The notes below the pieces were generated by a model. It made no database searches. It worked only from the letters and a program-made list of their open reading frames with translations, and was not told where the DNA came from. A stretch of 64,000 nucleotides of DNA, taken from assembly GCF_009914755.1 (NCBI RefSeq), contig NC_060930.1; one strand, written 5' to 3'. Positions 1-64,000 of the stretch are shown one piece after another. The number at the start of each line of letters is the position of its first letter. Position 1 is the first letter of the stretch. The translations under genes and the position numbers were made by a program. Source of the stretch: the human T2T-CHM13v2.0 reference genome, Homo sapiens.

Positions 1-170
<170 letters not shown>

Positions 171-596
171 CTTTCACTGGGCAATAGCAGAAAACTGGGT
201 TTTATAAAATGGCAACAAGGAAACAGAATAGGAAAAAAAACTGGTTAACTTTTATCGTTACTTTTTTTTGTAAGGGTTAAAGCAGAGAGCAGCTCCTCGT
301 TACATGGACTCAGATAGACTGGAATCTCCTGTTTTCAGGAAAAACTGGTCTGGTTTGGGATCTATCTGCCTCCTTAAAGCTTCATTTGACTTTGTGGCAT
401 TTAGCATTAGTGACTTCACTTTGGTTTTGTCTGGTTTGTTGGGACCTAGTGCCAGAGCTCAGGCTGAAACAATGTCTTCCATAAATTTGTTTTTTAACAA
501 TTCCAACACCCCAAACAGTGTTGGGAGAAAATTCCACAGTCCTGCAGATTGGCTTCATTTGACATTGACAAACAATCCTTGTTTTATTATTGTGTT

Positions 597-899
597 TGAT
601 TATTTATTTATTTTTAGAGATCGAGTTTCGCTCTGTCACCCAAGCTGGACTGCAATAGCACGATTTTAGCTCACTGCAGCCTCAGACTCCTGGGCTTAAG
701 CAATCCTCCTGTCTCAGCCTCCTGAGTAGCCAGGACTACAGGCACATACCATCACACCTGGCTAATTTTTAAATTTTTTGTAGATATGGGGTCTTGCCAT
801 GTTACCCAGGTTGGTCTCGAACTCCTCGCCTCAAGTGATCCTCCTGCCTTGGCCTCCCCAAATGCTGAGATTACAGACATGAGCCACTGCACACAGCCA
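597..899 (-). mobile_element. Alu (AluJ-like)
   Basis: Reverse-complement Alu with J-type features (ctcctgggcttaagcaatcc). Confidence 0.9.
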
Positions 900-2619
900 A
901 AGCACTGCATGGTCGATGAGAAAGGTATAGTGGGAAGAGTGTAGGGGGCTGTGGGGTGAGGGGAGGGCTTCCTTTTTTGGTGGGAGCCACTAGAGCACAT
1001 TTGTACCCTGCTGGGAATGAGCCACCCAGGAGAGAGGGAGAGATGAGTGCTGTGGGCACTGGGATGAAGGAAGGGACACAATCCTCAGGGAGGGAGAGAG
1101 AGCAAATGGCTGGGGTGAAGGAAACAGGGACTTTGGAAGAAGATGATGGGAAAATGTTGGCACCCTGGAAAATATCGTGAGGCAGTTCTTTTCGGTTGAC
1201 TCTATTTCTCAGGAAAGTATGAGGCAAGACAGATTGCTGAGATGAAGGAGGTAGAGGGAAATAGGAAATGTGAGGAAAGAAGAAAAGGTTCACATCATCA
1301 TTCTAAAGGAAACGAGCTTAACTGTAAAACTTCTGAGATTAAAAGGCAGTTACATTTTGAGATCCTGGGGGTAAAATGAGTAGATGTCATAACACCAACT
1401 GTGGTCTTGAAATTCCTTTTTCCACCAAAAAGAATCAAGACTTCTTGTAAAAATGGTCGATTTCATGTCTAGAGAAAAAAAAATGCACAAGATGAGGTTG
1501 ATACTGCTATACCAGAAGGCAAGGAAACCATCAAAGGCCATTGGGTCATGTCAGAAGGACCCAGGAGCCACCTCAAAGAGGCTCCCACTGGCCAAAGAGG
1601 GAACATGTGAGCATCAGTCAGAATAGTAATGGCGATGGACTGAAACACATCAAATATGTTTAAACTCTGAGTTCAGAAAGACAGGAAAACAACTCATTAT
1701 TCTGAACACCAGGAAACAGAGGAAAAGAGTCCTATTCTACCTGCTTTATTTTTGTTTGTGTCACCATTGGGTAAACAAGTAGCAGAAGAGAATTTTTCCA
1801 TTTATAGAAGAATTTTAGCTACTGAATGAAGAAGGAATGACAGAATTGGAACATAACCATTTCACAAGGATTAAGGCATTGATGATTAATGGCTGCTATA
1901 TCACAAAGAGAAAATCAGACACAGGCTTCCTGGTGGAGGAACACACCACCACCCATGAAACGGAATCTAATGAAGCTTCTAGATCCAGCCACCGAGCTAC
2001 AGATGAAACACAGGGTAAAGGAACTGGCTAAACAACATCACAGCGACATGCTCAGCAAAATCCGGGCTGGGGAGGATGGCTGGACACACAGCTTCGTTTT
2101 TTTCAACAAATAAATTGCAAGGAGATTAAAAAAAAGAAGTAGAGGGGAACTAGATATTAAAAAGGACATATCAGTTATTTTGTGTAAGCATTATTTCAGT
2201 TCTGATTCACACAAATTTATGACATTTATGAAATAATTAGAAACATGAACTCTAACTGATAACATTAAATAATTACTGCTTTGAAAAATGACACCAGCCT
2301 GCAAAGCTATGCAATTTCTCCAGTAACTTTAAGGATTCAGAGTTCAAGGAGGCTACTAAAGAAATTCATTGGAGGTTGAAGTTTGGTTGAATAAATGAAT
2401 TAATAAGTTAAGAATATTGGGATGTTTTGCCTTAAATATTCATGGGTTTTTAATATATAATATTTATATTAAAAAGTACTTTGAAAAACTGCAAAGTTTT
2501 ATTAAAAAATTAGAGCTAAAATCTTGGAGCGCCAGAAAGACAGAGAGGCTGAATCAATCCGTTCTTTGCTGATGCATCAATTTACTTTGCTGGCATAATT
2601 ATGGAGATCATATTTTTCT

Positions 2620-2934
2620 GGTTTTTTGCTTGTTTGTTTGTTTGTTTGAGACAGAGTTTCACTCTGTCGCCCAAGCTGTAGTACAGTGGCAGGATCTTGG
2701 CTCACTGCAACCTCTGCCTCCTGGGTTCAAGTGATTCTCATGCCTCAGCCTCTTGAGTAGCTGGGATTAGAGGTGTGTGCCACCACGCCTGGCTAATTTT
2801 TGTATTTTTAGTAGAAACGAGGTTTCACCTGTTGGCCAGGCTGGTCTTGAACTCCTGACCTCAGGTGATCTACCCCCCCTCCCCTTGGCCTCCCAAAGTG
2901 CTGGGATTACAGGCGTGAGCCACTGCTCCCAGCC
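2620..2934 (-). mobile_element. Alu (AluS-like)
   Basis: Full antisense Alu with (tttg)n tail. Confidence 0.93.
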
Positions 2935-3268
2935 AGAGATCATACTTTTCTGAACCTCCAAAAGGAACATGTGGTCTGACAAAAGGATATTTTCTAGTTT
3001 ATGAATGTATTTAGATGAAAACTCTTATTAAGGTATAAAAACTTAATCATAATTAGTTGTACATTTAATGAATCTGCTTTAAGGAAAGTGCAAAGTTACA
3101 TAAAATTGAAATCAACTCAGAACATCACATGAATTATCGCCTTCATTATGTTCTGCATGAGTTAGACCTTAGGGAACTCTTTGGTGACTTCACATTTCAG
3201 AAGTGGGGGAACTCAGGATAGTCCAAGAAGAGCAAGTGTAATGAGAGCAGTGGATGCTGGGAGTCTGA

Positions 3269-3678
<410 letters not shown>

Positions 3679-3739
3679 GGCTGTGTACTTTTCGCGATCT
3701 CAAGTTGATAACTAGATCCTCACATATACAGAGGGTCAA

Positions 3740-5345
3740 GCAGGAAGAAATGGGCTGTGAAAAAGCACTGGTGCCCCCCAGCCTTCCTTCGAGACTGCTC
3801 TTATAGGGTCAGCAACGACCTCCACGTTGCCAAATCCCAAGGACAATTCCCAGACCTCGTCCTCCTGGACCCCTCACAGCCTTGGCCATCACTGACCACT
3901 GGCTGCTCCCTGAAATGCTTCCTTCCATTGGATCCAGGACACTGGGATCCTGCTGGTCATCGTCCTCCTTCACCGGTCTCCTACTCAGTGGCCGGTGCCG
4001 GTTCCTCTTCCTCTCCCACTTGTCAGAGCGCGCCAGGGCACGGGCCCGGGCCTCTTCCCTTTCTGATCAGCATTTGGCCCTTGGTAAACTCACTTAGGCT
4101 CAAGGCTTTAAATGCTGTCTGTGTGCTGATGTTGAAGAGAAATGGGGGCTATGGTCCAGATGGACCCCCAGGCCAATCACCCATAACCGTATAACTAAAA
4201 CTGAAGTCATCCCGATTTCCCCAAACGCTAGCTCTAACCATAGAAACACAAAACATAAGCTTTACAACCTTGTCAGCATGATTCAATGAACTGTTGTGAA
4301 TGGGGCTTCCTACCATGTTTGGTTTGCAAACAATTTGCAACCCAGTTTGCAAATTATTGTTTAGTATGCACAGTACACTTCTAAAATTGTAATATTTTAT
4401 CTGATTTTATTTTTGACACCGATGACCTCCATATTTTCATCTCTGTCCAGATCTCGCCCTTGGACCTCAGGCTTGCATACTCTACTGTCCACTCAACACC
4501 TGCGACTGAATGTGTAATCTGCGTCTCAAAACCAGCCTGCCCCAAATTGCCCGCTCCACCCCCAGCCACCTGCTCCTCCCCATGCAAACTCGTCTCTGCT
4601 GATGCAACGCCATCCTTCCAGTTGCCCTGACCAAAATCTCCATCTTCCAAACCCCTGTCTTTCCCTTACATCCCACATCTGCTGTAAAAGCAACTCCTGC
4701 TGACTCACCCTTCAAAAATCTAGCCAGAATCCAACCGTTTCTCACCACCCCGCCACCATCAGCCTTGTCCTACCACCCTGGGCAACGGCAGCAGCCTCCT
4801 TCCTGGTCTCACCTGGTCTCCCTGCCTCCACCCTTCCACTCAAGTTTCAACTCAGCAGCTAGAATGCTTGGTGAAAACATAAATCTGAGCATGTCTCTTT
4901 CTCTGCCCTGTCACTCAGCATAAAGGCCCAAGTTATTATAGTGGCCAACAGCCTGGGCCCCTTTCCTCCTCTGGCCTCCTCTTCAACCACCTCCCCCTGC
5001 TCCCCGGGGTTCCTCTTCCTCCTCCCAGTTTTTCCCTGACATGCCCTGCCCTCAGATGCCCACACGGCTCGCCCCTCACTTGTTTCATTTTTCACTCAAA
5101 TGCCACTTCCCTGCAAGGCCTCAGCTGTCCCCCATTTAGAGTTCTGCACCCCCTTTTCCCCACTCATTTGTCTTCCATGGCACTACTGCCATGAGCACAT
5201 GATGTACTTTGTTTGATTTCTTTGTTTGATTTCTTCTCCGTACCAGGGATTTTTGTCTGTTTTCTTTGTTCCTGTATCCCCCAGCACCTGGAACAATGCT
5301 TGCCGTATAGTAGGTGCCTAGTAAATATTTATTCAATCAATCCAG
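3740..5345 (+). mobile_element. LINE-2 3' fragment (RT region plus 3' end), interrupted by an LTR-like insert
   Basis: Translates RVSNDLHVAKSQGQFPDLVLLD, similar to L2 RT (KVTNDLHVAKSNGQFSVLILLDLS). Ends with the L2 3' motif tagtaggtgcctagtaaatatttattcaatcaat. Confidence 0.85.
4130..4418. mobile_element. Short LTR-like insertion (TG...CA, 4-bp TSD; ERV1-class-like)
   Basis: tgttgaag...ttttgaca flanked by ctga/ccga; L2 sequence resumes exactly on both sides. Confidence 0.55.
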
Positions 5346-5679
5346 CAAGCAGCATAAGAATCTCTGCAATGGACAGCCCCAGAAGGTTGTGAATCCTCCA
5401 CTCCCACAGAGATCAGATGGTAGGAAGGAGATCCACTTACTCATTGCACAAGGACTCCTGGCTGCCTAGCAGGTGCCAGGCACTGTTCTAGGCACCAGGG
5501 ATACACCACGAACAAATAGGACTAAACAAAGCAAAACAGAAGAAACCCTGCACAGGAGCTTACCTGACAGGGGGAGACCTGGATGACAACAGGGTAAACC
5601 AGTCAAAGATTTATTATAATAGAGACTAATAAGCACTAAGGAGAGAAATCAAACAGGGAAAGACATGAAAAGTTGGGGG

Positions 5680-6695
<1,016 letters not shown>

Positions 6696-8597
6696 CGGAG
6701 TGGATGGGGGGAGGAAGTTTAGATAGAGAGGCTCGGGAAGGCCTCACTAAGAAGCTGTTTTTTGATGGTTGTGAAGGAGGTAAGAGAAGTAGCGTCGGGC
6801 CTCTGGGGCAGCTGCCTTCCACATGCAGAAGCCCTGTGTGGGGGCTCACCTGGTGCACCAGCATGAGGACCACGGCGAGCCTGGCTGGACAAGGCAGAGA
6901 GCAGCCACATATGGGACGGGAGACCGGCCAGACCACAGAGCGCCTGGACTTCAGCCTCCACAGAGTGAGCTGTGCAGATTGACGGTGTCAGCAGGGCCAC
7001 TCTGGCTGCCAGCGAGGTTGGGGAGAAGAAGGGTGACTAGATCCAAGCTAAAGATGCCAGACCAGGTGGGGACAGTGGGTGTCTGCCATGACCTCAAACT
7101 GTAGGTCCTGGAGGGAGCATCTATTCCCCCAGTGCTGCGAGTGTTGCTCCCAGCTGGGGTGCCCTGCCCAGGTCGCCCCTCTTCAGAAGCCAGGACCGCC
7201 GGATGCACTCAGGCAACTCGACTCCTCATCCTCCCCCTCCCCGTCCATCTTTCTCCCCAGCACAGACCCCGCAGGCACATCCCCTGCTCAGAGTCCCTGC
7301 CACAGGGAACCAAACCTGAAACAGTGAGCCAGTGAACCGTGCTCCGAGCCTGGATATGATTTTCAGTTAGAACTGGCAGGCTTGAGGCTTTCTCCTCGTT
7401 TTGCAGAGGAACCAGAGAGCCGGTCAGCCAAGGCTACCTCCAGTACTTCAGTCCACCCTGGGTTTAGGCCCAGAGGATCTTGACTATGACTTCTAGATTG
7501 TGTGCACCGTGGCCAGCGTCCTGGGCCTTTCCCACTCTCGCTAACTCCCATTCCCACCCTCGTGTCCTCATGGGGAGCTCACCAAGGGCCAGTTCTTGGG
7601 AGGATGGCGCCTCCTCCTCCAGCTTGCCCACAGCCCTGTCCCACTGCCTGCTCCCTTCTGCCTCCATACCTGTCCTCCCAACCTCCTCTCCCTCCCTCTG
7701 AAGATCCTGCCACCTCCTTTTCAGGGGACTTCCTTTCTCCCCTCTAGAGACAGGTGCCTCTCTGTGCTGGGGAGTGAGCTCTCCTGCTCTGCTCTTTGCT
7801 ATTTGCCTTCCACCATGTGCAGGTCTGGCCAGTCCTCGAGGGTCTCTGCTATCCCGTCTGCCCCCCATTCTGTTCATCTTGTGTTTCTCCCAGCCTGGCT
7901 TCCAGAGCCAGCAGACTACACTCACAGCGCCATTTCTTCCTTATTTCTTTGCAAGCTGGCTTTTTTGCCCAGCCCTCTAGTGAAGCTGCCCCCTCAAAGG
8001 TCCCCGTTACCTTCTCACCAAACCAAGTTTCTTTTCTGAGTCCTGATTCTTGGATACCTTCCTGAGGTTTTTAAACCAGTCACCTCTCAGGGCTTTTGCA
8101 TGTGGGAGGCTGTAGCCCCAGATGCCTGATGGCTGTTTCTCTTACCTCCTTCCGGTCTGTTAAAAAATGCCTCCTTTTCTGAGAGGGAGGAGCCCTCAGG
8201 AATGGTTTAGCGCCATCCTCTAGACGATGAGTTTTCACTCAGTTCATGTGAGATCCAGAGCTGTCCAGGTCACGCCCTTGGCCCCTCTGCTTTCTCGGGG
8301 TACTTCTTGATCGTCTTTTCCTCCTGCCCCTGCCTTCTACCCCTGTCTGTCTCCACTCCCCTTTGATCGCTGCCATACTCATTTCTGGCCCCTCATCTGT
8401 AGGCATTTCCCACTGGACGACCTGCCCACCCGGTCTCTGTCTCCAATTAAACTCGCCTCCTCCTCACTCTGGGATGGTATCGCTGCTGTCCCATTCTCAA
8501 AATGCCAGGGTCCTGTCTGACTTCCCACTTTCCTTTGTGCAGCTCATATCATACAATCAGGCACCAAATACAGATTTGTATTTCCTTTAAACCTCTC

Positions 8598-9705
<1,108 letters not shown>

Positions 9706-11749
9706 TGTCTCCCCTACTTCCCCTCTTTGTTTCCTCTGATAACCTGTTGGGGTTCCTGACTCCCTCACCCACACCACGCTGAGCTACATTTCCTGCTGTG
9801 GCTTACTCTGGGGCTGGTGGAGTTGGCTTTTGCTTCCTTCCCCATCTCCTCCCCTTCCCAATTCCCTACCCTCCAGGCATTATACATCTCAGAGAGGGGA
9901 AGCGCCCAACTCTCCTGCCGCAGATGGGCCCACCCCTTTGCCCAAACGCCGCTGGGGGTTTAGGTGTCTGAGCCAACCTTTTCCTTGAAGGCCTCAAGGT
10001 CAGTTGCTCCATCTGCGAAAGGTGCCTGTGCCTGGGTACCCTTGGTCTATCAAGCCAGTGCGCATGTGAGGAAGCTGCTCCCTCTGCCACCCAGGTGGGC
10101 TGTCCCACCTGAAACCAGACAGCAGAGGCCCCAAAACCCAGCAGGCTCTTGGCTCACCCAGCCATTTCTCAGAGACGGAGGAACAGCCACTGTAGTTCCT
10201 TGAGTCTGAGACGTGCATTTTAACATTGTCTAAATCAGGGCAGAGATGACTATTGGTGGCATGTTCTAGTTTAATTGGAAGTTTTTTTTTTTTTCTCAGT
10301 GGTACATAAAATAGTGGTTCATTTTACAGTTGATGGTGACTTGGATTCTATAAGCTGTGAGGCTCAACTGCTGGTCCTGACTGCAGGAAAATTTCTAAAA
10401 TAGGTATGGCATGCCACTGTGCAGGACTTTAGACTATATGATGCTAGTTAGGAAAGAGGAGAGAGAGATAAATGGAAGACTGGGTCCCCTCCCTAAGGCC
10501 TTACCACTCAATTTGCAAAACAGGGCTAAGAGAAAACATAAAAACACTTCTCAAGCAACATATGAGTAGGTGAGAACTGAAGTCTGTAAATCTGGGTGTT
10601 ATATAAGCACTATTATCTGGGACCTCAGCATTCCAGGAAAGCTTCCTGGAAGAAGTGAGTTTCAGGTCAAAAAGTGGGCCAAAGGCTGATCTGCCTCACT
10701 GAATGGGCACACTGTTTTCATGAGGTAGTAATGTTTCCATCTACACAGAAAGAAGCTGCTCGGACAGCTGATGAGCATCATGCCTGGGATATTGAGCACA
10801 TCATGCTTGACCTGGGCAGAGTTTGTGGGCAAGGAAAGGGGCTAAGGGTCAAGATAATCTCTGCTGGGGTTGTTCAAATTTATTACCCAACCATCACCTG
10901 AGAGGTTGTCCCCTGAGGATGGCTTGTCTGGTCATTACTGAATGTCTGCAGGGGCATGGCAGTGTTCTGCTTGGCTCTGGGGGCTCTGCCCTTTCTAGGA
11001 CAAGTCCCAGAGACAAACAGCTTGGCCCAGTACAGCAGAATGGGGTGAGAGAGGAACTGAGTTCGTTTGCGGGCAGGATGGAAACAGCTGATGGAGGCTT
11101 CTCGGGCCATCCTCACGTACCCATCACAAGCGAAGGGAATTAAGCCGCCAAACCACCCCAAAGAGTGACTCCAACTCAGCCCTAAACACCCATACCCACC
11201 CCACCTCCCCTGCAGCTCTGACAGGCCAAGCCTGGGCGCTAGAACCCCGCGCCAGAAGGCCGGGCCACACACTCCAGCGTACACGCGCGGACACGTGCCG
11301 GTGTCCAGAGCCGGTGGGAGAGGCGCTGTCACCATCTGACAGGAGAGGAAGGTGGAGCGCAGAGAAGTCAGGGTCACGTGGTAAGTGGGGGTCGTGGTCT
11401 GGGGATCACGGCTCCAGGTCTCTTCGCGACAACGCACCGTTGACCCCCAACACCTCTCCCTGGCGGGGTCGGTGACCGCAACAGCCTCCGGGATAGAACG
11501 CTAGTGAAAGGTAACCTTTCTCCAGCCCGCTCCACGCGCTCCGCACCCGCTAAGCGCCTCCGCGAATTAACTCAGGCCTCCGCGCCGAAGTAGGCGCAGT
11601 TATGACCCCGCTTCCCCGCAGGGAGACCGAGGCACGCAGGGTCGAAAGGACTCGTCCAGGGTCGCAGGAGCCGACCACACAGGGAGGCGCAGCGCCCCCG
11701 GCGGGAACAGTCAGCGGGTCCAGCCTGGCGGACTCCCGGGCCGGGCTGC

Positions 11750-11759
11750 CCATATAAGG
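11750..11759. promoter_or_regulatory. CArG box (SRF site) CCATATAAGG
   Basis: Exact CC(A/T)6GG match inside the CpG island, about 400 bp upstream of the ATG. Confidence 0.55.
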
Positions 11760-12157
11760 CTGCGGGCGGCCGGCATCGCAGCCAGGCTCCCGGGGTCGCC
11801 CCGCGCGGGGCATCCTCCTCCGCAGCGAGGAATGCGTGGCATCCGGGAGGCTCTTCCGCTCCACGCCCGCCTGCGGGGAGCCTCAGCCCCGGGGCGCGGC
11901 CTCGCGCAGCTGCCTGGCCGCTGGGGGGAGCGCGGGGCCGGGCGGGAGGCGGCGGCGCGCCCTCACCTGCCCCAGGCTGGGGAGGCGCGAGTGGGGAGGA
12001 GGAGGAAGGGGAGGAGGCCGGGGAGGAGCCTGGCGCGGCGGGAGCGGCGGCGCAAAGTGAAACTCTGGCAAGTTGCGGGCGCGCGGGGAGCTGTCGCGGG
12101 CAGCGCGCCCTCGGGAGGACGTGGCCCCGGCCCCCGCCCGCAGTGGGCCCGACCCTC

Positions 12158-12284
12158 ATGGCCCTGAGCAAAGGGCTGCGGCTGCTGGGGCGCCTGGGGG
12201 CCGAGGGGGACTGTAGCGTGCTGCTGGAGGCGCGCGGCCGCGACGACTGCCTGCTGTTCGAGGCCGGCACGGTGGCCACGCTGG
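12158..12284 (+). CDS. SYNJ2: Synaptojanin 2 coding exon 1 (aa 1-42, phase 1)
   Basis: ATG at 12158 gives [42 protein letters not shown], the synaptojanin-2 N-terminus. It ends at donor G|gtgagt (12285) and lies in a CpG island. Confidence 0.97.
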
Positions 12285-12899
12285 GTGAGTCCGGGCCGGG
12301 GGCAGCGACGCCCGGAGGAGAGGGCGCCCGCATTCGCCCAGCCTCGGGAAGACGGGTACCCCCCCTTCCCGAGGGGATCGGGCGGCGCTGGGACTGCCGG
12401 GGCGTAGGGGTCGCGCGCAGAGGGGTGGCTGTTTGAATGAAGTGGGGCTGGGGACTCGAGAGAGCACTCTGGCTGGGCCGGTGGCGCACGGAGGCCGGCC
12501 GCCCCTCCACGGGGATCTCCGGCCCGCGCCGCCAGAGGATATGGTTGCTGGATAGCCGGCTGGGGCGCTTTGCGTATTCATGAGGATCCCGGGGTGTTGA
12601 CTTAGCCGGCCTGACCCTGTGCCTGGCGCCTTTTCTTTTGCACCTGTTGATGAAACCAGTGATTGCCCTTTGGTTTGTGTTGGCGGCTCCACTCCTGGAG
12701 GGGATGGGGACAAAAGCCCCAAAACATAGGCTCTGGAGAAACCGCTGATGGCAGCTTTGTCCCACGTAAATACTTGGTCGAGAAGCATCGGTGCTGCAAT
12801 TTATAGAACTTGTAAACAAATATACCATGACCTTTATGCTGTCTTAGATCCTGCCAAGCCAGCGAATTTCACCTATGGACTTCAGAAGCCTTGAAACTG

Positions 12900-13035
12900 G
12901 CATTGTGCTATGGGCTTTAGTACGTGATCTCACTTAATTCTCACAATTCTACTAAAAAGCTATTATTATCCCCATTTTGCAGATGAGCAAACTGAGGCCT
13001 AAAGAGGCTAAGTTGCTTGCCAAGGTGACACCATC
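12900..13035 (-). mobile_element. MIR
   Basis: MIR core attatccccattttgcagatgagcaaactgaggc. Confidence 0.75.
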
Positions 13036-14026
13036 CACCTGACTTTTATGTGGCTGTTTCTGTAATGTCATTCAATGCGTGGCTTCCTGGTATCGCTAAC
13101 CTGGGTCCCTTGTTTTGTGCTAACCATTATAAGGAAAACCTGGGTAGCACCAAAGCACGTGAAACCAGGTCTGATTGTTAGACTTCTAAATGTGGACACC
13201 CGAGAGTAAGCTCCCACCACTAGGCGTCCAGCTGTAACAGCTTGCCGGTATTCCTAGCTAAACAAGGTGCAGCCCGGGGTCACTCGTACTTGAGGTGGTC
13301 GGCAAATGCAGCAGGCTGCTTTGTAGATGCCTCTAGCCTTCTTTTCACATTTGTATGCATCGACTCCCGTTCGGATGTATGTCTTGGAAGGACTATCTCT
13401 CCTATTTCTGATTCCCTAATCATTTCATTAACATGCATTTATCCAGCTTGTTCTCAGTCACTTGATTACTGAAACAATGTCTCCAGTAGTCTCAGCATCA
13501 AAAGTAGGCAGTGAATTGTAGATTAAGTTATTTTCAGATTATTCTAATTTGTGCTGTCCTGAAGAGTCTAAGTTTGGTTATTTGGTGTGGCCTTGAAAGA
13601 AAACCACAGAAATTTCCATTCCATTTTAGATGTCTACTTCATACCACATTTATCGGAAGCGAAAGAGTAATTTCATGGTACAAAACTACTGTTTCATCAA
13701 ATAGATTAAGATGTCCTTCAGTTGGATTACGGCAACATTAAGCCAAGTTCATACACATTCAAGAATTCTTTGAAGCAGCTTAGAAAAAAGAGATTTTATT
13801 TTTTCAAAAGTGAAGATTTAAAAATGATTAATGACAGTAATGTAGTGCATATTTTCCATTAGGAGCTGAAGTTTGGGCTGAGATTTACATCACGGTGGTG
13901 ATTACAGTATACCAGATTTTAGAACAGAGAATGTAAGAAAGGAATTGGCTCGTCTTCAACTCATGTGCAGTCCACATTTGTCATTTAACCTAGCATTCAT
14001 TTTTCAGTAGAAAACTTTAAAAAAAA

Positions 14027-14900
<874 letters not shown>

Positions 14901-16535
14901 GAGAAGGTGAATTTTTACAAGAAGGCTGCAATCTCTACTTTTGTATGGGACAGGACACTTGTGGCAGCTGGCGTAGCTGGTGGTCTAATCTTGACCTTTC
15001 ACCCTTTCCTTGAAGTTCCGAGTCGGGGGTAGCTTCCTTTTCTCTTCAGCTGTGGTTTTCCTGTGATGGGTCCCTCCCAGTTAGTAATGAGAGGCTGAGA
15101 GACAAGTTGTGGTAACTGCTTCGTGGGTAGTGGTCTTTCCCGGCCCCTGAGTCATTCTAACTTCCATCCTGCTCCGCTGCGGATGCACATAGCTGCTTTC
15201 CTAGGGGCGAGAGGAGATGAGGGGACTGGGCCTGATGACCACAGGCGCTGCCCCTTCATAGCACATTTTATTCCTGAAGGATCCTAACTGGAAAAGTACC
15301 TCTCGCCGAAGGGGCTGGGTGGTTCCTTATCATTTTCAGGCAAGGCCTGGAGACAGGGGCTTGAACTGGGCTGTGATTTTTAGGAAAAACGGATGGTCCA
15401 TGATTCGTTGATTGCTGGACTCCTTCCATCTGAACCTGTCTTCACCTGTCTTCACCTGTCCTGCTCTAAAGTGAACTCTTCACACTAGGGCCGTCTGGCC
15501 TGCTAGCAGGATTGTTGAAGGAATTATTCCAAATTCCTGCTTCTAAAAGAATTAGGTTGTGAATCTGAATCTGTCTTTTATGTAGATCAGTGGGAGCAAA
15601 AATTCCAGAGGCAGAAAAGCCAAATGTATTGGCACTGATTTAAAAGGCTTTTATGAAGTCTCGGGAACCTGACTGGAGGGTAGTTGGCCTTCTCAGCACA
15701 GGTGGGAAGCCCCGTAGCCGGTACCAGCATCCCTGGCCAACAATCCACAATTAGCAAACAGATGTTCCCTTATTTGCACATGGGACAAAAACCTACTCCT
15801 GTCTCTGTCTCTTGTAAACTTAGGGAAAAGTGCTTATTGTTAATGGATTTTGTGTATTTTCAGAGTAAGCGACAGTGTTCCAAAGTTCAAGGTTCTCCAA
15901 CAGCCCCCAGGAACGGTGGCCTGAGGGTGTCCCTGTGTTTACAGTGCGGGCTGTGTGTGAGTGAAGTCGTGCCTCCTGCCGCCCAGCCGGGCTTTGCTGT
16001 GAACAGGCAGCAGGGAGGGAGGGATGGGGCAGGAGACTTGAGAGAATTAATTAAGTTAATTAATGGGTGTCCCTAAATTACTTTGAGCTTCTGGGGGGAA
16101 AGGTTCTGTGTAAACACCAGGCCCCCAGGTTCTCCCAGCTGCTGTTGTGCGAGGCCACGTCTCGAGTTTAGCTTTGTTTGAATTGGTGAGATGGCCCCAG
16201 GGCAGAGCAGGACTCAGTCTGAACTGTTGCCTAGATCACTTTCTCAGGCATTATGGCCAGATTTATTTGGTCACGGACTGGAATTTTGATCTGCTAGAGA
16301 GGACCACAGAGAATCAAATAAGTCACCATTTTATAAATGCTCCTGGACAAAGTTGAAACCACAGGTAGGACCAGGCAAGGGTTCCGGGGCCCCTGACGTG
16401 GGAAACTAGAGCAGCGACCCGGGACCACAGTGGTCTGTCTGCCTCCAGGACTGGTTTGCCTCCTCTCCTAGCCGGAGGCTGTCTCAGCGTAGTGTTTACA
16501 AAATGCAAACTGGGATGGTGTGTGCTTCTCCCGCG

Positions 16536-17897
16536 GGTTTTGTTTGTTTGTTTGAGACGGAGTCTCTTTGCCCAGCTGGAGTACAATGGCGCAATCTTGG
16601 CTCACTGCAACCCCCACCTCCCAGGTTCAAGGGATTCTCCTGCCTCAGCCTCCTGAGTAGCTGGGACTACAGGCATGCACCACCACGCCCGGCTAATATT
16701 TGTATTTTTAGTAGAGAAAGGGTTTCACCATGTTGGTCAGGCTGGTCTCAAACTCCTGGCCCCAAATGATCCGCCCACCTCAGCCTCTCAAAGTGCTGGG
16801 GTTACAGGCAATGAGCCACCACGCCCGGCCTTCCCCGTGATTTTTGTAGCTCACCTGTAAGATCGTGATTTCAAATCTTACCAGGCTCTTGTTTTGGCTG
16901 TGTGGCTCAAAAACTTGGCTTTTAGCCTTTAATTGTGAAAACATTCAAACACAAAAGTAGAGGGAAAAATGAATCCCCTGTCTACCTGCCATTCGGCATT
17001 GATAGTTATCAATATATTGCCATTTTTATTTCACTTGTCCCTGTATTTTTTATGAAAACGTGAATCTCCTAAAATTTAGTTTGTTTAAAGCCAGGCAAGA
17101 TTCTAATTTGTTGGGTTGGCTTTTTTTTTTTTCTTGCATTTAGATATAGAAGTTCAATTTTTTTATTTTATTGTAAATTGACAAATTATTATCGTTTTTT
17201 GAGATGGAGTCTTGCTCTGTCGCCCAGCTGGGAGTGCTGTGGCACAATCTTGGCTCACTGCAACCTCTTCCTCCCAGGTTCAAGTGATTCTCTGGCCTTA
17301 GCCTTCCGAGTAGCTGGGACTATAGGCGTGTGCTACCATGCCCGGCTAATTTTTGTATTTTTAGTAGAGATGGCATTTCACCATGTTGGCCAGGCTGGTA
17401 TCGAACTCCTGACCTCAGGTGATCCACCCGCTTCGGCCTCCCAAAGTGCTGGGATTATAGGCGTGAGCCACTGTGCTAGGCCAACAGATTAGGATGATTA
17501 TATATTATGGGGTACAAAGTGATCATATATGTGTACAATGTGGAATGATTAAATCAAGATGATTAACGTAGTCATCACCTCAAATACTTCTTTGTTTATT
17601 TATTTATCTTTTTTGAGGTGGAGTCTTGCTCTCTCACCCAGGCTGGAGTGCAGTGGCACCGATCTCGGCTCACTGTAACCTCCGCCTCCCAGGTTCAAGC
17701 GATTCTCCTGCCTCAGCCTCCTGAGTAGCTGGGACTACAGGCGCGTGCCATCACGTCCGGCTAATTTTTGTATTTTTAGTAGAGATGGGGTTTCGCCGTG
17801 TTGGCCAAGCTGGTCTCGAACTCCCGACTTCAAGTGATCCGCCCGCCTCGGCCTCCCAAAGTTCTGGGATTACAGACATGAGCCACTGCACCTGACC
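16536..17897 (-). mobile_element. Three antisense Alus (16536-16830, 17195-17483, 17590-17897) with old L1 3'-end fragments between and after them
   Basis: Alu consensus; L1M-like text (gaacatttgaaatttactc...attattaactatagttaccatgct). Confidence 0.88.
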
Positions 17898-19620
17898 ACT
17901 TATTGTTTGTAGGGAGAACATTTGAAATTTACTCTCCTAGTGATTTCAAAATATACATTATTATTAACTATAGTTACCATGCTATGCAAGTTCGAAATTT
18001 ACTTGGCAGATTTCGTGTGGCCAGCAGCAGAAATGGTGGCATGAACTGATTCTGAGACATTGGCCAAGACACATTTTTAAAAGCAAAGTGACCACTTGGG
18101 AAGGGTCGACCACAGCCTGGAAGAACAGGGAGCGCTCTGCTGGTGAGCTCGGGAGGACAAGGTCTGGGCCCTTTGACGGCACTGCCTCTAGCCCCGGGCA
18201 AGAGAGGGCCGAGGGCCATGTCCAGTGGCCTCTATGCTCCCCTTTCTGGATGACATTCCTGCTGCTCAAGACCCTGGAGTGTGCTAAGCACATAGTGCAG
18301 CCTGCTCAGCCCCCTCCCAGGGCCTCAGGCAGACTGTGCAGCCGTATGTCCACCCCAGGCCCGGGCGTTGGGGTGGCAAGGGCATGTTACAGGTGGAACG
18401 GGACACACACTAGCTGGGACTCTGTGTGTGTATGCACGAGGCTCCCTGCAGGGGGGCATGAAGCCCAGGTTGGGGGAAGTCGGGGAAGAGAAGGTGGCCA
18501 GGCTGGGGCCGCCCTCCCCACTGGCTACATAATGAACCTGGCCTTCCAGGTAGTCACGGTGGCATACTTTTCGAGGTAGGAGGATAGAACCTATTTTATT
18601 TAACTGTTTTACTTTGTTAGCTTGATTTAAAACTGAACAGCTGGGCATACAGGATGCAGCACTCATGAGTACTCTGGCCCCAGACCCTACAGATATTCAG
18701 GCAGACCTGTCCTGGGCACCTGTCCCAGCCCGTGTCTCTCTGCTGTGTCTCTCTTCTGGAGCGTTCCTGGGGTGCTCAGGGTCCCCTTTGTGCTTTTTGG
18801 CTGCTCAGTTTCTGTTGCTGGGCTCCTTCGGCCTTCCCACTGAGGATGGGGAATATATTCTGTTTTCTTTCCACTTGAATTGTCCTTAAAGCCATGGGTA
18901 AACTGGTTCAGGCTCAGACTTGGGAATTTGATCGGAGTCCCTTTAGCATTTCTGGGCAGGGCTTGTTGGTGTCGTGGCCAGCTGTCCTCGAGGTGAAAAC
19001 CAAATTGGGTTGGGAGGGTGCACATGACACTTAAAGCCCCCAGAGCTGCGGTGCCATCAACCACACACTGTGGACAGGAGGCTGTCAGTGGGCAGGCTGG
19101 GTCCACCTTCAAAGTCCATACGAAACAGCCCAGTTCAGGGTACTGCTTCTTTTCGAGATCTCACGGGCAGGAGCCTTCTGGCACTGTTCATGTAAATGTA
19201 AGTCATTCTTTCTTTCTGGAGGAAAATTTAGACAGGTGAATGAAAACCGGAGTGCTTAATCCGCTATTCTACATGCAGAAGTTTATCTCAGGAAACAGTC
19301 CCAGATCACTAGCCCATTTTGCTTCAAGGATGTTTATTGCAAGCTGTTTTGAGTTTTTCACTGGTTAAATAAACTTTGGTTCAACTTGATCATAATAGCT
19401 GACATTTGTGGAGTGTTTACCACCTACCAGGTGCTGATCCAAGTGGCTTACATTTATTAACTTACTTCATCCTTATGTCAAGGCAAGTACTAGTAATCTC
19501 CATTTTACACTTGGGGAAACTGAGGCACAAGAGGCCTAAGAACTTGCCTGAGGCTCCACCTCCAGTGGAAGGCTCCAGAGAACAATATGTTCAGTAAAAT
19601 CTCATTCTTATGTAAAAAAA

Positions 19621-19623
<3 letters not shown>

Positions 19624-19657
<34 letters not shown>
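19624..19657. repeat. (TA)n microsatellite
   Basis: About 16 perfect TA units. Confidence 0.95.
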
Positions 19658-19659
<2 letters not shown>

Positions 19660-21479
19660 AAAAAGACTCCCTTTGTCCTGTTGTCTCTGGCTTATCTTGG
19701 TTTTCATCTGACATACACTTTTGATCGAGGAGGTTCCCACTTGGGGAAACAGCCAGCCCCTTTCTGAGCAGAGGGTGTGGCACTACAAAGGCGAAACATG
19801 ATCTCTGGGAGAAACATGCTTGAAGCCCACGCTCCTGGGGGCAGAGCTGAGCCTCCACACGGATGTCCCCAGCACTGGGAGCAGAGGCTGATGCGGCCCC
19901 AAGGTGCTGAGGAAAGCGCCCCCCAGTGCAAAGGATGCTACAAGGCCCCAGGCTTCTCAAGGAACATGAGGCCTGGCAAACCCAGAACGTTAGACTGGGT
20001 CGGCTCCAAGATGCCCCTGGGTTTGAGCTGGAGAAGTGTCTGCGGGAGGGTGCTGGGGCTCCTGCAGAGCGTGTCTTCCTGACCCTGTGGGCTTTTCTGG
20101 GGGGGGCTAGGAGGCTCTGCCAAGTTGGTGGATGGAACTGTGCCTTGCCCTGGGGGGCACTGGGCAGGAGCCAGCCTCGGAGCGTGAGTCTGGTGCTGCG
20201 CCAGGAGGCTAGATGCCCCGGCCAGGTCCTGTGGGCTGCGCCGTCTGTGCCCTTGGCCCGCGAGGCTGGCAGGCTGCCACTGCTTGTAAAGCCTCCTGGT
20301 TGAAAAGGTGACTCGGAGCAGCGGATTCACTGGGAGCCTGTCAGCCACAGAGGCAGCTTGTGCTTGTGCCCCAGGCCCAGGCCGCAGGAGGTGGGATCAA
20401 GTTCCACGGCTCCAGTGTGAAGGTCTGAGCTTCATTCTAAGGCAGGTTTTTGAGGACATGGGGCTCTCGGGCACCTGGTTGTATTCCTGCATCCTGCATT
20501 CCTGCCCACTCTCTCATGCCTCCTTCTCCTTCTCCTTGGCGTGCCCCAAGCCAGCCTTCCATCTCAGATGGAGTTGTATGTTTCTAGTGAGCCCACACAC
20601 CCCCTGAGGACAGGGCCTCACCCCCGCACGCCTGCTTCTTCATCACAGCTGCTAGGAAATGAAGATGCATGTCCCCAGGGGCCTTTGAAGTAGGATGTGG
20701 TCTCCCTGAGCAGAACTCTGACTCTAAATTCTCTCCTGGCTCTGGCGTTGGTGTGGGACTTGGGTTGCGGGAGGGGGCAGGTTGTTAGCGGCTGCTGCTC
20801 AGACCCAGCGGAGGACCGGGCTGCTCCAGGCTCCCGGCAAGATGTAGCAAAATGGCCAAATTTAAGGTGAGCACGGGCTCCCGTGCAGTTTCTCACCCCT
20901 GCTGCTGGCTGCCTGTCTGTGAATGCTAAGGCGAGGGGTGGTTCTACATTGACTTCTTACTGACTGGTGGGAGTAACCCGGAAGAGGCAAATGACTTCCT
21001 TCCCTTTCCTCGGCTCTGAACCTAGAATGTTCCAGTGATACCACCTCCAAACTCTTCACCTGTGTCCTTTCCCACCTCTCTGCCCTGAGGACAGGGAACT
21101 AAGTGGCTGCTCACGGTGGGTAAAACTGAGGCTTACAAGACACCTTGGGCAATGGGACAGCCAGACCCCAGCCCTCAGCACCTGCCTCTCCCATCCCAAG
21201 CCCCAGTCTCTTTTTCAGCTGCAAAGTCAATACCTTTGCTTTCAGAGAGGGAGCATGTGCCACGCCAGGAGAGGCTTTGGGTGTATCACAGATGGAGACT
21301 GCCTAGCTTAACTGCGCAGTCTGAATGATTCTAAGGAGGGGAAGAGAGAACGCCTCTGGAGCCTGGCACACACATTTGCCGGAGAAAGTGGTGAGTGCGT
21401 TGTGACCAGGTGAGGGACGAACCTTAAGGAGATTGGCTGAGAACACCTCCCCTCCTCACCCTAAGTCAACAAACCCGGG

Positions 21480-21632
21480 ACAGCAGTGCTTCCAAAACCT
21501 TACTTGTTCACCTCACCTGGAGATTCTTGTGGCAAATCGGGTTCTGCCTCGTTGGCTCTGGGGTGGGCCTTGAGAGCCTGCCGTTCTAACAAGCTCCCAG
21601 GTGATGCTGATCCACGACCAGCTTTGAGTACC
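21480..21632. mobile_element. MER5A-like hAT MITE
   Basis: ctaacaagctcccaggtgatgctgat core; similar copies at ~38560-38740, ~58570-58745 and ~61120-61250. Confidence 0.7.
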
Positions 21633-22174
21633 AGGATCTCGCATCAGCTTGGGAGGGAGGAGACCTGAATCCTAGCCCTGGCTCCTTAGGCTCTTCTTTC
21701 CAGTGGGGGAATTTAGTTAATTGCTCCGGGCCCCAATATCTTAATCTGAAAACAAATGAATGACAACCTAGTTGCCTTTCCTACTCTGAGATTCCATGCG
21801 TCTTAAAAGAAAAAAGTTTTAAAACTAAACATGTCACCGTCACCATCGCTACTTCACACACCTAAAGTTATAAACCACTCAGAAATGCAAATCTTAGGAG
21901 ATGTGATCTGGCAAGGCAAAATCGAAGATGGCTTTGAGGTCTCAGCTAAACCTAGAAATCTGATGCTCTGCATTTTTTATGGGATGCTTGTGAATTAATG
22001 AAAATACATGAGATTATCTCTCCTTGAGTCTACCCTTTCCTACAACCAGCAAAAACTTATAAAAAGCAATTGAAGCTTACTTTGGGAATGCCAAGGGATT
22101 GATTAAAATATCATGGACTGTGCTGATTCCATGGCTGGTTTAGCAGATTCTTGTTAAAAGCCATGACTTTTTAA

Positions 22175-23862
<1,688 letters not shown>

Positions 23863-23957
23863 GGCCATGGCATTCTTAAAAACATAACTTTCATTCTTGC
23901 ATAGCTTTTTTTTTTTTTTTTTTTTTTTTTAAGTAACCTGGACTGTCATTTGGCTAG

Positions 23958-24309
<352 letters not shown>

Positions 24310-26760
24310 AGTGTGTGGTCTTTTTTATCTGTCTGTTTAAACTGTCTGTTTTATATGTTGCATGAACCCCGCTTTACCATGAATCTTATCAATGACTGAT
24401 AAATATTGTCTATTGGAAACATTCTCTTTAAGAGGAGGTGACCGTTCTCTGCAGCTCCTGCTGATTCAGCAAAGCTGAGGTCAGGTGGAGCCAGCTGGGC
24501 AGAGATGAGTGATTAGAAGGCTGTCATTGGCAGTGACAGTCCACGTGCTCCAGGGCAGAACAGTGACACTGGCTGTCACAGTCTGTTTCAACAATGGAGG
24601 TTGTTTGTTTTTATTTAAATGATGTGAATAAAGAAAGGAATCTTTGAAAACTAAGGCTGGAGCTGCCCAGGCCTGAGCCAGGCCCTTGTAACAAGGCCCT
24701 TCTGGGTGGGGGATCTACCTCTCTTTTCACCTGGACCACCTGGCGGTGGGTGGCGAGCTCAGAACCACAGCTGGGTGGAAAATGGGAGGGCCAGCAGCGA
24801 GCTGCAGGAATGGAATTCCATGATGGCATCTCATGTCTCCAGAGTGGACAGACAGAAGCTTGTGTTTTCATTTCAAAGGGCATCTGCCACGCCCTCCAGG
24901 CAGACCACATAAATGGCATTTTTGGGTGAGGCCTGAGGGATTCTGTCTGGTGGTATACACTGATTTTAACCAGAAGCAATAGATTTGGGCTCTTTTTGAC
25001 AGGGGAAGATAGATGAGAGATGATTTCCATGAGGATGTTGAAAATATTGGCAATTCTGAAGACCCCAGGGAGTCCCAGGGGGTTCCTGGCCAGGAGCGCC
25101 CCTCCATTGCCCTGCACCACCTTGCTTTCCAGGCTGTGGCTCTGTGTGTCTGAATCTACGGCATGGGGGCACTTCCTTCTAATTCACAGAAGAAGCTATA
25201 TGGGCCCCAGACTGCCCATCCTGCTAAAACTGGCAAAGGCCTTTTCCCAGCCTGAGCAGTAGTGATTCAGCCAACTGCAGAAGTGGTATTTGGAGCTCAC
25301 CCTTAAAACATAAAGCAAGTTATGTTCAGACTATATACAGGCAATGAGAAAATATGATGAAATATGACTGCGTATGAATAGCCCCAGACTTCTAGGGCCT
25401 TTGAGTGTGTCTGTCTTGGGCAACATCTTCTCCTTTTAGATTTCAGGCTCAGTTTACTGTCAGGAAAATTAAGTTGCTGAGAGCGTCTCAGAATTTTGGC
25501 TTAAAAGAGAATATACACCTGGAACAAAGACTTGAGGGGTGCTCCTATTAAAAAAAACAAACAGTGTGTGAGCTTCAAAGGAGCACCTTGAAACTCCAGT
25601 TCCATCACATCCACTCTGCTGGGCCCTCCTAGGGCAGCTCTCTGTCTTGTGCCTGCCTTCTCTTCTGAACACTCCTAAGGTATTTTGAGTGCGGAGGATA
25701 GGATCATACACTCAGGAAAGCCGAGAGCTAGATCCTGAAGCATCTGTGCGGGAAATGCCCATCTGTGCCTGAAATGAGCATCTGCGAGTGAAGTGATCCC
25801 ATGTCTGGGATCTGTTTGGCATGCGCCAGGAGACAGACGGACACATGCATGCACACACACACACAGCGGGGACGGGGAGTTGGTGAAATAAGAGTGGGAA
25901 AATGTTGACACCTCCGTGAGCCGGGTGACAAGCTGCTTGGTGGTTCACTAGACAGGGAGTTATAAATTGGCCGCTTTTCAACATCGACAGATAAAAATCA
26001 ATAGCCTTCCCATAATGCCATCATTAATCAATTAGAGTCTGTAATGGGAAAAGCAGATGCCACTCCCCCACAGTTTCTGGGAATAAACAAAGTGTATAAG
26101 GCCTAAAAGAAGAAAGCTATAGAACTTGACTGAAGCCCACATCTGTGGAAAGGCATACTATGTTCTTGGAGTGGGAACATCAACACTATAGAGATGGCAG
26201 TTCCTCTCCAGTTAATCTGGAAGTGCAAGTATCGATGAGTAAATCCAATTAAATTCCAACAAGAGCCTGGTCTAAAATGTAACAGGCTGATTTTACAGTA
26301 TCGCTGGACTCCCCCTACATCCAAACTTATTCTTACCTTCATTCTCCCATTTTGGTTAATGGCAGCACCATCCAGGCAACTGCTGGTAATAAAAGCCTGT
26401 GAGTCATTCTGACGCCCCTTCCTTCCTCAGCCTCATCCAACCTACCAGCCAGTAGTGAATCCCACCCCAAAACAGATGGTGAATCCCACCGAGTCCCCCG
26501 GTCATCGCTGCTACATCGAGAGTGCAGCCACTGCCCCATGTGCTTTCCTGGTCTGCTTGGCAGCCTTTGAACTAGTCTCCTGGCTCTTCCCCTGCTCCCC
26601 GTATAGGGATCTGCTTGAAGCTCACACAGCCCTGATCCTCTGCCCCTGCCTCTTTCTCCACCCTCATCTCCCACCATTTCCTGGGCTCACTGCATTCAGC
26701 AGCCTGACTTGTTCCTGCTCAGAATCTTCACACCCACCTGCATGCACTCCCTCCCCCAGG

Positions 26761-27169
26761 TGATATGGTTTGGATCTATGTCCCCACCCGAAGTCATGTT
26801 GAAATGTGATCCCCAGTGCTGGAGATGGGGCCCAGTGGGAGGTGATTGGGCCATGGTGGTGGTTTCTCATGAATGGTCAGCACCATCCCCCCTGGGGTTA
26901 TCATTGAAACAGTGAGTTGCCACAAGATCTGATTGTTTAAAAGTGTGTGGCACCCACCCCACCCTCTTGGTCCTGCTCCTGCCATGTAAGTTGCCTATTC
27001 CCACTTTGCCTTCCACCATGAGTAAAAGCTCCCCGAGGCCTCCCAAGAAGCAGATGCTGCCATGCTTCCCGTATAGCCTACAGATCCATGAGCCAATTAA
27101 ATCTCTTTTCTTTATAAATTACCCAGTCTCAGGCATTTCTTTATAGCAGTGCGAGAACAGACTAGTACA
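26761..27169 (+). mobile_element. MST MaLR solo LTR inserted in L2
   Basis: tgatatggtttggatc...gactagtaca with TSD ccagg/ccaag. Confidence 0.85.
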
Positions 27170-27407
27170 CCAAGGGTTGGCCTGGCTGCTGCTGCCTCCG
27201 TCTCCCCACCTACCCCGCCCCCCCCCCACCCAGCTTCGTGACTGCAGTAAGACCTTCCTGACCTCTGTGGCTGGAATACCCTGCAGCCCCCACACACCAA
27301 CTGTCTCTGCCCCATGCCTGGTTTCCTTTCTTCTTGGCGCTTATCACTGAAATTACCTTATGTGTGTGCTTACGTGGGTGTCTTCTGTTGTCCACTGCAA
27401 AAATGCA

Positions 27408-27860
27408 TTGTGGGTTGAATTGTGTGCCCCAGAAAAATACATTGCTGTCCTAACCCGGGATACCTTGCAATCTTATTTGGAAATAGGGTCTTTGCAGATG
27501 CAATGAAGATGTAAGTTAAGATGGGATCGTACTGGTATAGGGTGGGCCTTTAATCCAATGTGACTGGCGTGCTTATAAGAAGAAAAGGGACACAGGCAGA
27601 CGCACGTAGAGGGGAGAATGTCATGTGAAGGCATACAGGGAAGACAGCCATATGACAATGGAGGCAGAGATGGGAGTGACACTGCCGCAAGACAAGGAAT
27701 GCCTGGGCTACCGGAAGCTGGGAAAAGCAAGGGAAGATGCTCCTACCCACGCCTTGATCTTGGATTTCTGGCCTCCAGAACTGTGAGACAATAAATTTGC
27801 TGTTGTTTCAAGCCCCCCGTTCTGTGGTTCTTTGTTACAGCAACCCAGGCAACTAATACA
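27408..27860 (+). mobile_element. MLT1 (B/C-like) LTR
   Basis: tgtgggttgaattgtgtgcccc...cttatttggaaatagggtctttgcagatg...gcaactaataca. Confidence 0.85.
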
Positions 27861-30253
27861 GGGGCATTGTGTATCTCGTTCAGTACCTTACCTTAACACT
27901 GCCTCGTGTGGAAATGAGGCTTGGCAAACACTGTTGAATGACGAAGCATTGGCAAAAAAATAGCCAAGATTTTGAAAAGGATCCACAAAGGCAGACTGAT
28001 TTACCAGGTAGCACAACATATTATAAAGCCCTAACCATCGTGGAGGCTGTCAGCACAAATCAACACAGTAGAGTGGAAGGCTCAGAACAGACTTGTGTGA
28101 GCAGTGTTACTTTGTTTCTTATAAAGGTGATGACTTCAGTCGGTCAGAGAAAGGTAAGGGTGGATACTCAGCACCTGCTGTTGGTGTGGTTGATCAGTGC
28201 AGTGCCTAAGAGGCCCCTGCTCTATTCAACTGGATATTCACGCAGGCATTCTTGGCCGGTCTGCTCAGAGAGGAATAGGCTGGAAACCTTGGCTGGCCAG
28301 CAGGATGCTGCCTGCTGCTCTGCTTCCAGGGGAGCGAGGGGTCTTCCTGGCAGTTTTTGCAGGTGGCTGCACACACAGGTGTCCTTCTGGTCACTAGCTC
28401 CTCCCCCAGCTGAAAGCCCTGGGTCCCCAAGGAGCCAGAATCCCTTATAAAATTACCAGCCTTACAGAGCCCTGGGTTCACACAGGGGACATTCCATGTT
28501 ACAAGAGTTACCACACCTAAGGAAGCCCCATGCCTGGCTTCTTCACCGAGTGGTTATAATTCACTTATGGGTCTTCCCTGTCCAGAGGCAATTTGCCAAT
28601 CAAGGTCATTTTTACCATGAGCAATGTTGTCTAGTAACAGAGTTGACGTTCCATCTTGATTGGGGTTCCCAGGGAACCAGAGCTAGATAATTAAACATTA
28701 AATTCTCATACAGAAGGGAAGAAAGATTTTGCTAAGCCTGTGACCAAAACTATCCATATGGACACTAAGTGAGAGTCCTATGTTTTATCATACATTAAAA
28801 TAAATGCAGAGGTATTTAAGTGTAAAAAAACAACTTTCAAAGTATTAGAAAATATAGGCTATGCTTTCACAGTGTTACGGCATGGAAAGATGTTCTAAGG
28901 AAAGCATCAAACTCAGAAGTCATAAAGGAAATAAACCTGACAGATATGGGAAATATTTTTATTGAAGTGTAACATACATAGAGAAAAATGAACACTCGAA
29001 GCGTTGAGCTCCATGAATCTTCACCCGGTGAACACACCCACATAGCCAGCACGCAGATCTGGAGAGAGAACGTTTGCATCCCAGGCCCCTGCCTCCCATT
29101 CCCCCTGTGTCCGAATGATAGATTTGACTACATAAAAATGGAAAACTCCAATATATCAAAAGACACCATAAACGTAGTGAAAAGACAAGCAACAGCCCAG
29201 AAGGAAAGTTTGTGCAGCCTTTTGTAACATAGAAAAAGGCCAAAGATGGATGATCATAGCATATAAAAGAACTCCTATAGATCATGAAGAAGGAAGGACA
29301 AATAGTTCAACAGAGAAATTGGCAAAGGATATAATGAGCAATTCTCCAAAGGAAAAATACAAATGGCCAAAACAATGGAGCCAGTGTGGCCGGCTCTGCC
29401 CAGCACGGCCATTTGCACATGGTCACTGTTGGGTGGGTGAGGGCTGCTTGCCCCGTCTCCAGCCCCACTCTCTTGCCATCTCCCCCTGTGATTCAGGCAT
29501 GGAGCTCAGGCCCCAGGTGGCAGGCAGCGCACTCTGCTCAGTTACCCCAGCTCCTGGCTTCATGGCCATGCCCTGGCACCTGTCTCCCTCCCCTTAGCCT
29601 GCTGACCTTTTTCCCATGGGATGTTTGGTTGTCTCTGTACAGGCTCTGAGCCAGCCCTATGGGCTTCCAGACAAGCCCAGATTGAGCCTGCCCTCTAGGG
29701 AGCACCCCTGTGTAGCTTCCAGCTGAGACCTTGAGACACAGGCCCAGGGAGCCAAGCTCAGGGCTGCGAACATCCAGGTGGGGCTCAGGTGCTAGAGGCG
29801 GACAACAGCCTGGTGCAGGACCCAGAGTGGCAAGAGGTAGTAAGGGGGCCATGGTGTTCAGAAATTGGGGCAGGTGGTGGGTAAGGCATCCTGCTTCTAA
29901 AGGCCAGGGTTTGGGAGGGCAAGGAAGCCCCTGGCAGGAGTCAGGGCAGGCATCCCGGGCAGGTAGTGTTTGTTCTGTGAAGCAGGCTTCCCCAAGGAGG
30001 GGCCCTAGAGCAGAAAGCTGTGATGTGCAGGTGACTGGGAGACCTGTTCTCTTTCGAGCCGTGCAGCTCCGGTTAGTGGATGACAGATTTCAAGCCCTGC
30101 TCAGGCCAGTGTTTTTCACACATGTTTGACCTTTGGTTGACAGCACACAGCACAACAGCTTATGGTCCAGGAGTGCACCTCGGCATGCAGTTTGGGAATC
30201 CTGGCGATGATGTGATTAAGATTCTGGGGCCAGGTTCTCACCAAGCCAAAAGG

Positions 30254-30254
<1 letters not shown>

Positions 30255-30294
<40 letters not shown>
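30255..30294. repeat. Poly-T tract (~40 nt)
   Basis: Homopolymer with no adjacent Alu body. Confidence 0.9.
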
Positions 30295-30295
<1 letters not shown>

Positions 30296-31577
30296 AGGCA
30301 GGAGCTAATTCTAGGTACAGAAAACCATTGGTAAAGTGGAGGAAGCTGTTTCCAGATCCACGGAATGACGGTAACTAGCGTCACTTGAGAAGGTTTCTTC
30401 TGCCCTTTTGTAAAAAATAGCATGATGTTTTCTCCTAGAGACAGACAGGGCCTCTGTACGTAAGAGCAGACATGTATGGAGAAGGCCGGAGAGTCACAAA
30501 CCATATGTGCCTGAGATGTGCCACCTGTGGGGCTGTGAATAAGGAAGCAGAATCAGTGTGTTTACTCAGAGCTGGATTTGGCTGTTTGTTCCTTCATCTT
30601 TCTTGGACCACATGTCCTGGTGTTCAGAGGCTCCTGAGAGCCTGGGGCTCAGTAGGCCGTCTCATAGCCCCTCTAACCCAGGTGAGAAAACAGGTCCCAG
30701 TGGGTCCCTAACCCATGCTCATTTTCTCACCAAACAACAACAAATAAATCAGAAAGTCCTGAAAAATGAATTCTGGCCTGTTTTCTGGATTCTGGATTGA
30801 AATATGGAGTAGGAGCTGACTTTTAGTAAGTTGATCAACTCTCCCCGCCGACCCCCTAGCCTTCTGGAACTGTCTTCAGTAAACACAACCCCCGCCACCC
30901 CTGACCTACCCGCACCGCACTGTGGTCGGCCTCTTCTTTGAACACTTCCCTTACAGCACGCACTCCCCCCAAGCTGGGCCTTCTCTTGAGACCACTCTGC
31001 TGTCCTTGGGAGTGATGGTGGAGGCGGGGTAGACACCCTGTCCCTGTCTCGTGGTGCTCCTTTGGGCCACAGCTCCTCTTCCCTCCGTAGGAGGAACCAT
31101 CTGGAATCCATCTTCCTCCTTGACCACACCTCTCCATTCATTAAGGAGCAGAGTTCCCTGCTCACTGGGTCTCTCTACCCCTCCTCTGTCCCTGTCTGGG
31201 TGAGGTCACAGAGAGCCTCACCCGCCTGCTCTGTTGGCCTCTCACTTGCCGTCCTCTCTGCCCCGTTCCCTCTCCTGCACACCTGTCCGCGGTATCCCCA
31301 GCTCTTAGTGACTCTAGCCCTCTCCCGCCCTCCTCTGCACCCTGCATGCACTTGTGTTGCTGAATGTGGCCGGAGAAAAACACAGCCATCTTGACTGTTC
31401 TGTGAGACTTCATAGATTTCCAGGGCTGTGTGGAATCAAAAAATCTTCCTGCATTTCCCCAGCCATCTGGCCTCCAGGATGACTATTTCACATCTCCTCA
31501 AGCCTTTCACATCTCATCCCCCTCACACCTGATGATTTTGCTTCCTATTTCACTGGGAAAATGAAGGTAACTGAGAA

Positions 31578-31888
31578 CTTTCTTTTTTTTTTTTTTTTTT
31601 TTTTGAGATGGAGCCTGGCTCTTGTTCCCCAGGCTGGAGTGCAATGGCACGATCTCGGCTCACTGCAACCTCCACCTCCCGGGTTCAAGCGATTTCTCCT
31701 GCCTCAGCCTCCCAAGTAGCTGGGACTACAGGCGCCCGCCACCACGCCTGGCTCATTGTCTTGTATTTTTAGTAGAGACGGGGTTTCATCATGTTGGCCA
31801 GGCTGGTCTCGATCTTCTGACCTCGTGAGCCGCCCACCTCGGCCTCCCAAAGTGCTGGGATTACAGGCATGAGCCACCGCGCCCAGCC
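31578..31888 (-). mobile_element. Alu
   Basis: Full antisense Alu with TSD aaggtaactgagaactt/aaggtagctaagaactt. Confidence 0.93.
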
Positions 31889-34339
31889 AAAGGTAGCTAA
31901 GAACTTTCAACAGCCCCCACACCTACTCCCTGGCTCTGGTACAGTGGACAGCCTCCCAGGCTTGTCCCCCCTCCCAGTGACCTTGACCCCTCTCATCTTT
32001 TAAGACCTCGCTCCCGCAGTTTCCCCCTTTCCTTCCTAACTCGGTCATTTGCACCATTATACCAACAGGCTGTCTTAGCTCACATTAAGAAACCCTCTCT
32101 TGACCCTGGCCTCCACCTCATCTCTTGGTTTTCCCATGTGACGAGGTTGTCTACACACCTTCCCTCTTCCCAGTCTCCCTTGAAGTGACTCCAGCCAGGC
32201 TGTGTCCTCCCACTCTTCTGAAACCTTTCCTCAAGGCCTCCAGGACCTTCTGGCTGCTCAGTCTTCCATCCAACAGCATCCCACAGATGAAGCATTTTCT
32301 TCGCTTGGCTTGTCTTACGCTCTGTTCTCATCATATTGCTTCCTCACTGCCTGTTTTTCTCCAGAGCCTAGAACCATGCCTGGCACACAGTGGGCATCTA
32401 GACCCTTTGCTGAGTGGTGAAATTGAAGTGTGACAGGGTGCGTGGCTTCCCTGCTCAGGCTCCCTCAGTTCCCAAAGCTGTGCTCCTTCCTGGATCTCAT
32501 GTAGCACAAGGAGGCATACGTGGGTCGCACCACATGGCTTCTAGAGGAGTATGTGTGAATGTGTTCATGTTCATGTGGAAATAGGGAGGCGGCCCTGAGG
32601 TGGGAGGAGCCTTCCCAAGAGGAATCACCTGAGAGAGGAAGAAGAGCTGGGGAGGAACTGAGGAACTGGTTTGGCAGGTTCAGGAAGAAGTGAGTGAAGA
32701 AACTGGAAAAGTAGCCAGGATCAGAACCTGCAGCCGCAGGACCTAATTTGTTAGGACCTAAATTAGGGGTGATTGTGCAAGGCAGTGCAGCATGGAAGCC
32801 CCACTCCAGGACTTCCCTGGTGGCTAGGAAACATTGCTCCACCCCTCCCTCTTGTCAAAAGAGAAGGTGCACACACTTGGAGAGAAATGGGTATTTTTGT
32901 GCTTCTTTCTTGTTCCCTGTTGGGTAGGAGGGTTGGGGCTACCAGGCCCAGTGAAAACACAGCCCAGCCCTGCCTGTTCTGCCTCATCCTGAAGTGTAAG
33001 GAACTGCCCATTGTGCTGGGCCCTGTCACTGGCTCTGCCCGAGGCATATGTGGCACTGGGCCTGGCTTTTTAAGGTGCAAATTGTTTTCCTGGATTTCTT
33101 ATTTTTAAGGGAAAAAACTCAACTACAAAGACTCAGTGGCCAGTCCTGTGCTCAAGCCCTCTTGTTAGGGGAGCTGGCCTCCCTCTTTGGCCACAGCTCA
33201 GTGCAGGGAGGGGTGTGGAAAGTGCTGGGAAAGGGGGAGGACCCACCCTCCCCACAGATGGGTTTCTGGCTCTGACTGCGGGAAACCAAACTTTCTTGTA
33301 TTTTCTCTGGCTGGGTTGTGATGTGGGCATGGCGTTGGTGGGAGGTAGTGCATTTGCTGAGGGTGATGTGTTCTGAGTGTCCCCTCACTCCGTGGCTCTT
33401 TCATGTGGCCTGGACTTTTTGGTGAGGGAGCAGCAGTGGGAGGACAGGAGAGTCCTTTAGCGGGCTGATGTGTGTCTGCCAGTTGGCTTTGTCTTGGCTC
33501 GCAGCTTCTGTTTCAGACAGATGTTTTGATCCCCCTTTGCTTAGCAACCAGCTGCAGCCTTGCTCTGTCTTGGGAAAACCACTGTCTTTCTGAAGAGCTG
33601 CTTCAGCTCCAAAACTGATAACTCTGGAAGGAGCAGCCACCAGCCAGTCAGAACTGAGCTCCGAATTAACACATGAAGGAGACTTTGGCCTCTTGAGACC
33701 CTGAAATACAAGAAGATGGTTTCATGTCATGTCCAAGAATGTGGCCACAAATGCTACCTCAGTCTCGGGCTGTCTGCATTGTTAAATGACCTCATTATTT
33801 TTCTGACCTGTGGGCCGGGCTTCGTTGGCATTTCCTTAAGGCGTGTTATTGCGGAAAATATTATTCAAGAAAGAAGAGCATGTGGTTTGCTTGGTTACTG
33901 AGCTGGACTGGCTCTGGGTGACCAGAGCTCTCACGCAGAGCCGTGCACGGCTGCTCCCACTGAGACCAGCCTCTGCCTCGGGATGGTCTGACCCACGGAG
34001 CTCTGTTTTGGGACCCAGAATCCATGAGCCACATTTGCTGTGCTGTGGGACAAACCACAGTTTCCTTGGGAGCCTCTCAAGTGGTGGCTGTTTCTCTTCC
34101 ACACCCTTGGACCACTGGAGCTGGAGACGGGGAGTTCCCCAGCCTCCTCCAAGGATAAGCCTATTCCTTAAGCCTCCACAAGCCCCATCATTATTTATTT
34201 TTATCATAAGCCATGTTGTTCGAGTAGCATAGACAACTTTCTCAGGTTACCAGGGAAACAGGACTAGAAAGTCAACCCACGATCAAATTACCTTGCCGAA
34301 AGGGAACCAGCTCAGTTAACCCTTGACCCCACACGCCAT

Positions 34340-34964
34340 TGTCAGAGGCGTATGAACCAGAGCGACTCCATCTTGAATAGGGGCTGGGTAAAATGGATCT
34401 GAGACCTGCTGGGCTGCATTCCCAGGAGGTTAGGCATTCTTAGCCACAGGATGAGATAAGAGGTCAGCACAAGATACAGGTCATAAAGGCCTTACTGCTA
34501 AAACAGGTTGTGGTACAGAAGCCGGCCAAAACCCACCAAAACCAAGATGGCAATGAAAGTGACGTCTGGCCATACTCACTGCTCATTATATGCTAATTAT
34601 AATGTATTAGCATGCTAAGAGACACTCACACCAGCACCATGACAGTTTACAAATGCCATGGCAAAATCAGGAAGTTACCCTATATCCTCTAAAAAGGGGA
34701 AGAACCCTCAGTTCCTGGGAATTGCCTACCCCTTTCCCAGAAATGAATAATCCACCCCTTATTTAGCATATAATCCAGAAATAATCATAAAAATGGGCAA
34801 CCAGCAGCTCATACTGCTGCCCTGCCTATAGAGTAGCCATTCTTTTATTCCTTTACTTTCCTAATAAACTTGCTTTCACTTCATGGACTTGCTCTGAATT
34901 CTCTCTTGCATGAGATCTAAGAACTCTCTCTCGGGGTCTGGATCGGGACCCCTTTCCAGTAACA
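34340..34964 (+). mobile_element. MER41B-type ERV1 solo LTR (625 bp, complete)
   Basis: Starts tgtcagaggcgtatgaaccagagcgactccatcttgaatagggg and ends ggatcgggacccctttccagtaaca. 4-bp TSD ccat/ccac; AATAAA at 34863; retains the tandem-GAS segment typical of MER41B. Confidence 0.9.
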
Positions 34965-35270
34965 CCACGAGACTGCGTCCCTCACTGCCCCTCGTTTCGG
35001 CAGTTGCATGGTTCCTTGGTGAGTTTTCCCTCTTTCTCGCTGTCATTTCTCACTATGAGTCTGGCGCTTGTTCTTGGTGTCTTCAGTGGCCACGTCGTTG
35101 ATCCTTCGGAGGACCTTCGCCCCCTCTCCTCCAGTGAGTGACCCCACCCCTGCAGCCACTCGCTCCCATGCCACGCCCCTGACCCCTCCAGCATCTGTCT
35201 CAAACATCCCACTCTTCTTTCTCCACTTTCACCTTGTCACTCATCCTGCAATTCCCAGTCCCAGTGACTA

Positions 35271-35566
<296 letters not shown>

Positions 35567-36367
35567 CCCAGTGATCTTTGACCCCACTGGGATGGCGACC
35601 CTTAGAACCCATGGCCTTCTCATAGCCCCTTGTCTGTCTCACACCTTCCCTCTTTGCCATGTCAGTGACCAGCCCTGCCTTGCACTCACCCTCCCCACCC
35701 GCCCTTCTCTTGCTGGGTCCTCCCCACCTGGTGAAACCTCAGCCCTGGTTACATCCTGCACTCCACGCCTGCACCAGCCGCTGTGCAGTAGAAGTTTCTG
35801 GAGATGCCCCACTACCACACGGGCAGAGCGTACCATCAGGTCACAACCCCTGAGCCAAGGTGGGCCTTTCACTTGCGTTTCTGTGCTCTGTCCACTCCCC
35901 CACCCTCCCAGATGGCAACTCCACCCTCCCCTTTCCTCAGCTCTGCTGTGCCTCCTCCCCATCCTCACTTTCAGCTGATGGCCTCGTCCTCTCATTCCAC
36001 CCCAAAATTTGAAGCCACTGGAAGAGAATTCCCGCTGGCTCCCTGCACCACCACTACCCGCCCACCATGTCTGTCCCCCTTCCCACCTGCTCCCCGCAGT
36101 GCACTGTCTACGTTTCAGGCCAGTGCTACCTGTGTGCAGATGCCCATGGCCTGCTCCAGGGCATGGCTTTCGGAGCTCCCTGCTCCTGCCACATCCGTCC
36201 TGACCTCTCTCTTGGCTGCATTGGTCCTGACCTCTCTCTCAGCTGCATCAATCCTCGCCTCTCTCCTGGCTCATTTCTGCCAGCACAAAACTTGGTATAA
36301 ATGCCCCTGGCCTAAGGAAATCTTTTGACCCACTTTCCTCTCCAGCAGCCTCTCCATTTCTCTGCTT

Positions 36368-36460
36368 GCCACACGCACACATGCACATATGCACACGCAC
36401 ACACATGCGCACACACGTATGCACACACGCACGATCCATGCACACAATGCATGCACACAC
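36368..36460. repeat. Degenerate (CA)n/(CATG) low-complexity tract
   Basis: Alternating purine-pyrimidine run. Confidence 0.85.
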
Positions 36461-36632
36461 AGGAAATTCCTCAGAGAATCATCTGTTGCCACTGTGTCCA
36501 TTTTCTCTCTCCCTCCCCATTCAGGTTTTTGCCCCTCAACTTTACTGAAACTGTTCCTCTCTGAGCTGCCAAAGTCTGACTAAAGTGACAAATTCTCAGT
36601 CCTCAAATTATAGATGCAGAAGCAGCCTCTGA

Positions 36633-37456
<824 letters not shown>

Positions 37457-37780
37457 CCATGATTGTAAATAACTCTGTCTGCTGGGACGCCTGGGGGATC
37501 TTTCCAACCAGATTTCTCTGCTGGACTCCAGACTTGCAGAGCTCTGTCGTCAGCCTCCACGCAGGGCTGCAACAGAGCCACGGCATGTCTGGTCCCAGCA
37601 GATGCTCTGCCCAGACCTGTCCTCTCACTCTTTGCTGTCACGCCAGGGCCACTCCATCCCTTCCATTGTTCAGGCAATGAACATGGCATCATCCTTGAAC
37701 CCTGTCTTTCTCTCATATCCCATAACCAATCTGTCCATGGTTCCACCTTCAAAATATACCCAGATATGTGATGATGTTGA

Positions 37781-38507
<727 letters not shown>

Positions 38508-40119
38508 TGAAATATTTACAGATGAAATAATGTGATGCCTGGAATTTACTCACAATAACCTAGGGCAGTGCTTCTCAAGCTTTGGCATGCATTCAAGTCC
38601 CCTGGAGGGCTCATTAAAACAGCTTTCTAGGTCTTGAGCCCAGAGCTTCTGATTCACAAGGCCTGGGGTGGGCCCCGTAACTTGTATTTCTAATGCTTGG
38701 TGCTGCTGGTGTGAGGAGCCCATTTTGAGTTGAGCTGATCTAAGGTATAGGAGAGTGAGTAGCCTGGGCGTGGGCTGGGAGAAGGTGGAGTTGGTGGGTA
38801 CGTGGTAATGAAGGTACAAGGGTTTATTATGTCACCCTACTTTTCTTTGGAAAGTTCCGCAACTAAAAAGCACGTGTGTATGTGTGTCTGTCTGTCTGTC
38901 TGTCTCCAGAACTCTTCAGCTCTTCCATTGCTGCGCCCTGGCTCAGGCTAGAGTCCTCTCTTGCCCAGGTGGCGCTAGCACCTCCTAACTGGTCTCCTTC
39001 CTTCTCTCCTTGTTCCTCTAGAGTCAGTTCTCAACAGAGCAGCCAGGATGATCCCCAGACCCCTGCAGTGGCATTCAGAGTGACACCCAAAACCTTTCTG
39101 TGACCTCAAACTTCTGTGCAGTGTGTTCCCCACGCCACTTCCTCCATGAACCTTCAGTCACACTGCCCGCCTCGCTGGGGCTTGCACTGGTCAGGAGTGC
39201 TTCTGCCGCAGGACCTTTGCACGTGCCCTTCTGGGCCTACAGTGCTCCTCCACTCTCCATGCAGCCATCTCCCTGGCTTCCTTCAGGTCCGCATTCAGAT
39301 GTCACCCTTGCAATGAGGCCTTCTCAGACAACACCATCTAAAATGTCACTTCCCCTTCCCCACTATTCATACCCTACTCCCTGCTCACTTTTTCTGCTCC
39401 GCGCCTGTCACTGTCTATATTGCACTGATTGATCTTATCTATCCTGGCAGGAAGCTTGAGCAGCGCCCGCCTCTTCCTGGCTGTGCCTCGGCAGTGCCCC
39501 CACCCCAGCCTCCCACCCCATCTTGGTCTGCACCCCCTGCCATCACTCATCCATTCATTCCTCCTGTTCCTCTTGGCCACTGCCAAATGCTGGATGGTTT
39601 CCATCTGTTTGGTTCACTGCAGTGTCTCTGTCCCTGGAAGGGTGCCAGCCACAGAAGGCACGAAGATGTGTCCACAGAGCCGGCGGCTAAAAATCTGGCA
39701 AGAGGAGTCGAGGAAGGGGGCTGAGGAGGTAGAAGGGAGGGCTTTCCTCAAAAGGCCAGAAATTCGTGGCAAGCCAAAGGGGAAGCAAAGACATTCTCGT
39801 GTAGGAAAACTTACAGGAAATGCAACTAAAAGCGTGGGAGACAGGAAGTCTGTGTATTTCTGAGATTATCAAGAAAGGGGGGATGGAAGTTGCAAATGGG
39901 CAGGCCAAATTCAGTCTGCAGAGGTGTGCTTCCAGCCCACGCAGTGCTTAAAATAAATGGAGATGGTTGCCAGCACTGGAAGGTCTGGAGTGCCCTGTCT
40001 CCTGGAAACACTGCAGCCTGGCAGCACTGGGCTGGTGAGCATGACTGGCACCTGCAGCAGCTGCCCACCAGCTAATGGCAGGTGTGTGTTCTCTGCTCAC
40101 CCAAAGCCCTTCCAGCAGC

Positions 40120-40408
40120 TTCATTTTGTTGTTGTTGTTTATTTGTTTTTGAGACAGGGTAGTGGTACAATCACAGCTCACTGCAGTCTTGACCTCCTGG
40201 GCTCAAGCAATCCTGCTATCTCAGCCTCCCAAGTAGCTGGGACCACAGGTTCCCACCACCATGCCTGGTTACTTTTTAAAAGAATTTTTGTAGGGATGGA
40301 GTCTCACTGTGTTGCCCAGGCTGGTCTTGAACTCCTGGGCTGAAGCAATCCTCCTGCCTTGGCCTCCCAAAGTGCTAGGATTACAGGTGCGAGCCACCAT
40401 GCCTGGCT
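40120..40408 (-). mobile_element. AluJ with an internal deletion (donor of the 38021-38348 copy)
   Basis: TSD agcttcattt at 40117 and 40409; junction gagacagggt|agtggt. Confidence 0.88.
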
Positions 40409-40777
40409 AGCTTCATTTGCTACCTTCCTGGTGTGTGTAGACATCTGTGTTGTCACCCCCATTTTGGAAAGCAAAAAGGATTTCTTCTTCCTTCAAACAT
40501 AATTGAGAAAATACAGTTGTTTGGGGGCAAGTAGGGTGCGGGGTGACTCTGGAACCGGCCTCCTGGGAAGCCAGGCCTCTGGGAGTGCTGGAGGTGGGCA
40601 GTGAGGCTGCCAGGCCCCTGCCTTCTGGGGTGGGGTGCATGCTCCTGATACATCAGAAGGGTCGGGGGAGGACTTGGAGGTGAAGGCACTGCAGGAAGAG
40701 AGGAAGCTTACTGGAGAGACGGTCAATGGGGCAGTCAGGCTTTAAAAGGACGGGCCCACCAAGTGAAAAGATGACCA

Positions 40778-41590
40778 AGTGTTTGGGCTGAATTGTGTCC
40801 TCCAAAAGGATATGTTGAAGCCTAACCCCCGGGACCTCAGAAGGGGATCTTATTTGGAGATAGGGTTGTTGCAGTTGTAACGCTGAGATGAGGTTATACT
40901 GGAGTAGGGTGGGCCCTTAATCCAGTGTGACTGCTGTTCTAAGAAGATGTACATGTGACAATGGAGGGACATGTGGGGAGAGGATGGCCACGTGATGATG
41001 GGGGGGACATGTTGGGAGAGGATGGCCACGTGACAACAGGGGGCTGTCAGGAGAGGATGGCCTCGTGACAACGGGGGAATGCCAAAAGAGGATGGCCTCG
41101 TGATGACAGGGGACACATGGGGAGAGGATGGCCTTGGGACGACAGGACATGTGGGGAGGGGATGGCCACGTGATGATGGGAGGACATGTGGGGAGAGAAT
41201 GGCCACATAATGGTGGGGGGACACATGGAGAGAGAATGGCCACATAATGGTGGGGCGACACGTGAGGAGAGGATGGCCACATGACAATTGGGGGACACCA
41301 CGCGGGGAGAGGATGACCACATAACAACGAGGGGACATATTGGGAGAGAATTGCCACGCGACGACGGAGGAAGGGACTGGAGTGAGGAAGTCATAAGCCA
41401 AGGAACGCCAAGGACAGAACAAGCAGCAAACACAAGACACAGGGCCAGGTAAGGAGGTCCCCGGCTCCAGGTATCAGAGGAGCCCTGCTGATGCCTGGAT
41501 TTCAGCTCTCTGGCCTCTGGACCCAGAAGAGAATGAAGTTCTGCTGCCTGGGGCCTCCCAGTTTGTTTACAGTGAGTCTGTTCATGGTGG
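40778..41590 (+). mobile_element. MLT1 LTR with an internal minisatellite
   Basis: MLT1 5' part (gggctgaattgtgtcctcc...cttatttggagataggg) and 3' part flank the repeat. Confidence 0.75.
40950..41368. repeat. G-rich minisatellite, ~11 copies of a ~36-38 bp unit
   Basis: Recurring ggggacatgtggggagaggatggccacgtgatgatg-like unit. Confidence 0.92.
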
Positions 41591-42444
41591 AGAAACATCT
41601 TCTCATGATGTTCCTGTCCACCATGGTCAAGGCCTGTTTTGAGCTCCTGCATTGTATAAGTCAGAGGTAAAGCTGTTTTTCTCAAGGGGTCAATAATTGA
41701 CAGTATTGGAATGGGACAAGGTGGTCCTGTTGGGTTTTGTTTGTTTGTTTTTAAAATATGAGGATAGAAAGTCGTGTTTTTACTTGTGCTTAATTTTCCC
41801 AGTGGCCGGGATGTGAAGTCCACGCCTGTCATCTGTAATGCACCAGGGCAAGGGGTCGGTTTTGTTTGCATAGCTTCTCCCAGGGTCATCTTCCCACCCC
41901 TCAAGTGTGGATTTGGCCACAACACTTTGTTTAGCAATTTCCTGTCATTTTGTTTTATTTGGTCAGGCTTATTTGCATAGTTGAATGAATGCACAAAGGC
42001 CTCCTTGTTTCGTGGTTCACAAAGTCAGAACTGGATCATACCAGGGCATACGGGTTCTGTTTCAAGGCTTTGTAAAGCTGCTAGGGTTGAAATAGGTATT
42101 TTTGGTGTCGGAATTATTTTATTGCATTTATCAGCTTATCTACTGAGATGGGGCACTGAGAACTGCTGATTTACCTCTCTGCAGCCCTGTCTGCAGTACC
42201 TGAAGGCTGGGGGAAGACATTTGGCAATGCACACAGCCTTTGTTTCTGCCTGTGAAGTTGGGGTTTCATAGGCCACCTCCCAGGAGGGCCCTGTAGGTGC
42301 ATGACAGAGTCCGAGTGTCTCACCAGTGGGTTTGTCATTGCACCCAAGCAGATGCTGGGGGAGAGGATGCCTCTTCCTTCTCCTCACCCTTCATCAGTGT
42401 GTGAGCAGAGGCAGGAGACCTGTGGGCTGAAAGGCCCACATCCT

Positions 42445-42892
42445 CCTTCCCAGGCTGTGAATGTGGCACTTACATGGCAGGAGGACTTTGCAGATGTGAT
42501 CAGGACCTTGAGAGGAGACATTATCCTGGATGATCTGGATGAGTCCATCGCACTCACAGGGTCCTTAAAAGCTGGAAGAGGGAGGCCAGGCAGGGAGAGG
42601 GAAGGAAATGTGAGGATGGAAGAGGGATCCGATTGCCGCGATTGCTGAATTTGAAGAGGAAGGAAGGAGCCGAGAGCCAAGGAATCCAGGCAGCCTCTGG
42701 GAGCTGCAAGAGACAAGGAAATGGATTCTGTCCTGCAGCCTTCGGAGCAGATGCAGACCTGCCGACACCTTCCTTTCAGCTCAGCGAAATCCATTTCAGA
42801 ATTTTGAGTGCAGAGCTGTAAGGTCATGAGTCTGTGCTGCTTAAGCCACTGTGTTTGTAGTCATTTGTTGCGGTAGTAAAGGAGACTAATAT
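42445..42892 (+). mobile_element. MLT1D-like LTR
   Basis: ttacatggcaggaggactttgcagatgtgat...ttaagccactgtgtttgtagtcatttgttgcggtagtaaaggagactaata. Confidence 0.75.
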
Positions 42893-43288
42893 GCTATTTT
42901 GCCACCATTCTGAGCTTTTGAGGCAGGCTGATGGAAAAGGTGGGACAGTGGCTTCCCAGTACTTTTCTAAGTGATCCTGAGAACCTAATATCCCAGGCAC
43001 TTCATATTCTGTAACTCTCCACCCTGCTGCCAGCAGAGTCTGCTTAGTCCTCAAGACAAGGGGCTTCTGCTGCTCGCAGAGGTTGATGATTTCATTGATT
43101 ATCTTTAAGTTACTCTGCACTCTCCCTTCCCCAGAGAAAACCCAGTCAAATTCAAGTGAGCATTGGGGAAAATATTCATTCATTAAACTGGTTCTTAACC
43201 TTTTTGGGGGCACCGACCTCTTGAGATTCTGTTGAAAATGGGATTTTAGCCCCCATAAAAATACATATCAAAAATTTGCATAAATTTT

Positions 43289-43575
43289 GGCCAGGCACAG
43301 TGGCTCATGCCTGTAATCTCAGCACTTTGGAAGGCTGAGACGGGCAGATCACTTGAGGTTGGGAGTTCAAGACCAGCCTGGCAACATGGCGAAATGCCGT
43401 CCCTACTAAAACTACAAAAAATAGCTGGGTATGGTGGCGCATGCCTGTAATCCCAGCTGCTTGAGTGGCTGAGGTGGAAGAATAGCTTGAAGCCAGGAGG
43501 TGGAGGTTACAGTGAGCTGAGATTGCACCATTGTACTCCAGCCTGGGCAACACAGCGAGACTGTCAAAAAAAAAA
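43289..43575 (+). mobile_element. Alu (sense)
   Basis: Full Alu with TSD aaaatttgcataaatttt / aaaattgcatacaatttt. Confidence 0.92.
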
Positions 43576-43770
43576 TTGCATACAATTTTGAGAACAATTT
43601 TGTATACAGATTCCCCCAGGAGCTACCCCTTGAAGCTCCAATGGCTGCCAGGGGCTTCCTCTGTCACCCCAGGTGAAGAGCCCTTGTACAGATTAATTCA
43701 CATTAAGGCTGATGAATGGCTGTTTTCCTAGTAAGTCTCCTCGCTGTTTGCCAGGTCCTTAAACCATGTT

Positions 43771-44721
43771 CAGTGGATCCTCATTATTTGTGGATTCCAT
43801 ATTTGTAAATTCATCTGCTCTCTAAAATTTGTTTGTCACCCCAAGATCAGAACTCATAGACACCAGCAGAGTGGCAAAAATGTGTTACCCGATGAGCCTT
43901 TTCCCAGCTGAAAAGGATGCTCTGCCATCTTGTTTCAGCCTCTTGGTGTAAACGAGTGTGGTTTTCATGATTTGTTTAGTGCCATGTTTTCCATGTTTTG
44001 TGCTTTTTCTTCGTGGTTTCACTGTTTGAAAGTGCTGTCTAGTGTTTCCAAGTGCAAGAAGGCAGTGATGTGCCTTATGGGGAAAATATGTGTGTTTGAT
44101 AAACTGTATTCAGGTTTGTGTTCTAGTGCCACTGGTTCAGTGTTAACCAATCAACACTGTACAGATGATTCCTGACTTACGATGGTTCCTTCCAGTATGA
44201 TTTTTCAACTTAACAACGGTGTGAAAGTGATATGCATTCAGTAGAAACCATCTTTCAAATACCCATGGGACCATTCTGTTTTTCACTTTCTGTTCAATAG
44301 TCTATACATTTCATAAGATATTCAACACTCTTTCAGAAAGTAGGCTTTGTATTTCATGATTTCGCCCAGCTGTAGGCTAACATGTGTTCTGGATAGGTGG
44401 AAGGCAAGCTGAGACATACCTCTATGGTGTTTGGTAGGTTAGGTGTATTGAATGCATTGTCAACTTAGGATATTTTCAACCTATCCTGGGTTTATCAGGA
44501 CATGACCCCATTGTAAGTTGAGGACCATCTGTTTATTCAGTAAGGTGTCTTTTAAATAGAAAAACACATAAAACAAGGTTAGTATTGATTGATTGACAAA
44601 AATGTTGCAACCTGAGGCTTTCAGGAACCTAACTCTGCATTTCCTTTAGGAGTGCTGCTTGCTTCAGTATCTGCTGGTAACTCTATGGAACATAGCTACT
44701 GTGAATAATGGGAATTGGGTG
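43771..44721. mobile_element. Tigger-family MITE (MER82-like) hosting a MER47A-like element
   Basis: Degenerate TIRs cagtggatcctcattatttgtgg / ctgtgaataatgggaattgggtg followed by TA. Confidence 0.65.
44162..44531. mobile_element. MER47A-like Tigger MITE
   Basis: TIRs cagatgattcctgacttacgatgg / ccattgtaagttgaggaccatctg, preceded by TA. Confidence 0.75.
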
Positions 44722-46029
44722 TATTTTCGAGTTGTTGGCCTCTCCAGCTACGCTGGTAATCAGTCCTGCTCTTTAAATCGCATCTTACCATCAGTCCTGC
44801 CTAGAGAAAGGGAGTAAGGGAGGTCTCTGGTCTTACGGTCTGTCCCGACTCTCTGCCCCACCAGCTATGTCCCGAGAACCAGCCTGGACAGAGCCATCTG
44901 ATTGGTGGGTGGTAGCAGGTCATGTTGTGAGGCCCTGGTGCCTGCCTTCTGTCCTCCTGTGCTCGCTAGAGGAGCACGAGGCAGGAGCAGCCAGTCCATG
45001 CTGGTTCCTGAGCGAGGCAGCTCTAGGGCTGCCAGCACCCACTCCTGGGGGGCTGAGGGTAGGAAGAGCTTCAGAGGGGAGGATGGGACTGTCTGACTAT
45101 ATTTCCAATCCCAGTTGGGACTTGTGGTCTGATGAGGACAAGTGCCTTTGAGGGGGATGGGGATGGTTGAGAGGAACCAGGAAATCAAATGTGTCCTGGA
45201 AAACGTGGCATGGTGGATCTTTTGAGTTGGGGTGTTGGGATGTGTGTCAGCTAAAACAAGGTTCACCTGCTTCAAATGTTCATCCAAGCTTTCTACACTT
45301 GCCTCTCTGAGTCAACATCTTTAGAGACAGCAGGAAGTGATGAAAGTCAGTTCACAGTCCATCTGCTCTGAGGGCTTGGTATGAGGGGCTGATGTTTTCT
45401 GTCATTTTCTCCTTTCTAACATTTCACTTTGGGATCTTAGTTCCTGGTTGAAATTCCTTAACTGTGGGAGTCGAGGCAGCCTAAGAATCCTTTTCGGCTG
45501 CTTAAGACAATGAGGTAGAGAGGGAACCAGCTGCCCCTTTTCTTACCTCCATGATGATGTAGAAATGGTTCCATCCAGCCCAAGGGTTCTTCTGGGGCCC
45601 AAAGCTCCTTAAGGGCTCTGTGCATAGGATTTGAGGATTAGTTTTCTTGGGTGGGGAGAAAAGTCCATCTTTATTTGTATAAATCCTACCTGAAATGCAG
45701 CATTTCCTCTAATTAGGAAGGCAGGCAACAAAACCAGTATGTTAGCTATGTCTGTGACTCTGTCACCAATGTGGGTTAGCCGTATCTCTGACCCTGTCAC
45801 CAATTGCAATTACAGATGTCTCCACATCACATTAGTGTTGTTTCAGATATCTTGAAGTAGCATTTGTTCCCATTACTAGTTTTAAATTAAGGTGGTTAAT
45901 AGACCCCACTGGATTTTGCGATTTAATATGCTGATAAGGCACATATATTGCTATACTGTAACATTTTTTAAAAATTTTGATAACTAGATTTCAATAAGAT
46001 TGGTATTTGTGATCATATTTATTTTCTTG

Positions 46030-46717
<688 letters not shown>

Positions 46718-47392
46718 TGAGAAGGGGTCTAAAGGCCTGCCCCGTCGTCACCAGAAGGGCCTGTGGCATCATTGGAGAGGTTAGGGCTCTCCCTAACCAT
46801 TAGGGCTCCCTGCGCCTAATGGTTCTTCCCTCTGTCAGTTTTGCATTAAAACTAGTACATGCCTTGGCTTGAGCATGGACAATCACTGCCAAAGACCCGG
46901 CAGGCAAGGCACGCAGCTTTCCTTGGGATGGGTTGGACCCAGGCCCTGGGCACTCAGAGGTACTCAGGCACCTCTGCCCAGTCTCCCCAAGTTACCACCT
47001 CCACAGGTGCCTTGGAGTGAGTGGGCATCTCCAGGATGTAGCCTCTAGTGGATGATACCCGTGGACAGGGACAGCAAGGTAGAGTAATAGGGCCAGGCCC
47101 CAGGTGCCTGCCCCCAGCTGGACGCCAGAACCCCAGGACCCCAGCTCCTCCAGCCCCCAGGAAGCTGTCAGCACTTCCAGAGAGCAAGCTGTTGGTGGGA
47201 AGGTCTGAATCCTTGCAGCTCTGTGATTCGCGAATCATAAAACCTCCACACTTGGTGTTTGTGGGCCGAGCTATTGTCTTTGTGTTTTCTTTTTGGAGTG
47301 GGTGGGAAGCCAGCTTGGCAAGCCGGGTGTGAATGAACAGGAATGAGCAGGAGACGCTCGCTGATGCCTTCTGTGATGTGTTTCTTCCCCAG

Positions 47393-47479
47393 CTCCAGAA
47401 GAAAAGGAAGTCATTAAAGGACAGTATGGCAAGCTCACGGACGCGTACGGCTGCCTGGGGGAGCTGAGGCTGAAATCTG
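47393..47479 (+). CDS. SYNJ2: Synaptojanin 2 coding exon 2 (87 nt)
   Basis: Acceptor tttcttccccag| and donor G|gtgagt. In frame with exon 1: [29 protein letters not shown]. Too short to appear in the ORF track. Confidence 0.96.
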
Positions 47480-47579
47480 GTGAGTAGCCGCTCGCTGGAG
47501 GAGCAGGCGCCAGGCTCCCCGGTGGGCAGGAGCCTCTGTGTCGGAAGGGGCCTCAGTGCAGGCATTCTGTTTGACCGCT

Positions 47580-47901
<322 letters not shown>

Positions 47902-50170
47902 GACCTCTCTTCTCTTTTAAGATGTTTCTTTATGCCTCGGGACCTGCTCCTCCTGCAGGAACCTGCAGGTGGGGAGGTCAAGGTGAGTGTTGCCTGGTTG
48001 TCACCTGCCTGTGCTGGGGAGCAGGGTGGGGTTCCCGGCACCCCCACCCTGTGCCAGAGAAGCTCGTCTTCATTGCTTGCCGGCGAGAGCCTAAGTGTTT
48101 CGAAAGTCTGGTCTGGGGCTTCTGCCCAGGGCATTGTCCGCAGTACTCTAGAAGATGTGCCAAGGCGGGTGGGTGAAGACAGGAACCAGGGCAGATGCCG
48201 GGGGGCACAGGGGTGGGCTGGGAGTTGTCAGCAGGAGAAAAAAGCCACCGATGTGTGACTGTCAGTCAGTGTGGGGTGGGAGGGAGAGGAAGGGACAGTG
48301 TGATCTGACTTGCGAAGGGAGAGAACTTCCAGGAAGACGTGGGCATCTCTGCTCACTCTGAGAGACTCGGGGGTGAGCCGGTGGTGGCCGGCTGTCGCGG
48401 GTGGTCACAGCCAAACTCAGCTGTTCCTGGAGCTCAGGAGCCCTGGGGCTTTAGGTTCTACCACCTGTTTCCTTCCTTCTCTCTCAGGGGCCCCCTTGCC
48501 ATCTGTGACCTGGCTGTGGACATCTCTTGTGACTTCTGGGGCCGAGACAAGAGCCCAGTCGCATTCCTGATTCTCAGTCCCACCTGGCTGAGATGGGAAT
48601 GGCTGTATGGGTTGTCTGAATTCGGGCTTTCCCTGAGCCAAGCGCACACCTCCCTTCCCTGCTCACAGCAGCTGTTTTCAGAGACTGAGGATGTTTAAAG
48701 CTGCCAGAAAAGCACGGTTACGTTGGCCATTCCTTTTCTGGGTGTTTTCTGTCATGGAATGTTTTTCCCTGAACTGTGACGATTACAGTGATCATTTCCA
48801 AATAGCATTTAGGAAAAATACACAGTACCCACATGACAAAGTGCATTTATGAAATGTCTGTTTCGTGCCAAGAGCTAGCCGTACATTCACTTATTTAATC
48901 CTAAAAATAGGCTACTGTGATAATGCATCTTTGTCCCCGTTTACAGTAACGGGAACAGGCTCAGAAGCTTCAAGTAACTTGCCTTAGGTCAGAAACTTAG
49001 TTGGGGTTTGAAGCGCCTCCAAACGCTTGCTTTTTCTGTGAAAATGTGCGGGCTGCCGAGGGTTTTCTGCAGGACTTTCCGCTCTGCAGCGATCTTCCTG
49101 AAGTTGCAGGAAATCCCTGTGGCCCTTGCCTTCCATGGTGATGACCGTGAGGATGGTGGCCTGCACCTGCATGGGACTCACTTAGGAACTTGTTAACACG
49201 GCTCCCGAGGCCACCTGTGCTGTTGTCACCCTGCCTTGCAGGTGTGGCAGGGATGCCGCGTTCCATCCATGCTGATGCCCTTTTTTCCACATGGTGGTAT
49301 CTGGGCCCCCAAGATGCCTCACAGTCTTGGCTTCCTTCAGTTATAGTTGGCAGCTGCTTTTGGTCCTTACATGAATGACTCATTTTGCATCCGACAGGGA
49401 CTGGGATTCGACGAATTACAGTAACCGGCTCAAGGTCACGCCATTCTCAAGTGGTGCCCTGGGTTTTAAACTCATGCCTTGCGGCACCAGGGACTGCCTT
49501 CAACCACCAGGCTGTTCTCCTTTCTGAAAGGGACAGGTGGCTGGGCTCACAAGGGGGACAGGAAGTGCAGTACCTTCCCCCATCCCAGGGGAAAAGTGTT
49601 TTTTCCCAGGGCTGTGATCTAAGATCAGCTGTGGGAAATTGGTCCTAACCAGGAAGGGTGGCAGCCCCAAAGATGTCTTATTAGAGCGAGCCAGGGTGTC
49701 TGCGGGGGTCAGCAGGGTCTAATGGGGCAGGGAGTGCTCAGAGAGGAGACCACCTCCCAGGGCTGCCCTAGGCGAGGCCTCCTCCCTGCCTTCAGCCAGT
49801 CCCCGCCACCCCACACCCCACAGAAGGGAATGAGGCTTCTTGTGGACCATGCGAGACCAGCCCTGCTCCGAGGCTTTGGGTGCCCCCAACCCCTGCCCAC
49901 CTGTGAGAGTCACCCCCCGGAGTGGGTTGGAGTTTCTCTGAGTGTGGTGTGTATGAGTTTGACTTTGGCGATGTCAGGATAATTTGGTCTGTTTTCAACA
50001 CATTCTGGAAAGCACCCTGAGCATCTGAAGGATGGAAGGATTGGGCTTTAAATCAAGTTTTTTCAGTCCCCATTGGTTATCTTAAGGGGCGTTTGACTTT
50101 AACTTGATTTTCTTTTTCCCCTGTAAGTCCCTGACCCAGAACTGTGATCTATTTTCTTTTGTGTTTTCAG

Positions 50171-50895
50171 CTGTTGAGCATGTTGGGCAGCACGGAGTGT
50201 AGCTACAACTGTGTGACCCCACCTGTGTGACTGACTCCACCTGTGTGACTCCAGTCGTGTGACCAACTACAACTGTGTAACTGACTCCAATTGTGTGACT
50301 AACTCCACCTGTGTGACTCTGCGTGACTCCAACTGTGACTCCATCTGTATGACTCCAATTGTGTGACCCCCACCTGTGTGACTCTGACTGTGTGACCCCC
50401 ACCTGCGTGACTCTGACTGTGTGACCCCCACCTGCGTGACTCCGACTGTGTGACCCCCACCTGTGTGACTCCAACTGTGGACTGACTCTAACTATGTGAC
50501 TGACTCCAACTGTGTGACTAACTCCACCTGTATGACTCCAACTATATGATTGACTTCAACCGTGTGACCCCACCTGTGTGACCCCACCTGTGTGACTCCA
50601 ATTGTATGACTGACTCTAACTGTGTGACTCCAACTGTGACTCCATCTGTATGACTGACCTCAACTGTGTGACCCCACCTGTGTGACTCCAACTGTGTACT
50701 GACTCTGTGTGACTGACTCCACCTGTATGACTCCAACTATATGACTGACTTCAACCGTGTGACCCCACCTGTGTGACTCCAGTTGTGTGACTGATTTCAC
50801 TGCGTGGCTAACTCCACTGTTGCCTGACTCCAGCTGCGTGACTTCAGCTGTGTGACTCCATGTATGTGACCCTAGCTGTGTGACTCCAACTTTCA
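50171..50895 (+). other. Candidate cryptic (TDP-43-type) terminal exon in SYNJ2 intron 2; 3' end uncertain
   Basis: Branch-like cctgac (50130), polypyrimidine tract attttcttttgtgttttcag|, in-frame TAG at 50200-50202, then a UG-rich repeat. Confidence 0.65.
50203..50892. repeat. Degenerate minisatellite of (ccacc/ccaac)tgtgtgact-type units
   Basis: Dozens of variant units such as ccacctgtgtgactccaactgtgtgacc, including near-perfect ~29-bp copies at 50360-50470. Confidence 0.95.
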
Positions 50896-53139
50896 GTTGC
50901 CACGAAGACAACCAGCTGAGTCAGGAGTGGGCCTCCCTTTCAATGTTTTTAGCTAAGCATCTCTGCGCAAAGAAAGAGGCTTCCCCACAGGCTCTTAATT
51001 TGGGACAAGTTTTCCCTTAGTTTGGGAAAAATTTCAATCTACCTAAATTAGCCTTTTACATTAGAAATCGAGAAATATGCACAAAAATTCATAAAAGCCT
51101 TTTTCCAGGTTCCAAGGTTTTTGTAGAAAGCCCAAAGTTCCCCTTTCCTTCCTGAAATGCCAGCAGGAAGGGGTTGGAGCTCCCGTGATTAGCCAGGGAG
51201 TCAGGCTTCCTGAAGTTTACACAATACAAAGCATATTAAGTGAGAATGTAGCAGAAAAAAGAACTTATCCCAATGATTATAGCAATTTAAATTCTCTTGA
51301 ACCCAAGCTCTCAAGGCCTACCTGTTTTATAGCCTCAAGGGACTCTACTCCTATCCCAGACTATAATGAATTGTGTCTCCTGGAGTTGTGCAGTACGCAA
51401 CCTGTGAAGCTGTACACGACAGCCCTATAAATTCTCTAGCAGACAGCCCTCCTAGATTCTAGTTCCCACTTCACAGCTGAACTGCATTTAATCTCTGTAG
51501 GACTGTTTTCCTGTCTGTAAACCTGGGAAAACTGCCTCATCTCTATGTTGCCTAGTTCTCAGGAGGTCCACATGGGCCATGCACATGGTAGCCATGAAGA
51601 GTGTGGAGTGCTCCTCCAACACCAGGCGGGCTGGCCACAGGCAGTTTCTTAGAGTGTGGCCTGGGGACGCTGCCACCACTGAGAAGCTCTGCTGTCTCTC
51701 CTCTGTCCCTGGGAGGGCTGGAGGGAGGAGGGTGCTGAGTGAGAGGGACCTGGCCTGCAGAGGGCTGAGGACGAGGTGTGAGCTGGAAGGCCAGGCTGTG
51801 TGGCCTCGGGGTGTGGACTCCTGGTGGGGGGCTCCTCTGCACAGGCTAGCAGAGGGCTGGTTTCATGGGCAGTCACTTCAGAAGGAGGATTCCCTGGAGG
51901 GGAGTTTGAACCCTTAGTCTTTTGGGATGCAGTGTTCTCTAGCAAGTCTTGAAGCGAACTGGCCTTTGTCGGTCTTAGATTAATTTAATTCCTGTGCCCA
52001 GTGGTGGGATATTACCAAGAGAGTTGACACCCAGCTCCCTGAGGGGGAAGCTCTGAGATGATGCAGCATTTGCCAGTTTCCAAGGTGTAAATTCACGGGC
52101 CAGGGCTGATTTCAGGTTCCCAGCGTGGAGCTGAGGAAGGATCTGCACCAGGGGTGCTCACTGCGGGTGTTCACTGCTGCGGCCGCCGCTGCCTACACCT
52201 CCCTCACGTTCTGCAGAAGGGAGGCGGGAGAAGGCCCTGAGACCATGCCGCATGGGCACACAGTGCTTAGGGTTCTGAACCTGCGGGTGGCGGGGGAGGC
52301 TCAAGGGTCATCTGGCCGAAGCTTCCCCCTTCACAGGTGGGAAAGCCTAGACATCTTTAGTCCTTTGTTTGGAGCTTTAAGTCTGAGGGTGTCTGTGTGA
52401 GCAGAGGGACAGATAGGATGGCTGGAGGGACCCCAGGGTTGGGATTGGCACAGACCAGGCTGGGAAGGTGAACTCAGAGCTGAGACAACACAAGGAAATG
52501 CCAGCCCAGAGCCTTGTGGGAGGCCTGGGGTGGTCCCGGTAAACGGGGCCTTGGGTCTGCAAGCCACGTATCATGACTCCAACAGCCAGCTTTCCTGGCC
52601 TGATAACAAATTGCCTAGGACCTGCCACTGGCTCTCGCCTCCCTCCACCTCACTCTAGCAGCTCCCTCTGACCCATGCATGGCTTTGCTTTGGCCAGAGC
52701 CCTGGAACCAAAGCCCTTTACCTGGAGGGGACATTGAGACTATTGGCGCATCCTCCTGGGAGGCCCAGAGAGGGTAAGAGCCTTGCCTGAGGCCACACAG
52801 GCCACTGGAGGTGTGCAGAGCCTGGAGCCCCACTCTTCTGAGTTTTGTTTTTCCACTTGCTATGAGATCCTTGATGGTTTCAGGGCCCTGGTCTCTCCCT
52901 CAGCTGAGGACTGCCAAGAACCCCGCAAGCCTAGTTAGCTTCTTGGCTGTCAGAGAATTGATCCTGCCTCACAAAAGCAAATCCTGTGCTCTAGGTGAGC
53001 ATCGGGAGGGGCCTCACACACCTGGGGCAGGTGGGGACCAGTGGCTTGTACCACACTGACGGTGGCCCGGGAGTCAGCGACCCCCCACAGCCTGGTGCTA
53101 GGCTCAAGCCAGGACACTTTCCTTAAAACCCATAGTACA

Positions 53140-53468
<329 letters not shown>

Positions 53469-53999
53469 CCCATGGTATACAGAGAACACAGTCAGGCAGT
53501 CAGGCTGTCAATGAGATTAGGCAGGACACAGTGAGGCTGGGATTGAAGGAGGAGGAAGCCATCAGTGCTGGGTCAGGTAGGCAGGGCGGGGCCTTCCCGG
53601 AGAGGCAGCGCTCCACACAGCGGTCCTGAGGTTTGGGTAAGGCTCTTCCACAGAGGCCTCTGTGGTTACACCCGTCCCACCAACTGTCTGGGACACACAG
53701 GCAGGGGCAGTTCTAAGGAAAAGTGTCCAGGTCCTTGGCTTTTTTCTATCATGGAGCACCTGTGATGGAGGACAGGGTTCTTATTCCCCTCTGAGGTCTC
53801 CCTGCTTCCATGTTAGGGTAGAAGGTAGGCCCTTCTCTCTTCTGGAAGCTCACCGTGTGCCGTGCTCCAGGAAGTAACTCCCCCTAGGATTCCAGACAAA
53901 GGGACAGTTCAAAAGCTTGTCAACAGCATTGCAATAAGGTCAGGACTAGGTAGCAATCTGTTTGCAAGTCAGGTGATGTCCAATTGTTTGCTTCCCCCA

Positions 54000-54745
<746 letters not shown>

Positions 54746-55179
54746 GGCAGTGTTTTATTTACATTGTATTGTTTACATTGTTTGACCAGTTAGGTATCAC
54801 TGGAACGATAAACCAGAACGCTCTCTTTTTAAACACTTGGAGTTGAGGAACACACGGCTGCAGGGGCTGATGGGGTGATCAGAACAGGACGTAGAAGCAC
54901 CAGATATGCTACATTAGGATGGAATTCTGAAGAGGGGGGACTGGAAATATGAGTGAAAGTTCCATGTGGTAAGAAAGAGCATGCTCCTGCAATCCTGTAA
55001 ATAATAGATGGCAATGAGTATCACGTTACTGTGTAGATTCCATGGGATACTGACAAGAGGCTCCCAGAGTTTTAGTTTTACGTGTCAATATTTAGAATAC
55101 ACTGCACAATATATTATTTACAGGCATTTCAACTACCGATGAAAACCTTCAATGGCAGTTTTAAAATGGGCAGGGAACG

Positions 55180-55526
55180 CTGTCTGAGTCCAGTGTGTTG
55201 CTGTGACAAAGTTCCGTAGTAGACGGGGTGGCTTATCAGCAACAGACATTTATTTCGCGCAGTTCTGGAGGCTGGAAGTCCGAGACCAGCGGCCCGCAGA
55301 TTGGCCGGCTGTGAGGACCTGCTTCTTGCTCCATAGATGCTGCCTTTTCTCTGCATCTGACATGGTGGGAGAGGTGCAGGAGATCTCTGGGCACAAACCC
55401 CATTCATGAGGGCTCCACTGCCATAACCCAGTCACCTCCCAAATACCCCCACCACCTCAAACCATCACCTTGGGTGTTCGTACTTCAGCATATTAACTTG
55501 GGGGTGCACACATTCAGTCAATAGCA
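55180..55526 (-). mobile_element. MaLR LTR (MLT1A/MST-like)
   Basis: cagacatttatttcgcgcagttctggaggctggaagtcc; ends cattcagtcaatagca. Confidence 0.8.
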
Positions 55527-55565
55527 GGTACACTGGTTGACCACACTCTTTTAAAGGGTACAGCA

Positions 55566-56184
<619 letters not shown>

Positions 56185-58923
56185 AGGGTACAGCAAACTA
56201 ATCCGATTGGAAACTGCCGGACTTTGGGGCTAGATGGAGCATGGGCTTAAAGTGAAACCTACATTTTGGCTCCAACACAGACTAGCTGTGTGCTTGGGCG
56301 GGTGATTCAGCTTCCCTGGGGGACAGTCATGCGTGTGTGAAATGGCAGTGGTAGCCCTGAGACAGCAGCATGGGTAAGCAGGCTGGCGACGTCATCTGCA
56401 AGGAGGTGTAATTAGGAGCACCAGCTCTGGGGCCAGACTTGGCTTGAGAAACTTGCCCAGGCACTGTAGCTAGAAAGTGGATTTGGATCCGAGCTCCCCG
56501 CTCTGTCACCTTGGGCAGGCTGCTTAACCTCTCTGTGCGTCTGTTTCCCTCCCTGTGAGATGGGGCTGGTAAGGGCGCCCCTTGCGGTGGGCGGGAGGAT
56601 GGAGTCCGCGCCTGTACAGCTCCCCTGCCTCCACTGCGCTCACCAGATACCGGCTCTCCTCACTCCCCTGTACCACTCCCGACCCCCTCCTCCCTGGACC
56701 CAGGAGCCCCAGTGCTCTGTGGCAATGTTAAGAGCCTCTCCTGGCTGCTACAGTGCTCCTCTCCCCAGCCTCCCCCAGGCCGTGGTCCTGCCCAGGAAAT
56801 GCACCTGGGACTGTTGCCAGGCACTCAGGCCCCCCACACGGAGGCTGTTGAGGAAGTGGTGCTAGAAATCAGCTCATGACTCTCACGGAGTGATGTCATG
56901 CAAAATTTTCCATAGCTCTGGCAGCCACAGGGGCCATCCTCCTGCCTCTCCGAGGGCACTTCTGCTGAACTGTGCTTTTCCCTGCACTGTGTCAGAAGAG
57001 GCAGGTGGGTGCCGGGAGCGCTCTGTGGCCAAGGCTCTGATCACAAGCTGCCAACCCCGGAACCCCACCTATCCTACTTGAGAAGCTGAACTCTGACCCC
57101 TGTCCCTGTCCCCAGTGTGATAACTTCCTTTGTTCTTAGGTGGTTTTGAGGTGGTTTCCTGAGGATGTGTCTGGGGAGATGTGATGGGATCAACCCCCTG
57201 CCCTGCTGGCAGCCCCACCCCATGGCATAGCAGCAGGCCCCTGGGAGCCCTGAGCGCTCATTAAAGGAACGCACTTTAATGACAGCCACACGCCACCCTG
57301 CCACAAGCAGCGCTCTTCTCCCTATGAAGTGTGGTGAGGAAATTGGGGTGAGAGGGTGGTGGAATTGGTTGTTTTGGGGGTCTCTTCCTGGAGTGTGGAG
57401 AGATCAGAACCATCTCCAGACCATGGCTGTAGACAGCGGCCCTTGATCATTCACAGAAGATCTCGCTGGGCGGATCCTTCAGACCTCAGCGGGGTGGGAA
57501 GAGTGTCCTTGGGACTAGAGCCCTGCCAGACCCCAAAGGCCGGTTTCTACCCGATGATCTCTTGGGCCCCGTCCCGAGAGTGAGGCACGGCGCCACCAGG
57601 CACCCCCGATACGCAGCGTGTTGTGAAGTGCCCTTGTGAGCAGCGGGGGATAGGGAACAGAAAACCAGCTGTCAGCGACAGCGAGGTGGTGCCCGAGAGA
57701 GGGCTGCCTCATTCGCCTGGCTGCAGGGTCCGAGGTCGTCTTGGTAGCATTTGGCAGGAATTTATTTAGGAAGCATTCAGCAAACCGAGTGTGTGTGGTG
57801 CTGGGAGATGACGACGAAATGGCCCTGCCCCCAAGGAAGCCCCTCCCCTGGGGGCACAGGTGGGGAGGGAGGTCATGAGCTTTGTGTGTGTGACAACTGC
57901 TGATGGGAATGCTATTGGCACGTACGAGGGGTGCCTGTCCGTGTCTTGGGAGAGCAAGGAAGGCTTCCCGGAGGAGTTGCTGCCAAGTTGGCCCAGAAGG
58001 ATGAGGAGGAGTTCTTCTGGTGAAGTGGGGAGGGCAGAGGCAGGATGGTCCCTACGGAGCATGTGGGGACGCTCGTGTTCTTCCAGAGGATGGAATGCTG
58101 GGCCCGAAGCCTGAAGTATTGTTAGGGTAGAGACAGGCGGGAGGTGCGTGGAGAAGGGGTCATGGAGGTCTTGTTGGGCAGATGGCGGTGGGACGTCCCA
58201 GGCAGGGGGAGCATCTTGGGCAAGAGCCCAGGGTGCGAGGTCATGCTTATGGCACATTGGACCAGCTGGAGGACAGCCAGCTCAGGAGAGCAGCCGGCTG
58301 GGGTGTCTGCCCACGTGTGGGGCAGGGATGGGCTGCAGCGGGGAGGGATTTGGGAGCTTCTGTCGTAGTCCTGCAGGGAGTGGGAGCTGTGCAAGAAGGA
58401 AGGGCGGAGCGGCTGTGATCCAATGACTTTGGGAAGGCCACTCCTGTGATGGAGTGGGGGAAGACAGACCCCAGGCCAGGGGTCCTGAGTCAAGGCAGTG
58501 GCTGAGGAGGCACTGGGGAAGGTGATTTGGAGAGGCTTTGGGGGTAGGTCCTGGGGGTCTGGAAGGGCTCTAGGCCAGGAATTTTCAGACTCCTGGGGGC
58601 ATCAGAATCACCTGGAGGGCTTGTTAAAGCAAAGCTTGCCCCCAGCCTCAGGCAGCTGGGCGGCAGGAATCTGCATGTCTAACAGGCTCCCAGGGGATGC
58701 TGACTTGCTGGCCAGGGTCCCACACTTTGAGAAGCCCCGCCTGAAGCTTACAGGACAGGGCAGGTTCTTGAGCCATTGAGTTGGGCAATGCCATGGGAAG
58801 TTGCAGGTGCACAGACGTTGCCTTCCTGGCTGCGGTTGAACCTGGGCTCCATTTGTCCCCTTGGAGCTCCAGGCGGCCGGGCCGACTTCGACCCTGAGCT
58901 CTCCTGTCTGATTTCCTTTCCAG

Positions 58924-59194
58924 GTGGCACGTCTCTGAGCTTCCTGGTGTTGGTGACAGGCTGCACATCTGTGGGCAGAATTCCAGATGCTGAAATCTAC
59001 AAAATCACTGCCACTGACTTTTACCCTCTTCAGGAAGAGGCCAAGGAGGAGGAACGCCTCATAGCTTTGAAGAAAATCCTCAGCTCGGGGGTGTTCTATT
59101 TCTCATGGCCAAACGATGGGTCTCGCTTTGACCTGACTGTCCGCACGCAGAAGCAGGGGGATGACAGCTCTGAATGGGGGAACTCCTTCTTCTG
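58924..59194 (+). CDS. SYNJ2: Synaptojanin 2 coding exon 3 (271 nt), SAC1 domain
   Basis: Acceptor tttcctttccag| and donor TG|gtgagg. Encodes [29 protein letters not shown]...FYFSW...NSFFW, typical SacI-homology motifs. Confidence 0.97.
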
Positions 59195-59196
59195 GT

Positions 59197-59281
59197 GAGG
59201 CCCTGGGTCCCCTGCAGAGGGTGGGCCCTGGGTCTCCTGCAGAGGGTGGGCCCTGGGTCTCCTGCAGAGGGTGGGCCCTGG
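59197..59281. repeat. 25-bp tandem repeat (~3.4 copies) starting at the exon 3 donor
   Basis: Unit ggccctgggtctcctgcagagggtg. Confidence 0.93.
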
Positions 59282-59386
59282 TTGGCATCTGAGGCCTTGA
59301 CCTCCACTTGCACCACCCCCGGGTTATGGGGCACCTCTGGAGAGTTAGGACCCAGGCCTGCTCTCAGCACAATGAGAGGAAAACTA

Positions 59387-59836
<450 letters not shown>

Positions 59837-60803
59837 TCAGTCCCGGGTGCCGAGCTCAGTGCTTCTGCCTGGATTCACTCTTTCAGTCTTCTCAATCATG
59901 GTTACCTCCAGTGTGCAGCCGTTTACCGCTGATGTTTATAAAGCACTGTGTTCGGGTCACCGTGCTAAGATCTCTCTGCTGGTAATAACTCATCATTATT
60001 ATAAAAACCTTTATAATAATTATGCGGAGGCTCTGTTACCCCATTTTACAGGTAGAGAGACTGAGGCACGAATAGTCGAGGGAATTTTGCCAAACTCCAT
60101 ACACTTACTAAGTGGCAGAGCCAGGATTTGAACCCAGGCTTTCTGGGTCCAGGTCCCAAGCTGGTAATCACAGTGCTAAACCAGTCCCATCAATGGGGAA
60201 GCTGAGTCACCCTGCCCAAAGGGACTTGTAGCAATGCACTAAGACTAGTCCCGGAGCCCAGGCAGAGGCGGCTGGATTTCTGTATGTTTAAGATCTCCTG
60301 GTGCTTTTTCACTCCACAGCAGGACAGAGACAAGAGTGGACAACCCTGTAAATACATAAATTATCTATTGCCCTTTCTGGACATAATGCTGTTTCTGTCA
60401 GATTCGCACTGATGCCTAGAGATGCCAGGTAGAAGCAAAAGTGAGGAAAGTCCTGCCATGGGAGTCGTTCCAATGAACCTCATCTAATGTAATGTTTTAG
60501 AATCCAGTGTCTGCCTTTTGAAGCTATATCAGTTTTCCCAGCTCTGAGACGGGACTCGTGAGGTTTATTTCTGACCTGTTTGTGCCTCTCTCCCTTTGCC
60601 AGAGGCAGCCACAGGTTTTCATCTGGCCTTGGTGCTTTGGATTCCCCAGAAGTGAATTCCTGATTTCTGCCGGAAGAAGGGGACCCTCCCCACATCCCTG
60701 TGTCCATCCCAACGCTCCCCACCCCCACATCCTCTTTGGTTCTCTGGTATTGTGGATATTTGGAGGCAGTAATGTGCCCAGACTTCAAAATGCACGTGAA
60801 TCA

Positions 60804-61140
<337 letters not shown>

Positions 61141-62285
61141 TCATTAAAAATGCAGATTCTGGGATGGCAGGTCTGGGCTGGGCCCAGGATTCTGCATTTC
61201 TAATAAGCTGCCAGTGCTGCTTGTCTGCAGACGGCAGGTTGAGTAGCAGCCTCTGGGGATGGCATTTCTGTGAATCGCTGGTTACATTTTGCAGGGCCCA
61301 GCATGTGCCCCGCGAGCTGTTACATGTTCCCCTAAAGGCAGCCAAGCTTAGGCACAGAGGGGCTGTGTATTATGAGGTATCTTTGTGTGGAGTCCGTGAA
61401 ACTATTTTAAACCAGAACTGTCAGGGGAGCAGAGGTGAGAGCTCTCAGCGGCAGTGAGGGTCCTTGGAACCCCTAGGGGATCCTTGGGGTATCTGAATTG
61501 CACCAGCACCTTTGCAAGTTCTCTTCCCTATGCCAGCTCTGTGGCTGGAGGTGTGAGGGGCACTAACAAAGCGAGGCAAAGGGGATTCACGAGGTGGAGG
61601 CTGAGAGGAGCTTGGGAAGGAGGAGCCCCATGGTGTCCCTTTCTGAAGGGAGAGGAGGAAGTAACTCTGGAGGTCGCCAGGCTCCTCAGCTGTAACACGC
61701 CAGGGCGTGGTGTTTAGGCTCAGGGTGGAGCCCCCAGAACTGACCACAACTGAGTCACCACGGGCAGTGTGGTTCTGGGCTTGATCGCCTGAACCCCCAC
61801 TGTTGTGGCGCAGCGTCTAAGGTCTGGAGACCCACAGCAGGAGTCAGATGGGGTCAACGCTCAGCGTGGCTGGCACATAAGGCAGAGTGAGCAGCAGGGT
61901 GAAGTCATCTTTCTGGGCTGGTAATTGATCACACTGACAATTGCCTCCCAGTACAATCAGGTCCTGGGAGGAAACTCTTTGGGGGTCCTGGATATGAGTC
62001 ATCCTCCTGCCAGAGGGCCAGGCAGTGTCACTAGAAACAGGGCTGATTTAAGGGTTGTCCACTTGGCAAAAGGTTTCTTCTCCTGAGCCCTGGTGATAGT
62101 GGCCATAGCTGTGTAGCTGGCAGACTCTGAAATATTCTGGAGGCTTTGCCTTGATGCCACATGCAGATTTCATATATGTGTTTCGGAAGCTGGCTTATCA
62201 TCTGAATTTGAGAGAGTGATTTGGAAGAGGGACATGTGTTTTTGTACAGCAATGCTTCAGCAGCATTTTTCAAGCAGAGGAGCGC

Positions 62286-62408
62286 TGTGGCTGTGCGACC
62301 TCAGATGGGGTCAGACGCGGGCTGTGCTCCCTGTGGGGGTGCATGTGACTGTGCGACCTCAGACGGGGTCAGACGTGGGCTGTGCTCCCTGTGGGGGTGC
62401 ATGTGGCT
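62286..62408. repeat. 58-bp tandem duplication (2.1 copies)
   Basis: tgtggctgtgcgacctcagatggggtcagacgcgggctgtgctccctgtgggggtgca repeated with only a few mismatches. Confidence 0.93.
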
Positions 62409-62789
62409 TTGGTCACAGTCGGGGAGGCTGGCCTGAGAGCAGGAAGCTTGGAGAAGCCCCCTGGGACCCATCAGAGCTCACAGCACAGATTTCCAGCAAT
62501 GAGAAAATGCTGCTGCTGTCTTTGAGGAAGGCTCAAGGGCAGGAATTGTGTTGCCTTTTTTAAACAAGTAGGGCACTGTGATCTAGATTCACTCAGTGCC
62601 CTGTAAGAGGGCATCTCCTGATGATGGGTCCTCCTCCCTGAGAGTGAGTATGGGCCCTCAGGATGGTACCACTCAGGTCCCCTGGGTGCTAAAGCAAGGG
62701 GGCCAGGCCAGCTCAGGGATGAGAGAACTACGTGGTCGTTCGCAGGTGCACATGGAAACGTAGGGCCTCATGAAGAAAGGCTCGGCGTG

Positions 62790-63010
62790 AAGAGCGCGGG
62801 CTCCAAGCTCCATGACGCCACTGGCTGGCTCTGTGGCATTAGACAAGCACTTCACTTCTCTGTGCCTCAGCTGCTTTATCTGTGAAAGGGGGTCACTGAT
62901 GATACCTTTCACATAGGGTCACTTCAAGGGTGAAATGAGTTAATCCACCCCAAAGTACTTAGAATGGGGCTTAGTGCACAGGATAAATGTTGGCTGTCAC
63001 CCTGTCGTTA
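62790..63010 (+). mobile_element. MIR
   Basis: cacttcacttctctgtgcctcagctgctttatctgtgaaaggggg; other MIRs at ~19390-19560, ~56420-56600 and ~59930-60180. Confidence 0.7.
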
Positions 63011-63651
63011 TCATCATGGACTCTAGAGCCTACAGCAATCCACTAGGTATGGAGAGGGAATACTTGAACTTTCATTACATTTTATTTTCCTCGGATCTTT
63101 TTAAAATTTATTTTGGATTGCTTTGTAGCGCTCTCGTCATAATCATCTCATGGTGCATGTGTGTGTATATGTGGATAATTTAAATAACTGTTCCCATATT
63201 TAATATGATTTTTAATCACTTATTGATCATGATTGTTTAATAATAAAAGATGATTAATTTTTTACCAATGGGGCCTGCGATGAAAACTGTGGGGCCCACA
63301 GGGCTAACCAGAAGCCCCTTTGCGATTCTCCGAAAAGTGCACGCTGGCTCACTCTCCAGCTTTGCTTCCATTTAGCGACAGTGACGACCTGGTAGTGGCT
63401 TTGGGAAAGGACTCCCTGGCCATCCTCCTCTACGTGACACAGTGGTCCTGCTATTTGGGATCTCTTTGAAGCACATGAACTTCCCAGATCTGTACAGCCC
63501 AAGTGCAGAGTCCACTGGGGAGCAGCATGCATTCGCTGACCCGAAATGCTGCACCGTGCGCCCCCCAGTTCCTCAGCCACACTCGCTGTCCAGGCAGCAT
63601 GTATTGGAGGATGTCAAGTGACTGGAATTGGTGTGGGACTGTGTTTTGCAG

Positions 63652-63877
63652 GAACCAGCTGTTGCACGTGCCCTTGAGGCAGCACCAGGTGAGCTGCTGT
63701 GACTGGCTGCTGAAGATCATCTGCGGGGTGGTCACCATCCGCACCGTGTATGCCTCCCACAAGCAGGCCAAGGCCTGCCTCGTCTCTCGCGTTAGCTGTG
63801 AGCGCACAGGCACTCGCTTCCACACCCGTGGCGTGAACGACGACGGCCATGTGTCCAACTTCGTGGAGACAGAGCAG
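63652..63877 (+). CDS. SYNJ2: Synaptojanin 2 coding exon 4 (226 nt), SAC1 domain
   Basis: Acceptor gtgttttgcag| and donor CAG|gtgagt. Encodes WNQLLHVP...[31 protein letters not shown], the conserved Sac1 RxGxRF..RG..dGhVaNFVETEQ motif. Cumulative CDS is 711 nt (237 codons). Confidence 0.97.
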
Positions 63878-64000
63878 GTGAGTGCCCAGGCCCATCTGTG
63901 GCACCAAATGGTTCCGAGTGGCTGCAGCTCTTGCACACGCGCTTTCCACTTGGGGCAGAAGAGGCCCTGGCATATTTGTGGTGGTCTCTGATCAGGCTTC

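What the first reader, a model, noticed from the sequence alone, without database searches (positions are those of the whole stretch)
50120..51440. Cryptic last/poison exon in intron 2 with an adjacent UG-rich array (TDP-43-repressed architecture)
Seen in sequence: 2.69 kb after the exon 2 donor is a near-ideal 3' splice site (branch-like cctgac at 50130; attttcttttgtgttttcag|, AG at 50169-50170). Spliced to exon 2 (phase 1) it reads A-V-E-H-V-G-Q-H-G-V-stop (TAG at 50200-50202). This would give an 81-aa product lacking both phosphatase domains, with novel tryptic peptide SAVEHVGQHGV. Right after the stop begins ~700 bp carrying dozens of UGUGUG motifs. Variant poly(A) signals follow (CATAAA 51090 with U-rich sequence downstream, AATACA 51223, TATAAA 51426). 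Established: TDP-43 binds UG repeats and represses adjacent cryptic exons. From memory, SYNJ2 has been reported among TDP-43-loss cryptic/alternative last exon targets in ALS/FTD work; I cannot verify here that this is the same junction. Inference: the minisatellite acts as the silencer, so its length or sequence polymorphism could tune susceptibility.
Basis: partly seen in the sequence, partly recalled or inferred. Interest (0 to 1): 0.85.

Follow-up and report, generated by a model that had tools for sequence, protein, structure and literature searches.

The report
SYNJ2 intron-2 cryptic last exon candidate
An unannotated splice acceptor in SYNJ2 intron 2 is followed at once by a stop codon and a 690-base UG-motif minisatellite, which fits a TDP-43-silenced cryptic last exon of a kind already published for this gene, though I could not confirm it is the same junction.

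Summary
The acceptor AG is at 50169-50170. Spliced to exon 2 (phase 1), the frame reads ten codons to TAG at 50200-50202, giving 81 aa. A tandem array at 50203-50890 carries 22 UGUGUG and 25 GUGUGA on the sense strand only.

This array is the densest 700-nt stretch of TDP-43-preferred hexamers in the whole SYNJ2 gene.

"Near-ideal" overstates the acceptor. By my position-weight matrix it sits at the 58th percentile of real acceptors and ranks 118 of 8,633 AGs in the gene.

The poly(A) end is the weak part. There are only variant hexamers, and no AATAAA or ATTAAA until 54239.

A TDP-43-dependent cryptic alternative last exon in SYNJ2 is already published. It was validated by 3'RACE and is the third most often detected specific cryptic event in a large ALS cohort (PMC12586162).

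Two other UG-rich sites further down the gene are rival locations.

Verdict: probably the known SYNJ2 cryptic last exon, built like STMN2 exon 2a. Only the idea that the minisatellite is the silencer and a possible length modifier may be new, and it is untested.

The parts
47393..47479 (+). SYNJ2 coding exon 2. Its donor (CTG|GTGAGT, phase 1) would be the upstream partner of the cryptic acceptor.
   Evidence: RefSeq rows and sequence. The donor scores 10.2 bits, at the 80th percentile of 262 training donors.
50131..50135 (+). Branch-point-like CTGAC (yUnAy). The A at 50134 lies 36 nt before the G of the AG.
   Evidence: Sequence. The only AG between it and 50169 lies 4-5 nt after the A, which by established splicing rules is too close to be used. 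No branch mapping was done.
50148..50170 (+). Polypyrimidine tract and candidate 3' splice site (tctattttcttttgtgttttcag|).
   Evidence: The matrix score is 9.97 bits, above 58% of 272 real chr6 acceptors and above 17 of 29 annotated SYNJ2 acceptors. It ranks 118 of 8,633 AGs in the gene. No RefSeq transcript uses it.
50171..50202 (+). Coding start of the candidate last exon: ten new codons (the first is split with exon 2), then TAG.
   Evidence: In-silico splice and translation give 81 aa.
50203..50890 (+). Minisatellite of 34 YGYRTGAC cores, mostly CUGUGUGAC in the RNA. It is the proposed TDP-43 binding platform and lies in the 3' UTR of the candidate exon.
   Evidence: Tandem Repeats Finder arrays. 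It holds 30 YG, 9 YA and 25 AA-group TDP-43 hexamers covering 37% of bases, with 0 on the antisense strand. It gives the highest 700-nt hexamer coverage in the whole gene (0.363 against a mean of 0.028). 23 of 33 core spacings are 14-18 nt. It is a single copy in the genome. Internal copies reach 94% and 86-90% identity.
51090..51126 (+). Best of the weak poly(A) candidates: CATAAA followed by U-rich and GU-rich sequence. It would give a last exon of about 0.94 kb.
   Evidence: The downstream T fraction is 0.35, against 0.60 at the annotated SYNJ2 3' end. Usage is inferred only.
51223..51431 (+). Further variant hexamers: AATACA at 51223, AATGAA at 51365, TATAAA at 51426.
   Evidence: Their downstream contexts are poorer. 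The first canonical AATAAA is at 54239.

Best explanation
Window 50171 to about 51110 (or further) is a cryptic alternative last exon of SYNJ2 in intron 2, built like STMN2 exon 2a.

In healthy nuclei, TDP-43 coats the roughly 690-nt minisatellite that begins 33 nt after the acceptor. The array has 34 short UGUGUGA-type cores every 14-18 nt, so it is a long multivalent site rather than one long UG run. That coating blocks use of the 3' splice site, and exon 2 splices to exon 3, 11.4 kb away.

When nuclear TDP-43 is lost, the acceptor is the first competent one to be uncovered after a strong exon 2 donor. Exon 2 joins it, the frame stops after ten codons, and the transcript ends at a weak intronic poly(A) site. 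The short mRNA escapes nonsense-mediated decay because the stop lies in the last exon. It encodes at most an 81-aa stub without the Sac1 and 5-phosphatase domains, so full-length SYNJ2 falls.

This is most likely the SYNJ2 cryptic ALE already published.

Shown here: the sequence anatomy and its rank within the gene.
Shown in print: SYNJ2 has a TDP-43-dependent ALE.
Inferred: that the two are the same, that TDP-43 binds the array, the steric mechanism, and the poly(A) site.
For: - Acceptor, frame and stop are confirmed.
- The acceptor is above the median of real acceptors. The exon 2 donor is at the 80th percentile.
- The array is the top 700-nt window in the 118-kb gene for the 20 TDP-43-preferred hexamers listed in PMC12586162, and only on the sense strand.
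- Among the 117 AGs in the gene at or above this acceptor's score, it has the most TDP-43 hexamers within -100..+300: 29, against 15 for the next.
- No donor of 6 bits or more lies within 1,068 nt. That favours a terminal exon over a cassette.
- Published work supports a SYNJ2 cryptic ALE. It rises on TDP-43 knockdown in i3Neurons (3'RACE-qPCR) and in FTD-TDP cortex, and is the third most frequently detected specific cryptic event in the NYGC cohort.
- In that paper TDP-43 iCLIP signal and YG hexamers are enriched around cryptic ALE acceptors.
- The STMN2 precedent matches. A GU-rich motif inside exon 2a acts as a steric block on the acceptor, and the acceptor rather than the poly(A) signal is required (a commentary on Baughn et al. 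2023).
Against: - No text I could read places the published ALE in intron 2.
- Literature searches for the new peptide tail and for coordinate strings I half-remembered found nothing relevant.
- Two other sites in the gene have comparable or denser UG tracts with canonical poly(A) hexamers. One is at gene position 70352-70725, the other at 85403-85726.
- Here there are only variant poly(A) hexamers with mediocre downstream context.
- Each UG run is only 6 nt long. By recalled knowledge, single-site affinity rises with UG repeat length.
- Good acceptors are common in the gene, about 1 per kb.
- No RefSeq model uses this exon, and no named-source human protein carries it. That search was narrow, and it left out 30 sample-only candidates.
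Confidence: 0.55

Rival explanations
1. Coincidence. The acceptor-like site and the minisatellite are inert intronic sequence, and the published SYNJ2 cryptic ALE lies elsewhere in the gene. The likeliest alternatives are the degenerate UG tract at gene position 70352-70600 (L001:6352-6600, ATTAAA at L001:6725) and the site just after the exon at 85155-85216 (acceptor L002:1403, AATAAA at L002:1566 and 1598, (TG)17 at L002:1693-1726).
For: - In 500-nt windows of YG hexamers, those two sites score 32 and 30, against 22 here.
- Both have canonical poly(A) hexamers, which this site lacks.
- A pure (TG)17 lying 95-130 nt after an AATAAA fits the reported peak of YG hexamers downstream of cryptic ALE poly(A) sites.
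- Among acceptors of 6.9 bits or more, 70352 has 63 hexamers in -100..+300, against 29 here.
- The chance of a good AG next to the array is about 0.1.
Against: - The 70352 acceptor is weak, at 6.9 bits (about the 24th percentile of real acceptors). It lies inside a 5-kb first exon of Gnomon model XM_054356675.1, so the region may be expressed without TDP-43 loss.
- Its ATTAAA is followed by A12, a classic source of priming artefacts.
- The 85.4-kb site has few hexamers around the acceptor itself: 12.
- Over 700 nt and all 20 hexamers, the intron-2 array is clearly first: 0.363 against 0.239 and 0.101.
Confidence: 0.3
2. The minisatellite does bind TDP-43, but it serves something other than silencing this acceptor. 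For example, it could aid processing of the 11.4-kb intron or suppress intronic polyadenylation generally. In that case the 50171 acceptor is never used.
For: - TDP-43 hexamer density is very high.
- Eleven other AGs in intron 2 score at least as well and are equally unannotated.
Against: - The closest strong splice signal to the array is this acceptor, 33 nt upstream.
- Published metaprofiles tie TDP-43 binding near acceptors to cryptic ALEs.
- No canonical poly(A) signal lies nearby that would need repressing.
Confidence: 0.1
3. It is a poison cassette exon rather than a last exon. It would be spliced out again at a weak donor, for example CAT|GTATGT at 50861, and the transcript would then be destroyed by nonsense-mediated decay.
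For: - A 5.9-bit donor sits at the end of the array, and a 6.1-bit one at 51239.
- About a quarter of real donors score below 6.1.
- Poly(A) signals here are weak.
Against: - The cassette would be 691 or 1,069 nt long. By established knowledge that is far longer than typical internal exons.
- Both donors are in the lowest quartile.
- The published SYNJ2 event was classed as an ALE and confirmed by 3'RACE.
Confidence: 0.05

Closest known systems
STMN2 exon 2a (TDP-43-repressed cryptic splice-polyadenylation)
   Same: - It is a cryptic last exon in an early intron.
- It brings an in-frame stop and a premature 3' end.
- The GU motif lies inside the exon, downstream of the acceptor.
- The product is a short stub and full-length mRNA is lost.
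   Different: - STMN2 has one 24-nt GU-rich motif. Here there are 34 short cores spread over about 690 nt as a minisatellite.
- The poly(A) signals here are non-canonical.
- TDP-43 binding and steric block are shown for STMN2 and only inferred here.
The published SYNJ2 cryptic alternative last exon (Bryce-Smith et al., Nat Neurosci 2025, PMC12586162)
   Same: It is in the same gene, it is the same class of event (a spliced ALE), and it depends on TDP-43.
   Different: Identity of the junction is unproven, because the coordinates are only in closed supplements. The text I read does not mention a tandem repeat at the SYNJ2 event. A search for SYNJ2 with VNTR found 0 papers.
UG-repeat-flanked TDP-43 cryptic cassette exons (Ling et al. 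2015 type; recalled, cited within)
   Same: Both are non-annotated intronic exons next to UG-rich sequence that are de-repressed on TDP-43 loss.
   Different: Those are internal cassettes that usually trigger NMD, often next to long pure UG microsatellites. This one is terminal, has only (UG)3 runs, and would escape NMD.

Membership tests
TDP-43-repressed cryptic alternative last exon | An unannotated intronic exon with a competent 3' splice site | tested here: met
   No RefSeq transcript has an exon here. The acceptor scores 9.97 bits, at the 58th percentile of 272 real acceptors. Competence is judged in silico only.
TDP-43-repressed cryptic alternative last exon | A UG-rich TDP-43 motif cluster on the sense strand at or near the exon | tested here: met
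   There are 64 hits of the 20 preferred hexamers in 688 nt, with 0 on the antisense strand. This is the top 700-nt window of the gene.
TDP-43-repressed cryptic alternative last exon | Its own cleavage and polyadenylation site | tested here: inconclusive
   Only variant hexamers are present (CATAAA, AATACA, AATGAA, TATAAA). No AATAAA or ATTAAA occurs before 54239. Downstream U-richness is modest.
TDP-43-repressed cryptic alternative last exon | No downstream 5' splice site in use (a terminal exon) | tested here: inconclusive
   No donor of 6 bits or more lies within 1,068 nt. The best inside that span is 5.9 bits at 50861. A weak donor cannot be excluded.
TDP-43-repressed cryptic alternative last exon | Usage near zero in controls and rising on TDP-43 loss | not testable with these tools
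   This is published for a SYNJ2 ALE, but not tied to this junction. Reads are off and supplements are closed.
TDP-43-repressed cryptic alternative last exon | Direct TDP-43 binding (CLIP) | not testable with these tools
   No CLIP data are available here.
Minisatellite / VNTR | A head-to-tail array of 10-100-nt units | tested here: met
   Tandem Repeats Finder gives periods of 14 to 195 across 50206-50888. Higher-order copies reach 94% identity.
Minisatellite / VNTR | Copy number varies between people | not testable with these tools
   Only one assembly was at hand. Near-identical internal copies make variation plausible. A search for SYNJ2 with VNTR found 0 papers.
Poison (NMD) cassette exon | An internal exon with both splice sites and a premature stop upstream of a later junction | tested here: inconclusive
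   The stop is present. The only donors are in the lowest quartile, and they would give exons of 691 nt or more.

The most novel reading that the evidence does not exclude
The silencer of the SYNJ2 cryptic last exon is not a classical long UG tract. It is a roughly 690-nt minisatellite of 34 short UGUGUGA cores, a low-affinity and high-valency TDP-43 platform. Its copy number differs between people. It therefore sets, allele by allele, how far nuclear TDP-43 must fall before SYNJ2 is truncated. That would make the SYNJ2 ALE an unusually early and genotype-dependent readout of TDP-43 loss.
Probability: 0.15. Interest if true: 0.6.

Novelty: already known. Interest (0 to 1): 0.3.

Why it matters
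SYNJ2's cryptic last exon is among the most often detected TDP-43-loss events in ALS/FTD tissue, so it is a candidate biomarker.

If this is the site, three things follow:
- The product is a defined 81-aa stub with a unique C-terminal peptide that can be sought by mass spectrometry.
- The transcript should be stable, because it would escape nonsense-mediated decay.
- The repressor platform is a minisatellite. That offers a testable genetic source of person-to-person variation in the marker, and a defined target for steric-block oligonucleotides.

If it is not the site, the region is an ordinary intronic repeat next to a decoy acceptor.

Tried and rejected
Literature for the junction's place. 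I read passages of PMC12586162 and its section 8 in full, and passages of its preprint. There are no coordinates, primers or intron numbers in the text.
- The review PMC13343711 lists SYNJ2 only in tables (passages).
- PMC12667841, PMC12011103 and PMC12023386 have 0 mentions of SYNJ2 in the main text.
- PubMed id 41389796 is not held.
- Many first hits were the mouse gene Synj2bp, not SYNJ2. PMC12286074 reports only lower SYNJ2 expression in ALS cord.
- The search for the new peptide tail found 0 papers.
- Coordinate strings that I half-remembered for the published junction gave 1 unrelated paper and 0 papers. That recollection therefore counts for nothing, and I give no numbers from it.
- SYNJ2 with VNTR found 0 papers. 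SYNJ2 with polyadenylation terms found only the same paper and its preprint.

Protein evidence. A word search for short SYNJ2 N-terminal proteins in named sources returned 2 of 2 scored candidates, from beaver and a tortoise, and none from human. The tool left out 30 sample-only candidates. Pfam found nothing in the 91-aa beaver protein.

Other identities.
- Rfam found 0 families in 49500-52000.
- The array has no second copy in the genome. That search skips simple repeats, so it is a weak negative.
- The array is not in the RefSeq masked-repeat rows.

Rejected. The label 'near-ideal acceptor'. A cassette exon as the main reading.

Limits. My splice scores come from a simple position-weight matrix trained on 272 acceptors and 262 donors from 20 gene-dense 10-kb stretches of chr6. 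They are not MaxEntScan or SpliceAI scores. One GC donor was dropped from training. The list of variant poly(A) hexamers in my scripts is recalled.


Full report
WHAT IS THERE

Exon 2 of SYNJ2 ends at 47479 with CTG|GTGAGT. The coding length up to there is 214 nt, so the exon ends in phase 1.

2,691 nt into intron 2 there is a CTGAC at 50131-50135. It is followed by a 23-nt pyrimidine-rich tract ending in CAG, with the AG at 50169-50170. Joining exon 2 to 50171 in silico gives ten new codons and TAG at 50200-50202, for a product of 81 aa.

From 50203 to 50890, Tandem Repeats Finder reports overlapping arrays with periods of 14, 18, 32, 46, 58, 104 and 195. I count 34 cores of the form YGYRTGAC, and 23 of the 33 spacings between them are 14-18 nt. 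Internal blocks are very alike: one 88-nt pair is 94% identical, and a run of 29-nt-spaced copies is 78-90% identical. This is the pattern of a minisatellite that has recently gained copies.

The array occurs once in the genome (a weak negative). It matches no Rfam family and is not among the masked-repeat rows. No RefSeq transcript has an exon here.

HOW UNUSUAL IS IT

I trained simple position-weight matrices on 272 acceptors and 262 donors of MANE-select transcripts from twenty 10-kb stretches of chr6.
- The 50171 acceptor scores 9.97 bits. That is above 58% of real acceptors and above 17 of 29 annotated SYNJ2 acceptors, but it ranks only 118 of 8,633 AGs in the gene.
- Eleven other AGs in intron 2 score at least as high.
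- So the acceptor is good, not exceptional, and a good AG within 100 nt of any given point has about a one-in-ten chance.

What is exceptional is the array.
- I used the 20 TDP-43-preferred hexamers printed in Bryce-Smith et al.. On that measure it is the highest 700-nt window in the whole 118-kb gene. Coverage is 0.363, against a mean of 0.028 and a 99th percentile of 0.195.
- All hits are on the sense strand.
- Among the 117 AGs at or above this acceptor's score, it has the most such hexamers within -100..+300: 29, with 15 for the next.
- Each UG run is only six bases long. The site is many weak motifs, not one strong one.

THE 3' END

No donor of 6 bits or more lies within 1,068 nt of the acceptor. 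The best inside that span is 5.9 bits at 50861. That favours a terminal exon.

The poly(A) end is the weakest part. The only hexamers are CATAAA at 51090, AATACA at 51223, AATGAA at 51365 and TATAAA at 51426. The first AATAAA is at 54239. CATAAA has the best downstream context, with a T fraction of 0.35. The annotated SYNJ2 end has 0.60.

WHAT IS IN PRINT

Bryce-Smith et al. (Nat Neurosci 2025, PMC12586162; passages and section 8 read) report a cryptic alternative last exon in SYNJ2 with these properties:
- It is raised on TDP-43 knockdown in i3Neurons, by 3'RACE-qPCR.
- It is raised in FTD-TDP frontal cortex.
- It is third among the most frequently detected disease-specific cryptic events in the NYGC cohort.

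They also find TDP-43 iCLIP signal and YG hexamers enriched around cryptic ALE acceptors and downstream of their poly(A) sites.

A 2026 review lists SYNJ2 among cryptic targets in cortex and cord.

None of the text available to me says where in SYNJ2 the exon lies, and the supplements are closed. Searches for the new peptide tail, for coordinate strings I half-remembered, and for SYNJ2 with VNTR gave nothing usable. Many apparent hits concern mouse Synj2bp, a different gene.

RIVAL PLACES IN THE GENE

I fetched the rest of SYNJ2 and scanned it. Two other sense-strand UG clusters stand out.
- Gene position 70352-70600 is a degenerate UG tract directly after a 6.9-bit acceptor. An ATTAAA plus A12 lies 375 nt on. 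It sits inside the 5-kb first exon of a Gnomon model.
- At 85403 there is an 8.5-bit acceptor, 186 nt after an annotated exon. Two AATAAA follow, and then a pure (TG)17.

Either could be the published event. On acceptor strength, and on total motif load over 700 nt, the intron-2 site is the best of the three. On canonical poly(A) signals it is the worst.

MECHANISM

The closest model is STMN2 exon 2a. That is a cryptic last exon in the first intron, with an in-frame stop and a premature poly(A) signal. It is held off by TDP-43 bound to a GU-rich motif inside the exon, acting as a steric block on the acceptor. The acceptor, not the poly(A) signal, is required (a commentary on Baughn et al. 2023).

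I propose the same mechanism here, with the minisatellite as a long multivalent platform starting 33 nt after the acceptor. After TDP-43 loss, the strong exon 2 donor (10.2 bits, 80th percentile) would meet this acceptor 8.7 kb before the normal one. The transcript would stop early, escape NMD, and encode at most a stub lacking both phosphatase domains. The domain layout is from established knowledge of synaptojanins and was not tested here.

Binding, steric block and the poly(A) site are all inferred.

VERDICT

- I put 0.55 on this being a real TDP-43-repressed cryptic last exon and the one already published.
- I put 0.3 on coincidence, with the published exon lying elsewhere in the gene.
- The rest goes to other roles for the array, or to a cassette exon.
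- As a discovery it is already known at gene level.
- The possibly new piece is the minisatellite as silencer and as a length-variable modifier. It is plausible and untested, at about 0.15 for the full chain.

Noticed in passing
L001:6352-6725 (chr6:159,286,352-159,286,725; gene position 70352-70725): A 250-nt degenerate UG tract follows directly after a 6.9-bit acceptor. It holds 31 YG and 32 YA TDP-43 hexamers, covering 62% of bases. ATTAAA plus A12 follows. It could host its own TDP-43-repressed event, and the A-run could give priming artefacts in 3'-end data.
   Followed up: partly
L002:1403-1726 (chr6:159,301,403-159,301,726; gene position 85403-85726): An 8.5-bit acceptor lies 186 nt after the annotated exon 85155-85216. 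Two AATAAA follow, and then a pure (TG)17 microsatellite. This is another candidate for TDP-43-controlled premature termination.
   Followed up: partly
L001:9720-9790 (gene position 73720-73790): A 10.3-bit acceptor lies 127 nt after the exon 73510-73593, followed by a short UG/UGCG cluster with 11 YG hexamers. No canonical poly(A) hexamer occurs within 1.9 kb.
   Followed up: partly
L001:1825-6901: Gnomon model XM_054356675.1 starts with a 5,077-nt first exon that spans the 70.4-kb UG tract. That suggests an internal promoter or unspliced coverage there.
   Followed up: no
window 48488 and 56779: Two unannotated AGs in intron 2 score 14.1 and 14.9 bits, higher than almost every real SYNJ2 acceptor. 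They have 2 and 0 TDP-43 hexamers nearby. They are strong decoys with no evident repressor motif.
   Followed up: no
proteins P0001 and P0002: UniRef holds predicted short SYNJ2 N-terminal proteins from beaver (91 aa) and a giant tortoise (80 aa). Both end soon after exon 2, with tails unlike the human one. Early truncated isoforms after exon 2 may recur in other species through different sequences.
   Followed up: partly
window 56129-56142: Three overlapping AATAAA lie inside a masked repeat (55560-56189), about 1 kb before the alternative exon 57140-57333.
   Followed up: no
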